From positions 702-64,701 of the forward strand of contig MWBO01000031.1 of the NCBI GenBank assembly GCA_002071685.1: a stretch of 64,000 bases of DNA. The letters are read 5' to 3'. The translations under genes and the position numbers were made by a program. Shown here one piece after another: positions 1-64,000 of the stretch; the first letter of the stretch is position 1; every line of letters begins with the position of its first letter. The stretch comes from a candidate division WS2 bacterium ADurb.Bin280 (GTDB lineage Bacteria; Patescibacteriota; UBA1384; DTJR01). The notes under the pieces were generated by a model, which was given only the letters and a program-made list of their open reading frames with translations, was not told the origin of the DNA and did not search any database.

Positions 1-14
1 GTGCATCGGTCAGG

Positions 15-524
15 TTGGCTAGACTGGCCAGCCATGCTGCGCGAAGCTTTGAGAATTCCTTTCAACTTCGTAGCTTGACCTGCCCCCTGTTCATGCGCGA
101 ACCTCACGACAGACTGGGGATCGGACTGCCAACCCCAAAAAAAGGGCAAGGATCGGAGTACAGCTGCTTCGCGATCCCCGTCTCGCTGGGAATTGGCCGA
201 TCGGAGCACTACACCCTAGAGGACATGCGCTACACGATCAACCACAGCTCCTCCCCGCGATTGGTCGGGCTTGGGGTCTTCCAAGTCCTCTGCATGATGA
301 TCGCCATTCCCGAACTGGACATCTCGGAAGCAGGGATCGGCTGTCCGGGTAGCGCCTACATGAAAATGCCCTACGTACAAGTCATCGGAGGTGGCGATCA
401 GCGCTACCTGAAGTGCTTCTCTATCCAGTGCTACAAGTGCCCCTACACTGAGGAGCGCACGCTGGTCATAAGCGACGACCGGCAGGACCCGTGCGACTGG
501 GCGGTCGCCATACTTCCCGAGTAA
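15..524 (+). CDS. hypothetical Cys-rich protein, GC-rich island A (5' end may lie outside window)
   Basis: The frame has G/C-biased third codon positions. TAA at 522-524 is followed about 20 nt later by a hairpin terminator. There is no in-frame stop back to the window edge; TTG 15 or ATG 93 are possible starts. No family recognised. Confidence 0.45.
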   Translation: MARLASHAARSFENSFQLRSLTCPLFMREPHDRLGIGLPTPKKGQGSEYSCFAIPVSLGIGRSEHYTLEDMRYTINHSSSPRLVGLGVFQVLCMMIAIPELDISEAGIGCPGSAYMKMPYVQVIGGGDQRYLKCFSIQCYKCPYTEERTLVISDDRQDPCDWAVAILPE

Positions 525-543
525 CAACAAGCAAAATCGACTT

Positions 544-576
544 AGGCCCGGGTTCAACCCGGGCCTTTCGCTTTTG
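544..576 (+). terminator. intrinsic terminator of island A ORF
   Basis: GGCCCGGG (545-552), loop TTCAA, CCCGGGCC (558-565), then TTTCGCTTTTG. Confidence 0.6.
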
Positions 577-697
577 CTCGATAACTATGTATCAAAATTT
601 CAATAATGCCAAAATAATATCAGCAAATCTTTTTGATTAAACTAAAAGCATTAAGCTTCGCTGGAGCGTGGACTACAAAAAGAGCTTTTTGGTTAGA

Positions 698-2590
698 TCA
701 AACTTCAATGATCACCGGAATGATCATCGGACGACGTTTGGTTTCCTTAAACAGAAACTCTCCCATCTCTTCTCGCAAAATAGATTTCATGTAAGACCAG
801 TCAGCCGGCTTTCCTTCCATGGTGTGGCGTTTGAAGATATTTCTCACTTCAGACCTCGCCCGATGGATTAGACTTTCGGCCGCTCTCATATAAACGAAAC
901 CTCGAGAAATAATGTCGGGGCTAGTGACTATCTCGCTAGTTCTTCTATCAACCGTCAAAATAATACAGAAAATTCCTCCTTCCGCCATTGCTTGTCTATC
1001 GCGCAAAACAATATTGCCGACATCTCCAACACCGAGTCCGTCAACCAGTACGTATGAAGTCGGGATTTGCGACTGCAAAACCGAAGCTTTCGAGTCGGTA
1101 AATTCTATAACTTCGCCATTTTCGACAACGAAAAGAGTTTCCTCTTCATAGCCCATGGCCTTGGCAAGATCGGCATTCGCCTGACGCATATACCTGTTTC
1201 CGTGAACCGGAATGAAGTACTTTGGCGAAATCAGCCGAATCATTGTTTTGAGTTCTTCCTGATGAGCATGGCCCGAGGTATGGATGTCCATCTGCTTATA
1301 GTCAACGACTTTGGCGCCCGCTTTGAGTAGATTGTCATACACTTCGACAACTTTTGCTTCATTACCGGGAATAATAGAACTCGAAAGAATGACTGTGTCG
1401 CCCTTTCTAATCTTGAAAAACTTGTGCTCGCCCCTACTCATTCTGGTAAGCGCCGAGGAATCCTCGCCTTGGGTTCCGGTCGAAAGAATTGCGATTTTAT
1501 CATCCGGCAATTTAGATCCCGCTAATGGAGTGACGATTAAACCCTCCGGCACCTTGAGGTATCCAAGTTTTCCGGCAACCTCGATAGTTGAAAGCATAGA
1601 GCGACCAGTAATGGAAAGCTTTCTATTTGAAGAAGCGGTCACGTCAATTATCTGCTGTATCCTAGAAATAAGCGTGGAGAAAGATGAAATAAAGATCCTT
1701 CCCTTGGTTCTGTCAAAGAGATCTTTGAGGTTGTCTTTGATTTCGCTTTCAGAAATAGCATATCCGGAATTTCTGGCACCGGTTGAGTCCATCATTAAAG
1801 CTAAAACACCGCCCTTTCCGATTTCAGCAATTCTGCCGAGATCAATCACCGGCTCGTTGATCGGAGTGAGGTCAAATTTGAAGTCGGCTGTGTGCACCAC
1901 TTTGCCCACCGGTGTTTCAATAACCAAGCCAACCGTGTCGGGAATATTGTGGTTTACTCTGAAAAAGCCAACTTTGAAAACACCCAAAGATAAATTGTCT
2001 TTTTCGGGATTTACTACGACAGTTTTTACTTTTGAACTTAGACCGAATTCTTCAAACTTTTCTTTGAGAATTCCGATCGATAGATTGGTTCCATAGATAG
2101 TCGGGCTTCCAATTTTTTCTATAATATAGGGAATGGCCCCGATGTGGTCCATGTGGCCGTGGGTTAGAACAATGCCCTTAATTCTGCTTTTATTTTCTTG
2201 TAAATAAGTGACATCGGGAATAACATAGTCAACCCCGAGCATGTCATCACTTGGAAAGCCGAATCCGGCATCGACAACCAAAATGTCATTGCCATATTCC
2301 AAAATAGCCATATTACGGCCGACTTCTTCAAGACCGCCCAAGTGAGCGATTTTCAAAGTCTTGGAGCCTCTGAAGGTGACTTTTTGATTTACTTGATTTG
2401 ATTTATAAACCTTATCAAGATGGTTTTCTCCTCTTTTTTTGCCAGCTGTGTTTCTGCCATTTTGACTTTTTGGGTGGACACGCTTTTCCTGCCTGTCACC
2501 CTTAAAATTATCAAGGGAGGCGTGGTAAGAGGTCATCCTTGCGCCTTGATTTTGAGTCTGATTTTTATTTGATACTTTTTCTTCTAACAT
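698..2590 (-). CDS. rnj: ribonuclease J (metallo-beta-lactamase/beta-CASP) with a basic N-terminal extension of about 70 aa
   Basis: THGHMDHIG motif and full-length RNase J-like architecture. AGGA lies 6 nt upstream of the ATG. Confidence 0.9.
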   Translation of the reverse strand: MLEEKVSNKNQTQNQGARMTSYHASLDNFKGDRQEKRVHPKSQNGRNTAGKKRGENHLDKVYKSNQVNQKVTFRGSKTLKIAHLGGLEEVGRNMAILEYGNDILVVDAGFGFPSDDMLGVDYVIPDVTYLQENKSRIKGIVLTHGHMDHIGAIPYIIEKIGSPTIYGTNLSIGILKEKFEEFGLSSKVKTVVVNPEKDNLSLGVFKVGFFRVNHNIPDTVGLVIETPVGKVVHTADFKFDLTPINEPVIDLGRIAEIGKGGVLALMMDSTGARNSGYAISESEIKDNLKDLFDRTKGRIFISSFSTLISRIQQIIDVTASSNRKLSITGRSMLSTIEVAGKLGYLKVPEGLIVTPLAGSKLPDDKIAILSTGTQGEDSSALTRMSRGEHKFFKIRKGDTVILSSSIIPGNEAKVVEVYDNLLKAGAKVVDYKQMDIHTSGHAHQEELKTMIRLISPKYFIPVHGNRYMRQANADLAKAMGYEEETLFVVENGEVIEFTDSKASVLQSQIPTSYVLVDGLGVGDVGNIVLRDRQAMAEGGIFCIILTVDRRTSEIVTSPDIISRGFVYMRAAESLIHRARSEVRNIFKRHTMEGKPADWSYMKSILREEMGEFLFKETKRRPMIIPVIIEV

Positions 2591-2641
2591 CTATTTCCTT
2601 TCATAAAATAGTAAAATTATGAATTTATTTTTATTTAGACT

Positions 2642-3223
2642 TTATGTCTTATTTTTTTCTTCTATTTTGCAAAGAGCAATTTTGATTTTTTTGAAATCTT
2701 CAAAAAGGGTTTTTCGCATTGAACCGTTGTAAAGAGCGACTGCCGGATGATAAAGCGCCATATAGGCCTGATTTTTTTTGACAAAACATCTCCCGTGGAC
2801 CACCGAAATCGAGCCAACAGAGGGTAAAAACCTTCCCAAGGAATGACGCCCCAAGCAAACGATTAGTTTGGGCTTGATAATCTCAATCTGCTTTTGAAGA
2901 TACGGCCAGCATGCCTGCACCTCTTCGGGTTTGGGGTCGCGATTCCCCGGAGGTCGGTGTTTGACAACATTGGCAATATAAACTTGATCTCTTTTAAGAT
3001 CTATCGATTCGAGCATCTCGTCCAACATCTTGCCGGCCTTGCCGACAAAGGGCTGGCCGAGTTCGTCCTCTTTTTCGCCCGGGCCCTCGCCTATGAACAT
3101 TATTTGGCAATTAATATCGCCACCCCCGGGTACCGGATTTTTGGCTAACTTATAAAGAGGGCACTTCTTGCACTCCTTCACTTGGGCATACAAATCAGAA
3201 ATTTCCTGCTCTTTATTTTCCAA
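2642..3223 (-). CDS. uracil-DNA glycosylase, family 4
   Basis: CKKCPLY, GEGPGEKEDELGQPFVGKAGKMLD and HPA motifs. The apparent start is TTG with no SD. Confidence 0.85.
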   Translation of the reverse strand: MENKEQEISDLYAQVKECKKCPLYKLAKNPVPGGGDINCQIMFIGEGPGEKEDELGQPFVGKAGKMLDEMLESIDLKRDQVYIANVVKHRPPGNRDPKPEEVQACWPYLQKQIEIIKPKLIVCLGRHSLGRFLPSVGSISVVHGRCFVKKNQAYMALYHPAVALYNGSMRKTLFEDFKKIKIALCKIEEKNKT

Positions 3224-3257
3224 ATTAAAAACTTAGAGAACTAAATACTCTGCAGAT

Positions 3258-3286
3258 ATAATAGCACTTTTATTGCCTTTTGTCAA
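3258..3286 (-). promoter_or_regulatory. sigma70-like promoter for the UDG gene
   Basis: On the minus strand: TTGACA (3286-3281), 17-nt spacer, TATTAT (3263-3258). Confidence 0.45.
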
Positions 3287-3301
3287 GATATTGGCTATAT
3301 T
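3273..3301 (+). promoter_or_regulatory. candidate promoter for island B ORF, overlapping the divergent UDG promoter
   Basis: TTGCCT (3273-3278), 17-nt spacer, TATATT (3296-3301), about 50 nt upstream of ATG 3352. Confidence 0.35.
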
Positions 3302-3351
3302 TAACTCTCGACTTTGTCGAGAATGCCGTATCACCTCGGGAGGTGCGACAA

Positions 3352-3822
3352 ATGGCCGTTGCGGAGAAAAGGAAGGTGCAGCATCCGACATTTGCGCTCG
3401 ACTATGCTGTTTTGAGCGCAATGCTGGACGCAATGAAGTTGCCCGAAGATCTGAAAGAGTCAATCGCTCTGATCCCCGGGCTTCCCAAACCTGACGTTTC
3501 GCAGATCCTCGCAAGAGTATGTTCGGAGGTCGGATCTCCAAGCCACCGGATCCTCTGCAGGAGCCGCGGACTCGGAAAAGAGGAGCCGTTGAGCCAGTAC
3601 GTCGCCTTCAAAAGGATTGAGGCGGCTGATCGCATCATCCTCCGCGATAACGCCCTCGTAATCACTGGGCACCACTCACAGTGGCCAGAATACCTCGAGA
3701 TTCGGGTGAAAAATGTGGGCGACACAGGAGGTGTCGACGAGGGTGTCTTCGCAGTACTTCTGGCGACGGCCCTCTGGCGATGCAATCACCGCCTGATCAT
3801 CAACAGGTGCGAGGGTGACTAG
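3352..3822 (+). CDS. hypothetical protein, GC-rich island B (156 aa from ATG 3352)
   Basis: GGGAGGTG SD at 3338-3345, 6 nt before the ATG. The ORF is GC-rich, and its TAG stop is followed by a hairpin terminator. No family recognised. Confidence 0.5.
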   Translation: MAVAEKRKVQHPTFALDYAVLSAMLDAMKLPEDLKESIALIPGLPKPDVSQILARVCSEVGSPSHRILCRSRGLGKEEPLSQYVAFKRIEAADRIILRDNALVITGHHSQWPEYLEIRVKNVGDTGGVDEGVFAVLLATALWRCNHRLIINRCEGD

Positions 3823-3848
3823 TTCGCTTCGCGCACCGTCTCAATTCC

Positions 3849-3888
3849 GGCCGGGTGGCCTCAAAACCGCCCGGCCGTCGTCGTTTTG
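3849..3888 (+). terminator. intrinsic terminator of island B ORF
   Basis: GGCCGGGTGG / CCGCCCGGCC stem (one G-U pair), 8-nt loop, tail GTCGTCGTTTTGG. Confidence 0.6.
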
Positions 3889-3938
3889 GAGCAAGCCGAA
3901 TATCAAAAATACCTTCAAAAATACTTTTTATCTAAAAA

Positions 3939-5585
3939 TCAGAGCTTTCTAGGGTCGTTTGTGTTTTCTCCAAAAATAAATTCTTGCTTTGAACCTCTTT
4001 CGCAGTAATCAACTACAAAATCAATACTATCGCCTTGAACTATTGGTTCAATCTTGCTAATTGAAGTTGGACGGTCAGGAGCAACCAATTTCGCCCCATA
4101 CAAACTGGACATTTGCTTTCCTATTCCCTCGCTTTGACCAGTACTACAAGATGACAAAATAATTACCGGATTCTCTGCCAAAAAGGATCCCATTCTAGCG
4201 ACCCCCCTGCCAAACAAATCCTGAATATTGAGAATATGAGCGTGTTGTATGATCTCTTGCGCCTCTTGATCAAGTCTGTATCTTTCATAATCAAAACTTT
4301 CATAATTTTCATCAAAATAAGCGTTATAGTCTTTCATTATCACTTCTCGCGGTGTACCAAATTGAATCGAACTATGTGTCCCATGCCCGCCGATTATGGC
4401 AAAAGAAATTTTGTTTTGCTTTCCGTATCGCCTTTCAAGACCAGCAAGGCGCTTTGCTACTTCAAATTTTCCACCACCCTCAACAATTCTGACAGTAAAA
4501 TTTCCCATTTGATACCGATTTGCAAGATTTTCAAATATTTTCTTGGAGTAGAGGCCCCCATTCCAATCAGATTTAGGAAACAGAATTATTCCATATGGGC
4601 TGTGATGGTCCCTCTTTTCATATTGACCAATCAATAACTCAACGGGGTATCTCGAAAAAAATTCTATTCCAAACTCGTGATTGAGTACTTTGCAAATGCC
4701 GGGATGAAGGTCCTCGAGAGTCTCTATGCTTAATAAATTTTCCCCTATATGTCGCGAACGTCTCTGATCAGGATAAGTGGTTAACCAAGACTTCTTGAGC
4801 CCTCCCCAATCAAGATCGTATCTTTTTAAGAATTTTTCCAGCGATTCGTTTATTTCCTGATTATCGGATCCTGCAAGCGCACCCAATAATTCTACATGAC
4901 TTAAAATTTCGCAAAGATATTCCGAAGATCTATCCGTTGATCTATAGCTGTCAAGCTCGTAGCAAAAATCCTTCGCGTAGTCCTGACTGATTGGTGGATA
5001 TTCTCCCGCACTTTCAATGTTGTCAATATAAAAAGCAATGTCTTCAGGATGAGAAGGTTTCAAGTCCCTCAAGAGATATTTGTCTTCGGGATCGGCATAA
5101 TAGTGCATGAAAAGGGCGGCAAATTTATTCTCAATCTCTTCGTTTATTCTGTGATCATCCGGAGACTCCGTTTTCGTACAATAAAAAGATCTCGCAAGCG
5201 CCATAAAACCGGTCTGATAACCCTCTAAATTCGAGGCACGATCATAGAGCCTATCGAGTTGACCAAAGAAAAGTTTTTTCAGTTGCTCAATCTCGCCCTG
5301 ATACTTAGGACATCTGCCCGCATCATCGATAATCGACAGCAGAGAGTCAAATTGACGCTGGTCCATGTCATAGCACAGGGTACAGGCTTCATCTATGTAC
5401 TCAATAGAGCTTTTTTTTGACGAAACGTCACCTTCAAGTGGCTGGCCGTTTTCATCTGCCATCGCAAAGAAATTCAGCCTGCTAGATTTTGCTTCTTCGA
5501 GTGCAACATCAATAGCCTGACGATTAAACTCGACTTCTTGGTCAGACAAACCCTGCCCCTCGCTTGGATTGGGAGTTTCCCCCAT
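3939..5585 (-). CDS. hypothetical protein with a C-terminal CHAT/caspase-like (clan CD) His-Cys dyad domain
   Basis: The C-terminal ~200 aa show strand-motif order IILFP, VRIVEGGG, FAIIGGHGTHSS, VIILSSCSTGQ. These resemble the CHAT HG and LSAC-x-TG motifs. The gene starts 2 nt after the pnp stop. Confidence 0.45.
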   Translation of the reverse strand: MGETPNPSEGQGLSDQEVEFNRQAIDVALEEAKSSRLNFFAMADENGQPLEGDVSSKKSSIEYIDEACTLCYDMDQRQFDSLLSIIDDAGRCPKYQGEIEQLKKLFFGQLDRLYDRASNLEGYQTGFMALARSFYCTKTESPDDHRINEEIENKFAALFMHYYADPEDKYLLRDLKPSHPEDIAFYIDNIESAGEYPPISQDYAKDFCYELDSYRSTDRSSEYLCEILSHVELLGALAGSDNQEINESLEKFLKRYDLDWGGLKKSWLTTYPDQRRSRHIGENLLSIETLEDLHPGICKVLNHEFGIEFFSRYPVELLIGQYEKRDHHSPYGIILFPKSDWNGGLYSKKIFENLANRYQMGNFTVRIVEGGGKFEVAKRLAGLERRYGKQNKISFAIIGGHGTHSSIQFGTPREVIMKDYNAYFDENYESFDYERYRLDQEAQEIIQHAHILNIQDLFGRGVARMGSFLAENPVIILSSCSTGQSEGIGKQMSSLYGAKLVAPDRPTSISKIEPIVQGDSIDFVVDYCERGSKQEFIFGENTNDPRKL

Positions 5586-5587
5586 AT

Positions 5588-7774
5588 TTATTTTGCTTTT
5601 TTGATAGAAAGCGAAACTCTACCCTTTTCCGGGTCGATACCGGTCACTTTTACTTTGACTTTGTCACCAACTTTGACTTTGCACGAGACATCGGGAATTC
5701 TCTCGTCGCAGATCTCGCTAATGTGCACCATCCCGTCTTTATTGGGCAAAAACTTGACAATAGCACCGATCTCTTTGCCGGTGTTTCTATCTTTTTGAAT
5801 ATTGACGACTTCTCCATCGTAGATCTTATCAAGCTCCGGCTCAACTGTCTGACCTTCAACCATCGATTTGACTAGTTCGGCAGCTTTGGAATCGGCCGAA
5901 GAAATCATCACCGTCCCGTCATCCTCGATGTCAACTGCAACTACCTCTTTTCCACCAGCTTGGGCGATGATATTCTGAATATTTTTGCCCCCCGGGCCGA
6001 TTAATTCTCCGATTTTAGCGGGATTTATTTTGACAGTAATTATTCGTGGAGCATATTGGGAGAGTTCGATCTTGGAAGATGGAATGATGGAAAGCATCTT
6101 TTGCATGATGAAGTCTCTACCTACCTTCGCCTTCGTGAGGGTTGAGCGGATCATTTCCATTGAAAGTCCGTCGATTTTGACATCAAGCTGAATAGCGGTG
6201 ATTCCGTTTTTCGTTCCTGCCACCTTGAAGTCCATATCTCCACCAAAATCTTCAACACCTTGGAGATCCGTCAAGACAGCAAATTGGTATTTTTCGTCTT
6301 CTTCGATACCCTCGATCTCTACTTTCTCGCCTGTCTTTGGCCTTGAAACCATTCCCATGGCGATCCCTGCCACCGGCTCCTTGATCGGCACGCCGGCATC
6401 CATCAGGGCGAGAGTCGATCCACACGTAGCCGCCATCGAGGAAGATCCGTTTGACGAAAGTATCTCACTGACTAATCTGATAGTATAGGGAAATTCATCT
6501 TTGGAGGGCAAAACAGGGACCAAGGCCTTCTCCGCCAAAGCGCCGTGCCCTATTTCTCTTCTGGAAGCTGAGCCAACTCTCTTTACTTCACCGGTAGAAT
6601 AAGGAGGAAAATTGTAGAAATGCATGTATCTCTTGGTCGTGTCTTCTTCCATCGTATCGATGAACTGCTCCATCCCCGGACTTGCCAAGGTAGCTATGGT
6701 CAACGACTGGGTCTGTCCGCGAGTAAATAAACCCGAGCCATGAGCTCTGGGCAAGAGACCCGTTTTTATATCAAGAGGTCTTATTTCGTCTAGCTTTCTG
6801 CCGTCCGGCCTGATGCCATCGGCAAGAATCGTCTCTCTTACTTCTTTTTCCAAGAATTTATTAAAGACTTCTTCCAGATCCGCCTGTTTGTATTTGCCTT
6901 CAAAGGCCGTTAAGATCTCATCCTTCAAACTCTGGACATTGTCTTCTTTGGCGGCATTTTCTCGATCGAGCATTGTTTGGTGCAATCTTGAACCAATCAA
7001 TTCCTTGACGGCCAGTTGCATTTCAACAGTGTGATCTTCTACGGCAATCTTATCAGGATTGATGAAGGGTTCTTGAGCATCTATTAATTGATCGATGTAA
7101 GTTTGGGCGAATTCGATCGCTTCGACTACTTTTTCTTCGCTGATTTCCTTTGAAGATGCCTCAAGCATCAAAACTCTCTTTTTGGTTCCGACAACAACTA
7201 GATCGAGAGTGCTGTTTTCCATTTGTGATCTGAGAGGATTTGCCACAAACTCACCGTCGATCATACCAACACGAACGCCTCCGATCGGTCCCATGAATGG
7301 AGCCATCGATTGGCAAATTGCTGTTGAGGCGGCTAGTAGCGCCAACATATCAGGATCGTTCTCTTTATCAAAAGAAAGAGTCGTGATAATAACTTGGGTC
7401 TCATGCCTAAAATACTTGGGAAAAAGAGGCCTGATCGGGCGATCGATCATTCTTGAATTTAATATTGCTTGCTCGCTGGGACGACCTTCTCTTTTGATAA
7501 ACCTTGATCCGGAGATTTTTCCCGAAGCATAAAATCTCTCCTCGTAATCAATACTCAAGGGCATGTAATCCATGTCAGAGGGTTCTTTACCGACGACACA
7601 GGTTGCCAAGACCATTGTTCCGCCCGCTTGCGCTAGGATGGCACCGTCTGCTTGCATTGCTAATTCACCAGAACTAAGCCGCAGGTTTTGACCTGCGACG
7701 CTAAATTCTATCTCTTTCTTTTCCATTTTCCTCCAGAGATCGGGCCTAAAGCCTGAAATACGAACGTACTCCAA
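5588..7774 (-). CDS. pnp: polynucleotide phosphorylase
   Basis: Two RNase PH-like domains, FGGDMDFKVAGT motif, and KH and S1 C-terminal domains. Confidence 0.95.
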   Translation of the reverse strand: MEYVRISGFRPDLWRKMEKKEIEFSVAGQNLRLSSGELAMQADGAILAQAGGTMVLATCVVGKEPSDMDYMPLSIDYEERFYASGKISGSRFIKREGRPSEQAILNSRMIDRPIRPLFPKYFRHETQVIITTLSFDKENDPDMLALLAASTAICQSMAPFMGPIGGVRVGMIDGEFVANPLRSQMENSTLDLVVVGTKKRVLMLEASSKEISEEKVVEAIEFAQTYIDQLIDAQEPFINPDKIAVEDHTVEMQLAVKELIGSRLHQTMLDRENAAKEDNVQSLKDEILTAFEGKYKQADLEEVFNKFLEKEVRETILADGIRPDGRKLDEIRPLDIKTGLLPRAHGSGLFTRGQTQSLTIATLASPGMEQFIDTMEEDTTKRYMHFYNFPPYSTGEVKRVGSASRREIGHGALAEKALVPVLPSKDEFPYTIRLVSEILSSNGSSSMAATCGSTLALMDAGVPIKEPVAGIAMGMVSRPKTGEKVEIEGIEEDEKYQFAVLTDLQGVEDFGGDMDFKVAGTKNGITAIQLDVKIDGLSMEMIRSTLTKAKVGRDFIMQKMLSIIPSSKIELSQYAPRIITVKINPAKIGELIGPGGKNIQNIIAQAGGKEVVAVDIEDDGTVMISSADSKAAELVKSMVEGQTVEPELDKIYDGEVVNIQKDRNTGKEIGAIVKFLPNKDGMVHISEICDERIPDVSCKVKVGDKVKVKVTGIDPEKGRVSLSIKKAK

Positions 7775-7805
7775 TGCTTCAAGCCCGATTTGCTATTATT
7801 TGCTT

Positions 7806-8231
7806 TTATTTTTTAAGCTTCAACGAAGCGATCAGTTTAAGATAACTCTCGTTGTCTGTTTTCTTGTAGTAATTCAGAAGCCTTCTTCTTTTTCCAACCA
7901 TAATAAGAAGCCCGCGTCTTGAATCAAAATCGTGCGGATGTTTTTTGAGATGGTCCGAAAGCGAAGCAATTTTCTCAGAAAAATTTTTAACTTGAAAATC
8001 GACAGAACCGGTATCAGCCGAACTCTTTGACTTTTTGGTTTTTGAAGCTTCTTTTTTGACAGGACTTTCAGCTTTCTTAACAGCTTTTTTCTCAACGACC
8101 TTCTTGTCCTCAACTTTTGCTTTAGTTTCTTTTGCAACTTTTGAAGCTTTTCGACTGGACTTCTTTTCTTCAACAGCCTTGGTTTTTGCTGTCTTTGTTT
8201 TTGGTTTTTCCGCTGTTTCTTTCTTTGCCAT
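7806..8231 (-). CDS. rpsO: ribosomal protein S15 with a Lys/Ala/Glu-rich N-terminal extension
   Basis: C-terminal HLKKHPHDFDSRRGLLIMVGKRRRLLNYYKK matches the S15 core. It sits upstream of pnp, as in the conserved rpsO-pnp operon. Confidence 0.85.
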   Translation of the reverse strand: MAKKETAEKPKTKTAKTKAVEEKKSSRKASKVAKETKAKVEDKKVVEKKAVKKAESPVKKEASKTKKSKSSADTGSVDFQVKNFSEKIASLSDHLKKHPHDFDSRRGLLIMVGKRRRLLNYYKKTDNESYLKLIASLKLKK

Positions 8232-8288
8232 TTTTATTCCTAATTTTTATAACATTTAATTTTTATCACAAAACGCTTGTTTTTTCAA

Positions 8289-9824
8289 TCACCATTTAGT
8301 AATAACCCTACCGCTTGCATCACGATCTTCTTTTGAGTCGTCCTCCTTGGACTCAATTGGTTCTTCAGAATTAATCTGGGGTTCTGTCAAAATTGCATCG
8401 GCTACTCTTTGAGCATCGCTTATAAGCTCATTTTCATTTGCGGTTTCGCTCTCACTTACCTCCTCTACTTTTGCTTCAAGAACACTTTTTTCAAAAACAA
8501 CCTCCTTGACCTGCTCTTGTTCGGTTTTTTCCGGTTCTTCAGCTTGCTCAGCCCCTTTGGTGCCAGTTTCGACATCTTCCACCGTTGGAGACACCATCTC
8601 TTCAGATTTTTCTGCCACAGTATTTTCGTCAGATTTTACTTCTTTTGCGAGAGGTTCATTGCCTACTTTTTCGGCACCATTGCCTTTTTGCATTTTAGCG
8701 ATTTTTTCCAAAATTGTTTGCTGATTGTCTTTGAGGGTTCCGTTAACTCTAAAGGCAGCAGCCACTTCGTGCCCTCCACCACCGAACGATTCAGCAATTC
8801 TGGCAACATTTACACCCTTGGCTATCGATCTCAACGAACCGTGGACATAACCCTGTCTCTCACTCAAAAGAAGTGCGAAATCAACCTCGGTTGCAGATTT
8901 GAGTAGTTCATCTATGACGCCCGAAAGAGCGCTTTCGTCCGCGCCAGTTTTCTCCAAGTCTTCTCTTGAAACCGATGAATACAAAAATTTGTTCTCTTTG
9001 TCCTCGCTCACCTTGGTCAAGACAAGCCCCCAAAGTTTAAGGGTTTCCATCGACTTCGTTTTGTACAAATTCTTGACGATCTCTTGCTGTCTGGCGCCTG
9101 CGGCAACCAATTGAGCAGCGATAGTTAGAGATTTTGGAGTGGTATTAACATTTTGGAAACTTGATGTGTCATAAATCAGACCGGTCAGAAGGCAGGTGGC
9201 CACATCTGCATCTATAATCTGATTGTCCTTAGAGAGAGATTCAAAAAGCGAGACCAAAATTTCTGAAGTTGATGTAGCAACCAGCTCAACAAGATTTATT
9301 TTGCCGAATTTCTCGTTTGAAGGATGGTGGTCGATATTGATGAGCGGTATTTCATAAAAGATGTCTAGAGATGGAGCGATTTCTCCAAGTCTTTCGATAT
9401 TGGGGGTGTCAACGCTGATAATCAAATCATATTTGGGCTTCGCCTGCGGAAAACTGATATTTTCAGCAGAAAATCTTCCCTTACCTCTTGGAGTTATGAC
9501 AATGTTTACAAGTTTTTTCCCCGAATCTTCCTTTTTGTAGCCAATTTTTTCAATTTCGACACTGCTTGTGTCGACGGAGATTATAAAATCGTCGGAGACT
9601 TCAATTTTTCTGCCTATTTCGCTTATTCTAGGTAAAAAATTAAAAATTTTGTTGGGAGCATCGGACGTTACACAATCCGTCTTTTTGCCCATTTTTTCCA
9701 AAACTATTTTCAATGCCAAAAGAGATCCTAGAGCATCTCCATCCGGATTTTTGTGTCCAACAAGAAGAATGCTCTGGGCACCCTTGATTAATTCACTCGC
9801 TTGTTGTTTTACACTTGCTTCCAT
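8289..9824 (-). CDS. DHH/DHHA1 phosphoesterase (NrnA-like) with an acidic C-terminal tail of about 130 aa
   Basis: GHKNPDGDALGS, NIDHHPSN and GGGGHEVAAAF motifs. Confidence 0.8.
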   Translation of the reverse strand: MEASVKQQASELIKGAQSILLVGHKNPDGDALGSLLALKIVLEKMGKKTDCVTSDAPNKIFNFLPRISEIGRKIEVSDDFIISVDTSSVEIEKIGYKKEDSGKKLVNIVITPRGKGRFSAENISFPQAKPKYDLIISVDTPNIERLGEIAPSLDIFYEIPLINIDHHPSNEKFGKINLVELVATSTSEILVSLFESLSKDNQIIDADVATCLLTGLIYDTSSFQNVNTTPKSLTIAAQLVAAGARQQEIVKNLYKTKSMETLKLWGLVLTKVSEDKENKFLYSSVSREDLEKTGADESALSGVIDELLKSATEVDFALLLSERQGYVHGSLRSIAKGVNVARIAESFGGGGHEVAAAFRVNGTLKDNQQTILEKIAKMQKGNGAEKVGNEPLAKEVKSDENTVAEKSEEMVSPTVEDVETGTKGAEQAEEPEKTEQEQVKEVVFEKSVLEAKVEEVSESETANENELISDAQRVADAILTEPQINSEEPIESKEDDSKEDRDASGRVITKW

Positions 9825-9930
9825 TTCACCTCATTAAAATGATTAAGCTAATGTATCAAACAACCGTGCTTCTTGTCAACACTGCGATTTTATGATAAAA
9901 ACTATTTAGCAAAATAATTTTTTATATAAT

Positions 9931-10167
9931 ATGCCAATCAAGAAGTCAGCAATAAAGGCGGCCAAACAAGCACAAGCAAGAACGCTTAGAAATGTCGCAA
10001 AGAAAAGAACGCTCAAAAAAACCATAAAAGAAACCCTCAAGGCAGATCAATTACCGAAAGCACAAAGTGTTATCGATAAGATTGCTAAAACGGGTTATAT
10101 CCACAAAAACAAAGCATCTAGAATCAAATCGAGACTGGCTAAAAACGTTAAAACTCAAGGTAAATAA
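9931..10167 (+). CDS. rpsT: ribosomal protein S20
   Basis: MPIKKSAIKAAKQAQARTLRN N-terminus, with typical size and basic composition. Confidence 0.85.
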   Translation: MPIKKSAIKAAKQAQARTLRNVAKKRTLKKTIKETLKADQLPKAQSVIDKIAKTGYIHKNKASRIKSRLAKNVKTQGK

Positions 10168-10175
10168 ACTAGGCG

Positions 10176-10829
10176 ATGGAAAAAAATAAGGAGGGGCGCA
10201 ATCTTTATTTTGCGATTTATGCGGCAAATATTGCTTATGAGCTTGGTAAATGGGCTTTTGTCGTCATAATACTGGGCACTCTAATTCATTATTTTGTAGC
10301 AACAGTTTTTGTAATATCAGGTCCCTCAATGGAAAGCGAATTTCATAACGGGCAATTTGTTTTGGTTTCGAGAATCGGACTTTTTACTGAAAAATACAAG
10401 AGGGGCGACCCGATGGTTCTTCGCTTCCCGGGAGATCCGGAGAATAAAAAATATATCAAAAGACTGATCGGACTTCCCGGGGAAAATATCAAAATACAGG
10501 ACAATGAAGTTTTTATTAACGGCAAAAAACTCTACGAAACTTATGTCAAAGTCGTGGATCCGGAATTTCTACCCTACTATTATGAAAGCGAAGAGCTCGC
10601 AAAGGAAGCGCAACGACTCCACCAAATGGGACAAGCCATGACCAAGCCAGATCTAGAGGTCAAAATTCCCGAACAGTCATACTTTCTGATGGGAGACAAT
10701 CGAGAAAATTCAAACGATTCTCGGGTCTGGTATAGCGCTAAAAAATCGGACCTGATCGGTCCGGTGAGATTCATTCTCTGGCCCCTTAAAGACTGGGGAC
10801 CGGTAGTCAACCCCTATTACGGGGAGTGA
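10176..10829 (+). CDS. lepB: signal peptidase I
   Basis: N-terminal TM segment, plus SGPSMES, KRLIGLPGE and GDNRENSNDSR boxes. Confidence 0.9.
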   Translation: MEKNKEGRNLYFAIYAANIAYELGKWAFVVIILGTLIHYFVATVFVISGPSMESEFHNGQFVLVSRIGLFTEKYKRGDPMVLRFPGDPENKKYIKRLIGLPGENIKIQDNEVFINGKKLYETYVKVVDPEFLPYYYESEELAKEAQRLHQMGQAMTKPDLEVKIPEQSYFLMGDNRENSNDSRVWYSAKKSDLIGPVRFILWPLKDWGPVVNPYYGE

Positions 10830-10837
10830 AAAGATTT

Positions 10838-12217
10838 TTATTTTAGCTCTAACGATTTCTCAATATTTATCAATCTGTCTGGCACCTCTTCCTCAAAATT
10901 TGCCAAGTGCCAGATTTTCCCCTCATACTCCAATACAGCGTTTCCCATTGATTTTGCCGTTGAAGACAAGACAGCTTCCCTGTGACCATCTTTAGAGGAT
11001 AAATACAAACCTAAGACCTCAGACGGTGCGAAAATCCCTCTAGGAAAACCGTCTGTTCTAATTTCATTCATGGCGTTGATCGTCCCCCCGCCATCGATAT
11101 AATTGTGAAAATCTCTATCCATCCACGGATGCCCCTCTTTATTGCCGCCTTTATAAAAACCTTTTTCTCCCGCAACAATACCTTCATCAACCGCTATCAC
11201 CGTTTTAAGACGCTTGAGCGCAAAATCAGTCAGAACCTTGTTCTCGACAAGCTTTTTCAAACCGTGCCTCTCCCTCTCTTTATTTACTTCCTGAAGAAAA
11301 CTGCTTGCATAACTCGTATCATTTGAAGAAAAATTCATTTCTTCAAATTTTTTCGTGCCTGCCGGATTATTAACATTTGCAGACGACTCCCGGTCGTTTG
11401 AAACCGCTTCATCACTTATCGAAAGCTGATTTCTTGAATTCACCCTCCCCATTAGAATCGCTCCATCCTGACAAGGGCCAAGAGAAACGATCAAATCGTC
11501 GTTTGATTTTTTAAAATCAGCAATTTTTAGCTTTTCGCTCGGATACATAAATGTTTTCTTGGGCGAATAGTCGTTTGACTTTTCCCTACCATGAACACAG
11601 ACATCAAAATCGCCCTTTTTCTTTGCCATATTAATCGGCACATAAATAAAAATGGTTTGGCAAGACTTTCCTATCGCCTTTACTTTATTGCTAACCGACT
11701 CCTCTCCCCAAGAAGGAGAATAAAGTTGGACCAAAAGTTCGTCGTCAATTGGCACATCATTGAAGTAAAGTCCGGTTTTTAACTTAGTTTTTTCAATGCC
11801 TTCTCCGGTAGCCGTTTTGTAAGCGAGTGATAGTTTATCGATGTAAGAGGACGAAATTTTCTTGAGAGTTCCCCTCTTGGTAAAATAACCTCCGGACGAG
11901 ACGGCAACTTCAACTCTTTTTGCCAAATCATTGTCTGTCTCAATATCACTAACTAGAACAACTTGGCCGATTTTTTTTGTCTGACAGTCTCTAGATTCCG
12001 GAAAATCGCTAATCTCTTGAGCCGAAAAATCCTGCGAACTCAAATATCCATAGTCGTCACCCGCATCCGAGGAGACAGTATTTTTTAAAACGGTGTTTAA
12101 AAAAAATGCCAGAGCCAAAGCGAAAAGCGCAGAGCTGAAAATTCCTATAGCAAAGGTTCCTTTTAGAAAAAACTTGCTGTGAGCCGGTTTATTATTCACC
12201 AAAAATCTCCCTTTCAT
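10838..12217 (-). CDS. membrane-anchored protein with a C-terminal CAP/SCP (YkwD-like) domain
   Basis: N-terminal TM segment. The C-terminal region (NKERERHGLKKL ... SKDGHREAVLS ... GKIWHLANF) resembles the CAP superfamily pattern. Confidence 0.45.
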   Translation of the reverse strand: MKGRFLVNNKPAHSKFFLKGTFAIGIFSSALFALALAFFLNTVLKNTVSSDAGDDYGYLSSQDFSAQEISDFPESRDCQTKKIGQVVLVSDIETDNDLAKRVEVAVSSGGYFTKRGTLKKISSSYIDKLSLAYKTATGEGIEKTKLKTGLYFNDVPIDDELLVQLYSPSWGEESVSNKVKAIGKSCQTIFIYVPINMAKKKGDFDVCVHGREKSNDYSPKKTFMYPSEKLKIADFKKSNDDLIVSLGPCQDGAILMGRVNSRNQLSISDEAVSNDRESSANVNNPAGTKKFEEMNFSSNDTSYASSFLQEVNKERERHGLKKLVENKVLTDFALKRLKTVIAVDEGIVAGEKGFYKGGNKEGHPWMDRDFHNYIDGGGTINAMNEIRTDGFPRGIFAPSEVLGLYLSSKDGHREAVLSSTAKSMGNAVLEYEGKIWHLANFEEEVPDRLINIEKSLELK

Positions 12218-12428
12218 CTAGCGCAAGCGCTTCGTTTTCAAATTCTCCATTGTAAAGCTCTCTAAATTCATCGCTATTTGATGAATCGATTTTTTCAAGA
12301 TACTTCGTGGCCTGAGATTTCGTCGATCGCTCTTGACTACTTTGTTTTTCGCCAGGATACAAAAAGTAAAAAACTACAATCAAAGCGATCAAGCTCGTCG
12401 CGATCAAAAAGATAAATAGCTTCTTCAT
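12192..12428 (-). CDS. small single-pass membrane protein
   Basis: 78-aa ORF with an N-terminal hydrophobic helix. It overlaps the downstream gene start. No family recognised. Confidence 0.4.
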   Translation of the reverse strand: MKKLFIFLIATSLIALIVVFYFLYPGEKQSSQERSTKSQATKYLEKIDSSNSDEFRELYNGEFENEALALDEREIFGE

Positions 12429-12499
12429 CTCCTTAATTATAGAATAGTACTGAAAAAAATGGTATATTTAACTTACGATAAAACGGAAGCAGGAGGGGT

Positions 12500-15403
12500 T
12501 TGGTAAGAAAATATCGAAAGCTCGTTTTGTACTTTTTTTCGTTGGCCTTTCTAGTCAGCTTTTTATTCGTATTCAATAAGTACTACGCAAACGCCGATCC
12601 CATCAATCCGCAAGTCGGACAAGAAAACGTGAACGAGAGCGTCGATACGGGACGCTGGAAGGAAGACGCCGAAGTGACGGCGGTGGGAAAAGCGGCAGCT
12701 AGGGCGCGGGAAGTTCTAAACTGGGCCTTATCAATTGAAAACGCCGGTTTCACCAATCAAGAAGGTGGCTCCATTCTCAAGTCGTGGAATAAAATTCGTG
12801 ATTTACTGGGAGTTTTTTATCTAATAGTATTAATCGTTTTGGGCTTTGGCCTAATAGCCAGAGCCGCGTGGGCCGAAAGATCTAGAAGAGTTTTTGTCGC
12901 TCTGATAATTTCTTTTGTTGCCGCCTATTTCAGTTACGCCATTCTTTCAAGAGTGGTTCAATTTACCGACGAACAGATACAGCAGAGACTCTATACAATT
13001 CACAGATGGGGCGACACCGGAACTACAGAGGAAAAGCATCTTCGAGCACAAGATCTTTTGACAGTCAGCTTCAGTTATCAGGAGTTCAGAGGATTTAGAA
13101 AAGTTGGCTCATCTTACGGCGAGGCAATTGCCAATCACCTTCTGCTTGTCAAAGCCACAACACTAACGAATTACGTCATCGCCTTTATCATTTTGCTTCG
13201 AATTGTGATTCTCTGGGGCTTAGTTATTTTCTCGCCATTCGTCTTTCCTCTTTTTGTTTTTGATCTGACGAAAAATGTCGGTGTTGTTTGGGGAAGAGAA
13301 TTCTTCAGGTGGCTGATACTTGGACCACTTTTCGCTGTTTTCATTTCTCTTGTCCCCTATATATGGAACCAAACCACTGTTCCCGTGACCAACACCTATC
13401 AAAATCAGAAAGCCAAAAACAGCGGAATTCCCATAACAGTTGATAAAAACATCTTGTCTCCTTCGAGCTCTTCAGGAGACAAGACCTCTCAAAACGTCTA
13501 TGAAAGCGGGACAAACATAATTTTATCCCCTCCGGGAAATACTGGCGCGGAACTTCAAAAAGACGACGACATCTCAAGTGGTAATAATCTTTCGGAAACT
13601 GATACATACACAAGGTGGATAATCGCCCTCATGATGATTTGGGGTGCAATCGCCCTTCCCTTTATTCTCCTGAAAGTAGTTGTTAATTTTTCAATCGAAG
13701 CAGGACGGGGCATCACCAATATCGTCCTTGGAACTTCGGCTGGCCAATACATTTCTTCTGCGATACAAAAAAATAGTCCGGCAAGCGCCAATGGCGCCGA
13801 CAGAACATCCACCGGCCTGAGATTAGTTGGCGACAAAATAGATTCAAAAATTTCTCAAATCAGCTCCCAAGAGGCAAGCGCACGTCGCATTCAGAGGAAT
13901 ATCACTCAAAACAAAACAACTCCAAACTCTCTCCCCGAATCGCTTAATAATCTCGATTCATCTCAAAATTCGCCACAAGTTCTAGATATCACAAACAACG
14001 TCGCCACTTCCGATGTCAAGCCAATTGCCAAATTGGCACAAATAGAACAATCCCAGCAAAGTATGCTTTCGGGTAGTAGTTTGATTAATTCAATCTCCAA
14101 TCCGCAAAGCGCTTCAAACAACAATACTGTGCAAAATTTAGAAGCTCTCAAGCAAAACATCATCCAAAGTTCAAACAGTGGAGATAAACAGGCTCAGGGT
14201 CTTAAAAACGCCATTACAGGAAACATTTCATCTTATCTTAGTGGCGATGTAGCAAATGAAATATTGGAAAAAGATTATACGAAATTTGACCAAACGCTAC
14301 AAAAGGTCTTTTCACCTATAGAGCAAGAAGGTCAGGAACAGCTCAAGCAAATTTTTGGAATCCAAAACGCCAAAAACTTCCCTGAAATAATCGACGAACT
14401 TGCGAAGAAACAGGATCCGCGAGCACAAGGCGCGAAAAATATTTTAAGCGATATAGAACAAAGTGTAAAACTCCCACCACCACAGAAAAATGCCGCCTTG
14501 ATGGAAATTGGCAAGAACATGTCTGAAACAGAAAATATTACTGATCAAACCGTCAGAAATAATTATTCATCAATCAAATCAATCATTAATCAAATACCTC
14601 AAACAGCAAATATCGGCTTTGCTTCGCTACAAAAAGACGCTCAATCTTATTATGAAATTTCATCACGCGACATTGTCGATAACAAAATTAAGGGCGAATT
14701 AGCTGTCAATTTCACACAGTCTCTTGATAATTTGCTAGAAGGCCACAAGCAAACAGGGGGCGCTCCTTCACAAAATAGCCCGATCGCAACGATCGAAAAG
14801 GTTACAAGCAATATCAAAAATATTTCAACCAATGATGGGACACGGGGTGTGGACAATGTTCTAGCGGCAGCGAAAAGGATTGCAGATCCTCAGTCGGCAG
14901 AAAGCGAGCAAGAGAAACAAGAATACCAACAAACGAAAGAATTCATCAATGATCAGGCCGCAAACGGTAACAAACAGGCTTTGGCGATCGAGGAAGCGAT
15001 GAAAAACATTTCCAAAGAGCTGGAAATAGATGAAGCAAAAAATGTTAAAGTGACAGATATCGCCAGACTACGCGCCAGCGTTCGTGAAGATCAAGATTTT
15101 ATGAATACCAAGAAGCTCTGGTTACAAAACTACCTAAATTATCTAAACCCTTATACCAAGGATAAAGGCGACTCTCTGCTAAAAGAAATCAATCTACTTG
15201 GCCAGACGCTTAATGACATAATCTCGCCCGACAACGAAAAGAAAAAGGAAGCGCTCAAAAGAGTGCAGAAAATTATCCCATTTGCCCTGCTTGGCAATTA
15301 CAAAATCAGCGATATAGCAAAATATTTGCTTGCAAAATACGACGGAGCAAGTGAAGCTTTAAACAGCTTGCGCCAACATCAAGAAAAAAAGGAGGTTTCG
15401 TGA
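12500..15403 (+). CDS. polytopic membrane protein with a VirB6/TrbL-like segment and a long Q/N/S-rich C-terminal extension
   Basis: Multiple TM helices. The motif LRIVILWGLVIFSPFVFPLFVFDLTKNVGVVWGREFFRW is paralogous to motifs in the ORFs at 45044 and 49576. AGGAGG precedes a TTG start. Confidence 0.5.
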   Translation: MVRKYRKLVLYFFSLAFLVSFLFVFNKYYANADPINPQVGQENVNESVDTGRWKEDAEVTAVGKAAARAREVLNWALSIENAGFTNQEGGSILKSWNKIRDLLGVFYLIVLIVLGFGLIARAAWAERSRRVFVALIISFVAAYFSYAILSRVVQFTDEQIQQRLYTIHRWGDTGTTEEKHLRAQDLLTVSFSYQEFRGFRKVGSSYGEAIANHLLLVKATTLTNYVIAFIILLRIVILWGLVIFSPFVFPLFVFDLTKNVGVVWGREFFRWLILGPLFAVFISLVPYIWNQTTVPVTNTYQNQKAKNSGIPITVDKNILSPSSSSGDKTSQNVYESGTNIILSPPGNTGAELQKDDDISSGNNLSETDTYTRWIIALMMIWGAIALPFILLKVVVNFSIEAGRGITNIVLGTSAGQYISSAIQKNSPASANGADRTSTGLRLVGDKIDSKISQISSQEASARRIQRNITQNKTTPNSLPESLNNLDSSQNSPQVLDITNNVATSDVKPIAKLAQIEQSQQSMLSGSSLINSISNPQSASNNNTVQNLEALKQNIIQSSNSGDKQAQGLKNAITGNISSYLSGDVANEILEKDYTKFDQTLQKVFSPIEQEGQEQLKQIFGIQNAKNFPEIIDELAKKQDPRAQGAKNILSDIEQSVKLPPPQKNAALMEIGKNMSETENITDQTVRNNYSSIKSIINQIPQTANIGFASLQKDAQSYYEISSRDIVDNKIKGELAVNFTQSLDNLLEGHKQTGGAPSQNSPIATIEKVTSNIKNISTNDGTRGVDNVLAAAKRIADPQSAESEQEKQEYQQTKEFINDQAANGNKQALAIEEAMKNISKELEIDEAKNVKVTDIARLRASVREDQDFMNTKKLWLQNYLNYLNPYTKDKGDSLLKEINLLGQTLNDIISPDNEKKKEALKRVQKIIPFALLGNYKISDIAKYLLAKYDGASEALNSLRQHQEKKEVS

Positions 15404-17238
15404 AACTAAAAAGAACAATTGCTCTATTTACTTTACTTTCTACAATTACGCTGCTTACCGGATGCTCAACGGTGAACCGAGAAGAAAACAATGACACCGA
15501 CCTGTCTTCAATCAGCGACAGCCCCTACGGGGAGCAAGCCGGCTTCAATCCCGACAACCCCTATCCGGTGATCAAGACTATTAATAATTCTTTGATGATC
15601 GAGATTGATTATTATAAATACAACGGACAAATTGATCACACGACAAAATATTACGGGATCTCGAGGGGCTTCATCTCCGATTCAAAACTATCCGAAGGCA
15701 CCTTTGAATGCTTGCCCATAAGAATAAAAAAACTCTCACAGGACAATTGCACAGGAAAATACAATTACCGCAAACTAATGCTTTCATCAAAAAGCTCAGC
15801 CCTGGAAGACGAATTTGATAGTGAGGCGTACCTCTTGGAAAAAAATTTCCGGTTTGAAAACCTTGTCACAAATACAGATAATTACGACATGCTTTTTTTG
15901 CACAATTACACCCAGAGCGCCCTGCATGCTCAAGGGGGCAAGATCTTTGACATATTTTTAAGCGAAGAAGTATTAAGTGATCTCGATAAAGAAAATAAAA
16001 AGCGCGGAACAGTTACGGGCAAAAACAAAGATGGTGGCATTGCTACTGTCGGACGAACAATCCGTGAAATCCTTGAAGACTGTGGCCAGAGTGATTTATC
16101 GGGCGTAAATCCGGCGATGGTGGGAGTTGTCCAACAAGGTCCGGGAGTTGATGATGACGAGATTATCGCCTTGAACAAAAAATACAGTGAAACCGTCGAT
16201 GTTCCGACGAAAACTGCTATTGATTCGCTTTTGCAAAAAGCAAGTGCAATTAAAGATTTAAACAAAGGACGTAACAAAGATGGCGATATCGACAAAATGC
16301 TTGGCGATGACATTCTTCAAAGAGTGTGGTATTTAGCAGGGACCTCATCATTTAGCGCCCTTGCTAATCATCCTCCGGGGAGCGTTTTTGCCTCGGGAAA
16401 TGAAATACAACTTGGAGAATTAATCAGCGAATTAAGAGACAAAATCGACAAGGAAGCAAAAATAAACCTCACCATAAATTATAATGAAGGGTCGACTAGC
16501 TTTATAAATATGTCCGTCGAATATTTAGGTCACATCACTCATTATCTTTATCGGCCGGCCGCCTACGCTTCGGCAGAAATATCAGTTCCTCAAGCTACAG
16601 ACGCAAACGGCTTAGCGGTTGGCGCAGTCGAAATTGAACAGGAAGAAGCGGGTGAGATTTCAAGTGACCCGTGGTGTGGTTTCACACCTGAATGCAAGCC
16701 AGCCATTTATCTGTATCCCGAAAAAACGACTCTGCTAAACGTCAAAATCGGCCCCTCCGTTGGTCAACGCACCATCACCATTCCACCCTATGATGCAAGA
16801 ACCGGCTGGCAAGTGACAGCCACTAAGAGCGGGAAAATCTACTGGGGAGCGAATTCATACACCCACTTGTTTTACGAAGCGCTTACCCCTAATCCAAAAG
16901 TTCCTCAAACCGGCTGGATAATTGACGGAAATAATATTGAAAAATCTCTTTATGACATCGGCAGAAGATTGGGATTGAACGAAACAGAAAGCGAAGAACT
17001 TTCTGATTATTGGACGAAAAAGCTATCAGGTTCGCCCTATTATTTTGTCGGGTTGATAGACGAAGATGAAATTGAAAGACTCGAGCCATTGAAAATCGAG
17101 CCCCAACCAAAAACAACAATAAGAATTAGGTTTTACTTTAAATCTCTAAAAGAAATAATACCGGTTAAAAGTCCGGATATAAAAATCAAACAAAGAGTTG
17201 GCTTCACGGCTGTAGAATGGGGCGGATACGTTAAATAG
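15400..17238 (+). CDS. lipoprotein of unknown function
   Basis: Signal peptide with an LLTGCS lipobox. A GTGA start/stop overlap with the upstream gene and an AAGGAGG SD indicate coupling. Confidence 0.6.
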   Translation: MKLKRTIALFTLLSTITLLTGCSTVNREENNDTDLSSISDSPYGEQAGFNPDNPYPVIKTINNSLMIEIDYYKYNGQIDHTTKYYGISRGFISDSKLSEGTFECLPIRIKKLSQDNCTGKYNYRKLMLSSKSSALEDEFDSEAYLLEKNFRFENLVTNTDNYDMLFLHNYTQSALHAQGGKIFDIFLSEEVLSDLDKENKKRGTVTGKNKDGGIATVGRTIREILEDCGQSDLSGVNPAMVGVVQQGPGVDDDEIIALNKKYSETVDVPTKTAIDSLLQKASAIKDLNKGRNKDGDIDKMLGDDILQRVWYLAGTSSFSALANHPPGSVFASGNEIQLGELISELRDKIDKEAKINLTINYNEGSTSFINMSVEYLGHITHYLYRPAAYASAEISVPQATDANGLAVGAVEIEQEEAGEISSDPWCGFTPECKPAIYLYPEKTTLLNVKIGPSVGQRTITIPPYDARTGWQVTATKSGKIYWGANSYTHLFYEALTPNPKVPQTGWIIDGNNIEKSLYDIGRRLGLNETESEELSDYWTKKLSGSPYYFVGLIDEDEIERLEPLKIEPQPKTTIRIRFYFKSLKEIIPVKSPDIKIKQRVGFTAVEWGGYVK

Positions 17239-17242
17239 TTGA

Positions 17243-18763
17243 CTATCTTACGAGTGGCTCGCTAGAGACATCAAAAGTATCGGCAATGTAGTCAATTATT
17301 GGAATTAATGATTTGGCAAAACCCTCGACGGAATCTATTTTTACAATAGCATCATACCACTTTGGCAATATGAAGTTAGCTTGAATAAATCTAGCAGACC
17401 AAGACGATTCCACCCCCAATGCGACTGCATAGGGTAAGTACTCGGAAAACTTATCTTCACTACCACGAAACGGTTCATTTTGCGAAAGGAAATTTCGAAA
17501 GCGCACCCAATTAACTATAGATTGTCTCCCCATCGGTGTGTAATTGGTAATCAGCGGAGCTGTTTTTATAATCATCATTCCTTCGGCGATCAGCACCAGC
17601 CAGAGTAAAAGCAAAAATTTGGGCTCATCGCCAAAAAGTGCATAGAGAATATAACCCGCCAGACCGACAAAGAATACCAGAATGCCAAATACCCTGTATT
17701 TAAGATGGAGCCGAGCTGGTGGTTGAGCAAAAAAACCAAGATCGCTGGCATATTTATAGATGTCGAGATAAGTCAAGGCTATTTTTCTGGAAAAAAGATG
17801 CCTCGAGGCCCTTTCTTCTACGTCTTGGGAATCGGCAATTTTTTGACTCGGAAGAAAAATTTTATCAAGCAAAATCTCTTCAAATTCAAGCAAAGTCGCC
17901 CTCTGCTGAGCGCTAGTTTCTTTTTTGTATATTACAAAATCACTACCGCGATTATAAATATCAATAAAACCACGCCTCGCCAGATCAATCAGTGTGGCCA
18001 TTATGGCTCTGGAACCAACTCTCCCCTCAATCAAGACACTGACAACAGCAGGAGGGATTGTAGCCGGCAATACGTCTGTCGCCTCTTTCAAGTCAAGTGG
18101 AATCCCCTTTTTTCTTTTTGACGACATGAAGGCCAAAATAATAGCAGAGACAACAACAAGGATAGTAATTATTGATAGCCAAGCAATAGGCGAGACAGAC
18201 TCTATTCCCCCGCTAACTACTTTTGTGACCGGAAGTTTAAAATAACCCTTTGGAAAATATCCGACGATAGTCACGGTTGAATTAGGGTTGACGTCCTTGG
18301 CATAATATTCTATCGCCATGCCGTCTTCAGTTATTTTAGCGCCCGAAGCAGTTGCTCCATGGACGGCAATAATTTGTGGATCCTCTTGCAGTCTTATTAT
18401 TGGCTTAGGTAAATTAACTACAATCTTTGCCTTGGAATAGTATTCGAACTTTTTATCAAGAACGATGTATCGGAGTTCATCATAATCTTTTCGCGGTTTT
18501 ATGCCTTCTTTGATCTCTCTGTTTAGAATTTTGATGGATCCGTTTTCAAGCAAGTCGATCGATAAAAGATACTCTCCGCTAATGGCGGAGATGTTGTAGT
18601 TATCTTGGGGCGAAGCAAAAATCGTGTCTGCCTGCACGCTGTCAACATCCGCCTCGATGGTTTGCCGTGCAAGCAAGTTATCGCGGTAATTAAAAGCAAA
18701 AAAAGACAGCGTTGCAAGCAACGAAAAAAATATAAGTTTCCTGTGGTATATTCCAACTATCAT
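17243..18763 (-). CDS. membrane protein, DUF2207-like architecture
   Basis: N-terminal TM segment, extracytoplasmic domain, then several TM helices. The assignment rests on architecture only. Confidence 0.3.
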   Translation of the reverse strand: MIVGIYHRKLIFFSLLATLSFFAFNYRDNLLARQTIEADVDSVQADTIFASPQDNYNISAISGEYLLSIDLLENGSIKILNREIKEGIKPRKDYDELRYIVLDKKFEYYSKAKIVVNLPKPIIRLQEDPQIIAVHGATASGAKITEDGMAIEYYAKDVNPNSTVTIVGYFPKGYFKLPVTKVVSGGIESVSPIAWLSIITILVVVSAIILAFMSSKRKKGIPLDLKEATDVLPATIPPAVVSVLIEGRVGSRAIMATLIDLARRGFIDIYNRGSDFVIYKKETSAQQRATLLEFEEILLDKIFLPSQKIADSQDVEERASRHLFSRKIALTYLDIYKYASDLGFFAQPPARLHLKYRVFGILVFFVGLAGYILYALFGDEPKFLLLLWLVLIAEGMMIIKTAPLITNYTPMGRQSIVNWVRFRNFLSQNEPFRGSEDKFSEYLPYAVALGVESSWSARFIQANFILPKWYDAIVKIDSVEGFAKSLIPIIDYIADTFDVSSEPLVR

Positions 18764-19708
18764 TTAAATTGCCAAAACAAGTTCCTTTAATCCTTCCGCA
18801 TCTTCAATTTTACCACTCTTGATGCGCTCATCAACCAGAATAATTTTGTTATAGATATGAGATAAATTTTCCCAAGAAAACGCTTGAGCAAAATTTCTAT
18901 TTTTACTAACAACAAAGGGCTTCAAATTACAGATTTTGGCGATTTTGTAATTATCCATCTTTTGATCCTGTTCGATAGCATCTTTAATTTGAGCGATGGC
19001 CCTGAAAGAAAAAATTATTGCGCCAAGTACTTTTAGGGGCACTTCGCCTGATTCGATTATGTCCTTGACCAATTTTGCGGAAGATTTCTTATTTCTTTTT
19101 AGCAAAGAGTCGGTGAGGGCAAAAACATTCGCACTTATTTCACTTGAAACCATCTGCATGACGTCGTCGAGTTCAATTTTTTCTTTGACATATAGGGATA
19201 ATTTATCAATCTCGTTGACCAAGCGCCACAAATCTCTACCGGCAATCTCTATCATTTTACTTCGAGCAGCCGCACTTATAGCGACACCATTTTCGCGACA
19301 GCGCAAATCAATAAAACTTTCCAGCGCCCTTCCCTCGAGATTTTTAAATTCCTGAAATCTCTTTTTATCTTTTGTAAGCGCCTTAAAAATAGCTGTTCTG
19401 CGATCAATTGGCCCTACTTGATAAAAAACTACCACCGTTGAGGGAGGGATTCGGCCAAGAAGCGATGCAACCCCTTCGGTGGTTTGCTTATTTTTATTTG
19501 AAACAATATTTCTGACAAGAATGAGTCTGGTGGTTGCAAGAAGGGGCACCGCCTGAATATTTGCCGAAAGCTCTGATAATTCTGCCTGCTCTCCATCGAT
19601 TTTGGTCAGGTCAAAATCTGAAGCAGAACTTTTTTTATATCTTTGCTCAAGTTCGCTTATTTTTTCACGAATGAGATAATCATTTTCACCAAAGAAAAAT
19701 AAATACAT
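18764..19708 (-). CDS. holA: DNA polymerase III delta subunit
   Basis: N-terminal YLFFGENDYLIREKI pattern and matching size; sits adjacent to a replication/repair exonuclease. Confidence 0.6.
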   Translation of the reverse strand: MYLFFFGENDYLIREKISELEQRYKKSSASDFDLTKIDGEQAELSELSANIQAVPLLATTRLILVRNIVSNKNKQTTEGVASLLGRIPPSTVVVFYQVGPIDRRTAIFKALTKDKKRFQEFKNLEGRALESFIDLRCRENGVAISAAARSKMIEIAGRDLWRLVNEIDKLSLYVKEKIELDDVMQMVSSEISANVFALTDSLLKRNKKSSAKLVKDIIESGEVPLKVLGAIIFSFRAIAQIKDAIEQDQKMDNYKIAKICNLKPFVVSKNRNFAQAFSWENLSHIYNKIILVDERIKSGKIEDAEGLKELVLAI

Positions 19709-19710
19709 TT

Positions 19711-20634
19711 TTAAAACAAACTCTCCTGCGTAGTGATTCCTCTGTCGCTTTGCGGCAATCGCTTAATTAATGATTTAAATCTATATTTTTGTAAAAAATC
19801 AATTACCTTAGCTCTGTCAAAATCGTGGGTTTTTGCTCTGGCGATGGGAAAATCAAGCTCGACATCTGTCTTAATGGTTGCCAAAAGATAAGACATAAAA
19901 GCATCTTGTTTGCCGTTTAGCAATTTCTGATAAACGGAGTTCTTAAATTTTTCTTCAAACGACTGCTTGTCCTCAAGCGCTTCGTATATTCCCTTTAGCG
20001 ATCCATAGTTTTTCAAGAGCGCTTTGGCAGTAATTTCGCCAATTCCTGCAACTCCGGGAATATTGTCAGAGCTATCTCCAGAAAGTGCTTTATAATCAAT
20101 AATCGTTTCAGGGGGAAAGCCGAACTTGCCCAAGACAGCTGTTTCGTCATAGACCATTTCTTTAATTTTTCCCATGGCGCTCATCGCCACCTTAGTTCTT
20201 TGATCGACCAACTGAAGAGCGTCTTGATCACCCGTCACAATGATAATTTCGCCCTCCTTAAAATCACCGTTAACTTTTTTGACAATTGTTCCAATCAAAT
20301 CGTCCGCTTCGTATCCTTCCTTAGATAAAAGAGGGATGCTCATTTTATCTACAAATTCCCAAACATCGGGTATCTGGTCATAAAATTCTTGAGGAGGTTT
20401 GATGCGTTTGGCTTTATACTGTTTGAAAATTTCATCTCTAAAGGTGGGTCCCTTAACATCAAAAGCTACCGCCAGATGGGTCGGTTTGAACTTTTCGATC
20501 GTGGAAAAAAGAGTCGAGATAAATCCATAGATCGCGTTGACCAAGCGTCCCTCCACCTCAAAGCGAGGAGTAGCATGATATGAACGATGTAAAACCGCAT
20601 TTCCATCTATCAGAACGAGAAGCATTTTTTCCAT
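19711..20634 (-). CDS. stand-alone 5'-3' exonuclease (PolI N-terminal/FEN-like)
   Basis: LLVLIDGNAVLHRSYHA, acidic clusters and an H3TH region (SDNIPGVAGIGEITA). There is no polymerase domain. Confidence 0.85.
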   Translation of the reverse strand: MEKMLLVLIDGNAVLHRSYHATPRFEVEGRLVNAIYGFISTLFSTIEKFKPTHLAVAFDVKGPTFRDEIFKQYKAKRIKPPQEFYDQIPDVWEFVDKMSIPLLSKEGYEADDLIGTIVKKVNGDFKEGEIIIVTGDQDALQLVDQRTKVAMSAMGKIKEMVYDETAVLGKFGFPPETIIDYKALSGDSSDNIPGVAGIGEITAKALLKNYGSLKGIYEALEDKQSFEEKFKNSVYQKLLNGKQDAFMSYLLATIKTDVELDFPIARAKTHDFDRAKVIDFLQKYRFKSLIKRLPQSDRGITTQESLF

Positions 20635-20682
20635 GAAACAATTCTAGCTCACTTGAGTACAATTTCAAACTCTTCAAGACTG

Positions 20683-22932
20683 CTAGCGCAATTTGGCGCC
20701 AAAGGATTCTGCCAGAGCCGACGTAATTTTACTCATCTGCTCTTGGGCTTCTTGATCAGAAAGGGTTTTGCTTTCATCTTCCAAATAGATGTGGTATGCA
20801 ATCGACTTTACATTTTCACCCAAAGACGGTGCGCTAAACTCGTCAAAAAGCTCCACCAAAACCGCCTTTTCGGACGACTCTTTGATTTTTTCTAAAATTT
20901 GTTCGTTTTCTATTTCCTTTGCTACAATTATCGCTAAATCCCTCTTGATGGGCGGATATTTTGAGATCGGCCGATAAGACGTATTTATCGGCTTTGATAG
21001 CTTGGATTGGTCTTCAAATTCGATCTGGGGCAAATATTTGTCCAAATCAATTTGAGCTACGCTGACGCGAGGTTTTTTAATCTTAAAAGCGGACAACTCA
21101 TCGGCACTCAAATCTCTTGATTCAAATGCACTTTGGTCAATATTGAGCTTTTGACAAAGTTTCTTTATTACATTTTCTAAATTTTGCGCAGACTTTCCCG
21201 AGCAGGCAATCGCCAAAGAGTTTCTCTCTGTTTGTTTATCAAAAATCTTACCAATTTCGAAAATTTCAATGTCGTCAAAAATTGGATTTGAGGCAATAAC
21301 TTTCAATAAACCTGCGACAAGTGAATTTCTTAAATAACGGTTCTCTTCTTGGATGGGATTAGAAACTTCAACAAGTCCCTCGACATCAAGCTTTGCTACT
21401 TGGGCCTCTTTTTGAGAAAGAAAAGTATAGTTTATTGTTTCATCAAAACCCATCTCAACCAGTGCGTCTTTTATTTTCTCCTTTTTGAAATAATCCGAAG
21501 AAGTGCTTTTTGAAGTAACCTCAATCTGATTTTCGCCAATTTTTTCAAGTGAATAAAATCTCCCGACTTCTTCACTGAGATCCTGCCACAAGCTGACATC
21601 ATTTCTCCAGAGAGGGACCCAAACATCGTCTCCGGCAATCTCAAAACCCAAAGCGGTCAAAATCTTTTCCATTTCGCTTTTGTCAATTTTGGTTCCAAGT
21701 AGAGCATTTATTTTTTTACTTTCGAGTTTAATTTTTTTTCTTTGCTTTACTTCGCCGGCTTTAACGACACCCTCAAGAATTTTTGCTCCAGAAAGTTCTG
21801 CTATCATTAAAGCCGCTTTATCGAGAGCATATCGGACAGACCCTTCGTCAACGCCTCGCTCAAATCGATAGCTTGCTTCGGTTTGAATTCCCAAGAGTCG
21901 GCGCGTTTTTCTAATCGATTTTGGATCAAAAACAGCCGCTTCTAGAACAATATCAACAGTATCTTGATCGATCTGACTGTTTAAAAGCCCCATTACACCA
22001 GCAATGGCAACCGGTTTTTGACCATCGCCAATCACAACCATCTCATCTGTGAGAGCTCTTGCCACGCCGTCAAGAGTAACCACTTCGCAATTTTCCTGCA
22101 GTTGCTCAATCACAATTTTGGAGGCGACAAGCTTGTTTTTGTCAAAGGCGTGAAGAGGATGTCCCAAATCAAGCATGACGTAATTCGTCACATCAACAAT
22201 ATTGTTTATCGGCTTGGCGCCAAGCTTCTCTAATCGATCACAAAGCCATTTGGGAGATGGCGCAACTTTTACATCCTTAATCACCCTTGCAAGATAAAGC
22301 GGACAAAGCTTAGTTTTAAGATCGATCGAGATGGCATCTTGGGCGCTCTCTTCGCTTTCCTCTAAAACTATTTCTTCCTTCTGTAAATCTTCTCCTTTAT
22401 TTGCTGAAAGTTCGCGTGACAAACCAAAATGAGAGAGAAGATCTCCGCGATTTGGAGTTATTTCAAGATCAAGTACCACATCTCCCATTAGAAACTCTCT
22501 GACACTTTTTCCCACTACGCAAGAATCATCAAGTATGCAGACACCCCTGTGATCCTTGGAGATTCCCAGTTCCCTTGGCGAGAGTAACATTCCAGTTGAT
22601 TTGACGCCCCGAATTTCCGCCTCTTCAATCTCAAAATCGAGTACTCTGCTCCCCACTCTAGCCATCGGCACGATTTGACCCACTTCGATATTTGGCGCTC
22701 CGCAAACAAGCCGCACCTCCTTCTCGCCGTCAAAAACTGTCGCTAACTGAAGGCGGTCGGCATTGGGGTGTGGTTCAATTTTGATAATTTTTACTGCGAC
22801 AATCTTTTCGTCAATTGTTGCTCCGGAAATACTTTCAACTTCGGAACCAAGAGCAGTCAAAACTTCGGCAATTTGCGAAACATCCTCGCTGGTTTTGTAA
22901 TAATCCTTGAGCCAAGATACTAAATATTTCAT
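20683..22932 (-). CDS. pheT: phenylalanine--tRNA ligase beta subunit
   Basis: N-terminal tRNA-binding domain (HPNADRLQLATV), B3/4 and B5 regions and a C-terminal anticodon-binding-like domain. Directly follows pheS. Confidence 0.9.
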   Translation of the reverse strand: MKYLVSWLKDYYKTSEDVSQIAEVLTALGSEVESISGATIDEKIVAVKIIKIEPHPNADRLQLATVFDGEKEVRLVCGAPNIEVGQIVPMARVGSRVLDFEIEEAEIRGVKSTGMLLSPRELGISKDHRGVCILDDSCVVGKSVREFLMGDVVLDLEITPNRGDLLSHFGLSRELSANKGEDLQKEEIVLEESEESAQDAISIDLKTKLCPLYLARVIKDVKVAPSPKWLCDRLEKLGAKPINNIVDVTNYVMLDLGHPLHAFDKNKLVASKIVIEQLQENCEVVTLDGVARALTDEMVVIGDGQKPVAIAGVMGLLNSQIDQDTVDIVLEAAVFDPKSIRKTRRLLGIQTEASYRFERGVDEGSVRYALDKAALMIAELSGAKILEGVVKAGEVKQRKKIKLESKKINALLGTKIDKSEMEKILTALGFEIAGDDVWVPLWRNDVSLWQDLSEEVGRFYSLEKIGENQIEVTSKSTSSDYFKKEKIKDALVEMGFDETINYTFLSQKEAQVAKLDVEGLVEVSNPIQEENRYLRNSLVAGLLKVIASNPIFDDIEIFEIGKIFDKQTERNSLAIACSGKSAQNLENVIKKLCQKLNIDQSAFESRDLSADELSAFKIKKPRVSVAQIDLDKYLPQIEFEDQSKLSKPINTSYRPISKYPPIKRDLAIIVAKEIENEQILEKIKESSEKAVLVELFDEFSAPSLGENVKSIAYHIYLEDESKTLSDQEAQEQMSKITSALAESFGAKLR

Positions 22933-23613
22933 TTAAAATTGCCTTAAAAATCTTAAGTCCCCCTGCCAGAGCTGTCTGATATCCTTAATGCCGTGTTTTT
23001 GTAGCACCAAGCGATCAAGTCCAAGGCCGAAGGCAAATCCACTGTAATCTTGCGAACTCAAACCCATGTTTTTTAAGACTTGCGGGTGGACCATGCCCGA
23101 CCCAAGTACCTCGAGCCACTTACCATCTTTTAAAATATCAACATCAAACCCCGGCTCAACAAAAGGATAATGGTGTGGTCGGAAACGATACTTCACGTCA
23201 TCACCGTACAATTTTTTTAAAATCATTTTGAGTGTCCAAAAAAGATTGGCCACAGTGACGTTTTTGTCGATATACAAACCCTCGAGCTGGAAAAATGTCG
23301 TTTCATGACGATCATCGGTTGCCTCATTTCTATAACATTTACCAGGAACAATGATCTTAATTGGAGGTTTAGTATTTTTGGCCGCCCTAATTTGACAATT
23401 TGAAGTGTGTGTCCTAAGAAGTCTGCCGTCCTTGAGATAAAAGGTATCTTGAACATCTCTGGCAGGATGGTCTTCGGGAACATTGAGGGCATCAAAATTG
23501 TGCCATTCGTCATCCACCTCTGGTCCCTCAAAAACCGAAAAACCCAGGTCTTTAAAAAAATCAACCAGCTCTCTCGTTGCTAAAGTCGAAGGATGCAGGT
23601 GTCCTCTTTTCAT
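22933..23613 (-). CDS. pheS: phenylalanine--tRNA ligase alpha subunit, catalytic core only (226 aa)
   Basis: HPSTLATRELVDFF, NFDALNVPEDHPARDVQDTFYL and class II motifs. The ATG overlaps the FemAB stop (ATGA). Confidence 0.85.
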   Translation of the reverse strand: MKRGHLHPSTLATRELVDFFKDLGFSVFEGPEVDDEWHNFDALNVPEDHPARDVQDTFYLKDGRLLRTHTSNCQIRAAKNTKPPIKIIVPGKCYRNEATDDRHETTFFQLEGLYIDKNVTVANLFWTLKMILKKLYGDDVKYRFRPHHYPFVEPGFDVDILKDGKWLEVLGSGMVHPQVLKNMGLSSQDYSGFAFGLGLDRLVLQKHGIKDIRQLWQGDLRFLRQF

Positions 23614-24566
23614 GCCTCGCTCCTTCTTCTTTTCTCAATCAGTTTAAAAACCTGATAAGCAAATTTACTGTTGATAAAATCATAGCTTCCAAGGATCTCA
23701 ACCGCCTGACCACCGAACTGCTCTTTAAACCTAGTGATCCCCGCCCACTTGGAGCCCGGATTATCAGGGGCACTTCTTCCTATCAGATCATAAAGCTTTG
23801 CGCCCTCTTCTTTTGCATCTACTATTATTTGCCAGTGCATCAAATATGGTGCCATCACTTCTCTGTTTTGGCTGGAGGACCCGCCGTAAAGATAACTAGC
23901 GACGCCATCATACATTGAAATCAAGGCAGCTGACAGGGGCTTGTTTTCGAAATAGGCAATGTAAACCCACAAGTACTCGGTTTGCTCAAAAGATTTCGCC
24001 ATTTCCACAAAGTACTCGCGCGATCTCCCGCCGATCCCTTCGCGCTTGACCGTCTGATTATAAATTTCAAAAAACTGGTCAAGGACAATTTTCTCTTTCT
24101 CACCAAATTCCTTGAGAGAAACTCTTTTTATTTGAACGCCTTTCCTTTGAGCTAATTTGACATTGTAACGCCCTTTTTGTTTCATTTGTGAAAGAATTGT
24201 CCCTCTGGTAGGTGTAAGATCAACAATTTGTCGCCATTTCGGCTGAACCTGTTCAAAAGACTTTTTAAAACCCATCGAGAGCAAAATTTTGTTTGCATTA
24301 TCACCATAACGATCAATTAATTCGAGTCGCAAAAAAATCGAATTATGCTGCTTGGCCATAGACTTCAATTGCTCTACTTGATTACCGCTTATCTGCGAAG
24401 AAGAGACTTCGGGAACATACAGAAAATTTTTTCCAAAAGGAAGCTGTTTTTTGTGAACAAAAAGATTGTCGGAAGAAATAATTTCAAATCCGAAGCTTTT
24501 TTTGAAATCCGCCCACTGTTTTGTTTGTAGAATTGAACCCATATTACTTATGTTAAATCTTATCAC
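23610..24566 (-). CDS. FemAB-family peptidoglycan aminoacyl-transferase
   Basis: Size and general FemX/MurM-like sequence pattern (paired acyltransferase-like halves). Confidence 0.65.
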   Translation of the reverse strand: MIRFNISNMGSILQTKQWADFKKSFGFEIISSDNLFVHKKQLPFGKNFLYVPEVSSSQISGNQVEQLKSMAKQHNSIFLRLELIDRYGDNANKILLSMGFKKSFEQVQPKWRQIVDLTPTRGTILSQMKQKGRYNVKLAQRKGVQIKRVSLKEFGEKEKIVLDQFFEIYNQTVKREGIGGRSREYFVEMAKSFEQTEYLWVYIAYFENKPLSAALISMYDGVASYLYGGSSSQNREVMAPYLMHWQIIVDAKEEGAKLYDLIGRSAPDNPGSKWAGITRFKEQFGGQAVEILGSYDFINSKFAYQVFKLIEKRRRSEA

Positions 24567-24596
24567 AAACAGGTAAAAATTACAGTATCGCCCTTC

Positions 24597-24625
24597 AATA
24601 TATTAAAACATCGTTTAAATATCAA
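24597..24625 (-). promoter_or_regulatory. candidate promoter of the femAB-pheST operon
   Basis: On the minus strand: TTGATA (24625-24620), 17-nt spacer, TATATT (24602-24597). Confidence 0.4.
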
Positions 24626-24640
24626 GACGGGGTTAAGTTG

Positions 24641-24707
24641 AGGCAAAAGCTAAACGGCTCATACGAGTGAGCCGTTTAAATACCACGGCCCCGGGTTTAC
24701 CGGGGCC
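24641..24707 (-). terminator. tandem hairpins terminating island C ORF
   Basis: First hairpin: GGCCCCGG-GTTTA-CCGGGGCC (24687-24707). Second hairpin: AAACGGCTCA-6 nt-TGAGCCGTTT (24652-24677), followed on the minus strand by AGCTTTTGCC. Confidence 0.55.
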
Positions 24708-24732
24708 TGAAGAGATGTACAAAGCCGAGGGT

Positions 24733-25173
24733 TCACGGGGCTTCGAAGACCTCCAGCACCCGAGCGTTGGAGAGCTCGAAGCCAAATCCGCCTCCGCTCT
24801 CGATCGAGCTCGAGAGAGCCTCCCCGAACAACCAGAGACGATCAGCGTGGCGGAGCTGGACAGGACGGATGGCAAACGACTGTCGCCCGACCGGTAAAAC
24901 CCGACAGGGCATCTTGAGGTAGCCATCCTGCTCGAACTTCCGCCTCTCCCGATCTCCGCTCAGGGTGAGCGGAAAGTAAGGAATAACTGCCCGAGCATCA
25001 CCCAAACGAAAGTGCAGATCGTAACGTCCCGAATCGACCATCCGGTCCGCACAGATGATAACAGTGGTGCTGGTGGGGCTGGCAAGAACGGCGCGCACTG
25101 ACAAGACGTCCGCCTCCTCGCCGTTTGATACACCGACGACGAGCAGGCACAGCACGACACAAATCGCCTTCAT
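24733..25173 (-). CDS. hypothetical secreted protein, GC-rich island C
   Basis: ATG 25173 has GGAG 8 nt upstream. The N-terminus MKAICVVLCLLVVGVSNG looks like a signal peptide. No family recognised. Confidence 0.5.
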   Translation of the reverse strand: MKAICVVLCLLVVGVSNGEEADVLSVRAVLASPTSTTVIICADRMVDSGRYDLHFRLGDARAVIPYFPLTLSGDRERRKFEQDGYLKMPCRVLPVGRQSFAIRPVQLRHADRLWLFGEALSSSIESGGGFGFELSNARVLEVFEAP

Positions 25174-25214
25174 GGGCCTGACTCCAAGTTTATTGAACGC
25201 CAAACGCTATGGCG

Positions 25215-25242
25215 ATTATACCCTTTTGACTTTCAAAATCAA
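25215..25242 (-). promoter_or_regulatory. candidate promoter of island C ORF
   Basis: On the minus strand: TTGATT (25242-25237), 16-nt spacer, TATAAT (25220-25215). Confidence 0.45.
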
Positions 25243-25265
25243 TCATTTTGCGCTAGAATGTCTTG

Positions 25266-26297
25266 ATGAACAAAAACAAAAAAATATTAGCAATCGAAAC
25301 CTCCTGTGATGAAACGGCCATGGCCGTTCTTGATTTGCATGAAACCGACGTTGCTTATGACTTCGAAATTCTCTCGAATGTTGTCGCCAGCCAAATCGAT
25401 CTGCATAAAAAATGGGGTGGAGTTTACCCCGAACTTGCTTCGAGAGCTCACCTTGAAGCAATAATCCCCGTCCTCGAGGAAGCCCTCGAGCCAATTGGAG
25501 GGTTGTCAAACTTTTCAAGAGAAATCGACGAAATCGCCGTCACCAAGGAGCCGGGGCTGATTGGCTCTCTGCTAATGGGAATAGAGACAGCGGAGCTTCT
25601 GGGAGCATTTTATAAAAAGAGTGTTGTCGAGGTCAATCATCTTGAAGGCCACATATACAGCGCTTTTTGCAATCAAGATAGAAGACAGTTTTCAATAAAG
25701 AAAAGCGATATTTTCCCGATATTGGCCTTGGTCGTTTCGGGCGGACATACTTCCCTTATCTTGATGAAGGAGCACCTCAAATATCAAACGATTGGCCAGA
25801 CTATTGACGATGCCGCCGGTGAAGCTTTTGACAAAGTTGCCAGAATAATGAATCTTGGCTACCCTGGAGGACCGGTGATTGAAAAAATTGCTCAAAGCGG
25901 AGATGAAAAAGCATACGAGCTTCCCCAAGGATTAAAAAATAGCCGAGATCTAAATTTCTCTTTTTCCGGCCTCAAAACATCGGTTCTATACAAAACAAAA
26001 GACATAAAAACCGGTCAAGAAAAGACACACAACAAAGCCGACATGGCTGCTTCGTTTCAAAAAGCGGTCGCCGATATTCTGATTAAAAAAACGCTCGCCG
26101 CCAAGAAAAAATACAATCCCAAGACAATCATCCTTGGCGGAGGCGTCAGTGCTAATGGATATTTGAGGAATAATTTTAGAGATAAGATATCCACATCGTC
26201 TTCTAGTCAATCCGGAGAAACGCAAATCCTAATCCCCCCGCGCAATCTATCAACCGACAACGCGGTTGGGATAGCAATCGCAGGAGCGATAAAATAA
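25266..26297 (+). CDS. tsaD: tRNA N6-adenosine threonylcarbamoyltransferase
   Basis: ILAIETSCDETA N-terminus and a Kae1/Gcp-like pattern throughout. TTG 25263 is an alternative start. Confidence 0.9.
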   Translation: MNKNKKILAIETSCDETAMAVLDLHETDVAYDFEILSNVVASQIDLHKKWGGVYPELASRAHLEAIIPVLEEALEPIGGLSNFSREIDEIAVTKEPGLIGSLLMGIETAELLGAFYKKSVVEVNHLEGHIYSAFCNQDRRQFSIKKSDIFPILALVVSGGHTSLILMKEHLKYQTIGQTIDDAAGEAFDKVARIMNLGYPGGPVIEKIAQSGDEKAYELPQGLKNSRDLNFSFSGLKTSVLYKTKDIKTGQEKTHNKADMAASFQKAVADILIKKTLAAKKKYNPKTIILGGGVSANGYLRNNFRDKISTSSSSQSGETQILIPPRNLSTDNAVGIAIAGAIK

Positions 26298-26307
26298 AAT
26301 CAGTAAC

Positions 26308-27165
26308 TCATCTCAACATCGCCTCGATATTACGTCCCGAAGAGATGCGATAGCGCGGAATCTCAAAAAGATTTTCCAAATCTATGACTCCAAGTGAAGA
26401 TTTAGTAGTGACTGCATATTTGTATTTGGCGTCTTTTACCACATCAATCGTCTGCTGGTTATATTTGCCGGCGGGATAACAGAAAGAGATCACAGGAGAC
26501 GAGGTGATTGCTTCCAGAGTTTCTTTGGATTTTATAAGTTCGTTTTTAAGACTCTCGCCTCGATATTTATCAAGCGAGGGATGGTTGACTGTATGAGAGC
26601 CTATCTCATTTCCCTTTGAAAAAATTTCCTTTACCTGATCTTGAGTCACATATTCGCTCTTACCAATTTTGCCGGTGATGATGAAAAAAGTACCGGTTGC
26701 TCCATATTTATTTAGTATTGGAAGGGCATAGTTATAATTATCGTCATAGCCATCGTCAAAAGTTGGCACGACGACTTTTTGGGGCAGTTGTTTTTGCAAA
26801 ATTGCTTCGTCCAATTTTGCAAAAGACATTATCTTGTAACCCTGTTCGCTCAAGTACTTGATCTGCTGTTCAAACTCTTGCTCTGAGACAGTCAACCCTT
26901 TCCTGATATCGTCCGCCTTATCGGGCAGGGGCCCAATGTGATGATACATGAAAACCTTGGCGTCAATTTCTTTTTTTATCTCTTGAAACTGATCGTTCTT
27001 TGCCTGAGGCGTTGCGGTAGCGGTGGCGGTTACCTGCGCCATCACCTCATCTTGCAGGACTGGCTCGCTTGCATCGATGGGCGGAAAAAGCAAAACTACT
27101 GCAACAAAAGCTGAAACAATCATTAAGACAGGTAAAAAAAACGAACTACTCTTGGCTACCCTCAT
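26308..27165 (-). CDS. polysaccharide deacetylase (NodB homology domain), membrane anchored
   Basis: TFDDGYDDNY and GSHTVNHPSL motifs. The start was moved to ATG 27165, which is preceded by AGAGGAGGGG. Confidence 0.8.
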   Translation of the reverse strand: MRVAKSSSFFLPVLMIVSAFVAVVLLFPPIDASEPVLQDEVMAQVTATATATPQAKNDQFQEIKKEIDAKVFMYHHIGPLPDKADDIRKGLTVSEQEFEQQIKYLSEQGYKIMSFAKLDEAILQKQLPQKVVVPTFDDGYDDNYNYALPILNKYGATGTFFIITGKIGKSEYVTQDQVKEIFSKGNEIGSHTVNHPSLDKYRGESLKNELIKSKETLEAITSSPVISFCYPAGKYNQQTIDVVKDAKYKYAVTTKSSLGVIDLENLFEIPRYRISSGRNIEAMLR

Positions 27166-28972
27166 TCCCCTCCTCTTTAGCTGGTCCTCGCAAATACTTT
27201 GCCGGCCACGGAACATATGAAGAACTGAATTTCTGGTCGACAATTAATTCACCATTTTTCTTAACTTGATAAGTAAAAGTAGCCTTGGCGCCGGGATGGG
27301 CACGATCAATTCTCTTTTCCTCTCCCGGAGCAAGCGAGGGATCATCAATATAAACATTTTCAGGCGCAGGAACCTGGTCGTAAACATAAGGTTCGGAAAT
27401 TTCTATTTCCCGGCCATCTTTGGTTCCATAAAAATCAAATGTAGCTTTATAGCCCTCGACCCTTCCCTGAATTAGAATATAAGAGGGAGTATTATTAACA
27501 AATTTTAGATCGGGAGATGGCGTATAAATCGTTGCATCCATCCCGATCGGAGGTTCATAATAACTCACCCGATAAGAGTGATTGTGTCTTTCGGTGATTT
27601 TCAAACCAGAATTCATTGCCGCTCTAAAAAGGGTCGTAGAAACTTGGCACAATCCGCCGCCAAACTCCGGAACAGTTTTATCTTCTTTGATTACCATTTC
27701 TTGCAGATAACCGGTGCTTGCATCAACCCTGCCGAGACGTCCAGTGGTAGAAAATTCCTCTCCGGGCTTCAGAAGGACACCTGACACCGCCTGAACACCA
27801 GTTTTGACATTGTGAACTCTATTACTCGAACTTCCCGTAAAGGTGGTTGTGGCGCTTCCAATAAGCTCCTTGATACCATACTTAGTGATATCAGAACTCT
27901 CACGCGCCTTAATCGAGGGCTCCTGAACCTTCGAGGGCAACTTCAATACCTCCCTCTTGCCACTTTCCAAGATACTTATTATCACATCAGAGGCCTTGTC
28001 GATATCAACCATCTCGCCACTTTGTGAGGGGACTTGGATACTCACTACGCCGTCATTGATCGCAAACTTTGCCTCTACTGGATCAATATTAAAATCTTCG
28101 CCTTGACTCTCCAGCATTGACGATATTTTTGTTTTACTAAAAGAAACATAGGGCTCCTCATACTCCTTCTCTCCCAGGAAACCTCCTTCTTTCTCCCTTT
28201 TTACTAATTGAATCATCGAACCGAGAGTGTTTGACGACCACGTCGCTTTTCCCTTGGGTCCAGACAGCTCAAGATTTGAAGCAACTAATTCAAGCGCCTT
28301 TGAGGACAAAGACTGTGCCTCCTCTCTAGAGATTGTTGGCTGATCGTCAATTAGTTCAGCTACAATTTCGCCATCACCTTCAATTGACAAACGCTTAAAT
28401 ATTTCAGCTTTTACTCGGGCTTCATCTATCCCCCGACCAGCCACCGGCTCTACGATTGTAGCCTTTTTGTTTCTAACTATGACATTTGCTTCGGTTTTTG
28501 GCTTCCCCACTTGTTGTTCGATCAGCATCAACCAATCCTCCGCCTGTTTCTCATTAAAAGAAAAATCAATCGCCACTTCTTTTTTAGAGAAAAGAGACAT
28601 CAACAAAGATGCCAAATTTTTTACTGTCGAGCTTTCATGACCGATCGCATAAGCCTTTTCGACAATCTCTTCTTCGTTTAGACTCCAGCCGATTTCACTA
28701 AATTTGCTTTCAAAATTTTTCTCCGATACCTTGATTACTATTTTTCTGTCTTTGAGTTCATTGTTTTTTGAAGCAACCTTTTCTTTTAGTTGTTCCCTAG
28801 TCTCTCCGGATATCGAATCCTCAAGAAAAAAGATCTTGGGGAGTACTTTGTCCTGATAGTCCTTTGCGTAAGCAATTAAGGAGGCACCAATAGTCACAAC
28901 CAACACAAGAGAGACGGTGACGACCACCTTGATAAGCAGCAGGCGACGATTATTCTTTTTTACCTTTTTCAC
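27146..28972 (-). CDS. VanW-family protein
   Basis: N-terminal TM segment. The C-terminal GGGLCQVSTTLFRAAMNSGLKITERHNHSYRVSYY matches the VanW domain. Confidence 0.8.
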   Translation of the reverse strand: MKKVKKNNRRLLLIKVVVTVSLVLVVTIGASLIAYAKDYQDKVLPKIFFLEDSISGETREQLKEKVASKNNELKDRKIVIKVSEKNFESKFSEIGWSLNEEEIVEKAYAIGHESSTVKNLASLLMSLFSKKEVAIDFSFNEKQAEDWLMLIEQQVGKPKTEANVIVRNKKATIVEPVAGRGIDEARVKAEIFKRLSIEGDGEIVAELIDDQPTISREEAQSLSSKALELVASNLELSGPKGKATWSSNTLGSMIQLVKREKEGGFLGEKEYEEPYVSFSKTKISSMLESQGEDFNIDPVEAKFAINDGVVSIQVPSQSGEMVDIDKASDVIISILESGKREVLKLPSKVQEPSIKARESSDITKYGIKELIGSATTTFTGSSSNRVHNVKTGVQAVSGVLLKPGEEFSTTGRLGRVDASTGYLQEMVIKEDKTVPEFGGGLCQVSTTLFRAAMNSGLKITERHNHSYRVSYYEPPIGMDATIYTPSPDLKFVNNTPSYILIQGRVEGYKATFDFYGTKDGREIEISEPYVYDQVPAPENVYIDDPSLAPGEEKRIDRAHPGAKATFTYQVKKNGELIVDQKFSSSYVPWPAKYLRGPAKEEGNEGSQE

Positions 28973-29213
28973 TTCCCTCTTTTAATATCTCTTGCAGAAC
29001 TTCTTTGGCTATAGCACTTTTACTTTGATTTAACTGATCTTGAGTTAATAAGTCAACAAAAACCTCATCACCCTCAGCTACTTTATCAGGTAGGAATTTT
29101 TTACTTACTGTAACGCTCTGGTTGTCGGAAAAAACAAGATTAACTCGGTCGCCATCAATATTTGCGACTGTGACTTTGAGTAATTTGTCACTCGTCAATG
29201 TTGCTACGCTCAT
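28950..29213 (-). CDS. small hypothetical protein
   Basis: 87-aa ORF in an operon upstream of VanW, overlapping its start. No family recognised with confidence. Confidence 0.45.
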   Translation of the reverse strand: MSVATLTSDKLLKVTVANIDGDRVNLVFSDNQSVTVSKKFLPDKVAEGDEVFVDLLTQDQLNQSKSAIAKEVLQEILKEGSEKGKKE

Positions 29214-29218
29214 TTTTT

Positions 29219-31240
29219 TTATGACAGTATCAGGCCGACAATCAGTAGGGCAATAATATTGAGTATCTTGATCATCGGATTAATAGCTGGTCCGGCAGTG
29301 TCTTTGTATGGATCTCCAACTGTATCACCTGTAACAGCGGCCTTGTGTGCCTCCGATCCTTTGCCGCCATGATTGCCAAGCTCAATGTATTTCTTAGCAT
29401 TATCCCAAGCAGCGCCTCCGGAAGTCATCGAAATAGCTACAAACAATCCAGTCACGATTGAGCCGACCAGTAATCCGCCCAAGGCAACTGGTCCAAGAAC
29501 AAAACCAACAATTATCGGAGCTACAACGGGCAATAGTGAAGGCACAATCATCTGTCTGATTGCCGCCTTGGTCACAATATCAACCGCCTTTGAATAGTCC
29601 GGCTTTGTTTTGCCTTCCATCAAACCTTTGATGGTTTTAAACTGACGCCTAACTTCTTCAACTACAAATCCGGCAGTTTTTCCCACAGACTCCATCGCCA
29701 ATGCCCCAAACCAGTAAGGCAACAAACCTCCGATGAATAACCCGACCAATACCTTTGGATCGGAGAGAGAAAAGTCAATAAACTGTCCGGCATTCTCTAT
29801 CTCTTGAGTGTAGGAAGCAAATAAAACAATTGCGGCCAGTCCGGCAGATGCAATGGCGTAACCCTTTGTAACCGCCTTGGTTGTGTTTCCAACTGCATCA
29901 AGAGGATCGGTTACTTCTCTGACCTTGGATGGCATTTCGGCCATCTCGGCGATGCCTCCGGCATTGTCGGTAATCGGTCCGTATGCATCAATTGCAACGA
30001 TAATTCCAGTCATAGAAAGCATTGCAAAAGCAGCAATCGCAACCCCATACAATCCAGCGATTTCAAACGCCGCAAGAGTACCAGCCGCTATCACTAATAC
30101 GGGCCAGACAGTTGATTTCATCGAGATCGCCAAACCGGCAATAATATTTGTGCCATGGCCGGTTGTCGAGGCTTGCGCCAATGATTTTACAGGATGAAAA
30201 TTGGTCGAAGTAAAATATTCTGTTATCACGATCATTGCCGCAGTGACCACCAGGCCAATCAGGGAGCAATAAAACAACGCCATAGCATCGCTTCCCATCA
30301 GCCAATTACTTATGAAATAGAATGCAACCACAGCTATAAGTCCGGAGGCAATCACCCCTTTGTAAAGGGCGCTCATTATCTTTTCACCGCTAAGTTTAAT
30401 GAAGAAACTTCCGATAATCGATGAAATGATGGATGCTCCGCCCAAGACCAGCGGATAAAGCACCGCTTTATTTGCATCGTCATACAAGAGCGTGCCAAGA
30501 AGCATCGCTGCAATTGCCGTCACGGCATAAGTCTCAAAAAGATCGGCCGCCATCCCAGCGCAATCACCGACATTGTCGCCGACGTTGTCGGCAATTACAG
30601 CCGGGTTCCTTGGATCATCTTCGGGAATATTTGCTTCAACCTTTCCGACAAGATCAGCCCCTACATCAGCAGCTTTAGTAAATATTCCACCGCCGAGTCT
30701 TGCAAAAACAGAAATCAAAGAGCCGCCAAATCCCAAGCCGACCAAATGGTTGACAAGTTCCTTGGTGCTCTCTTCAGGCAGAAGATAGCTAAGCAGAAAA
30801 TAATAGCCAGCCACCCCCAAAAGACCAAGGCCAACAACTAGCAAACCGGTTACCGATCCGCCCTTAAAAGCAAGATCAAGAGCGCTTTTCATACCGTCTT
30901 TTGCTGCCTGAGCGACTCTAACGTTTGCTCTTACAGAGATATACATTCCTATGTATCCCGCCAAAGCGGAGAAAGCCGCTCCGATTATAAAACCAAGAGC
31001 GCTGAACCAACCAATTGCAAAATACAAAACAACAGCAATTACTAAAGCAACGATTGCCACGGTTCGATATTGTCTGCTCAAATAAGCCGCCGCACCTTGC
31101 TGAATGGCATCGGCAATTTCTAGCATTTTTTTATCACCGGCACTTTTGGAAAGTATCCATCTTGCCATCAACAGTCCGTAAACGATCGCGATCAGCGAAC
31201 TTATAAGCGCAATATACATACCATAGCTTGCTGTTGTCAT
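29219..31240 (-). CDS. hppA: membrane-bound H+/Na+-translocating pyrophosphatase
   Basis: [33 protein letters not shown] and [14 protein letters not shown] motifs, with about 16 TM helices. Confidence 0.95.
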
Positions 31241-31292
31241 GCTTCCTCCAAAATTAAAACAAAGGTTAGTTAAGATTTAGCTTAAATTTGTT

Positions 31293-32441
31293 TTATTTAT
31301 ATACTATTTCCCTGTACACTTCAAGGGTTTTCGTGGCTGTCAGATTCCAATTAAAGCGCTTGATATTGTCATAACCCCTTTGCACAATCGATTTTTTAAG
31401 AGCTTTGTCGTCTAAAACTTGAGAAATTTTTTCGGCGATATCCGAAACGTTTTCAGGATCAAAATAATGCGCTCCAGTTGAGTAAATTTCCTTAAAAAAC
31501 TCTCGATCGCTAGCAATCAGAGGAGTACCACACGATTGCGCTTCAAGTCCGGGAATTCCAAATCCCTCCGCTAGAGAAGGAAAAACAAAGGCCTCAGCAT
31601 TGGCATAAATCGCAGGCAAATCCTCATCTTCAACAAATCCGGTGAATTTAACCGAATCTGAAAGCGATAACTCATTGATCCTTTTGACAAGATTCGGAAA
31701 TTTGGGATCCACGCGACCGGCAAAAACCAAGTCAAGCTTGCCCTGCCATCTCTTGTCATTTGCAATTTGATAAAAGGCCTCGACAAGACGTACCAGATTT
31801 TTATGTTCTCGCCATTGCCCGACATAAAGCAAGTATGGATTTTTCAAATTATATTTTTCAAAAAGTTCGGATGAAGATTTATCTTTTGTGTTACAAAACT
31901 GCTCGTCGACTCCATTATAAGTCGTTATAACTTTTTCTTTTTTCAGATTAAATGTTTTTACCAACTGTTTGTTGACATAATTTGAAACAGTTAACACTCT
32001 TTCACTTTTGCGCGCGGCATGCCCCATCACATATTGATAAGCAATTCTTTTTGCAAAAGGACTTTGTCGCGCAAACTGTGACAAAGTGAGGTCGTGGATT
32101 GTCGCTACAAATTTCCCCCGATAATAAACGGGGTGATTAAAATGCGGGAAATGAACAAGATCGAGCTTCAGAGAATCGAGCAAACGAGGCAGAACCAATT
32201 GCTCCGACAACGAATAGTGAGTGGCTTGTGTCTCGATCACATCAACAGGATTTTCACGATCCACAAGGAGCTCTTTAAGCTTAGGGTCAAGGGTTGCGCC
32301 ACTACCCACCAACAGCAAATATTTTTGCTTAGTATCAAGAGGCAGCAAATGTTTTAGCAACTCACAAGAGTAGCGACCAATTCCAGCATGTGAGAGGGAC
32401 AGGAATCTACCATCAAATAATATTCTTTTTATCGAATCCAT
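31293..32441 (-). CDS. glycosyltransferase family 4
   Basis: EGFGIPGLEAQSCGTPLIASD motif of GT-B retaining enzymes. Confidence 0.8.
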   Translation of the reverse strand: MDSIKRILFDGRFLSLSHAGIGRYSCELLKHLLPLDTKQKYLLLVGSGATLDPKLKELLVDRENPVDVIETQATHYSLSEQLVLPRLLDSLKLDLVHFPHFNHPVYYRGKFVATIHDLTLSQFARQSPFAKRIAYQYVMGHAARKSERVLTVSNYVNKQLVKTFNLKKEKVITTYNGVDEQFCNTKDKSSSELFEKYNLKNPYLLYVGQWREHKNLVRLVEAFYQIANDKRWQGKLDLVFAGRVDPKFPNLVKRINELSLSDSVKFTGFVEDEDLPAIYANAEAFVFPSLAEGFGIPGLEAQSCGTPLIASDREFFKEIYSTGAHYFDPENVSDIAEKISQVLDDKALKKSIVQRGYDNIKRFNWNLTATKTLEVYREIVYK

Positions 32442-33554
32442 TTATTTTTTGAATGTCCAGTTTTTGTTGACAAAAAAATTCCAAAACATCGCAACCGCAG
32501 TGGCGATCACCAAGCCATAAAACTCTATCCAATCAAGATATGCCGTAACAACATAAAAGGCGGCACTGTTTATTAGCAACCCTACAATTGCCACAATCAT
32601 AAACTTACTTGCCTCAACGGCGACTTTCTTCTCTTTTGAGGCAAATGTCCACTTGCGATTCATGTAATAGCTTGACAGAGCCGAAACTACGAAAGAAAGG
32701 GCTTTTGCAATCTGCCTGATCAATTGAATATCAAGAGAGACTAGATTCTGGAGCAAAATCCTAAGGGGTAAATAAACCACCCAATCAACCAGTGTGTTAA
32801 TACCTCCTACAATAGCAAATTTTACAAATTGTCTAACTGATTTTTTTTGCGAAAAAAGTTTGAATACGAGTTTAGCGGACTTAGAGAGTTCGCCGGAAAT
32901 TTTTGATTCCCCAGTCACCCGGTCCTTAAAGATAATTGGTGTTTCTTTCAGTTTAAATTTATTTTCTTGAGCCAAAAGCAACATCTCAACTTGAAAGGCA
33001 TAACCGGCCGCCTGAATAGCATCCAGATCTATTGATTTAAAAAATTCTAGGGGATAGCATTTGAAACCGGCCGTGGCATCTTTTGCCTTAATGGCAAGAA
33101 TTAATCTGACGACAAAATTCGCCCCCCAGCTATTGATGTATCTTTTTACATCCCATCCGACAATTCTTCCTCCCCTGATATATCTTGAACCTATCGCCAC
33201 AGTTTGATCGTCACAAAGAGCTATCAAGGGATTTAGCGCTTCAGGCGGGTGAGAGAAATCGGCATCCATGGAAATGAACTTCTCATACCCCTTGCTCATC
33301 CCCCACTTGAATCCGGCAACATAAGCGCGCCCCAAACCCTCTTTTTTTGTTCTGTTTAGAAGATGAACCTTTTTGTTTTTTTTGGCGATTTCCTCTACAA
33401 TTTTTCCCGTGCCGTCAGGTGAGCTGTCATCAACAACCAAAATATCAACCCCATCGGCTTTGTTAAAAATTTCATCTATAATTTTTTTTATATTGCCCTT
33501 CTCGTTGTAAGTTGGAATGACAATCAGGTTTTTTTCTGTTCCCATAAATCTCAA
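32442..33554 (-). CDS. polyprenol-phosphate sugar synthase (GT2, Dpm1-like) fused to a GtrA-like membrane domain
   Basis: VIPTYNE, VVDDSSPDGT and MDADFSHPP motifs. The C-terminal 4-TM region starts FVKFAIVGGINTLVDW. Confidence 0.8.
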   Translation of the reverse strand: MRFMGTEKNLIVIPTYNEKGNIKKIIDEIFNKADGVDILVVDDSSPDGTGKIVEEIAKKNKKVHLLNRTKKEGLGRAYVAGFKWGMSKGYEKFISMDADFSHPPEALNPLIALCDDQTVAIGSRYIRGGRIVGWDVKRYINSWGANFVVRLILAIKAKDATAGFKCYPLEFFKSIDLDAIQAAGYAFQVEMLLLAQENKFKLKETPIIFKDRVTGESKISGELSKSAKLVFKLFSQKKSVRQFVKFAIVGGINTLVDWVVYLPLRILLQNLVSLDIQLIRQIAKALSFVVSALSSYYMNRKWTFASKEKKVAVEASKFMIVAIVGLLINSAAFYVVTAYLDWIEFYGLVIATAVAMFWNFFVNKNWTFKK

Positions 33555-33618
33555 TTTACACCCCGCAGCTGTTTTTGTAAATCGTTTTTAGCTAAAATAA
33601 GTCAAGAAAAAGTCAAAA

Positions 33619-34986
33619 ATGAGCAAAATTACAAATTTTATCAAAAAATATCGGGTCTTTATTTTTTTAATTTCGTTGATAATGCTTTGCGCAATCGCAA
33701 GATTTTACGGATTAAACTCCCTTCTTCATTTTGATGTAGATGAAGCAACTCACACGCAAATAATCACAAATATATTTGAAAAATTTGATCTGGTAGCCAA
33801 GGGCCCTCCCGCCTCAAGTGGCGAGACGCTTTATCACGGAGCCTTCTATTATTACCTCTATCTACCTTTTGGTATTATCGGAAACGGAAATCCCCTCTAC
33901 CTGTCGATTTTCACGATCATCCTTTCTATTGCTTCCATACCCCTTTTATATCTGGCGCTGGAGAGGGCGTTTGGAGGACGAGTTGCTTTTTTCTCAACAA
34001 TTTTCTACGGCCTATCAAGCAGTGTCATTCTTTACAGCAGATGGATTTGGAACCCAAACTCCATCCCCTTCTTCTTCATCCTTGCACTCTTTGCTCTTTC
34101 TAGAATAAATGAAAAAAGGGGCACTTATTTAGTTTTACTGTTTTTTGCGATTAGCTGTATCTCGCAACTTCATTTTGGGTCAATGCTTCTTCCCGTACTC
34201 ATCCTCCTTCTTCTACCTTGGTTGTTAAAAATGAAATTTGGCCTGAAAGCCTGGATGGTCGCGATTTGTGCTTTTCTAATTCCTTGGCTACCGACCATTT
34301 ATTACGAGATCATAAGTAATTTTGAACTATTAAGAGGCCTCTTGCACATGAGCGATGGCACCAGAGAAAGCCTGACACTAATCGACAGAATTATGCGCTC
34401 CTACAATTACTTTATTTTTATGTTTGATAACATTAACAGACTTTCGAGCCAGTATTTTATTCTCTCGATCTTAACGCTTGTTAGTATGCTTGTCCTGTAC
34501 ATAAGAAAGCCAAACAAGCAGGCAAATGGCCTTGTTGCAATTTTTCTTCTCGGATCACTTGTTTACATATTCTTAGTTTGCGCGGCTTATAGCGGTATTT
34601 TACACATCCATTTTGTCGAAGAAATTTTCGTGCTAATGGCCATCACCCTTGGATCATTAGTAGCGCAATTATCTAGAAATAAATTCACTATTTTGGCGGC
34701 AATTTTTATTACTTGCCTTGCCGTATCTAATAATTACGCTCAATACAAAAAAGAAATTATAGGGGGTAAAAGAGAGTTTGAAACTCACAAAAAAGTCTGT
34801 CAAAAAATTGAAGACACCGGCGATAAAAGCGCTTTAGTTTTTATAAATGGCAAAGAGAATCCAAATTTTATAAAATACATCTGCCAGAGATTTTACGGAA
34901 TTGATATTGGAGAATATCCAGATAATACGTACTACTTCGAAACCGATTTCAAAAATAAGTTTAACTCTAGTAGAGTAGATATATAG
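33619..34986 (+). CDS. GT-C fold membrane glycosyltransferase (ArnT/PMT-like)
   Basis: Ten or more TM helices and an acidic FDVDE motif in the first extracytoplasmic loop. Sits next to a polyprenol-P-sugar synthase. Confidence 0.5.
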   Translation: MSKITNFIKKYRVFIFLISLIMLCAIARFYGLNSLLHFDVDEATHTQIITNIFEKFDLVAKGPPASSGETLYHGAFYYYLYLPFGIIGNGNPLYLSIFTIILSIASIPLLYLALERAFGGRVAFFSTIFYGLSSSVILYSRWIWNPNSIPFFFILALFALSRINEKRGTYLVLLFFAISCISQLHFGSMLLPVLILLLLPWLLKMKFGLKAWMVAICAFLIPWLPTIYYEIISNFELLRGLLHMSDGTRESLTLIDRIMRSYNYFIFMFDNINRLSSQYFILSILTLVSMLVLYIRKPNKQANGLVAIFLLGSLVYIFLVCAAYSGILHIHFVEEIFVLMAITLGSLVAQLSRNKFTILAAIFITCLAVSNNYAQYKKEIIGGKREFETHKKVCQKIEDTGDKSALVFINGKENPNFIKYICQRFYGIDIGEYPDNTYYFETDFKNKFNSSRVDI

Positions 34987-34993
34987 GAGGAAA

Positions 34994-36130
34994 ATGAAAA
35001 AAACCCTTGGAATATTGTTGATAATATCCGCGATTTTAATTACTTTTGCGATTTTGTATACAAAGTATTTCGACACAAGTGACAAGACTGCCACAAACTC
35101 CGATAGCTCTGTCTTAAATCTTCAAAAAGAAAATTTTGTCTGGGGAGCCAACACTTCCTGCTACCAAATAGATGGTTATGTAGAGGAAACAGCCGATAAA
35201 CAGATAGAAATTATCAATGATCTAAAAATAAATACCGTCAGAATGTTTTTGGAAAGAAGAATTAGTCTTGAACCATTTGAGGTAATTTACGACGAAAAGG
35301 CGAACGACAGTTTTGTCGAAAAATTAAAAGAAAACAACAAAGACATAGTGATGATTGTCGATGGTGACATTATCAATAGTGCGACAATTGACGGTTTCGA
35401 TCAGGAGTCGGCCGGCTATCAAATGGGAAAATACGCCGCCTCAAGATACAAGGGCAAAATAAAATATTATCAGATAGCAAACGAAGTCACCGGTACGAGC
35501 ATTAAACCATCCGATCCGAGCTTCACCGGTCCAACTTTCAAGGGCGATTATAATGTTGAATATTCGACCGAAAGGTATCGGGCATTACTAGGTTGGCTAA
35601 AGGGTATGCAAAAAGGTATCAGGGAGAGCGACGAACAGGCAAAGATCGTTATAAGCGGGCATTGGCATTTATATTTCATCATCGACAAATTAATCAAAGA
35701 CGGCATAGATCCCGACGTTATCGGTTGGGCTTGGTATAGCGATGACGGAGACGATATCACTGAAAGAGATCTGGGAGAGGGTAAGAGTTTCAATTTAGCT
35801 GCGAAGCTCAATGAGTTTGGACGAGATGTTTGGATTATCGAGTTAAATTCAACCAAGGGAAGCTATAATGAGAGTAAAAAGAGAAACGACGAAGAATACC
35901 AGTCAAATTTTCTGAAAAAGATGGTGCCAAATTTGATCGAAACCGGTCTGATAAAGGGAATTTTGATATACACCCTTTTCGACACTCCATCCTTTGCCGA
36001 CGGCCGAGACGAAAGCGAAACACACTGGGGACTAGTCAATGTCAGCAAAAACAAAAATGGCAGTGTGGTTTTTAAGACAAAAAAAGCCTTCAGCACTTTC
36101 AGGAGTTTGATCGAAAAGTACTCAAACTAG
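34994..36130 (+). CDS. membrane-anchored clan GH-A (TIM-barrel) glycoside hydrolase-like protein
   Basis: YQIANEV (acid/base NE) and VWIIELN (nucleophile E) spaced as in GH5/GH39-type enzymes. N-terminal TM segment. Confidence 0.5.
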   Translation: MKKTLGILLIISAILITFAILYTKYFDTSDKTATNSDSSVLNLQKENFVWGANTSCYQIDGYVEETADKQIEIINDLKINTVRMFLERRISLEPFEVIYDEKANDSFVEKLKENNKDIVMIVDGDIINSATIDGFDQESAGYQMGKYAASRYKGKIKYYQIANEVTGTSIKPSDPSFTGPTFKGDYNVEYSTERYRALLGWLKGMQKGIRESDEQAKIVISGHWHLYFIIDKLIKDGIDPDVIGWAWYSDDGDDITERDLGEGKSFNLAAKLNEFGRDVWIIELNSTKGSYNESKKRNDEEYQSNFLKKMVPNLIETGLIKGILIYTLFDTPSFADGRDESETHWGLVNVSKNKNGSVVFKTKKAFSTFRSLIEKYSN

Positions 36131-39100
36131 TTCCTGATCAGCTCAATATAGTCAACAGCAAGCTCCGCCCCTCCGGCTGATTTAACCCTAAGCTCTACTT
36201 GTGAGACCGGATCTAAAAGCTCGAACTCGAGTTTAAAGTCTTGATAAGAACCATTATTGGTTTTTGATTTTAACTCTGCTCGCGCAAGGCCACCACTTGC
36301 ACCGACAACATCAATAATCGCTGGATTGTTTTCGTCTTTGATGTTTTTGATCGCAAGTCTAAAATTAGCAGTATACCTACCTTCGCCGAGATTAAGATAG
36401 GGACCGCTGACCAAATAACCTAGAGCGTTTTCATTGCAAAATCTCTGCTTACCCGCGCTGAAGGAACCTGATTCAGAAATCGATCCCATTTGAGAACTCA
36501 AATTTTCTGCTTCGATTTTGTTTGTTAGCTTTACATCAACCTTGATTGGGTAATAGTAAAAAACAGTTTTTAACCCGATGTTTTTCGTCACAATATAAAA
36601 CGACTCCTTTTGTTGTTCTATTTTATTTTTCAGTATCTCAATATCGTCTATCTGTTCAAATTTTTCAGCTTTAACGATTATCTCATCTTTTTGGACGAAG
36701 CCCTGGTAGTTATTACCGATTCTGGTTTCGCTTTGATTTATTCCTAGTACCAGTTCTAGTTCTTCAGGGTCCTCATCCTCCGCTATATAAAACCAGCCGT
36801 CTTTATCAGTAAAAGTCCAATTCAAAACAGATTTACCATACTTTAATGAGCGCAGGAAACATTTTAAAAGATCAAGCCTGGAAGCATCCTCTTTCACGAC
36901 CCTGCAAAGCTGATTTGAATAAATATTTACAGCTAGGTTTGAAACCGGCAAATTATCGGAAACTATTCTGCCAAAAGTTATATTTTTTGTTTTCGAAATC
37001 TCCGCAATATCATCTACAACACCTTTGCTTCTTTCAAACGAAAGCTTATAGATCGCTTGTTTAAAAATCGACGAAGTGCGATCTATGCTAACATTCATTT
37101 TTGTAAAAACCTCGAAGAGTAAAGTGGGATGATCAGATGCCCCATTGGCACCCGAAGATCGAATATCGAAGTATTGGCCGTCAAAACGCCAAAAAGGATG
37201 ATAGATAGCGTCACTTGATAGATAAGCGCTCGCACCTCTTGAAATGGCATCTCTTGATTTTTTGTATACTTCCCCCGCCCCCACTCCTACATCTCCAAAA
37301 TTAATAAATTCACCGTCATAAGAAGACCATGTACGAGTGACATTGGAAGAGGAAAACACACCGCCTGGATCAGATTTTTTCTGAAACTCGGATAAAGATT
37401 CATTTGGCGATGGCAAATTGTGATACGCGTAAACCTGGGGCACAACAATTAAAATAAGTTGTAAAACTACGACTACATAAACAAATAACCCCAACCTTTT
37501 TAATTTCAAACAAAGAAGCGAAGACAAAACGGCAATCGGCGCCAATGACATCATCATCGCTCTGCCATGAAGATTTTCATAAATATACGACGAAGTCAAA
37601 AGTGGCGGTAAAAGCCAAATAGCAAAGGCCACAAATTGGCGATAATGTTTTTTAAAGACAATAAGCAAAAGCGACGCAAAAGATAAAATTAGAGGCAATG
37701 AAATGCTCACAGTAGAAAAACGCTTTAAATATTCTACAAAAGAAATGGAGCTGCGATCGCCGACGTTTCCAAAAAGCAGAAACTCGACTGCAGCGGAAAA
37801 GCTATTTATTCCCATTGCAATGTACCCCTTTGATTCTGAATAAATAAGCAGAAGAGAATACATTGCAATACTGGTAAGAGCAAAGAAAACAAAAAGTATC
37901 ACCGATAGAACAATTCCACGAAGAGTCTTTTTTCTCAAAACGGGAAGCTTTATCAAAGCAACCGCAAAAAAAGCTACCGACCAAAAAGCAACTTGAGTGT
38001 GAGCAAGAGCTGCAAGTGAAAGGGCTAGGCCAGAAAAAATGATTAATAAGTATTGTTTCAATTTTTTCTCGCTTTCACAAAATAGTACAAAGAAATACAG
38101 AGACAAATAAAAAAAGAAGTGCATTGTTGCATCAACCAAAATTGTTATTTGCGAAATATAGACATATGGAAAAATCGCATAAATAATAGACGACATCCAA
38201 GCGACTGTGCTGCCAAAAAGTCTTCTTAAAATAGCAAAAAATAAAATAATCGAGGAACACCCCAGCAAGGCCGAGGCGAGGGAGGCTGAAAGCGCCGGAC
38301 TTGAGAAAATTTGCAATCGATAAATTAAATTTGAAAAAAATAGGTACAAGGGATGAAAGGGGGCGTGACCATTGGTGAGGGCTTTAAGAAAATCGCTCTC
38401 GGTGGTTCTTGCGATATATTGATTTGAATCAAAAAAATCTGCAGAGGAACTCAAAAGTAATATTCTCGATAAAAATAATGACAAAATTGCAAGAGAAAAA
38501 ATAACTACACTTCTAGATTTTACTAAGCACTCTTCCGTTTTATAAAATCTATAAATTTCCTTAAATCCTTTCAAAATAACCGAAAAATTGGCGCCGGTTG
38601 GGCGTCCCGCAGTTCTTTTGAAATGACAAACCGGCTTTTGCAAAATTCGACAGCCCTTTTTCTTAATTTTAAATAAAAGCTCTGCAGAAAACGCCGCACC
38701 TTGCGAAATTATCTCTAGATCAGAAATTGTTTGTTTCTTAAAAAGTTTGAAGGCACAGTCAATGTCTTTGAATTTTATCCCAAGAAGCAGGAAGCAAATA
38801 ATTCTCCAGCCCAAAGCGTTCAAGTGACGCCTTGTACCCTCAGCTCTATTTTTTCTATATCCTATCACCGCATCATTTTTGTCGATAAATTTAATGAATT
38901 CATCTAGCTGATTAATATCAAACTGCAAGTCAGAATCAGTGAAAAATATCAGTTCCCCTTGAGCCAAACTCAAACCCTTCCAAACCGCCGCCCCGTAACC
39001 AAGATTTTTTTCGTGATCGATAATTTTTAGATTTTTCTCAAATTTCTGACAATTTCGCGCATTATCGAGAGTTTTATCGCTACTTCCATCGTTAACAATG

Positions 39101-39228
39101 ATTATTTCATAATTTTTATACCGCTTTTTCAAATAAGAAGAAGCTTTTTCGATCGCAAGTGCAATACTTTCCTGCTCGTTGAAGGCAGGCATCACTAACG
39201 AAAATTCTAGACTTTCATTTTTTTTCAC
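36127..39228 (-). CDS. fusion protein: GT2 synthase, then a polytopic GT-C-like membrane domain, then a ~400 aa extracytoplasmic C-terminal domain
   Basis: N-terminal motifs LVMPAFNE, IIVNDGSSD and TDSDLQF. A block of about 12 TM helices follows, then a soluble beta-rich tail. Confidence 0.6.
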   Translation of the reverse strand: MKKNESLEFSLVMPAFNEQESIALAIEKASSYLKKRYKNYEIIIVNDGSSDKTLDNARNCQKFEKNLKIIDHEKNLGYGAAVWKGLSLAQGELIFFTDSDLQFDINQLDEFIKFIDKNDAVIGYRKNRAEGTRRHLNALGWRIICFLLLGIKFKDIDCAFKLFKKQTISDLEIISQGAAFSAELLFKIKKKGCRILQKPVCHFKRTAGRPTGANFSVILKGFKEIYRFYKTEECLVKSRSVVIFSLAILSLFLSRILLLSSSADFFDSNQYIARTTESDFLKALTNGHAPFHPLYLFFSNLIYRLQIFSSPALSASLASALLGCSSIILFFAILRRLFGSTVAWMSSIIYAIFPYVYISQITILVDATMHFFFYLSLYFFVLFCESEKKLKQYLLIIFSGLALSLAALAHTQVAFWSVAFFAVALIKLPVLRKKTLRGIVLSVILFVFFALTSIAMYSLLLIYSESKGYIAMGINSFSAAVEFLLFGNVGDRSSISFVEYLKRFSTVSISLPLILSFASLLLIVFKKHYRQFVAFAIWLLPPLLTSSYIYENLHGRAMMMSLAPIAVLSSLLCLKLKRLGLFVYVVVVLQLILIVVPQVYAYHNLPSPNESLSEFQKKSDPGGVFSSSNVTRTWSSYDGEFINFGDVGVGAGEVYKKSRDAISRGASAYLSSDAIYHPFWRFDGQYFDIRSSGANGASDHPTLLFEVFTKMNVSIDRTSSIFKQAIYKLSFERSKGVVDDIAEISKTKNITFGRIVSDNLPVSNLAVNIYSNQLCRVVKEDASRLDLLKCFLRSLKYGKSVLNWTFTDKDGWFYIAEDEDPEELELVLGINQSETRIGNNYQGFVQKDEIIVKAEKFEQIDDIEILKNKIEQQKESFYIVTKNIGLKTVFYYYPIKVDVKLTNKIEAENLSSQMGSISESGSFSAGKQRFCNENALGYLVSGPYLNLGEGRYTANFRLAIKNIKDENNPAIIDVVGASGGLARAELKSKTNNGSYQDFKLEFELLDPVSQVELRVKSAGGAELAVDYIELIRN

Positions 39229-39258
39229 GTGTTTTATTTAAAAAATATTTTTATTAAG

Positions 39259-40413
39259 CTAAAGCAAGCCGAGCAAAATCCAGAATAATATCGACAAATC
39301 ATTTCTGAAAAAAGGCGTATCAACAATACCATAAATTAAAATTGAAGACAGCGCAGAAACAATTACCGGATCCCTCGAGTTCTTGAGAAAAAAGTAGAGC
39401 ATTAATATAAATGAAGTGATACCCAGTAATCCCATGGTCAAATATATGTGAAAAAATAAATTGTGAGCAGTTAAGGCTTGTGGCGCTATGTACTCACTGT
39501 AATTTATCCGCCCTCTTGTGAGATCGGTAAAATAATCTTGAAAATTTGACAGACCAACCCCCGCCAGCGGCCTTTCCTCGGCGATCTCAATCGAAGTCGT
39601 CCAAATGTAATATCTTATGTTTGACGAATTACCCACTCTACCCATTGCGCCAAAATTTGGTCTGAAAACCCATAGCACACCGGCTATGAGCACAATTGAA
39701 AATAAAACGGCAAAAAGTTTGTAATATGCGAGGTATTTTTTTGCTATAAATTGAGCGCAAACCATCGCAAGACCAACCGGTAAAGCTAGATAAGCCCCTC
39801 TTGAGCCGCTTAAAATTATTGCCACAAATATTAAAACGTCCGCAGTTAGATAGAACAAAAACTTCCCGCTCGCTCTAAAGTTTTTGATCAAACCATGAAA
39901 TCCAATAATAAAGATCGGGACCAAAAACATTGTCAGATAATTTGGGCTCAATCTATCAAGATCAAGTAATCGCCCATCAGAAGAACTCGTCCCGAAAGCA
40001 AACATTACTAGGCTTGCGCTAGCGGTAAGGGCGCCGGAGACAACTAGACAAGCAGGCAACAGCTTAATACTTTCCCTATCGCCATATCTAATCGTCAAAA
40101 ATATCAGAAAGCCATCAATAAAATATGCTTTAAATATACCGGATGATCTAATAAATTGAGGGTCAACAAAAACACTGATCAAGGCAGTTACGACAAAAAA
40201 TAATGATACAAAAAAATATAAGTCGAATTTTATTTTAATCTTTTTCTCTAAAAGACCTGCTAAAAAAGTTATGTAAATAAGAACTTCAAGAGCAGTTGAA
40301 GGGATCGAAAAAATACTAAATCTCAAGATATAAAGGGGCAGAAAAATTACAGTTAAAATAATAAAAATATTGAAAAAACCAAACTGCTTGAATCTTTTTT
40401 TGACCTCATTCAT
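39259..40413 (-). CDS. O-antigen ligase/polymerase-like (Wzy_C) membrane protein
   Basis: Polytopic protein with an SGSRGAYLALPVG loop motif. Confidence 0.55.
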   Translation of the reverse strand: MNEVKKRFKQFGFFNIFIILTVIFLPLYILRFSIFSIPSTALEVLIYITFLAGLLEKKIKIKFDLYFFVSLFFVVTALISVFVDPQFIRSSGIFKAYFIDGFLIFLTIRYGDRESIKLLPACLVVSGALTASASLVMFAFGTSSSDGRLLDLDRLSPNYLTMFLVPIFIIGFHGLIKNFRASGKFLFYLTADVLIFVAIILSGSRGAYLALPVGLAMVCAQFIAKKYLAYYKLFAVLFSIVLIAGVLWVFRPNFGAMGRVGNSSNIRYYIWTTSIEIAEERPLAGVGLSNFQDYFTDLTRGRINYSEYIAPQALTAHNLFFHIYLTMGLLGITSFILMLYFFLKNSRDPVIVSALSSILIYGIVDTPFFRNDLSILFWILLGLL

Positions 40414-41848
40414 TCACACCCTCCAATGCAACTCTACTTGAAGCGGAAAGAAGAGCGATCAAGTACCAAATATGAATAATATAAAGGGTTGAAAAAGTAG
40501 TGTACTGAACCAATATGCCAATAAAAGAAACAAGCAGAGCAAAAACTGTCGCTTTCAAGAAAGTTTCCTTTGACTTTCTCAGCGCTGAAACAGAATTTGT
40601 TATCAGAGAAATAATCAGGGCGACAAAAGACAGAAACACCACCAAACCGCCCTCTGAGAGAATTTCCAAATACTCATTATTGACGATCGACCAACCATCT
40701 TCTTCAGGGGGCTCGTCAGGGTCACCTTGAATGACGGGGCCAAAATTCCCAAGACCAACCCCAAGGACTGGATTGTGAGTAAAAAGTTCCCACGCCAAGG
40801 ATGCAGTCGAAAGTCGCAAAACAACCGACTCTCCCTCGTCCCTATCCTCTACTGCCACGTGAGCAACGAACTCGTCAATAGCCCTAGATTCACCCTTTGA
40901 CAAAGCGAAATACGCACCAAACCCAACTATAAAAATCATAGCTAGAGAAATGGCCACAACCTTGAAATTTAAAATGGCTTTTCTTTGTGAAACGAGCAAA
41001 ATAAGCAAGACAGCCGCGGCTCCAAGATAAGCCCCGCGAGAAACAGCCAAAATAAAATCAATCAAAAGGGCGCCAAGTAAAATATACGACAAAGTTTTAT
41101 TGAAAACTCCTCCGATTAGCCCTTTTAGATTCAAAACGAAAATAAGCAAAATCGGAATAAATAAATAATTGGCAAAATAAAGAGGTTCTTGAGAAAAGGC
41201 CTGAATTCTGGCGAACCCAAATGTAGATTGATCATAGCCCTCCTTAAGAAGTGTGATTTCGTTTGGCAACCCTACAGCATCTCCGGCAAACTGCATCAGT
41301 CCGAAGAAACCAGAAAAAAGAGCCCCCCACAATATTGCGGTCAAGACTTTCTTTATATCTTCTTTTGTTTTAACGGAAAGGGTCACGATCATATAAAGAG
41401 CACCCATCAAAAGCATGAAAACGTAGACTTGAATCGCCCGTGAAAAATTAATCGCCACCGTCAGGCTAATTAACAAAAAAAGCAGAAAATAGATAACGGA
41501 AAACCTTACCTTATCTCTAGGAATCTTGCTTCTTTCAGCAAAAAAAGAAATCAGGCAAGCGATAAGTGATATCAGGATCAAAATATGATTTATCTTCAAA
41601 GTTGCTCCGCCGATCTCAAGAGTGGGAACTCTTTCAAAGGGCAAGAAAAAACCTATTAAGATAGGAGCTATCACCGGCTTTTTCACAATTAGCGGAATCA
41701 GCCCTATCGCTAATGTAAGCGAAAGTATAAAGACAAGGCCGATAGGAAACTTCAAGTAGGACAGAGCGATGCCGGATACAAATGCCAAAATAATCGCTAT
41801 GAAATAAAAGACAATCAGGCCTCGATTTTTCATTATTTTGTTAAACAT
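40406..41848 (-). CDS. O-antigen ligase/polymerase-like (Wzy_C) membrane protein
   Basis: Polytopic protein with an AVSRGAYLGAAAV motif and a large external loop. Confidence 0.55.
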   Translation of the reverse strand: MFNKIMKNRGLIVFYFIAIILAFVSGIALSYLKFPIGLVFILSLTLAIGLIPLIVKKPVIAPILIGFFLPFERVPTLEIGGATLKINHILILISLIACLISFFAERSKIPRDKVRFSVIYFLLFLLISLTVAINFSRAIQVYVFMLLMGALYMIVTLSVKTKEDIKKVLTAILWGALFSGFFGLMQFAGDAVGLPNEITLLKEGYDQSTFGFARIQAFSQEPLYFANYLFIPILLIFVLNLKGLIGGVFNKTLSYILLGALLIDFILAVSRGAYLGAAAVLLILLVSQRKAILNFKVVAISLAMIFIVGFGAYFALSKGESRAIDEFVAHVAVEDRDEGESVVLRLSTASLAWELFTHNPVLGVGLGNFGPVIQGDPDEPPEEDGWSIVNNEYLEILSEGGLVVFLSFVALIISLITNSVSALRKSKETFLKATVFALLVSFIGILVQYTTFSTLYIIHIWYLIALLSASSRVALEGVNE

Positions 41849-42912
41849 TTTTCATAAATTTCTATAGTCTTGCGGGCGGTTTGCTTCCAATCAAACTTAC
41901 TAACCTGCTCAATGTTTTTCTTTTGCATTTCACGGTAAAGTGAACTATCACGATTAAGCTTGGTAATGGCCTCTATCCAAGCGCTCTTCTTTCTTGGTGA
42001 AATTAAAATTCCCGCATCCCCTATAACTTCGGGCATCGAAGAAGTGTCCGATGAAATGACGGGAACGCCACAGGCCATCGCCTCAAGGGGCGGCAAGCCG
42101 AACCCTTCATAAAGTGACGGGAAAGTGAAAATTTTTGCCCCTTGATAAAGAGCCGCTTTGTCCTTCTCGTCGATGTAGCCAGTAAAGATTACTTTATCTT
42201 TGAGATTGAGTTTTTCAACCTTTTCAAACAAACCTTCGTAATACCACCCCTTTTTCCCGGTGATCACCAATGATAAATTTTTGTTTTTGGGATCTTTGAT
42301 AACCTCAAAGAAAACATCTATCAAAAAATTCAGGTTTTTACGGGGTTCGAGGGTGCCTACATGCAGTAAATAATCATTTTCAAGATTGTACTTATCGCGA
42401 ATTATTTTCAAATCGTTTGAGCCAGCAGGTTTTTTCAACCTTGAATCGTAGCCGTTGTGGATAACTGTAATTTTGTCAGAAGGAATTTTCAAAACCCTAA
42501 CTATGTCCGCCTTCGTAGAATGTGAAATTGAAATTATCTGCTTTGCCTTGCGATAAGAAAAGGGCATCCATTTAGAATAAAAAATTCTTGAGGCAAATGG
42601 AATATTCTGGGGAAACAAAATGCTGATAATGTCATGGATCGTCACAACTACCTCGCCACTAAACATCATCGGAGCAGAAAAGCACGGTTGATGAATAATT
42701 TGAGCACCATGATTTTTGGCTAAACGAGGAAATTTATATTGGTCCCAAATAAATCGCTCTGGTGTGGAAAAATCTTTTGACGTGTCTGGACTGATTAAAA
42801 CAAACTCATTTTGTGCGCCATTTTCCTTAAGATTTTCGACTAAATTTGAAACATAAAAACCAAATCCGGTTGGTTGACCTAGGGTAGTTTGGGTATCAAT
42901 GGCAATTTTCAA
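41833..42912 (-). CDS. glycosyltransferase family 4
   Basis: YEGFGLPPLEAMACGVPVISSD motif. Confidence 0.8.
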   Translation of the reverse strand: MKIAIDTQTTLGQPTGFGFYVSNLVENLKENGAQNEFVLISPDTSKDFSTPERFIWDQYKFPRLAKNHGAQIIHQPCFSAPMMFSGEVVVTIHDIISILFPQNIPFASRIFYSKWMPFSYRKAKQIISISHSTKADIVRVLKIPSDKITVIHNGYDSRLKKPAGSNDLKIIRDKYNLENDYLLHVGTLEPRKNLNFLIDVFFEVIKDPKNKNLSLVITGKKGWYYEGLFEKVEKLNLKDKVIFTGYIDEKDKAALYQGAKIFTFPSLYEGFGLPPLEAMACGVPVISSDTSSMPEVIGDAGILISPRKKSAWIEAITKLNRDSSLYREMQKKNIEQVSKFDWKQTARKTIEIYEKCLTK

Positions 42913-44384
42913 TCTCTGCTCCTTGAAATTAGACTATTAACAAAACCTGCGGGCAATACATTGAAAATATAAATACAAAGAACATAAACCGCTACGCAAA
43001 AAGCGCAAGCAAGCATAACGTTAATATTGGCTTGAAGCATTAAATAAGCAACCGCGCCCATAGCCAGAGAGCAAAGGATAATCCTCGGGATTCTATCTAA
43101 CTTCAGTGGTATTTTTATAAATCTTCTCGAAACGATATAAGTGACAGCCACAACCAGAATTTCCGTTGTCAATGTAGCGAATGCCGCACCAACATAGCTA
43201 AAACGCGGAATCAAAATTAGATTCAAGACAACATTAAAAAGGGCAAAGCCGATGGTTGGATAAACAAGTGCTTTCTGTCCTCCAATTGATACAACCAAGT
43301 AATTGTATAAAGCGGTGAAAAAATTGATCCCGACAGAAAAAATCAAAATCCTCAGACAGGTCACGGACGTCATCTGATAACCCATTATACTTACCGTTGA
43401 AGAGGATATGAATTCATCTCCGCGCGATCCGGCAATAAAAGAAATAATCGGCGCAGATAAAATGAATGTAGCCACTACGATTGGTGCCGCCAAAACCACC
43501 AAGGCATCAAACTGTTTCTGAAAAGCACTGTTTAATCGACTGTCTTTGTTGACTGCGTAGCTGGTAATCAAGGGGAAAGCCGCCCCCAGAAGCATGGTCG
43601 GAATATATTGCAAAACCTCCAGAAGCTTGTACGGAGTTCCATAAATACCTACATCAACCATCCCTTTCATAAAAGAAAGCATCAGGGAGTCCATTTTGTA
43701 ATAAACAAATCCAAACATCATCGTAATACCGATCGGCGCAGCCAAAGCGATCACTTTTTTCAAATACACCTTGTCAAAAGAAAAGCCGATCTCAACATAT
43801 TTTGAAACCGCGAAAAGATTTATCAAAAAATTAAGGGCATTGCCTGCAATATAGGAGGCCATAATGACATAGAAGCCGGCCTGCAAATAAACAAGCAAAT
43901 AAATTATCAAAAGAGTTAAGATTCTCCCGACAACCTCGGCTCCAACAGCAATGTCCATCCGATACTTGTTCAAGAAAACACCGACCAAGGTTGAGTTCAT
44001 CGTCAGAAAAAACCAAGCCAGCGTCACTATTCCCACTGCCAGCTTCACATCATAAGGATAATTAAATAACCAAACGCAAGCAAAGGAGAGTAGATGCACA
44101 AAAAGTGCCAAAAATAACCGCAAAGTGAAAATGTTTTTAAATACCTTATTTTTGTCTTCGCTAATAGAGAGCTCCCTGATAAGCGTCCATTGCAAGCCAA
44201 AATCAGCAAAAATTGAGAAAAAAGCGACAAAAGCAAAGGCAGTTGTGTATTTGCCCACCCCCTCAATCCCAAGGTACTCGAAAAGAGCGGCTACCGTCGC
44301 CAAAGATACCAAAATGCCCACAAGCTTGCCGATCATCTGCGCTCCGGCACTATAAGCAATCTTCTTTGTATTGTTATCGTTCAT
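42909..44384 (-). CDS. Wzx-like polysaccharide flippase (MOP superfamily)
   Basis: About 14 TM helices and a typical PST-family N-terminus. First gene of the glycan operon. Confidence 0.7.
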   Translation of the reverse strand: MNDNNTKKIAYSAGAQMIGKLVGILVSLATVAALFEYLGIEGVGKYTTAFAFVAFFSIFADFGLQWTLIRELSISEDKNKVFKNIFTLRLFLALFVHLLSFACVWLFNYPYDVKLAVGIVTLAWFFLTMNSTLVGVFLNKYRMDIAVGAEVVGRILTLLIIYLLVYLQAGFYVIMASYIAGNALNFLINLFAVSKYVEIGFSFDKVYLKKVIALAAPIGITMMFGFVYYKMDSLMLSFMKGMVDVGIYGTPYKLLEVLQYIPTMLLGAAFPLITSYAVNKDSRLNSAFQKQFDALVVLAAPIVVATFILSAPIISFIAGSRGDEFISSSTVSIMGYQMTSVTCLRILIFSVGINFFTALYNYLVVSIGGQKALVYPTIGFALFNVVLNLILIPRFSYVGAAFATLTTEILVVAVTYIVSRRFIKIPLKLDRIPRIILCSLAMGAVAYLMLQANINVMLACAFCVAVYVLCIYIFNVLPAGFVNSLISRSRD

Positions 44385-44516
44385 ATAAAAAGGTTTTCTA
44401 CGAGTAAAATATTACTTCAAAGACTTCAAATAGGCAACACGAAAGACAGCTTTATTTGACGCAAGTATTTTTGTATAATTAATTCAAAAGGAGGGTAACT
44501 GGACCCAAAGAAAAAG

Positions 44517-45047
44517 ATGATTCTTATCGTGTTGGGATTGACGGTGGTTTTGATAATCATCTTGTTAATTCTGTCACCGACAAGCAAAAAAGATCAATCA
44601 ATAACCGAGCAAGACAAAATCAAGACCTCTCAAGGAGAAAATAACATTGTTGCTCTTCCGACCCAAACAGCTTCCTCGCCCCAAGGGGGTGGGATCTCCG
44701 GTGGCAAGCTCGCCGATTCGAGTGTTGCAGTGGCGTCGGTAACACCATTTCCTGGATCGGGAGATCTGGACTGGACAAGAAACGACAAAATTGACCGAGA
44801 AAAACTAGTGGAAAACAGCAAGGTGAGAAATATCAGTGCCTGTGAATTATCGGGACTTGAAAACAGCTGGAAAAACCCGGTTGAGAAATTCGTTTGCGAT
44901 AGCATGGAATTTCTCGACCTAAGAGTTTTGGAGGGATTAAATCAACTAGCTTGTATGCTTTCGCTTAATGCCCTTCAAACAAATGTCGATGCAGATCTTG
45001 ACATGGCCTACATCGACGGAGAGTGTCGAATAATAGATAGAAAATGA
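44517..45047 (+). CDS. single-pass membrane protein with a 4-Cys C-terminal domain (operon gene 1)
   Basis: N-terminal TM segment. AGGAGGG at 44489-44495 lies 21 nt from the ATG; an in-frame CTG at 44499 is an alternative start. Confidence 0.45.
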   Translation: MILIVLGLTVVLIIILLILSPTSKKDQSITEQDKIKTSQGENNIVALPTQTASSPQGGGISGGKLADSSVAVASVTPFPGSGDLDWTRNDKIDREKLVENSKVRNISACELSGLENSWKNPVEKFVCDSMEFLDLRVLEGLNQLACMLSLNALQTNVDADLDMAYIDGECRIIDRK

Positions 45048-45787
45048 AAAAAGTTATATTCATCCTCTCAGCTGTCTTTTTGCTCTCCGGTTTTGGCGCA
45101 CCGTGCCTTTGCGCTAACACTGCGCTAGCCTATAGCCCAGGTCAACCTGGTGAATTGACAGAAGCGCTGAGACTTCAAAAAAGCAGCAGCGAGTGGATCA
45201 ACCAGCTATACAATGTCAGCAAAACACTCCTAAATGCCATTTTGCTCATTGGATTAATCATTGCCGCAATCGCTATGACCTTAAGTCTGCCGATAGAGAG
45301 CTACACTATCAAAAAAATGATGCCCCGAGTTATATTTGCTGTGTTAATCGGAAACACCATAATCAGCATCGCCGCCATCGGATCCTCAATCATCGACAAC
45401 ATCATGCAAATAAGTATTTTCAAATGGACCTGGACAGACACGCTTTCGATTATGGGAATGAACCTGGCGGATACCCTCAAAGCGTTTGCATATTCTCTTC
45501 CGGCGATAACCAATGCGGTTTCGGGTGGAATTCTTGTGATTGGGCTACTCTTATCGCTTCTACCAGCACTTTTTATAATAATCGTAAATTTGTTCCTTAG
45601 CCTTCGAGTTTGGATTGTATTAATAGCGGTTGCGCTAGGTCCGATTGCCGTAGGGCTTTCACTCCTCCCCTTTACAGAAGGTCTTTACAAAAAATGGTAC
45701 AAGATTTTGATATTTTGGCTTGTTTTTCCGCTAATTGTTAACTTCTTTTTATTTATCATCAAACTAATACCAGATATAAATCCCTAG
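45044..45787 (+). CDS. VirB6/TrbL-like polytopic membrane protein, minimal form (operon gene 2)
   Basis: Signal peptide and 5-6 TM helices. Carries the motif LRVWIVLIAVALGPIAVGLSLLPFTEGLYKKWYKILIFWLVFPLIVNF. ATGA overlap with gene 1. Confidence 0.5.
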   Translation: MKKVIFILSAVFLLSGFGAPCLCANTALAYSPGQPGELTEALRLQKSSSEWINQLYNVSKTLLNAILLIGLIIAAIAMTLSLPIESYTIKKMMPRVIFAVLIGNTIISIAAIGSSIIDNIMQISIFKWTWTDTLSIMGMNLADTLKAFAYSLPAITNAVSGGILVIGLLLSLLPALFIIIVNLFLSLRVWIVLIAVALGPIAVGLSLLPFTEGLYKKWYKILIFWLVFPLIVNFFLFIIKLIPDINP

Positions 45788-45808
45788 CTAAAAGCAATTG
45801 GAGGAAAA

Positions 45809-47653
45809 ATGAGTGAAGTTATCGCAGAGTTAATTCCAATGTTAGTAAGAACTGGAATTTTGTTACTGATAATTATGGCCCCGTTTAAATGGGAAAAAGA
45901 GTTGAGTGGATTGTGGTCTCAGGTGGTTAAATACGGCAAGATTGCCGCTGTTACTCAGGTGGCAACAATCGGCGCTGGCATAGCAGTAGGATCAAGAAAT
46001 ATTATAGAACGGCGTAAGGCGGCAAGAAATTTTGAATTTAAAAAACTCACAAGTCAAAGCGGAGAAGAATTAAATAAAAGCATAGACTCATTAGCACAGG
46101 CACGGGTAAGGCGCACCGCCAAAGATCCAGACGAAGCCAAGCGCGTAGATTTTGACACGGCAAAAGCCGAAATAAGCCAAGAAATACAAGACGGGAACAA
46201 AAGCGATATAATCAAAGACATTGCTTATGATTCGCCGGCTGGCAAACCAAAAAAAGGCTTCAACGCAAACTTTGCGATGGGTAGGTTGGGGTCGTTTGCA
46301 TTTCCCGATAGGTACCTTGACAGGATACTAACCGGCACTTCAACTGTAATGTTTCTTACGCAAGCATTGAAAAACCGTTCCGAGTTTAAAAAGAACATAG
46401 CAAAATCAACATTTGGCAAATTTGCAGAAACGGGACTAGCCGAGGGAGCCCCCGCAAAAATAGATCGAAGGATTCAGGGGCAATATGAAGACATTCGAAC
46501 ATTTGACTCAATCAGCGATGTGGCAGATTATGATCCAGAAAATTTAAAAGTACTCAGGGGTATATATGCTCGTTTAATGGGCCTGCCGTATAACGAAGAT
46601 GAAAGCCTAATGACAACCGATCAGTTAGTAGCGGTGACAAGTGGCCTTATCGAACATTTAAAGGATCCCATCCTCGGCGGAAAAGATGCGAGAGCCTATG
46701 ATAACGATCCAGTGCTTATTGCCTTCCAAGAATATCACCGCAACAAACCAAATGGCCCGACTGATGGCTACAACGAAATCGGAGCAATGATCGCTGTTCA
46801 CAAAAAAATAATGGAACTGGCCCCTAGAGAACTGAGCCGTTATGCAAGAGGAGAAAAGCTTGGTGAAGAAGATAGAAGAAGGTTTATGAGCGCAAGCATG
46901 TTGGGTCAACTAGGAAAAGTAGGGTATCAACCCACAGATTTCAAAACAAAAGATAGGGGTTCTGGTGACGAAGGTGACGAAGAACCACCTCCAGGAACAA
47001 GCCCTACAGGACCAAGCAGACCACCGACGCCAACTCCACCACCACCTCCGGAATCATCGTCAAGTCCAGACTACCTGGAACTTGTAAAAGCCGTCTCCGC
47101 AGTGGAGAGCAAGGTTGAATCTTCAGGAGATAGGGCTAAGGATGGCCTGGAAAAAATCGGGGGGCTAATCGCACACTTCGGCGAAAACCCTCCGAAAAAC
47201 ATTGACGCTCAAGCAGTGGCTCAAACTAATAGACGAATCTTGACGCAATTAAAAGATCGAGGGAAAGAAACAGTCGCAGATCAAATCGAAAGCGAGGGAC
47301 AATCTCTTGATGTCGAGAGTTTGCCCGAAGAAGACAGGGGCGTTGCAGAAGAATATTTACGAAACCAGAGAATTGCGACCGCCCTTTCGGTTAACGAAAC
47401 TAACCCCATAGCAATTAGTATAGCGCAAAACATATTGACAAAACCAGGAGAGGACCTACCTAACAAATTGAATCAACTACAGAGCTCTCTTGATGCATTA
47501 ACTAAAACTCGAGATGGAGGCGATGCGTTCAGAGGTCCCATAATACAAGCCATAAAAGACATAACCGGCACCACTGCAACCTCCGAAAGAGACATAATAT
47601 TTAATACTCAAAGCGCTATTGAGGCATTGAGAAACATAAACCCAAAGGAGTAG
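45809..47653 (+). CDS. hypothetical membrane-anchored protein with a Pro-rich linker (operon gene 3)
   Basis: Two N-terminal TM helices, a PPPGTSPTGPSRPPTPTPPPPP linker and a GGAGGA SD. No NTPase motif seen. Confidence 0.5.
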   Translation: MSEVIAELIPMLVRTGILLLIIMAPFKWEKELSGLWSQVVKYGKIAAVTQVATIGAGIAVGSRNIIERRKAARNFEFKKLTSQSGEELNKSIDSLAQARVRRTAKDPDEAKRVDFDTAKAEISQEIQDGNKSDIIKDIAYDSPAGKPKKGFNANFAMGRLGSFAFPDRYLDRILTGTSTVMFLTQALKNRSEFKKNIAKSTFGKFAETGLAEGAPAKIDRRIQGQYEDIRTFDSISDVADYDPENLKVLRGIYARLMGLPYNEDESLMTTDQLVAVTSGLIEHLKDPILGGKDARAYDNDPVLIAFQEYHRNKPNGPTDGYNEIGAMIAVHKKIMELAPRELSRYARGEKLGEEDRRRFMSASMLGQLGKVGYQPTDFKTKDRGSGDEGDEEPPPGTSPTGPSRPPTPTPPPPPESSSSPDYLELVKAVSAVESKVESSGDRAKDGLEKIGGLIAHFGENPPKNIDAQAVAQTNRRILTQLKDRGKETVADQIESEGQSLDVESLPEEDRGVAEEYLRNQRIATALSVNETNPIAISIAQNILTKPGEDLPNKLNQLQSSLDALTKTRDGGDAFRGPIIQAIKDITGTTATSERDIIFNTQSAIEALRNINPKE

Positions 47654-47656
47654 TTA

Positions 47657-48055
47657 ATGAAAAATTTGACTCTTAGGTTATATGAAAATATCCTTCTTCA
47701 AAATACCCGTGATGAATTGGTAATAGAATTAGTTGGTGAACTTGACTACTTAAAGGATAAGATAAAGAAAATGGCAGAAAAAAAACTACCTTTATCTATT
47801 GAAAGGGGCGACCGGTCAGCCATTCGTAGTATCATCAGAGAATTAGCAGAGTGTCATCTAAAACTAAATGATCCGAGAAAATGGCAGGATATTGAAAGTG
47901 CGAAACGCGAAGAATTGATAGCATTAACTACTGAACAAATTATCAAGATATTAATCGAAAAATACCCTTCTCTAAATGAAGATAGCCTTTATGCAATCGG
48001 CCCTGCATTGATAGAGTGGAACTTTCAAGCCACACAATGGAGAAATGAGGAATAA
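47657..48055 (+). CDS. small soluble helical protein (operon gene 4)
   Basis: 132-aa ORF starting 3 nt after the gene 3 stop. No family recognised. Confidence 0.5.
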   Translation: MKNLTLRLYENILLQNTRDELVIELVGELDYLKDKIKKMAEKKLPLSIERGDRSAIRSIIRELAECHLKLNDPRKWQDIESAKREELIALTTEQIIKILIEKYPSLNEDSLYAIGPALIEWNFQATQWRNEE

Positions 48056-48058
48056 ATA

Positions 48059-49579
48059 ATGCCTGATGAAAAACAAATCAATAACGATCAAAATGAAGAA
48101 CTTGACACCAAAGAGGATGGTCCCGACTCTTTGCAAGATGCTTACGACGACTACGAATCAATACGAGATTTAATAAAAAAACCATCTGATAATAAAAATA
48201 AAGAAGACTCTAGTCAATCAAATCAAAAAGAAAACGAGCCTACCGCCGGTGAACGAGGGGCTAAAGAAGAACAAGCCGACCTCCGTCAAGCAGATAGCCA
48301 AAATGTAAACCCCAATCAATCGCCAGAGGGACAGGATCGGCGCCCAACCCAAGAAACCAAAGCACCACAAAATACAAATCCTCGTGCCAAGGAAAACCAG
48401 ACCGGCCAAGCAACGAAGGATGCAAGCGAAAGCAACCCAAAGTCAAGTGGGGCCGAAGAAGCTCGAGCACCGGAGAGAGCGCCTCAAGCACAAACCCAGA
48501 ACGCCAAAGGCACTCCGGCGACACAAGGCGAACAGGGTGCCAAGGGGGCACTTTCTCAAGCCGGCAAGACAGGAGCTAGCGCTGAAAAAAACCTAGCCGG
48601 CCAAGGACTGAAGGCTGGAGCAAAACAAGCGGGTAAGGAAGTGGCCAAAGAAGGAGCGCTTGCCGCCAGTCGCACAGCCGCGGCAGCCGCTGCGCCAGAA
48701 TCTATGGGAGCTTCCCTTGCCGCCCAAGCCGGAATCGAGGCTGCCTCGCGATCAGTCGGATTTATTCAAAAAAATTTTTGGCTGATTCTAACTATCGTAA
48801 TCGCCTTATCTTTTGTAATCGGCGGAGGATTTGCCTACACCTACTTGGCTAAATTCTTTTTCTTCAATAAATTGGGAGGCGAGGAGAAGCAATTGTTAAA
48901 CGATCTTCGAGATGGCGTCAAGCAAGAGCGTCTAGTGCTTCAAAACGATGAGGATATTCAAAAAATCGAAAAAGGCGTGGGAAGTTTTGTCGCAACTAGC
49001 TTGATAAACGAACTTAGCAATAACCACGAAAAGATCAAAATAAACTACCTCGGTTCGCAAGATTCCTCAAGTGGCAACGAGCCCTACGAGTTTGATGTTC
49101 TGGGAGCTGATATAATAAAGTGTGTGAACTTGGCAAGCTCATCAAAAGCGGGCGAGTTTTTTGTTGACTTTGGCCAAAGCGCTTGGCAACAAGAACTCAA
49201 GAATCTTGGGGCAAATACTCTTTGCGCCGTCGATTATTATCCGAAAATCGAGCAAGCAAAGACTGGCAAATACTCTGACCATTATCAAATCAGAGAGTTC
49301 AGCGCCGATCAAGCTGATGCCTTTATTGATAAAATAATTGCTTATAAGCAGGCACAAATAATTGATGAAACAGCCGACATTGCCGCTAACGAGCAAAAAC
49401 AGCAAGACAATTTGCTCGCACCGCCTGATGTCATCAGAGTTAGCGAGCAGGTGGTAAGCGGTTTGCCTCCCCAATTAATAGAAAAGGTTAAATCAGCCAA
49501 AAACTACTCGTCATTCTCTTTGGCAACCTTCCCCAAGGGTGCAAGTAATACGGCAATGCACATTAGTTATCTAGAATGA
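48059..49579 (+). CDS. bitopic protein: disordered N-terminal region, one TM helix, C-terminal globular domain (operon gene 5)
   Basis: Low-complexity Q/A/G/K-rich first 230 aa, a TM helix FWLILTIVIALSFVIGGGFAY, then about 250 aa of unknown domain. Confidence 0.5.
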   Translation: MPDEKQINNDQNEELDTKEDGPDSLQDAYDDYESIRDLIKKPSDNKNKEDSSQSNQKENEPTAGERGAKEEQADLRQADSQNVNPNQSPEGQDRRPTQETKAPQNTNPRAKENQTGQATKDASESNPKSSGAEEARAPERAPQAQTQNAKGTPATQGEQGAKGALSQAGKTGASAEKNLAGQGLKAGAKQAGKEVAKEGALAASRTAAAAAAPESMGASLAAQAGIEAASRSVGFIQKNFWLILTIVIALSFVIGGGFAYTYLAKFFFFNKLGGEEKQLLNDLRDGVKQERLVLQNDEDIQKIEKGVGSFVATSLINELSNNHEKIKINYLGSQDSSSGNEPYEFDVLGADIIKCVNLASSSKAGEFFVDFGQSAWQQELKNLGANTLCAVDYYPKIEQAKTGKYSDHYQIREFSADQADAFIDKIIAYKQAQIIDETADIAANEQKQQDNLLAPPDVIRVSEQVVSGLPPQLIEKVKSAKNYSSFSLATFPKGASNTAMHISYLE

Positions 49580-52371
49580 TGAAAAAAAAATTATTTATCT
49601 TCACGGCTTTTGCCCTCTTCCTTTTTTTACCGTTTTCCTTAGCAAATGCAGCTAGCTCAACCGGGACGTACCAAAACGGCATAAAAAATTGGGAGAAAAA
49701 AACAAGCCCGATAGTTGCGGGTCAGAGCATTGACCCCAAAGAGATTTGCGATGAAATGTTTGCTGCAGATGAAAAAAATCTTTTCAAAGATGTCATTTGT
49801 TCGCTAAGTCGTGTAATCGCCGCCTCTACCTCACAATTTTCAACCGAAATGACATGCAAGATCCAGCAGGCACCAACGAAAAGCAACTATGTCGCCGTCG
49901 ACTTTGAATATAAAAATGGCTCTTGCCAAGCCACTTCTTCAAGCAGTAATTCTTCTGAAATATTCGGCTCAAAAACTGGCTCATCCCCCCTTGCTCAAAC
50001 GGCACCGACCGGACTCTACACAGGCAAAAGTATACTAACATCCGACTTGGCAGCGAACGAACAAGGGACAAAAAAGGCCTTCAACGCTCTTGCCTGGGTA
50101 CTTTCTATCGGCGCCCTGCTCGCACTCCTCGTCTATGCCTTTTCAAGTATTCTAAATATCGAGATAAACACTTATTCATTCAAAAAAGCCCTTCCACGCA
50201 CAATCGGCGCACTAATTGGCGGGTGGGTGTCGTTGTCAGTAATAATTCTACTTTCAAGGTTTGTCGATTTCTTCTATCGCTTCAATATTTTCTCCCCCTA
50301 TCAGTCACTCCACCCGATGGCAAACATTTTCTCTGGTAATTTCATCTTTTCTTCATCGCCTACAATCTCAAACAATGGTCTTGAAAACAGCATTTCTCTA
50401 ATCTTTCAAGCAGGAGGTCAACTTCTCGAAAATCAATCCTCCATCGCCTCGCTAATACTTGGCGCGCTTGTCTTGGGGATTCCTGCGATTGTGGTAATAG
50501 TGTTTGAGTATGTAATGGCTCTAAGACCCTTTGTTGTCTCCCTGCTGGCGGCAGTTTCCCCCATTGCCTTTGCCTCGTTCATCCTTCCGCAAACGCAAGT
50601 ATTTTTCAAAAAGTGGCTCCAATATTTACTGATCGCTCTTTTTTATCCATTGGCAGTCAATTTCGTTTTTTATTTTTTGAACCTGATCGAGGTAAGCGGT
50701 AGTAATCCGGTCCCCTTCTTCGCTCAATGGGCCTTCAAGATATTTGCAATTATTGTTTTGATAAGACTACCTTTTAAAATCACCAGCGATGTCGCTATTC
50801 TTTCCAGTAAACTGTCAACAAGCCCACTCGGCCAATCGCTTGGCCTAAACAAAGCGTTTCCTTCAAAATCAACGACTGCAGAAGGATTGCCAAAGAGCGA
50901 TGACGCACTCAAAGCAAATAATAAAATGGCGCAAGTTGTCGCACCAAAGAGAAACTTTTTATCAAAAATTTCACAAAACACAAAAAATGAAACAAGTTTC
51001 AAAAAGCCCCGAACCGACTACAGTCAAAATCTGGAAAATCTTGGCAAGAAGCAGAATATTTTAATGAGCCAAGCCAATGATGCCAATCTGCAAAGAAGCC
51101 CCGAAATGATCAAAAATTCAATTTCAGATCTCTCTCTCGGTATCTTAAAATCGGTAGCGCACAAAAGCGATATGCAGATATGGCGAGACACCAGATTGAT
51201 AGAACAACTCAAAAATCAAGACGGGAGAATTCTTGACGAACAGGGTGCCGCCCTCAGGGCCGATTCGGTGCGAAAAGCGATCAGATTGTCACAACTGTCT
51301 GAAAACGGAGAGCTCGTCAATAAAGATCTTATTGAACACTTTGCCTCAAAAGGAGCGCTTGCCCTTTTACCACAAGAAACAATCCGGAGAGCCCTTGAGC
51401 AAAAAATTATCTCCCAAAATGATCTCGCCTCGTCATTTGGCAAAAATTACAAATTAGAAAATCGAGATAAAAACGCCGGATTGATCGAAAAAGATCGAAT
51501 TAGAGGAATACTAGACCAAGATCGCCTCGATTATTCAAGCGGATTTAATTTTCTAAAAAATCAAATAGACGAGGAGGCGGACGCCCTCTTGCCAAAAGGA
51601 AAAATTACAGGGGATGAAATAGCCAAAAATTTCTTATCTGAAGCAAATGTTTCGCGTGAAAACCTGCCCCACGTCACAAAGCGTCTCAAGGAAGAAGAAA
51701 ATAGTTCCATCGCCAAACTTTCCTCGGCAATTTCAAGTGCCGGAGTAGAGAAAAAAACTGCTCTCGCCTTGGCGCAAAATAAACAAATCAGTCCAGCACA
51801 GATAGCCAAGTACTTACCCGACCAAAGCAAGGACCAGCAAACTTTGAAACTGATCAGCCAGCAAGTCGCTAAGCGCGACCTAAATAGCGCAGTCTCTTCC
51901 AAAATAAACGAAACGGTCAGCGCTCAAGAGTTTGCTTCAGCAGCAGCAATAACCCAAAAACTCTCTTCAGTGTTGAAAGAAAACCCTCAACTCAAATTAG
52001 ACGAAATTTCTAAGATGTCTTCAGCGTTGCTTGAAAAAACAAAAGGCGACGCAGATGAGGCGCAAATATCCCCCTTGGTGAGTCAAATAGAAAAATTCCA
52101 TCCAGCAATGCAAATTGAGACAGCTACAAATGCCAAAAGCAAAACTGAAATTGCAAAGAAAAAAGCTCAAGAAGTTAGCGAGACAATTGAAGTAATCAGA
52201 CAAGCGGGATTCAATGAAGACGATGTCAAAAGTAACCCCGCTCTAATTATGGAAAAAATTAAAAAGTTCATCTACGGCAAAAACGATAGCAGCAAGAGTG
52301 ATGCAAACTCTCCAGTCAAAAAAGATAGTACTTTTGACAGTGAATTAAGCAAAATATCTTCACAGTCTTAA
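49576..52371 (+). CDS. VirB6/TrbL-like polytopic membrane protein with an N-terminal secreted domain and a ~500 aa C-terminal extension (operon gene 6)
   Basis: Signal peptide, and the motif LRPFVVSLLAAVSPIAFASFILPQTQVFFKKWLQYLLIALFYPLAVNF. ATGA overlap with gene 5. Confidence 0.5.
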   Translation: MMKKKLFIFTAFALFLFLPFSLANAASSTGTYQNGIKNWEKKTSPIVAGQSIDPKEICDEMFAADEKNLFKDVICSLSRVIAASTSQFSTEMTCKIQQAPTKSNYVAVDFEYKNGSCQATSSSSNSSEIFGSKTGSSPLAQTAPTGLYTGKSILTSDLAANEQGTKKAFNALAWVLSIGALLALLVYAFSSILNIEINTYSFKKALPRTIGALIGGWVSLSVIILLSRFVDFFYRFNIFSPYQSLHPMANIFSGNFIFSSSPTISNNGLENSISLIFQAGGQLLENQSSIASLILGALVLGIPAIVVIVFEYVMALRPFVVSLLAAVSPIAFASFILPQTQVFFKKWLQYLLIALFYPLAVNFVFYFLNLIEVSGSNPVPFFAQWAFKIFAIIVLIRLPFKITSDVAILSSKLSTSPLGQSLGLNKAFPSKSTTAEGLPKSDDALKANNKMAQVVAPKRNFLSKISQNTKNETSFKKPRTDYSQNLENLGKKQNILMSQANDANLQRSPEMIKNSISDLSLGILKSVAHKSDMQIWRDTRLIEQLKNQDGRILDEQGAALRADSVRKAIRLSQLSENGELVNKDLIEHFASKGALALLPQETIRRALEQKIISQNDLASSFGKNYKLENRDKNAGLIEKDRIRGILDQDRLDYSSGFNFLKNQIDEEADALLPKGKITGDEIAKNFLSEANVSRENLPHVTKRLKEEENSSIAKLSSAISSAGVEKKTALALAQNKQISPAQIAKYLPDQSKDQQTLKLISQQVAKRDLNSAVSSKINETVSAQEFASAAAITQKLSSVLKENPQLKLDEISKMSSALLEKTKGDADEAQISPLVSQIEKFHPAMQIETATNAKSKTEIAKKKAQEVSETIEVIRQAGFNEDDVKSNPALIMEKIKKFIYGKNDSSKSDANSPVKKDSTFDSELSKISSQS

Positions 52372-52381
52372 AAAACAGGAA

Positions 52382-53596
52382 CTAAGTTATTTGAGAAAGC
52401 TCCAAGAGCTCCGGCGAGTCGCTGTTTCGTTTTTTGATCTCGATTTTGTCTTGAGTTTTTTCTGAAACAACAAGGCGATTTGGCATACCAAGCAGATCGG
52501 CATCGGCGAATTTCTCCCCCGCCGAAAGGTCGCGATCGTCAAAAATAACTTCTATCCCCCTTGAAACAAGCTCATTATAGATCTCGTCCGCCCTCTGCTT
52601 GCTATTTTCTCCCAGAGAGATCAGGTGATATTTATAAGGAGCAATACCCTCCGGCCAAATAATTCCTTTTTCATCTTTGTTCAATTCAACAGCCGTCCCC
52701 ATCAGTCTTTGAATACCGATTCCATAGCATCCCATCAAAACCGGCTTAATTTTTGAATCCTTATCGACAAAATTAAGCTCGAACGGCTGACTGTACTTTG
52801 TTCCAAGTTTGAAAATATTGCCAACTTCAACTGCCTTTATAATTTGATATTCCTTGCTTTTGCATTCCGGACATTCAAAGTCTCCCTCGACGATCTCTTT
52901 ATTGACCCCCGTGGAGCAAGCGTTACAGACATATATTTCATCCTCGCCGGCGTCGGTTTCGCTCTGAAATTCGTGAGAATATTTCGAGAAAGTTCCTCCT
53001 GAGGCATAAACGAGATAAGTCTTTTGTCTGATGCCTGTTCTTTCAAAAATTTTCCAGTAAGATTGCAGAACTTCGTCGTAATATCTGTCCAAGTCCTCTT
53101 GGTTCTCGTGAAATGAGTAAAGATCCTTCATCAAAAATTCCCTAGTTCTAAGAACGCCTGACTTTGCTCTCGCCTCGTTTCGAAACTTATTTTGTATCTG
53201 ATAAAGACCGAAGGGTAAATCTTTGTAAGAAAGGGTAAACTTTTTGGCAAGGGGGGAAACGATCTCTTCGTGAGTGGCGCCCAAAGCATATTCTTTTTCA
53301 TCCCTCCCCTTCAATTTAAACAAAGCATCAAAATTATCATACCTGTCGGTTGTGACCAAATTTGCTTTGGGAATGAGACCGCTCATCAGAATTTCCTGCG
53401 CCTCAAGAGCGTTTATCTCCTCTCTGATAATATTTGAAATTTTATTAACCACCCTCAAGCCAAGAGGCAAAAGAGTATAGATACCGGCAGCAACTTTATC
53501 AACATAACCCCCTCGAATCAAAAGCTGGGCGCTCAAGGATTGCTCGTCCTTGGGATAGTCCTTAATTGTCTTGCTAAAAGATTTGGAAAGTCTCAT
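52382..53596 (-). CDS. proS: proline--tRNA ligase, short bacterial-type form without an INS editing domain
   Basis: Class II motifs (SHEFQ, MGCYGIGIQR) and an anticodon-binding C-terminus. A CNAC...CPEC Zn-ribbon-like insert sits where the INS domain normally lies. Confidence 0.85.
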   Translation of the reverse strand: MRLSKSFSKTIKDYPKDEQSLSAQLLIRGGYVDKVAAGIYTLLPLGLRVVNKISNIIREEINALEAQEILMSGLIPKANLVTTDRYDNFDALFKLKGRDEKEYALGATHEEIVSPLAKKFTLSYKDLPFGLYQIQNKFRNEARAKSGVLRTREFLMKDLYSFHENQEDLDRYYDEVLQSYWKIFERTGIRQKTYLVYASGGTFSKYSHEFQSETDAGEDEIYVCNACSTGVNKEIVEGDFECPECKSKEYQIIKAVEVGNIFKLGTKYSQPFELNFVDKDSKIKPVLMGCYGIGIQRLMGTAVELNKDEKGIIWPEGIAPYKYHLISLGENSKQRADEIYNELVSRGIEVIFDDRDLSAGEKFADADLLGMPNRLVVSEKTQDKIEIKKRNSDSPELLELSQIT

Positions 53597-53633
53597 ATGA
53601 TAAATTTAACAGTTCGGACAAAATAATGAAAGA

Positions 53634-53666
53634 GGGCGGTGTGTGCGCATTGCGCACACACCGCCC
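53634..53666 (-). terminator. intrinsic terminator of the island D bicistron
   Basis: 15-bp perfect stem GGGCGGTGTGTGCGC / GCGCACACACCGCCC with a 3-nt loop. The minus-strand tail is TCTTTCATTATTTT. Confidence 0.6.
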
Positions 53667-53675
53667 CTTTGATTC

Positions 53676-54218
53676 TCAGCGAGCCCGAGCAAGCAGTAGC
53701 CGGCCGGTCGCTTGCATTTCCTGTCCGCGCTCAAGGCGATCGCCAACCTGCGAAGCGGCGAACGCCTTATACGCATAGGCGCGGTCGCCGTTACAGCACT
53801 CAAGCACTATCCGGAAGACGTAGTTGCCGGACCGGCCAACCTTCCTGACGATCTCAAGTGCCGCCTCGCCTGCGATCTTGCACTGGCGTCCTTCTTCGTT
53901 CCAGCCCACCAGAAAATCCAGGGCCTCCGCGCCACCATTGGCGCTCGGGACGATCACCAGAACATTCTGGTAGCCAGGGTTGTGTGTCGCATTTTCGCGA
54001 ACAGAGCAAATGGCGTTCCTCTCAAGCTTCCACGGGGGATTGGGCCGACTGTTGTCGATCAGAGCATTCGCTCCGACAACAAATGACCCGCCGTCCTTAC
54101 CGGCAAGTCCGCGAATCCTTTGTATTGCGCCAGATGTGACGTAAACGCCCTGGCCGTTTGGCGCCCTCCCAATCCCATATTTAGCGCCTGACGGCAGCTC
54201 TAGTGTCGCCTCTACCAT
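53676..54218 (-). CDS. hypothetical protein, GC-rich island D, gene 2 (180 aa)
   Basis: Its ATG lies inside the ATGGTAG overlap with gene 1. Codon structure looks coding, and a terminator lies 9 nt downstream. No family recognised. Confidence 0.5.
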   Translation of the reverse strand: MVEATLELPSGAKYGIGRAPNGQGVYVTSGAIQRIRGLAGKDGGSFVVGANALIDNSRPNPPWKLERNAICSVRENATHNPGYQNVLVIVPSANGGAEALDFLVGWNEEGRQCKIAGEAALEIVRKVGRSGNYVFRIVLECCNGDRAYAYKAFAASQVGDRLERGQEMQATGRLLLARAR

Positions 54219-54565
54219 TTCGCGACCTCCATGATCCTTGCGGGCTCGCCGATGATGAAGTATACCCGACCGGACTTGTCTGGATCGTGGATGATCATCG
54301 ACAAGCCAAGCTCGAGGTACAACTCTTCTTTCGGCTGATTCAGAAGAATCCTGGCCACAGCTGCCGCTGCTTGTCCGGCGAAAACGATCACCGCTTCGCT
54401 GACCGCGCTAGCCAATGTGTTGCGCGGTAGCTTGAGCTGCTGCTCGATCGCCTCCTTGCTGAGATGACAATGTACAAGACAGGGATCGCACGGCATCGCC
54501 AACAGGCAATCGTAGCCAGCTGGCACCCGCCACCACAAAACCTCACCATGAGCGAGGACGTACAT
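54212..54565 (-). CDS. hypothetical protein, GC-rich island D, gene 1 (117 aa)
   Basis: GGGAGGAG SD 6 nt upstream of ATG 54565. No family recognised. Confidence 0.5.
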   Translation of the reverse strand: MYVLAHGEVLWWRVPAGYDCLLAMPCDPCLVHCHLSKEAIEQQLKLPRNTLASAVSEAVIVFAGQAAAAVARILLNQPKEELYLELGLSMIIHDPDKSGRVYFIIGEPARIMEVAKW

Positions 54566-54652
54566 CGCACACTCCTCCCGCCAACCAAAGATAGGTACGA
54601 AAACGTATATTTTTTATCAAAAAATAGATCTTAAATCAATGCAAAAAGCTTT

Positions 54653-55888
54653 TTAGCCCTCACGTAGAGCTTCAACCGGATCCTTAAGTGAAGCTCTAAT
54701 CGCCGGAATGAGGCCGAAAATCACCCCTACAAGCGTGCAAAAAACAACAGATAGAACAACTACCGTCGAAGTCAGATGGGGCTCGATGACCGTTTTTTCC
54801 GCCACAACCCGATTGACGACAAGCGAGAGAAAGAGCCCGAAAGCCCCGCCAAGAATCGACAAAATGATGGATTCTATCAGAAATTGCAAAGTGATAACAC
54901 CGCCCGTAGCACCGAGCGCCTTCCTGATGCCTATCTCCCGCGTTCTATCTGCCACGGACATGAACATGACCGAGGAAATACCGATCCCTCCGACAATCAG
55001 CGAGATTGCCCCAATCGCCGAAACAGCGGAGGTTAGAATATTAATAATGCTTGAAAACATATCCAGCAACTCTTCTTGAGTGAGAACCGAAAACTCGTCG
55101 TCTTTGTGCCTCAGAAGCATATTTTGCTTGATTCTTTCGACGGTTTCGTCGATGGTATTTGAATCGTTAGCCGAAACAGCAATTCTCATAATTTTATCTT
55201 CGCCTCCGTTTATCCTCTTGGCTTGATCCATAGTAATTATCGCCACAGAGTCATAATCTGAAGAAAAAAGCTCACCAGCGTCCTTGGGCTTCTGAAGCTG
55301 TCCGATGATTTCAAATTCATCCTTGCCAATCTCAACTTTCTCTCCCACGATGTTTTCTTTGCCCTCAAAAAGCTGTTCTCTGATCATATCTGCGACGACA
55401 ATCTTCTTTTGATCGCTGTCGCTATCTTCAATAAAACGGCCGTATTTCACTTCAAAACCGCTCATCACGTCCTTCATGGGAGGATTCGTCCCCATAATCA
55501 TTGAACCGGAAACCTTGTCGCCCTTGCGGACGCTTCCCGCCGCCAGAGCTATTGGGGCAACCGCTTTGACTCCCTCGATTTTAGAAATTTCGTCGGCATC
55601 TTCTCTCTTTAAAATATCACCCGAGATGAAATTGGCCGGATTTGACATCTGAGACTGATTGAAACCACCCGAATCTGTCTCTATCTTTCCCGACAAAACT
55701 ACGATTAAGTTCGTTCCTATACCCTCAACCGTCTTGGTGACGTCTTTTTCCACGCCCTTGCCGATAGAAACGAGTGAAATAACCGCCGCAATGCCAACCA
55801 TTACTCCCAAGACGGCAAAAAACGATCTCAGCTTGTGTCTAAAAATACTTATAAAAGCTTCTTTTATAATCAATGGAATCAATTTCAT
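54653..55888 (-). CDS. ABC transporter permease, MacB/FtsX-type
   Basis: N-terminal TM segment, a large periplasmic domain and a C-terminal FtsX region (GIRKALGATGG). Confidence 0.85.
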   Translation of the reverse strand: MKLIPLIIKEAFISIFRHKLRSFFAVLGVMVGIAAVISLVSIGKGVEKDVTKTVEGIGTNLIVVLSGKIETDSGGFNQSQMSNPANFISGDILKREDADEISKIEGVKAVAPIALAAGSVRKGDKVSGSMIMGTNPPMKDVMSGFEVKYGRFIEDSDSDQKKIVVADMIREQLFEGKENIVGEKVEIGKDEFEIIGQLQKPKDAGELFSSDYDSVAIITMDQAKRINGGEDKIMRIAVSANDSNTIDETVERIKQNMLLRHKDDEFSVLTQEELLDMFSSIINILTSAVSAIGAISLIVGGIGISSVMFMSVADRTREIGIRKALGATGGVITLQFLIESIILSILGGAFGLFLSLVVNRVVAEKTVIEPHLTSTVVVLSVVFCTLVGVIFGLIPAIRASLKDPVEALREG

Positions 55889-56586
55889 TTAATCTCGCTC
55901 CCCTCGCCGATTATGTTTCCATCTCGCATTGTGATAATTCTGTCTGCTTTTTTGGCAACATCTAAATTGTGTGTCACTATGACAATTGTCTGTCCATTTC
56001 TCGACAAGTCCTTCAATATTTTGACTATTTCATCGGAGTTTTTACTATCAAGTTCGCCTGTCGGCTCATCAGCCAGCACCACCGCCGGTTCGTTCACCAA
56101 AGCCCGAGCAATCGCCACTCTTTGTTGTTGTCCGCCCGAAAGTTCGTTCGGGCGATGAGTCATTCTGTCGGCAAGCCCAACACTTCGCAAGATTTTCTCC
56201 GCTTTTTCTTTGGCACGCCGAGCGCTCTCGCCGGCATACCGCGCTGATAAAATGACATTTTCCTTTGCATTTAGAGTGTTGATCAGGTTAAATCCCTGAA
56301 AAACAAAACCAATCTTTTGTGCCCTTACCCTAGGATAGAGTCGCTTGGGCAGTCTTTTCATATTTTCCCCATCTATGATAATCTCGCCCTTACTGGGAGT
56401 TTGCAGTAGGCCCAAAAGATGCATCAGGGTTGATTTTCCGCTCCCCGAAGGTCCGACCAAGGCAACAAATTCGCCTCTATAGGCCTCAAAGTCAACGCCA
56501 CACAAAGCGTGAACGACATTCGCCTTGCCCTGATTATAAGTTTTGACCAAGCCTCTGGCACTGATAATGGGATTTTTTGTTTTCAT
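55885..56586 (-). CDS. ABC transporter ATP-binding protein (MacB/LolD-like)
   Basis: GPSGSGKSTL, LSGGQQQRVAIARAL and LADEPTGELD motifs. The start is set to ATG 56586 (MKTKNPIISARGL). Confidence 0.9.
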   Translation of the reverse strand: MKTKNPIISARGLVKTYNQGKANVVHALCGVDFEAYRGEFVALVGPSGSGKSTLMHLLGLLQTPSKGEIIIDGENMKRLPKRLYPRVRAQKIGFVFQGFNLINTLNAKENVILSARYAGESARRAKEKAEKILRSVGLADRMTHRPNELSGGQQQRVAIARALVNEPAVVLADEPTGELDSKNSDEIVKILKDLSRNGQTIVIVTHNLDVAKKADRIITMRDGNIIGEGSEIK

Positions 56587-56624
56587 ATCAAGTTGTATAA
56601 TAGAAGATGAATTATAAAAAGTAA

Positions 56625-57737
56625 ATGCCAAAGGACAATCTCGCCAAAAAAATAGAATATGGCGCAATAGCTCTTTTTTTTGCCATCGCCATAGTTCTGT
56701 CTTTGCGACACATCGCCGCCATTTCTTCTGATATTGAAAATGGGGCGAATATCGATCCGGTCAAAATGACTGATTTTACAAGAAATGGCGCTTATGACAA
56801 AAGCTCCTTTATTCTTTTTTCAAATACTTCTTCAAACGAAATTCTCTCAAGCGATCAAAACGGCTTGAAAATAATAAACCTGCAAGATAAATACTCCAGC
56901 TTCTTGGCACAACCAGTTATTTTGCAAAAAGATGTAAAATACAAGATCACCCTAGAATACCAGATGGTTGGAGCTAATGGGGATCTTTCTGCAACATACG
57001 GCATAGTAATTGGCGAACTCATAGGAAAGCCGATTTTCAGTCAAAGCATTTCAAAAGACAAGAATAACGATTCTTTTGAGTTTACGATGAGCGAAACTAC
57101 ACCGATCGCTTTCCAGTACATAAGAGTTTTGGGCGAAGGTCAATTTGTTTTGCGCTCAATAATGCTTGAAGAATCAGGGGGCGGAAATTTCACTCAACCA
57201 CCAAGCGAACAGCAAACGGCAACACCATCAAGCAAGGAAAAGAGTTCGCCTGATGCGGAAGATTTACTGATCATCAAAAACGGCTGGAGCGCTTATGGTG
57301 CAAGAGAAGCCATCGAAACAAAAGTTTTCACCCAAAAAAATATCAGTGTTTATCAGATGGAGGGCGAAGGCTGGAAAGTGGCAAAATCTACCGACAAGAA
57401 TTCTGACTTTACGATCCAAAAAGGACGCGGGGTTTATCTGCTTAATGAAAATGGCAAACAAATCGAATTAGAGGAATCGTTCATCGAGTCTAATGAGAAA
57501 ATTGTGGCAGGGAAAAACTGGAATATTTTATTTTCTGAAGATAAATCAAGAACCAATCAATTAACCTTTGATCTCGATGGCGGCCAAACCAATCTGGACG
57601 AAGCTCTTGGCGAAAGCAAGATTGCCAAATTTGCCTACCTCATAGACCCGCAACTCTCTTCCAATATGACCAAAATTGATCTCGAGAAGATAAAAGAAAT
57701 ACCGTCAGGCAATCTAATTTGGTTTTATGTTTTCTGA
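56625..57737 (+). CDS. membrane-anchored hypothetical protein
   Basis: N-terminal TM segment followed by beta-rich domains. Divergent from the ABC operon. No family recognised. Confidence 0.5.
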   Translation: MPKDNLAKKIEYGAIALFFAIAIVLSLRHIAAISSDIENGANIDPVKMTDFTRNGAYDKSSFILFSNTSSNEILSSDQNGLKIINLQDKYSSFLAQPVILQKDVKYKITLEYQMVGANGDLSATYGIVIGELIGKPIFSQSISKDKNNDSFEFTMSETTPIAFQYIRVLGEGQFVLRSIMLEESGGGNFTQPPSEQQTATPSSKEKSSPDAEDLLIIKNGWSAYGAREAIETKVFTQKNISVYQMEGEGWKVAKSTDKNSDFTIQKGRGVYLLNENGKQIELEESFIESNEKIVAGKNWNILFSEDKSRTNQLTFDLDGGQTNLDEALGESKIAKFAYLIDPQLSSNMTKIDLEKIKEIPSGNLIWFYVF

Positions 57738-57907
57738 AGATCTTGTGTCGGCTGCTTTATTTTTTTGTGATTTTTGCTAGAATTACATCTGTGCAAAAAG
57801 GTTTTCAAACGCAATGTCTCCGCCAGCTGGCGGATGGTGGTTAGGACCTGCCTACCGGCAGGCGGGCACCAGGCAATCGTCAGGTGATCGTTATGAATTC
57901 AATTGGA

Positions 57908-57982
57908 GGCCCCATCGTCTAGTGGTTAGGACACCAGGTTCTCATCCTGGCAACCGGAGTTCGACTCTCCGTGGGGTCACCA
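57908..57982 (+). tRNA. tRNA-Glu (anticodon CTC) with encoded CCA
   Basis: Cloverleaf folded by hand: acceptor GGCCCCA/TGGGGTC, D arm GTCT-AGTGGTTA-GGAC, anticodon arm CCAGG-TTCTCAT-CCTGG, T arm CGGAG-TTCGACT-CTCCG, then A-CCA. Confidence 0.9.
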
Positions 57983-58068
57983 ATTGAATTTATAGAGATA
58001 AGGAATAGATACCAGAGAAAGTATAACTACAATAAGTTAAAAGATTACAGAGACCAGATAACTACATT

Positions 58069-58424
58069 AAATTAAAAGTTAAAAATCAAAAATTAAAATG
58101 ATAATTAAAAAATAAAAAAGATTACAAAATTATTTTCTAGTAGCCAAAGCTACAGACAATGATAGAACCAGAGGGGCTTAATTGCCTGCCCTGTCGTAGT
58201 TAGCTAAATTGCTAACGAAGGAGGGCGAGGCAGCCCCTATGGTTCTATCGAATCCTTACGGCGCACGCTTGTTTCAAGAGCAAAAAATAAGCTTTTCTTT
58301 CTGGCAAACCCTCTCGACAAGTTTGCGAGCTTCCGCCAGAAGCAAAAAGCTTATTTTTCTTCCTGAAACTTTATTACATTACAAATACTTGGATTCTTAA
58401 TCCTTCATTCATCATTCTTAATTC
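58069..58424 (-). repeat. non-coding element copy L, inverted homolog of copy R
   Basis: Shares with 61382-61792 (as reverse complement) the GAATTAAGAATG head, a long AT-rich hairpin around the conserved CGCAAACTTGTCG, a GC-rich second hairpin (58161-58249) and the TTTTTAACTTTTAATTT tail. Confidence 0.55.
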
Positions 58425-58545
58425 TGAGATCTTAATTTGATAATTGCTTAATTGAGTTTGGGAGGGACGCGACCTCCCCAGAACGATGTTTCGAAAAGTG
58501 TGAGCCCCCAATGTGAGCTCGCGTCCCTCGGGTGTCCCGCGCGCG

Positions 58546-58716
58546 TTAGACACCGCCGACACAGGCGTTGTGCTCTTCGGCGCTCCTTTCGGCGCGCTCA
58601 AGCACAGCTAGCTCTACAGGCGTCAGAGCTTGACCGCTGTCCCTCTTCTCCGCGAGACTCGCGATGCGCTGGGCCTTTTCGGCATTTGCTTGTGCGGCTC
58701 TCGAACCTGCTGACAT
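58546..58716 (-). CDS. small hypothetical protein (56 aa), GC-rich island E
   Basis: AGGGAGGA SD 4-5 nt upstream of ATG 58716. Predicted helical, Ala/Glu/Arg-rich. No family recognised. Confidence 0.4.
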   Translation of the reverse strand: MSAGSRAAQANAEKAQRIASLAEKRDSGQALTPVELAVLERAERSAEEHNACVGGV

Positions 58717-58786
58717 GTCGTCCTCCCTGCGGTTCTGCCCCCGCAAGCGGGGGGTCGTTCTCCGTCGCGCGCGACGGGATATGATA

Positions 58787-58815
58787 ATTACAGCAAAAAA
58801 TTTCTAACAAGTCAA
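58787..58815 (-). promoter_or_regulatory. candidate promoter of island E ORF
   Basis: On the minus strand: TTGACT (58815-58810), 17-nt spacer, TGTAAT (58792-58787). Overlaps the stop of the upstream oxidoreductase gene. Confidence 0.35.
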
Positions 58816-59990
58816 GATAGGAGTTCTTTCAAGAGATCATCTGTTTTTATTTTAGTGCCCAATGATTGGCGGGCGATTTTCGTTTTTTGCAAAAGATTTA
58901 GAGTGCTTATGCCGACAACCTTGCCTTCCTTTTCAAAAATTGCTGCGTAGCGCTCGCCCGATGCCATATCACTCATCTGATATTTTTTATCGGCGCTTCC
59001 ACAGAAGAATAGCTGGCAAGACAAGACTTTTTTTGAAACCATCGTATATGTTTGCGACAAGACATCGCCTCCCGAGGCGTTTAAACCTGCTATTTTGCCT
59101 GATTCTTGAGCAAAAAGATAGTTCCCGGGCAGGCTCCACTCGTGTGAAAAAGGATCCTCGAACTGGCAAACATCTCCGCAAGCATAGACATCCTCAAGCG
59201 AACTGCGCATCCTTTTGTCAGTCACTATTCCCTTATCGATCGCCAAACCAAGCGATTTGGCAAAATCAAGATCTATCTTCAAACCTATTGCCGACACCCC
59301 TAGATCAAAATCAACCCTTTCTCCGTTATCAAGAATCGCTGTTCTGACGGCTTTTTCTGATGAGATTTTTTCTACTTGAGCGTTAGCAATAATCTTCACG
59401 CCCGCTTTTTGCAAACTTTTTTGTAAAATTTTTCCCCCCGCCTCACCAAGACGATTTTGCAAAAGATAGTCATCACGCATTATCAACACAATCTTTTTGC
59501 CAAGCTCAGCAAGTCCGTCGAGAAGGTCGAGTGTCAAGAAACCCCCTCCGACTACCAAGACTTTTTGTGCATTTTGCACCTTGTCCTTGAGATTGACAGC
59601 ATCTTGGAGCGAATAAAAACTCAAAAACGCATCCTGCGCACCCTGCACCTCAAGCCGTCTTGGCTGACCACCGCTGGCGATAATCAATTTATCAAATTCA
59701 ATCTGCTGACCGCTTTCCAGTTTGACCCTTTTTTCATCATAGCGCCCCTCGACTACCCGCCCCTTCGTCAACTCAATCTTGTATTTTTCATAAAATTGCT
59801 CACTTCGCAAAAATAACTTGTCTTTTGAAATTTTTCCAGAGAGGAAATGATGAAAAATTATTTTACTATAGAGACAATGCCCCTCTTGATCAACGACCAA
59901 AACCCTGCCCTCAGAGTCGTTTTCCCTGATAGCTTGAGCCGCCGCTATTCCGGCGGGCCCTCCGCCAATAATCAAATAATCGGTTTCCAT
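58812..59990 (-). CDS. FAD-dependent pyridine nucleotide-disulfide oxidoreductase family protein
   Basis: DYLIIGGGPAGIAAA and VLVVGGGFLTLD dinucleotide-binding motifs, plus an ACGDV motif. Confidence 0.8.
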   Translation of the reverse strand: METDYLIIGGGPAGIAAAQAIRENDSEGRVLVVDQEGHCLYSKIIFHHFLSGKISKDKLFLRSEQFYEKYKIELTKGRVVEGRYDEKRVKLESGQQIEFDKLIIASGGQPRRLEVQGAQDAFLSFYSLQDAVNLKDKVQNAQKVLVVGGGFLTLDLLDGLAELGKKIVLIMRDDYLLQNRLGEAGGKILQKSLQKAGVKIIANAQVEKISSEKAVRTAILDNGERVDFDLGVSAIGLKIDLDFAKSLGLAIDKGIVTDKRMRSSLEDVYACGDVCQFEDPFSHEWSLPGNYLFAQESGKIAGLNASGGDVLSQTYTMVSKKVLSCQLFFCGSADKKYQMSDMASGERYAAIFEKEGKVVGISTLNLLQKTKIARQSLGTKIKTDDLLKELLS

Positions 59991-60037
59991 TTGTTACATC
60001 CTAGAGTATAAAAAGAAAAAATCAAATAGATGGGCTT

Positions 60038-60439
60038 CTACTTATCGTCGTCTTCTTGAGTCTTGTCTTTTTTGGTGGTTTTCTTTGGCTCTTGGTCCTC
60101 TTGTTCGTCATTGCTGGCTCTGCGTTTTTTGAGAACATCGGAAATCCCCACCACCATGCCGAGACCTTGAGAGATTTGTTCACTTTTTTCCCTGATCTGC
60201 TTTTCCGCTTCTTCGATCAATCCAATGAAATGGCTGGCAAGCGTTCCGATACGATCAATCGCCTCGGAAACCATCAGAACCTTCTCTTTCACTTCGGCGG
60301 TCATAATCGCTACATCGTCAGTTGATTTGCGAAGAGAGCGACTTAGTTTGATCAGGTCGAGAATTAGCCAAACCAAGGCAACGGTCAGAACCACCACCGC
60401 TACCGCTACTATTAGGTACAAGATTTCTACGGGTTGCAT
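60038..60439 (-). CDS. small membrane-anchored coiled-coil protein (DUF948-like architecture)
   Basis: N-terminal TM segment, a helical region and an acidic/basic tail. The assignment rests on architecture only. Confidence 0.35.
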   Translation of the reverse strand: MQPVEILYLIVAVAVVVLTVALVWLILDLIKLSRSLRKSTDDVAIMTAEVKEKVLMVSEAIDRIGTLASHFIGLIEEAEKQIREKSEQISQGLGMVVGISDVLKKRRASNDEQEDQEPKKTTKKDKTQEDDDK

Positions 60440-61299
60440 TATTGCGCCTCCCTTTGATTAGTTTCAACAGGATCGCCCCCATTGTTCCCAATTGACTCAA
60501 GAAAATTTAGAAGCGCCTTTCGTTGTTGCTCTGATAAGTTACCAACAATTTCTTGAATCTGGCCGAGAGATCCTTCGGCTTGGCGAAGCGCTGCAAGCGA
60601 ATCTTGGCCTAATTCCGTCGGTACGGGTTGTTGGGGGGATGTGCCATTGGCGACGTCGGGAGTAATTGCTTCGTTACTTGGTTTAGGAAGGGGCAAGCCA
60701 CTCGTGTTTATAAACGAAGCAGTTTCGGGGGCTTCAGCGGTTATCACGGGAGCTTTTGGGGGTGGCGCGGGAATCGGAGAGGGCGCTTGGCTCTCAAGCT
60801 GATCACCGATTGCAACTTGGCCAAAGTTCATCTCATTTTTTTGGGTTTGGAATGATTGCGAAGGATCTTCCGTCGTGGCCGGCTGTTGCGGATCAACAGG
60901 CAATCCAGCGATGTGATGTTCAAGTGCAAGAGGATTATCAAGTGGCGGGACGGCATCGGGGTGAGAATTTTGATTTACAGGGGGCTCTTGTGCGACACTT
61001 GACTCTTGAGGTGGTGTATAGACAGGATTTTCGGCTACTGGTGGCTCGATCGGTATTTGAACCGATGGAGTGGGCTCGGGCGATGGCACAGAGACGGCTG
61101 GCTCTTCTGCAGTCAAATGATTTTCAGCTGAGGGAAGCGACGTTTCAGAGGGCGTCTCTATCGGAATTCGATTAGTAACAGGCGAATCGATAACTGGTGG
61201 CGTTTGGGGTGTTTCTTCTGGCAAGGCTTGTGACGGAACTTCCGGCCTAGAGACCTCCATACCGACCTGCCCAGTCTGCGGACCCTGATTTATTTGCAT
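60439..61299 (-). CDS. proline-rich hypothetical protein
   Basis: 286-aa ORF that is P/E/Q/S-rich with a short structured C-terminus. First gene of the minus-strand block. Confidence 0.5.
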   Translation of the reverse strand: MQINQGPQTGQVGMEVSRPEVPSQALPEETPQTPPVIDSPVTNRIPIETPSETSLPSAENHLTAEEPAVSVPSPEPTPSVQIPIEPPVAENPVYTPPQESSVAQEPPVNQNSHPDAVPPLDNPLALEHHIAGLPVDPQQPATTEDPSQSFQTQKNEMNFGQVAIGDQLESQAPSPIPAPPPKAPVITAEAPETASFINTSGLPLPKPSNEAITPDVANGTSPQQPVPTELGQDSLAALRQAEGSLGQIQEIVGNLSEQQRKALLNFLESIGNNGGDPVETNQREAQ

Positions 61300-61381
61300 T
61301 TTCCCCTCAAAAAATTAAATCTATAAATTTATTTGATTGTATCACAAAACCGATTTTTTTCATTATTTACTATAGAGATAA

Positions 61382-61792
61382 GAATTAAGAATGCAGAATT
61401 ATGAATTAAGAATTAATTAAACAATTAATCAATTAAGAAATTATGAATTTGCGTTTCGGGAAGAAAGTAAAGATTTTCGTTTGTTAAATTTCAAAACTTA
61501 TAAATTCCATTAACAAAAGATGATTTTTCTTATCTACTTGAGTACCGCGCAAACTTGTCGCCGGGAGTCTCAAGAGAAAGAAAAATCATGCTTTTGAGCG
61601 TGCAAAGATGGTGGGTTGTAGGGAGGAAGAAACGCTTCGCAATTAGTGTCTTCCTCCCTACATTAGTAAATAGACTTTAAGTATAAAGATTAAACTTTGC
61701 TGTCTGATATTTTTAAACTTTTCTTTATAATCTTAAGTCGCCTGCCTCAGCTATGCTGAAAGCATTGCGGGCAGGTTTTTAACTTTTAATTT
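61382..61792 (+). repeat. non-coding element copy R
   Basis: Hairpin arms 61515-61542 / 61569-61595 surround CGCAAACTTGTCG (61548-61560). A GC-rich hairpin lies at 61618-61661 and a terminator-like hairpin at 61741-61775. Confidence 0.55.
61739..61785 (+). terminator. terminator-like hairpin at the 3' end of element R
   Basis: CCTGCC (61741-61746) pairs with GGCAGG (61770-61775), with an inner ATGCT-GAA-AGCAT hairpin, followed by TTTTTAACTTTTAATTTTT. Confidence 0.5.
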
Positions 61793-61804
61793 TTAATTTA
61801 TTCC

Positions 61805-62905
61805 CTACTTCCCATGGTGAAAATAGATAACATCCGCTTCATTGACAACATAGTCCTTGCCCTCAAGACGGACCTTCCCCGCCTCTTTCGACCCCTTCCA
61901 ACCTCCGAGTGTAATGAAATCTTGGTATGAAACTACTTCGGCTTTGATAAATTTATGCTCGAAATCTCCGTGAATCGCCCCGGCCGCCTGCGGAGCCTTG
62001 GAGCCCTTTTTTATCTCCCAAGCCCTCGCCTCCATTTCGCCTGCGGTGAAAAACGAGATCAATCCGAGCGTCGTGTATGCCGACCTGATTAGGCGATTGA
62101 GCCCCGGCTCTTCGAGCCCTAAATCGCTCAAATATTCTTGACGGTCAGATTCCATGAGATTATTGAGCTCTGATTCGGTCTTGGCACAAATCACCGCGAC
62201 CTCTTCGGTTTTCACTAGATCCTCAAGATCGAAGCGTTCAATAATCTCCTGCGGATCGCTGGTAGCATTTTCTTCCGAAACATTAAATACATAAAGAAAT
62301 GGCTTCAAGGTGAGAAAATTCGCCTCCTTAAGCAAGTCCGCCTCCTCCTCGCTCAAAGATGCTTCAATCGCCGGCCTTGATTTTTCAAAAGTTTCCAGAA
62401 CCTTCTGATAAGCAACTGTCTTTTTGGTCGCCAATTTATCCCCTGATCGAACATCTTTTTGAATAGCCGACAATCTTTTGTTTAGCGTATCAGTATCGGA
62501 CAGAATCAGTTCGGTAATGATCGTCTCAATATCATTTCTGGGTGATGGATTGGACGACACATGCATCACATCATCGTTTTTAAATATCCGAACCACCATG
62601 GCAATCGCGTCAACTTCGCGAATATGTGAAAGAAATTTATTTCCAAGCCCCTCGCCCTTATGTGCCCCCTCAATCAATCCGGCAATATCTACAAATCTAA
62701 CCGTTGCATTGACTATCTGCTTTGAATTTTCCACCTCTTTCAAATGTTCGAGACGATCATCCGGCACATCAACAATGCCGATATTTGGGTCTATCGTGGT
62801 AAATGCAAAATTTGCCGCCTCCGCCAACTCGCTCTTGAGCATGGCATTAAACAGCGTCGATTTGCCAACATTAGGAAGCCCCACAATACCTATACTAAGC
62901 GACAT
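61805..62905 (-). CDS. ychF: redox-regulated ATPase YchF
   Basis: GIVGLPNVGKSTLFNA P-loop, a TGS-like C-terminus and full-length similarity to YchF/OLA1. Confidence 0.9.
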   Translation of the reverse strand: MSLSIGIVGLPNVGKSTLFNAMLKSELAEAANFAFTTIDPNIGIVDVPDDRLEHLKEVENSKQIVNATVRFVDIAGLIEGAHKGEGLGNKFLSHIREVDAIAMVVRIFKNDDVMHVSSNPSPRNDIETIITELILSDTDTLNKRLSAIQKDVRSGDKLATKKTVAYQKVLETFEKSRPAIEASLSEEEADLLKEANFLTLKPFLYVFNVSEENATSDPQEIIERFDLEDLVKTEEVAVICAKTESELNNLMESDRQEYLSDLGLEEPGLNRLIRSAYTTLGLISFFTAGEMEARAWEIKKGSKAPQAAGAIHGDFEHKFIKAEVVSYQDFITLGGWKGSKEAGKVRLEGKDYVVNEADVIYFHHGK

Positions 62906-63013
62906 TTCTGAAAACCTCCAAGATTAAGTTTCTTCACAAACAAGTGCAGTCCCAACAAAGCGTGCACTGAAAGTAGAGGACGCAGTCCCTTTTTCAGTAA
63001 ACGCGACGTGGGA

Positions 63014-63054
63014 CCAACATTAGGAAGCCCTACAACTCCGATTGATAAAGACAT
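63014..63054 (-). pseudogene. orphan duplicate of the first 14 codons of ychF
   Basis: 31/41 nt match 62865-62905, and the first 17 nt are identical. It encodes MSLSIGVVGLPNVG, compared with MSLSIGIVGLPNVG in ychF, then loses homology. Confidence 0.55.
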
Positions 63055-63119
63055 AAATGACTCAATAATTAAAAAACTCAAACCACAAGGCTCATAATAA
63101 CAGGTTTGGAGAGATTCGT

Positions 63120-63145
63120 AAACGGCTCATTTGAGTGAGCCGTTT
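63120..63145. repeat. second copy of the AAACGGCTCA/TGAGCCGTTT hairpin
   Basis: Same 10-bp stem as 24652-24677. The loops differ at 2 of 6 nt (TTTGAG vs TACGAG). Confidence 0.7.
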
Positions 63146-63156
63146 ATTTTCGAGAT

Positions 63157-63195
63157 AAAAAAAAAGGGGGCGCGCTCCGTTAAGGAGCTGCCCCC
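63157..63195 (-). terminator. intrinsic terminator of the island F bicistron
   Basis: On the minus strand: GGGGGCAGCTCC-TTAAC-GGAGCGCGCCCCC followed by T9. It lies 16 nt after the stop at 63212. Confidence 0.65.
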
Positions 63196-63211
63196 GAGCA
63201 CTACGATACTG

Positions 63212-63559
63212 CTAGGGCTCGTTCACCCCGATTAGTTCGAACTCAACGACCCGATCGTCCGGAAGGGCAATGGCGAAATCTTGGTCACCACCTCCCCGAC
63301 GATAGATGCGAAGGTCGCTGTAGAAGCGCGTACCTTTGCAAATCGGCAGACTGTGAGCGGGTATCAATCCGCTCCCGACTGAGCGTGGCGGGCTCGAAAG
63401 CTCCACGACATGCACGAGCAGACCTTCGCCACTCGCTTCCTCGACACGTACAGCATATGACCTGTAGCTCCCCTTGTGTCCAATCTTCAGGCGAAACGTT
63501 CTACCCTCACAGGGGACTCCAGCAACAAGGTCAACCACTGCGTTGGCTTGAGCGTCCAA
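63212..63559 (-). CDS. hypothetical protein, GC-rich island F, gene 2 (115 aa, TTG start)
   Basis: GC-rich ORF with GAGG upstream and a strong terminator downstream. No family recognised. Confidence 0.45.
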   Translation of the reverse strand: MDAQANAVVDLVAGVPCEGRTFRLKIGHKGSYRSYAVRVEEASGEGLLVHVVELSSPPRSVGSGLIPAHSLPICKGTRFYSDLRIYRRGGGDQDFAIALPDDRVVEFELIGVNEP

Positions 63560-63587
63560 CTTCGCATCACCTCGAATCCTGTCTTCT

Positions 63588-63971
63588 TCAACAAGGCCTG
63601 AGCCTGCACTCAGGATACTGCGACAAGCAGTCCGTGATATCGAAGATCTCAGCGATCATTTCGCCGGTCTCGGCGATCACGACACCCTGATGATTCGATG
63701 CTTTCTCAAAACGCGCAGGAAGATACCGCCTCCCAGTTCTGATCGGAATGAGGGGGTAGGGCAACATCACCTCGTTGGTCAGATCGCCTTCCTGAAGTCG
63801 CCCAAGGATACTATCCTTGAACCACCGATCGTGGCTGAAGTAATAGATCCTTGCGCTCCCTCTTGCGGTAGCTCCCTCGCTCCCGACTACTTTGATCAGA
63901 TAGATGCGACCGGCTCCATCAGGACCGGAGATCGGCCTCACACCGATTGAGGCGGCAGTTGCGATTGGCAA
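63588..63971 (-). CDS. hypothetical protein, GC-rich island F, gene 1 (127 aa, TTG start)
   Basis: GAGGGAG SD 9 nt upstream of TTG 63971. No family recognised. The island continues to the window edge. Confidence 0.45.
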   Translation of the reverse strand: MPIATAASIGVRPISGPDGAGRIYLIKVVGSEGATARGSARIYYFSHDRWFKDSILGRLQEGDLTNEVMLPYPLIPIRTGRRYLPARFEKASNHQGVVIAETGEMIAEIFDITDCLSQYPECRLRPC

Positions 63972-64000
63972 AGCTCATCACTCCCTCGTGGTATCGTTCA

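Follow-up and report, generated by a model that had tools for sequence, protein, structure and literature searches.

The GC-rich island described here, which lies in a contig of the candidate division WS2 bacterium ADurb.Bin280, a member of an uncultured lineage, is on comparative sequence evidence a clade-restricted and previously undescribed structured mRNA frame that outlives its own coding content. We favour, with moderate confidence, the explanation that it is a small-protein mRNA expressed from a strong promoter, in which a conserved 5'-3' clamp made of a long-range helix (P1) and a terminal hairpin (T) controls stability or translation.

The island occupies positions 58460-58815 on the minus strand of the window (the whole 64,000-nt stretch of DNA analysed) and has a GC content of 57-64%, compared with 42.5% for the whole window. 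Both junctions and the island itself are 100% identical in L001 and L002, two independent Logan assemblies, so the island is not an assembly artefact. The genome is seen in SRR17648133 and DRR381268. The promoter, palindrome, second leader hairpin, Shine-Dalgarno (SD) sequence, 56-aa ORF and two 3' structures of the original prediction were all found on the minus strand in the positions given for them. The features are as follows.

58787-58815, minus strand: promoter, with the -35 TTGACT at 58815-58810, a 17-nt spacer and the -10 TGTAAT at 58792-58787.
58762-58779, minus strand: 5' arm and hairpin H1, two alternative pairings of the same bases.
58738-58754, minus strand: hairpin H2, CCCCCG-CUUG-CGGGGG (CCCCCGC-UU-GCGGGGG, 58753-58738), between the 5' arm and the SD.
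58721-58728, minus strand: SD sequence AGGGAGGA, 4 nt ahead of the ATG at 58716.
58546-58716, minus strand: 56-aa ORF MSAGSRAAQANAEKAQRIASLAEKRDSGQALTPVELAVLERAERSAEEHNACVGGV (stop included), annotated as BWY43_00532, hypothetical protein.
58535-58545, minus strand: 3' strand of P1, CGCGCGCGGGA, which begins right after the stop codon and pairs with 58779-58768.
58462-58529, minus strand: terminal hairpin T, outer stem GAGGGACGCGA(g)CUC / GAG(g)UCGCGUCCCUC.
58460-58478, minus strand: local 3' hairpin GGGAGG-UCGCGUC-CCUCCC (-10.8 kcal/mol), mutually exclusive with T.
58452-58784, plus strand: antisense 110-aa ORF.

The antisense ORF was rejected as a gene; it has no family matches and is an expected by-product of high GC. 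The window holds further GC-rich islands with ORFan reading frames.

The -10 of the promoter is directly preceded by TGC, making it an extended -10, and the -35 lies across the TGA that ends the upstream Pyr_redox gene. The promoter aligns with the TTGAT..-TGG/CGG-TATAAA promoters of the other element types described below. A promoter scan picked an overlapping register instead (TTGTTA-18-TATCAT). Transcription is predicted to start at about A58780, 1-4 nt upstream of the 5' arm, and the RNA would be roughly 320 nt long. A near-consensus promoter with an extended -10, homologous to the TATAAA promoters of the other types, suggests that the element is strongly expressed.

The relatives of the island were found by using the upstream 392-aa Pyr_redox_2 protein (58812-59990, minus strand) as an anchor, because neither the peptide nor the DNA of the island was usable for this purpose. 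Its homologues range from 73% to 44% identity, and there are nine syntenic relatives, each of which has a small GC-rich ORF directly downstream of Pyr_redox. The identities to the window protein are given below.

L003: 73% identical.
L004: 54% identical.
L005: 50% identical.
L007: 46% identical; L008 and L009 are partial contigs with the same Pyr_redox protein.
L011: 46% identical.
L012: a 27-kb contig, found via the peptide, for which the identity is not available.
L014 and L015: 46% identical.
L016: 46% identical.

These loci come from different samples and share the gene order YchF, a protein of about 284 aa, a protein of about 131-140 aa, Pyr_redox and the element, and a tRNA-Glu lies close by. 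The layout is common to all ten loci and consists of a strong promoter, the 5' arm of P1, an SD, an ATG, a small GC-rich ORF, the 3' strand of P1 and T. We grouped the elements into type A (the window, L003 and L004), type A' (L011 and L012) and type B (L005, L007 and L014-L016). The sequences of types A' and B differ from type A but the layout does not.

Within type A, the 36 nt from the -10 through H1 are identical in all three loci, and between the window and L003 there are four differences in about 60 nt from the -35 to H1. The trailer blocks CGAGGGACGCG(A/G)GCUCACAUUGGGGGCUCA and GAGGUCGCGUCCCUCCCAA are identical in the three loci at 28/29 and 19/19 positions, respectively. Overall, type A genomes share 93-100% identity in the leader and trailer blocks, whereas the adjacent gene is 73% identical in DNA sequence between the window and L003, and 54% identical at third codon positions. 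The divergence sets in exactly at ATG+3 and extends as far as the stop codon, and whichever loci are compared, the ORF is less conserved than its flanks. By these alignments no part of the locus is as conserved as the leader and trailer, which are under a constraint that exceeds that on the coding sequence. The outcome that would have spoken against an RNA element, a conserved protein between freely varying UTRs, is the opposite of what is seen; here it is the UTRs that are conserved and the protein that varies freely.

The extreme 5' end of the predicted transcript can pair in two ways. The 5' strand of P1 is UCCCGUCGCGCG (58779-58768), and the same bases contribute to H1, a perfect 16-nt palindrome (CCGTCGCGCGCGACGG, 58777-58762) that folds as CCGUCG-CGCG-CGACGG with a local hairpin energy of -10.4 kcal/mol. 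P1 is the pairing used in the full-length minimum free energy folds of all ten loci; its predicted energy is -25.0 kcal/mol in the window, and only 1/500 shuffled sequences was as low. We assessed P1 by folding the duplex of each locus against shuffled controls. A matrix of cognate and non-cognate duplexes was dropped, as cross-pairing of the CG-rich arms with an unrelated trailer hairpin of type B made it uninformative. The energies lie between -18 and -25 kcal/mol in 10/10 loci, with no more than 7/500 shuffles reaching the value of each locus. P1 is 11-15 bp long, and its 3' strand is 0-5 nt upstream of T in all ten loci. Independent minimum free energy folds of six full predicted transcripts contained both P1 and T in all six, with P1 enclosing the SD and the whole ORF in a loop. 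The helix exists in three mutually unrelated sequence versions:

Type A: 5' strand CCCGUCGCGCG, 3' strand CGCGCGCGGG.
Type A': 5' strand CGUUGCGCG, 3' strand CGCGCAACG.
Type B: 5' strand UAUCUCGCUCGUUGCC, 3' strand GGCAACAGCGAGAUA, with U·G and register variants and with G·U replacements in L014-L016.

The alternative hairpin H1 is present in types A and A'. In type A' the sixth base of the 5' arm is changed from C to U. This change is matched by a G to A change in the 3' strand of H1 (CCGUUGCGCGCAACGG) and also by a G to A change in the distal strand of P1, suggesting that both of the alternative pairings have been maintained. H2 keeps its place but not its sequence, being GCCCC-GAAA-GGGGC in L003 and UGCCC-U8-GGGCA in L004.

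At the 3' end, the original prediction had proposed a long-range helix that competes with the local hairpin. We found this helix with arms of 15 nt (58529-58515 and 58476-58462) that are 93% complementary, and the mutually exclusive 3' structures recur in all three sequence versions, as analogues with other sequences in type B (GGCAGUG-UCCC-UACUGCC) and type A'. T is 65-80 nt long across the loci and follows the pattern GGGAC...UUG..GGG...GUCCC. The invariant positions in the ten-locus alignment are the core GGGAC/GUCCC and the interior UUG..GGG (58511-58505 in the window). The T of the window is more stable than its shuffled versions (z -3.06, 1/200), as is T alone in four loci (z -3.1 to -6.1). 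In the alignment of the ten loci, 87% of the cells of the 11-pair outer stem are paired, compared with 36-51% when the partner strand is slid. Four of the 11 outer pairs show double changes (GC/AU, AU/GC, GC/AU and GC/UA), a count that is not above the shuffle control (188/500). The covariation score is 0.271, compared with 0.145 in shuffles (0/500), but the ten loci represent only about three independent lineages, so these covariation statistics are thin and suggestive. There are G·U variants at alignment columns 4/77 and 13/68, RNAalifold kept nine pairs, and a covariance model of T found one match in the window (74.9 bits). The G·U replacements in T and in P1 point to a structure in the sense-strand RNA, not in the DNA or the antisense strand. 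Taken together, the comparison of ten loci shows at the sequence level that three versions of the helices have been conserved through compensatory changes.

Whether the structure exceeds the level expected by chance has a different answer for each part tested. The fold of the whole island has no significant advantage in stability over its shuffled versions (z -1.64 for the sense and -1.15 for the antisense strand) and the leader alone gives a z of -1.3. The decisive support is the comparative data. If the island were an ordinary orphan gene, or a GC-rich fragment acquired recently, its hairpins could be due to chance in GC-rich DNA, and the modest z score of the whole island, the ORFan status of its reading frame and the presence of other GC-rich ORFan islands in the window are in keeping with this. 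We nevertheless regard such an origin as highly improbable. Nine related loci carry the element in synteny, compensatory changes have maintained its helices, and the conservation of its flanks lies far beyond that of neutral sites.

The sequence downstream of T is CCAAACUCAAUUAAG and not a U-tract, and a terminator scan reported no terminator at T. Intrinsic terminators consist of a GC-rich hairpin directly followed by a U-tract, and this class was rejected for T. Terminator-like hairpins with a T-run are found elsewhere in the clade, for example beside tRNA-Glu in L014 and 3' of the ORF at 63212-63559 in the window. A tmRNA was also rejected. ARAGORN finds none, and the topology is reversed, with the 3' strand of P1 preceding T; in tmRNA both ends together build a tRNA-like domain, in which the T-arm precedes the 3' acceptor strand and the terminus is CCA.

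In a search of Rfam 15, one of the checks put forward with the original prediction, no family was placed on the island at gathering or permissive thresholds, and tRNA-Glu was the sole passing match. The best match on the island was whalefall-1, with 13.6 bits on hairpin H2 (gathering score 37, E 1.4). Rfam scans of the tRNA spacer and of six related loci (E<=1) gave no match to the element. Blastn against phage records found nothing similar, and exact-string scans of viral contigs in three runs gave 0 matches. An 18-mer from T had one chance match among JGI metagenome contigs, in an unrelated GC-rich contig (L006). Among the GTDB genome contigs, neither a relative of the neighbouring gene nor a match to a type B string was found, suggesting that the clade is absent from this set.

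The ORFs enclosed by the frame fall into three families.

Family i: the window, 56 aa.
Family ii: L003 (48 aa), L004 (52 aa) and L011/L012 (71 aa), with the pattern ..KPKP..AGKP..H(Y/F)A..VAGVTI..
Family iii: type B, 81-86 aa, Cys-rich and polar.

Profile-profile comparison found no relation between the families (probability <=0.3%), and a family ii profile searched against 5.8 billion proteins found its own members only. An SD, an ATG and a stop directly beside the conserved trailer are retained in 10/10 loci, with purine-rich SD-like runs ahead of the ATG in each. GGAGG or AGGAG is found upstream of 8/39 long ORFs in the window, compared with a background of 1.2%. Between the L003 and L004 ORFs there are 11, 10 and 27 differences at the three codon positions (pN 0.26, pS 0.66), and in family iii pN is lower than pS in all six pairs (0.27-0.44 and 0.52-0.81, respectively). 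Because pN<pS, we read families ii and iii as translated; on this evidence the ORFs of the relatives are genes under purifying selection. The relatives' peptides share 34-62% aa identity and thus evolve fast in comparison with their own UTRs. The proposal that the island is an RNA element rather than an ordinary gene is therefore supported in its first part, a cis-acting RNA element, and not in its second. The view that structure accounts for more of the island than coding is borne out by the comparison of the loci.

The ORF of the window is an ORFan by sequence comparison. A word-indexed search of 5.8 billion proteins matched the 56-aa peptide to itself only, and an exhaustive phmmer search of 1.84 billion representatives found itself and one repetitive 431-aa protein (E 1e-4). 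Searches of Pfam, PHROGs, NCBIfam, PADLOC and PDB sequences gave no match. The peptide is hydrophilic, rich in Ala, Glu and Arg, and predicted to form a helical hairpin; the AlphaFold model (pLDDT 84) is confident but uninformative and Foldseek returned generic helical hairpins only (E>2). Translation of this ORF has indirect support from the SD, the ATG, the stop at the trailer, the presence of G at codon position 1 in 29/55 codons (p 0.004) and the openness of the frame, which has a chance probability of 0.18. At the DNA level the ORF resembles those of L003 and L004 only at the level of shuffles (z 1.8-2.7, compared with 8.1 for L003 against L004). A frameshifted copy of a family ii or iii gene was rejected, as there is no significant similarity in any frame, with only short ANAEKAQ/ANAAKAR and V(G/A)GV resemblances. 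The L003 and L004 peptides are still recognisable as related although the neighbouring enzymes are only 56% identical, whereas the window's peptide is lost at 73%. For this reason the window ORF would be either a replacement or the result of an episode of extreme divergence, beyond recognition.

These data also bear on the possibility that the frame is a functional RNA, dual-function or scaffold, that binds a protein or RNA through the invariant part of T, with the ORF as a secondary translated spacer. The greater conservation of the flanks, the three ORF families without detectable homology inside one frame, the invariance of the T interior in all three types and the lack of relatives of the window ORF speak for such an RNA, as does the high GC content of the ORF region in every lineage (56-66%, in a clade of about 42% GC). 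Against it, the SD, ATG and stop are kept everywhere, and pN values below pS show that the peptides of families ii and iii matter. The lack of an Rfam match and of a second copy or obvious target within the window also argue against this possibility, which we consider unlikely.

The unrelated ORFs between near-identical flanks might instead suggest a DNA-level cassette or recombination site, in which the palindrome and T would be arms that swap ORFs beside tRNA-Glu. Over at least 1 kb and as far as the middle of T, the identity between L011 and L012 is 99.9-100%; beyond that point it falls to about 80-85%, which places a breakpoint inside T. There are truncated tRNA-Glu fragments in L011 and the window, and the tRNA-Glu of the window is on the opposite strand. 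However, G·U substitutions in the helices would be mismatches in DNA, and the ORF families follow the phylogeny of the neighbouring genes, with the exception of the window. The limits of divergence at ATG+3 and the stop codon are those expected under selection on the UTRs, not recombination junctions. BLASTN and the covariance model find a single copy of the element within the 64 kb, the exact-string scans of viral contigs found none, and each locus has one copy. We consider a cassette improbable. The known elements that might fit were also rejected. An attC site lies at the 3' end of its ORF and combines an imperfect inverted repeat with the core sites R'' and R' (RYYYAAC ... GTTRRRY), in an array beside intI; T ends ...GUCCCUCCCAAAC without a GTTRRRY core, and the element is a single unit that has Pyr_redox and tRNA-Glu as neighbours. 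A repeated or mobile element (REP, MITE or IS200-type ends) would occur in several copies or in unrelated contexts, whereas there is one copy in the 64 kb and the context is the same in all ten loci.

To our knowledge, long-range 5'-3' pairing in bacterial mRNAs has been described in only a handful of studied cases (hbs, icaR and hok-type toxins). We regard these three, by comparison of architecture, as functional analogies and not as evidence of family membership. In the hok mRNA the tac, fbi and ucb elements form a fold-back of the 5' end with the 3' end, with an alternative local partner for the 5' end (PMC9841398). The island resembles it as a bistable mRNA with a small ORF, a 5'-3' fold-back in 10/10 loci, the H1 alternative in types A and A' and an alternative 3' hairpin. 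A type I toxin-antitoxin-like module, in which P1 would silence the mRNA of a toxic peptide up to the point of 3' processing, with an antisense RNA as antitoxin, could therefore be envisaged, and an antitoxin-like RNA with a small peptide was part of the original prediction. We consider it very improbable. The peptides are hydrophilic or at most weakly hydrophobic; that of the window is hydrophilic and those of families ii and iii have no transmembrane-length hydrophobic segment (the hydrophobic stretch of family ii is only about nine residues), so none is of the membrane type. A strict consensus-match scan found no antisense promoter-like site within the element in the window, L003 or L014, and there were no PADLOC, Pfam or NCBIfam matches. 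Unlike hok, the island has no hydrophobic toxin, detectable antisense RNA gene or mok-like overlapping frame, its SD sequestration is inconsistently predicted, and the locus, which is chromosomal and present in single copy, is syntenic and inherited vertically.

In the Bacillus subtilis hbs mRNA, a helix of about 14 bp joins the 5' and 3' UTRs (Braun, Durand & Condon 2017, PMC5737220). The hbs protein is small and highly expressed, and the helix modulates RNase access and couples stability with initiation at a strong SD (PMC5737220). The island is similar in that its SD and its promoter are strong and its P1 of 11-15 bp links the extreme 5' end with the 3' UTR. It differs in having no sequence or protein homology to hbs, in the position of its 5' arm at the very 5' end, in a P1 that adjoins a large, conserved hairpin without a U-tract, and in an enclosed ORF that is not conserved.

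In Staphylococcus aureus, the icaR mRNA, which encodes a regulator of about 186 aa, has a 5'-3' UTR pairing that involves a C-rich, anti-SD-like motif in the 3' UTR (PMC3868564). The CCUCCC tail of the local 3' hairpin is likewise anti-SD-like, and GUCCCUCCC of types A and A' is complementary to its own SD (GGGAGGAC). In contrast to icaR, the anti-SD-like strand is predicted to be kept within T, sequestered in the ground state by the SD-like strand GAGGGAC, type B has no such complementarity, and the peptides are of 48-86 aa. Pairing of the SD with a 3' anti-SD-like tail is therefore plausible in types A and A' but, being absent in type B, was rejected as a general mechanism; in the predicted folds, sequestration of the SD by the P1 and T frame varies between loci.

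Stem-loops at the 5' terminus, such as that of the ompA 5' UTR, and hairpins at the 3' terminus are known to stabilise mRNAs, and plain stabilisers of this kind normally conserve structure, not sequence. The island resembles them in its stable GC-rich 3' hairpin and in pairing that starts only a few nt from the predicted 5' end. It differs in that its arms are 93-100% conserved, compared with 54% at neutral sites, and that each arm has two partners.

The small-protein mRNA that we favour would work as follows. The first 12 or so nt of the transcript would form either the local hairpin H1 or, with the stretch that directly follows the stop codon, P1. P1 would shut the SD and ORF into a loop and be followed by T within 0-5 nt. 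The paired extreme 5' end and the stable 3' hairpin without a U-tract may shield the mRNA from 5'-end-dependent and 3'-exonucleolytic decay, respectively, and switching between H1 and P1 and between T and the local 3' hairpin would set the output of the peptide. This mode of action would be akin to the hbs 5'/3'-UTR interaction or the hok tac/fbi fold-back. As the arm bases would serve two pairings and the interior of T is invariant, sequence would be conserved and not structure alone, while the peptide within the frame evolves fast. The near-identical arms and the invariant interior of T also hint at a trans-acting partner or other function.

A further proposal, which we advance only tentatively, is that the frame is an autonomous bistable RNA device of this WS2-related clade, with its own trans-acting partner, which would recognise the invariant parts of T, and that the frame is a fixed 'socket' of high expression. 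If this were true, small GC-rich ORFs would arise, be replaced or diversify rapidly within the frame, which would be a cradle for new micro-proteins. As P1 abuts T, the 5' and 3' ends would be brought together, so that end-joining or coordinated processing of the ends would be conceivable. Alternatively, the element would be a dual-function RNA in which the RNA part is the conserved function.

In summary, if confirmed, the element would be a new structured cis-element outside Rfam and a clear natural case in which the constraint on UTR structure exceeds that on coding sequence. The occurrence of small proteins without detectable homology in one expression frame bears on the origin and turnover of micro-proteins. 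The element also shows that a GC-rich island within an AT-rich genome can be the sign of a structured mRNA, as well as of a non-coding RNA or foreign DNA.

The related loci L011 and L012 (type A') share the layout of a Pyr_redox gene, the element and a nearby tRNA-Glu, and are 99.9-100% identical over the 3' part of the Pyr_redox gene, the leader and the entire 216-nt ORF. Identity drops to approximately 80-85%, with indels, starting in the middle of T, the long terminal hairpin 3' of the small ORF, and continuing beyond it. The segments compared were as follows.

L011 4480-4797 versus L012 6197-6426
Upstream: L011 3500-4200 versus L012 5217-5917

On this sequence comparison, the sharp drop is a putative recombination breakpoint within T. 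The tRNA-Glu lies on the same strand within approximately 55-85 nt 3' of T in L005, L007, L011, L012 and L014-L016, and the tRNA-Glu(CUC) of the window is encoded on the strand opposite to the island, 475 nt away from it. The interval between T and the tRNA looks like a rearrangement hotspot.

Both the window (GTGGTTAGGAC..GGGCACCAGG) and L011 also have 5'-tRNA-like fragments ahead of the complete tRNA. These tRNA-Glu features are at the following positions.

Window 57837-57875 and 57908-57982
L011 4668-4700

In all of the type B loci (L005, L007, L014, L015 and L016) a conserved extended -10-like motif, TGATAGGATTTCAAAAG, is located just upstream of tRNA-Glu, so the tRNA may have its own promoter; transcription by read-through from the small gene is also conceivable at these loci. 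A local hairpin, CCGCG-UCGUGGG-CGCGG, is found immediately 3' of the stop codon and is conserved throughout type B (e.g. L014 2349-2368), with no counterpart in type A.

The window contains further GC-rich islands (55-58% GC), carrying ORFs of 113-180 aa that have no match in Pfam.

Window 1-598, GC-rich island
Window 3414-3921, GC-rich island
Window 24621-25227, GC-rich island
Window 53599-54602, GC-rich island
Window 63148-64000, GC-rich island

The island at 24.7 kb starts with TTGATT-N18-TATAAT followed directly by the 5' hairpin CGCCAUAGCGUUUGGCG. This start resembles the promoter and 5' hairpin of island E in style, but the two islands have no sequence similarity and the 24.7-kb island has no copy of T. 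A 26-nt hairpin, AAACGGCTCACTCNNATGAGCCGTTT, is present twice in the window (24652-24677 and 63120-63145; 0 copies expected by chance), each copy lying a short way 3' of a GC-rich-island ORF on the minus strand. These two ORFs are not homologous to one another.

24733-25203, minus strand, 156-aa ORF
63212-63559, minus strand, 115-aa ORF

Degenerate AT-rich short repeats (TTAAGAAT, CAATTAG and TGAAT units) occur 3' of T in each of the three type A loci (the window, L003 and L004).

Window 58380-58450, repeats
L003 2060-2330, repeats
L004 3000-3140, repeats

In the AT-rich spacer that separates the island from tRNA-Glu there is an 89-nt hairpin (window 58161-58249) with an outer stem of 18 bp (94% complementary) and no meaningful match in Rfam. 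A long A/U-rich hairpin of 99 nt with the apex CGCAAACUUGUCGAGAGGG is located at window 58271-58369 on the minus strand. A hairpin of the same architecture lies at approximately 2440-2520 in L003; its stem differs in sequence and its apex, CGCAAACTTGTCGCGGGGG, is almost the same as in the window. No Rfam family matches this element. The shared architecture and near-identical apex suggest that another conserved structured element lies 3' of the small gene.

Follow-up and report, generated by a model that had tools for sequence, protein, structure and literature searches.

Results

The 5' end of ychF is present twice

The window analysed here is a 64,000-nt stretch of contig MWBO01000031.1 from the candidate division WS2 bacterium ADurb.Bin280. 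According to the ORF list, its minus strand carries ychF at 61805–62905, encoding a 366-aa protein with Pfam MMR_HSR1 and YchF-GTPase_C domains. The product is a 100% match to 'Ribosome-binding ATPase YchF, candidate division WS2 bacterium ADurb.Bin280', and the genes downstream of ychF (encoding a 286-aa, a 133-aa and a Pyr_redox_2 protein) are syntenic with those of relatives. The 5' end of the gene exists in two copies, arranged as direct repeats 149 nt apart on the minus strand: copy B, with which the gene now begins (ATGTCGCTTAGTATAGGTATTGTG+GGGCTTCCTAATGTTGG, 62865–62905), and the orphan copy A (ATGTCTTTATCAATCGGAGTTGTA+GGGCTTCCTAATGTTGG, 63014–63054). Direct comparison bears out what the first-pass annotation had reported, i.e. 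agreement of the copies at 31 of 41 positions and an identical 17-nt stretch. This core, GGGCTTCCTAATGTTGG, makes up the 3'-most 17 nt of each copy (17/17 identical); exact 17-mer matching places it at 62865–62881 in copy B, where it is continuous with the ychF body, and at 63014–63030 in copy A, where post-core comparison shows non-ychF sequence directly after it.

All 10 mismatches between the copies are confined to codons 2–8. Nine are synonymous, including a Ser TCA/AGT and a Leu TTA/CTT exchange, and one is a Val/Ile change, in good agreement with the earlier statement that nearly all differences are synonymous. After the ATG the codons differ 7/7, and the next 5/5 are identical; given seven differing codons among 12, the chance of exactly this partition is 1/792, and that of any contiguous run of five identical codons is 8/792. 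Since the same five core codons vary at synonymous sites among relatives, the identity of the cores does not reflect conservation at the nucleotide level. Both copies look as if they had been under purifying selection, consistent with the earlier proposal that the orphan was once a functional coding 5' end. The 17-mer occurs exactly twice in the 64 kb (0.04 occurrences expected; a count of two was reached by 0/100 shuffles): the further core that the first-pass annotation had envisaged, for instance at the other end of an element, is not in the window, which holds only the two known copies.

Downstream of the cores the two copies share no significant similarity (local score 13, shuffle mean 14.8), as expected from the earlier claim that homology ends after codon 14. 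An apparent 12/14 match, considered as a decayed ychF pseudogene past codon 14, did not rise above shuffles and was rejected. The locus thus combines direct repeats with an identical core around an insert and an abrupt end of similarity at the element-side repeat boundary, both of which characterise attL/attR-type duplications.

The same sequence occurs in further assemblies. Logan contig L001 (SRR17648133) spans copies A and B and agrees with the window at 100% of 1396 nt, and NCBI contig JAKJEJ010000003.1 is 100% identical to the window over 11,111 nt. With identical sequence in three assemblies or samples, the two-copy arrangement is not an assembly artefact; by the same token, no polymorphism indicating excision or decay at the ychF start is seen among the three assemblies.

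Copy A carries the native promoter and leader

The start of copy A, an ATG plus seven codons (MSLSIGVV, 63031–63054, minus strand), lies in a context homologous to that of ychF in relatives. The 77 nt that precede copy A can be aligned with the 80 nt before ychF in L023, the closest relative (YchF 84% aa identity), which has a single uninterrupted ychF; in this alignment the first 17 nt are identical, and so is the CCAAACCTGTTAT box. A promoter scan detected a native promoter-like site (TTTACG-17-TATTAT with TG, 63094–63122, minus strand) inside a CCAAACCTGTTATTAT box which is conserved upstream of ychF in L012, L023, L024, L026, L028 and L030. Upstream of the promoter, at the edge of the GC-rich island F, there is a 26-nt perfect-stem hairpin (63120–63145, minus strand) common to L023. 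A second copy of this 26-nt hairpin is found at 24652–24677.

The first-pass annotation had regarded the orphan copy as the foreign allele. This assignment has to be reversed: it is copy A that has the native promoter and leader, as they stand before the intact ychF of L023. Judged from sequence context, copy A is the resident, now orphaned start, and the working start together with its GGAGG and the 108-nt spacer is the imported part. The position of GC island F also needs correction. It had been placed about 65 nt beyond the orphan copy; it starts ~95 nt upstream of the copy A ATG, and the 65-nt point corresponds to the conserved hairpin. The repeats do not delimit the island, which covers ~850 bp on the upstream side of the native promoter; we considered the island as the inserted element and discarded this idea, as it lies outside the repeats and measures only ~850 bp. 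No flanking repeats were found at the other GC islands of the window.

The spacer and Shine-Dalgarno sequence of the working start are absent from relatives

The working start of ychF (ATG plus seven codons, MSLSIGIV, 62882–62905, minus strand) was assigned as imported because its Shine-Dalgarno sequence and spacer are missing from all relatives. Reading the sequence confirms the earlier claim that the spacer supplies the ychF Shine-Dalgarno sequence: an insert-borne GGAGG (62915–62919, minus strand) sits 9 nt before the working ATG. Relatives have no Shine-Dalgarno sequence at the equivalent place and carry a AACCTGTTAnnAT box 6–7 nt before the ATG instead.

The 108-nt spacer between core A and the working ATG (62906–63013, minus strand) is foreign and unique. 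No further copy of it turned up in the window, nor any among the roughly 26 loci compared, and two spacer pieces and a degenerate attL pattern gave zero exact matches in viral_contigs. The peptide it encodes (the tail of the orphan ORF, see below) has no homologue but itself among 5.8 billion proteins, and there is no significant similarity between the spacer and the ychF coding sequence. A candidate third, degenerate ychF-start copy within the spacer (TTGTTGGGACTGC compared with L023 TTGTGGGACTGC) reached p 0.04–0.06 at best, uncorrected over 14 comparisons, and was dismissed as not significant.

The YchF search of genome_contigs and metagenome_contigs returned mostly distant relatives. Aligning the 5' regions of ychF, as the first-pass annotation had proposed, revealed a single-copy ychF start, i.e. 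an empty site, in every relative examined, and the region upstream of this start in L023 matches that upstream of copy A. None of the relatives' loci examined yielded a second G[LM]PNVG-type copy, and the arrangement that would have spoken against integration, the same tandem in relatives, was seen in none of them. Accordingly, one repeat is joined to the resident flank and the uninterrupted site is preserved in L023, as in attL/attR-type duplications. The gene content of the interval upstream of ychF differs between relatives.

A stable hairpin and an orphan ORF span the spacer

Comparison of folds with shuffles identified a 68-nt imperfect hairpin (62948–63015, minus strand), the first bases of which are the last GG of core A. 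As RNA it folds with −31.2 kcal/mol (z = −3.8; equal stability in 0/200 shuffles), and as DNA with z = −3.2. The direct repeat noted earlier in the spacer is real, in that GGGACTGC occurs only twice in the 64-kb window, at 62946–62953 and 62982–62989, both in the spacer and both within the hairpin; the GCAGTCCC repeat is, however, not a separate feature, and belongs to the 68-nt hairpin that starts at the junction. By eye, GTCCCAC and GTTGGGA of the hairpin each match the attC R''/R' consensus (RYYYAAC ... GTTRRRY) at 6/7 positions. We rejected the reading as an integron attC site on geometry: the repeat boundary falls 2 nt outside the hairpin and not inside R'. A tyrosine recombinase like the ychF-associated phage integrase was not found in the window either.

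The orphaned start opens a 54-codon ORF (62890–63054, minus strand; from the ORF list) composed of MSLSIGVVGLPNVG followed by 40 unrelated residues, with its stop 13 nt inside ychF. This ORF is annotated as a gene in two assemblies (P0121), and a Pfam scan of it gave no match. An Rfam scan yielded nothing at gathering score, the sole match being a chance-level sRNA (E = 0.47) outside the spacer, and a terminator scan found nothing.

Intact elements occupy the ychF start in other genomes

In contig L078, the gene for a 536-aa large serine recombinase (LSR; Resolvase, Recombinase and Zn_ribbon_recom domains) overlaps the ychF ATG by 53 nt, and its TAA stop spans GG|T AA, i.e. the Gly-Lys codons at which homology ends in the window. 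The window copies likewise diverge after GTTGG, which places their junction at the same P-loop Gly-Lys position as in the Patescibacteria LSR family. Next to the L078 recombinase gene lies an HTH_17 gene, a candidate recombination directionality factor. P0008 (contig ERZ1426829) has a 556-aa LSR gene with a 59-nt overlap with ychF. Intact elements are thus found at the same site in related CPR genomes. Among LSR homologues, 102 of 120 have within their last 32 residues the ychF P-loop codons (GIVGLP) translated in the −1 frame, compared with 2 of 2400 control windows. In addition, an aberrant M[AS]HCNLAV N-terminus is found on two YchF backbones that are mutually 73% identical, and the clade mates of these proteins (81–88% identical) have the MSLSIG N-terminus. 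In five LSR tails (P0126, P0129, P0147, P0171 and P0176) there are two tandem ychF-start-like segments 63–72 nt apart, with an SD-like GGAG before each second segment. Outside the CPR, tyrosine-integrase phage contigs also adjoin the gene, either ~115 nt upstream of ychF or ending 60–64 nt into it (Firmicute-type viral contigs). Integration at the ychF start in relatives is strongly supported. No members of the LSR family were found in viral_contigs, and the crossover in L078 was not located by comparison with L013 or L030, both of which are too distant.

The window holds no recombinase or donor sequence

The cores are separated by 132 bp only, without a recombinase, cargo or recognisable element remnant, and recombinase or element genes are found neither between nor beside the repeats. 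A tblastn search of the window with the L078 LSR and a ychF-associated tyrosine integrase gave no match, and no LSR relic was picked up in the spacer by an HMM of the family C-terminus. The −1 frame ahead of the working ATG is open for just 13 codons, between TGA and TAG, and no LSR frame runs into the ATG. The spacer bears no significant likeness to the 3' end or junction of the L078 recombinase gene. A possible LSR 3'-end relic in the 40 nt before the working ATG (GTGAAGAAACTTAA compared with L078 GTGAAAACTTAA, and the peptide 'NLILEVFRNVA' with the LSR-family 'IPLE..NVA') was considered and abandoned (p = 0.32, no HMM match). A donor element was found neither in viral_contigs, nor by a protein search with the orphan tail, nor by the LSR searches. 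The best dyad symmetry of the reconstructed attP is 14/29 and core-centred, which is within chance for the ~120 centres tested.

Discussion

We propose that the structure at the ychF start is probably the decayed scar of a Campbell-type site-specific integration that supplied a replacement start and whose interior was then lost, and that the 149-bp foreign insert with its own ribosome-binding site and start is most likely the last remnant of a mobile element. Four observations carry this proposal: there are repeats that end sharply, copy A stands in its native context, the relatives examined have an empty site, and in some related genomes intact elements use this very site. Element integration with a replacement 5' end had already been suggested in the first-pass annotation, and the geometry, the empty relatives and the intact elements elsewhere all agree with it; what does not agree is that no element is present here. 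With no recombinase between the repeats, the scar reading needs a later deletion, and this extra, unobserved event counts against it.

The sequence of events may be pictured as follows. Originally the locus would have had the order still seen in the closest relative: promoter, ~40-nt leader, ATG(A), core and the remainder of ychF. The attP of a circular element would have mimicked the ychF 5' end, with a Shine-Dalgarno sequence, ATG(B), seven codons, the same 17-nt core and then element sequence. Recombination inside the core, where we infer the crossover to lie, would have generated a left, attL-like junction (copy A, core and element DNA), orphaning the resident start, and a right, attR-like junction (Shine-Dalgarno sequence, copy B, core and ychF), in which the element's start is fused to the gene body. 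Because of this fusion, YchF would have stayed intact. The interior, including the recombinase, would later have been deleted, leaving 108 nt, among which is the 68-nt hairpin of the left junction. The empty-site junction, copy A straight onto the ychF body, would read ...GGAGTTGTAGGGCTTCCTAATGTTGGCAAATCGACG, and the circular junction, copy B onto the spacer, would read ...GGTATTGTGGGGCTTCCTAATGTTGGTCCCACGTCG. Transcription at present most likely proceeds from the native promoter, with a predicted start at about 63090; the orphan start would direct translation of the 54-codon junk ORF, and that of ychF would begin from the imported GGAGG/ATG, either on its own or coupled to that of the ORF.

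The type of recombinase can be suggested only tentatively. Against an origin of the LSR type, the ORFs of the LSR family enter the ATG without a separate Shine-Dalgarno sequence, whereas the window has a Shine-Dalgarno sequence plus 9 nt. Furthermore, 17-bp identity is more typical of tyrosine-recombinase cores than of LSR sites, for which 2 bp suffice. A more far-reaching idea, which we consider doubtful, is that the insert is a minimal att-flanked remnant, conceivably trans-excisable, of LSR elements whose LSR gene ends in the ychF P-loop codons and which form an apparently undescribed, Patescibacteria-wide family. If this were true, CPR bacteria would have in the first ~14 codons of ychF a dedicated chromosomal attachment site, at which an essential GTPase would exchange its N-terminus for one brought by the element (MSLSIGIV in this case, M[AS]HCNLAV in others).

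A foreign ychF allele could, alternatively, have been imported by homology-facilitated illegitimate recombination. A linear fragment comprising its own leader with a Shine-Dalgarno sequence and the 5' part of ychF would have been anchored by homology in ychF and joined illegitimately at its other end after nt 41, duplicating the first 41 nt; in a variant, a tandem foreign ychF copy was acquired and the resident copy then deleted from nt 42 on. Such an import would accommodate the shortness of the insert and the failure to find either an integrase or an element remnant, homology would likewise stop at the junction by construction, and the first 24 nt of copy B match L023 at 19/24 positions, the same as those of copy A. 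It leaves unexplained, however, why 17 nt of identity follow 7/7 differing codons (1/792 to 8/792). Moreover, a spacer-like leader is found in none of the relatives examined, the AACCTGTTA-box arrangement being present in all of them; the ychF body has its nearest match in L023, whose upstream region matches that of copy A and not the spacer; and the ychF start is demonstrably a recombinase target in relatives. We therefore regard allele import as unlikely. Another possibility, that the duplicate arose by tandem duplication through replication slippage and diverged in place, or that it is an assembly artefact joining two alleles, has in its favour that the copies are direct repeats merely 149 nt apart, but is effectively refuted: no local sequence is related to the spacer; the differences saturate the codons but preserve the protein (including the Ser TCA/AGT switch), unlike the neutral decay of a dead copy; and the same sequence appears in three assemblies or samples.

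Two further explanations centre on the insert itself. The 132-bp unit plus core could be a small non-autonomous cassette, CIME- or MITE-like, that was inserted in trans by a ychF-targeting recombinase, perhaps recognised via the 68-nt hairpin, and that is maybe still excisable. The hairpin begins exactly at the junction and is far stabler than shuffles, and the tandem segments in the five LSR tails indicate that short ychF-start duplications recur at this site. Yet the spacer occurs just once in the window and is missing from all loci and searches, the assemblies are without polymorphism, and no recombinase is known to move 150-bp circles efficiently, which makes the cassette improbable. Finally, the orphan ORF and the hairpin could form a selected regulatory leader, i.e. 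a uORF or attenuator that steers ychF translation by coupling. An intact 54-codon ORF that stops 13 nt inside ychF beside a good Shine-Dalgarno sequence, together with the stability of the hairpin, is what such a leader would look like; its restriction to one population (100% identical assemblies) and absence from every relative, the lack of an Rfam match and of homologues of the peptide tail, and the synonymous-saturated duplicate, which it leaves unexplained, render it highly improbable.

The scar resembles known attL/attR duplications in that repeats with an identical core are joined one to the resident flank and the other to the gene body, the element-supplied sequence keeps the gene functional, and the site is empty in relatives. 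The classic gene end supplied by an element is the 3' end of a tRNA gene, though protein-gene targets also exist. In contrast to the tRNA-gene cases, only 132 bp and no recombinase lie between the repeats here, and integration is into the 5' end of a protein-coding gene, which obliges the element to supply a Shine-Dalgarno sequence, a start codon and the correct codons. CIMEs, the cis-mobilisable att-flanked ICE remnants of Streptococcus thermophilus, likewise have att sites at their ends and were deprived by deletion of their genes for recombination and transfer; unlike the 149-bp ychF insert, whose mobility is only conjectured, they are kilobases long and proven mobilisable. The target gene is shared with the LSR pipolins of Actinomycetota, which integrate in ychF (PMC11551731), and with the CPR elements (L078, P0008, P0122–P0241). 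The CPR family moreover uses the same few ychF codons and also supplies the first codons of YchF (M[AS]HCNLAV). The window differs from these elements by having no LSR or detectable relic, a separate Shine-Dalgarno sequence, and an identity of 17 nt and not 2 bp. Prophages adjacent to ychF, such as the PPH005 / ST320 defective prophage of S. pneumoniae, whose attB is just upstream of ychF (PMC6375853, PMC8637289), and those on contigs L032, L039, L053, L057 and L065–L070, have their integrase gene directly upstream of ychF and in the same direction, and their integration, too, rearranges ychF expression signals. Unlike in the scar, however, the pneumococcal attB lies in the promoter region and not in the coding sequence, and the prophage elements are intact, with tyrosine integrases.

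In itself the ychF scar is neat and textbook-style, and of a fairly ordinary kind. It would mean that an integrative element once resided in an essential gene of a CPR bacterium with a tiny genome (ADurb.Bin280 lineage, Berkelbacteria-like), that the bacterium has since shed nearly all of this element, and that ychF now depends on an imported Shine-Dalgarno sequence and start codon. More broadly, a large LSR family that reads into ychF integrates recurrently at the start of this gene in Patescibacteria. In CPR metagenome bins, where mobile elements are poorly catalogued, junctions at this start should offer a ready means of locating such elements and their ends, and the natural attB/recombinase pairs of the ychF LSR family are candidate genetic tools.

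Results

The window's ychF is an ORF of 366 aa on the minus strand (61805-62905), and its product is 100% identical to YchF of 'candidate division WS2 bacterium ADurb.Bin280'; the relatives are labelled Berkelbacteria. A duplicate of the ychF 5' end had been reported in the first-pass annotation, and this observation was confirmed: the first 41 nt of the gene (62865-62905, copy B) are found again at 63014-63054 (copy A), with 31 of the 41 positions equal and the final 17 nt, GGGCTTCCTAATGTTGG, identical (core A, 63014-63030; core B, 62865-62881). Searching for this 17-nt core elsewhere, as had been proposed, recovered only these two copies in the window (0.04 expected). All seven codons that follow the ATG differ between the copies, and the next five are identical. 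As described earlier, the differences are mostly synonymous: six of the seven codons still encode the same residue (among them Leu TTA/CTT and Ser TCA/AGT), and the remaining one is a Val/Ile exchange. Given seven differing codons out of 12, the arithmetic chance of the observed partition is 1/792, and that of any contiguous block is 8/792. Among relatives the synonymous sites of the five core codons are variable, and the identity of the core is therefore peculiar to this genome rather than a product of nucleotide-level conservation. Beyond the core the sequences following A and B are unrelated, which bears out the earlier statement that homology stops there. An assembly artefact was ruled out by two contigs that are 100% identical across the two-copy arrangement, one from another run (Logan contig L001) and one from NCBI (JAKJEJ010000003.1, L077).

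While the first-pass annotation took the orphan copy as foreign and the working start as the true one, the suggested alignment of ychF 5' regions with those of relatives reverses these labels: the native start is the orphan, and the one in use has been imported. In L023, the closest relative found (YchF 84% aa and 77% nt identity), the 80 nt in front of ychF can be aligned with the 77 nt that precede copy A, and the two stretches share one half of a 26-nt hairpin, an identical CCAAACCTGTTAT box and a leader rich in A and T. Behind this homologous region L023 carries a single uninterrupted ychF. A promoter scan placed a native ychF promoter-like site (TTTACG-17-TATTAT, extended TG) at 63122-63094 on the minus strand, and the ychF body and the downstream genes (a proline-rich 286-aa protein, a 133-aa protein and Pyr_redox_2) are syntenic with relatives. 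The simplest reading takes promoter, copy A and gene body as resident and the 149 bp from the end of core A to that of core B as inserted DNA, made up of a 108-nt spacer, GGAGG (62915-62919), the ATG of copy B, seven codons and the second core. As had been claimed for the spacer, the ychF Shine-Dalgarno sequence (SD) is this GGAGG and lies within the insertion. In five relatives (L012, L024, L026, L028 and L030) an extended -10-like box, AACCTGTTAnnAT, sits directly before the ychF ATG, at a distance of 6-7 nt, which implies leaderless ychF mRNAs in most relatives; the same box is present at 63094-63109 of the window, and the leader in the window/L023 clade is ~40 nt.

No further copy of the spacer turned up in the window or at the other loci retrieved, and IMG/VR has no exact match to it. 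From the orphan start there now runs an ORF of 54 codons, with its stop 13 nt inside ychF, and the peptide added by the spacer has no homologue except itself among 5.8 billion proteins. The first 66 nt of the spacer and the closing GG of core A make up a 68-nt imperfect hairpin (62948-63015, minus strand) with a predicted RNA fold of -31.2 kcal/mol (z = -3.8; 0 of 200 shuffles equally stable). The direct repeat of GCAGTCCC noted earlier is real, its two copies being the only ones in the 64 kb, but both are components of this hairpin. The region gave no Rfam match and no terminator call; one guess is that the hairpin insulated the left end of an element from read-through from the ychF promoter.

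Seven GC-rich islands of 0.4-1 kb, reaching 0.58-0.65 GC in a genome of ~0.41 GC, lie at 1-600, 3301-3900, 24601-25200, 48301-48800, 53601-54600, 58401-58800 and 63101-63900. They have no flanking direct repeats, and one or two ORFs are present in each of the two that were inspected. The last, upstream of the native ychF promoter, is ~850 bp long (AT-rich DNA returns past the window end) and has two ORFs with no Pfam hit; compared with the window, it was the one island so treated and showed no similarity to the others except a shared 26-nt hairpin, AAACGGCTCACTC..ATGAGCCGTTT (63120-63145 and 24652-24677, minus strand). This hairpin follows two islands, ~100 nt before the next gene. L001 and L023, which are independent contigs, both end at or within it, suggesting that the junction is repeated or variable.

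Intact elements are found at the ychF start of other Patescibacteria (candidate phyla radiation, CPR). In L078 (YchF 64% identical), HTH_17 and Omega-repressor genes are followed by the gene of a 536-aa large serine recombinase (LSR; Resolvase, Recombinase and Zn_ribbon_recom domains), with a 53-nt overlap at the ychF ATG. The TAA that ends the recombinase gene falls on the Gly-Lys codons of ychF (GTGGG|TAA|GAG), at the position where homology ends in the window (GTTGG|TCCC vs GTTGG|CAAA). On the contig of P0008, ychF shares 59 nt with the gene of a 556-aa LSR. The L078 YchF (P0030, L078:2905-4050) starts with MSHCNLAVG, not MSLSIG, and P0011 starts with MAHCNLAVG on a different YchF backbone. 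Since these two proteins are 73% identical to each other, yet each is 81-88% identical to clade mates with a normal N-terminus, the first YchF codons are supplied by the element; the M[AS]HCNLAV N-terminus common to the two clades apparently follows from the recombinase reading frame that overlaps it.

At E <= 1e-20, more than 500 homologues of the L078 recombinase (L078:1347-2957) were obtained, the named ones from Patescibacteria. Among the best 120 of these (P0122-P0241), 102 end in a tail whose final 32 residues include the ychF GIVGLP codons as translated in the -1 frame, compared with 2 of 2400 control windows, and the common ORF stopping points (26, 18 and 50 cases) fit CCT-AAY, GGT-AAR or a position about five codons beyond. 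The entire family thus lies against the ychF start, into which its ORFs read. Five members (P0126, P0129, P0147, P0171 and P0176) have a pair of ychF-start-like segments in tandem, 63-72 nt apart, with a GGAG-like motif before the second, indicating that short ychF-start duplications recur at this site.

Discussion

An identical core, a 5' part that is divergent but protein-preserving and an unrelated sequence 3' of copy A are the geometry expected of a single crossover, in which the attP of a circular element (B5', core and left part of the spacer) would recombine with the resident A5', core and ychF. Because the site is empty in relatives, with no second copy at any of the loci examined, and because intact elements in the same bacterial group use the same codons, integration is the best-supported origin of the insert, and we consider it reasonably probable. 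The scar proposed in the first-pass annotation is partly supported, with the roles of the copies exchanged and with no element left: only 132 bp separate the cores, neither an LSR nor a tyrosine integrase was found in the window, and the spacer holds no LSR relic. The element interior would have to have been deleted later, and such a loss could be tolerated only where it spared the native promoter at one end and the imported SD and ATG at the other, precisely the parts still present. The LSR family comprises the recombinases demonstrably targeting these ychF codons in CPR genomes. However, its members have no separate SD before the ATG, unlike the insert with its GGAGG, and LSR sites do not need the 17 bp of identity seen here; a tyrosine-type element is an equally possible source.

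Import of a foreign ychF allele, by homology-facilitated illegitimate recombination or as a tandem foreign copy followed by deletion, would likewise make homology end at the junction, but it is an unlikely origin, leaving the 17-nt identity unexplained and requiring a donor with a spacer-like leader, of which there is none among relatives. That the insert is a still-mobile mini-cassette would fit the hairpin at the junction and the tandem ychF-start copies in LSR tails; with a spacer that is single-copy and invariant, we regard this as improbable. The orphan start and its ORF are absent from every relative, making a selected regulatory upstream ORF very improbable, and slippage or misassembly is scarcely credible in the face of the unrelated spacer, the synonymous pattern and three concordant assemblies. 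More interesting than the scar itself is a by-product of its analysis, namely evidence for the ychF start as the dedicated attachment site of a large family of recombinases across Patescibacteria.

Outside the CPR, LSR-encoding pipolins integrate at ychF (PMC11551731), and in the pneumococcus the attB of a defective prophage that alters ychF expression lies a short way upstream of the gene (PMC6375853, PMC8637289). Phage contigs with tyrosine integrases are found either ~115 nt upstream of ychF or with a break 60-64 nt inside it. A family of such contigs (L032, L039, L053, L057 and L065-L070; IMG/VR), probably from Firmicutes hosts judging by sequence, encodes a 376-aa integrase ~115 nt ahead of a ychF start, with ATTGGTACA direct repeats between the two; four contigs of 41-60 kb all have their ends exactly 64 nt inside ychF, which fits an att branch point. 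In a 2.6-kb viral contig (L064:350-907), 24 YchF N-terminal codons are joined to an unrelated 185-aa ORF, flanked by genes whose translations look MazG-like and QueD/NUDIX-like; this fusion may be the attP or attL of another ychF-targeting element.

Across relatives, the interval between an upstream PRC-domain gene and ychF holds from 0 to ~7 kb of differing genes (methyltransferase, Zip, radical SAM, adh_short and others in L024, L026, L027, L028, L030, L071 and L073) and looks like a hot spot of gene content. In-frame insertions of 14-32 residues are present at different positions in five YchF proteins of relatives (P0020, P0021, P0030, P0045 and P0051), with a 'PVRD...ISNG' insertion at different sites in P0020 and P0021, and these may be small elements.
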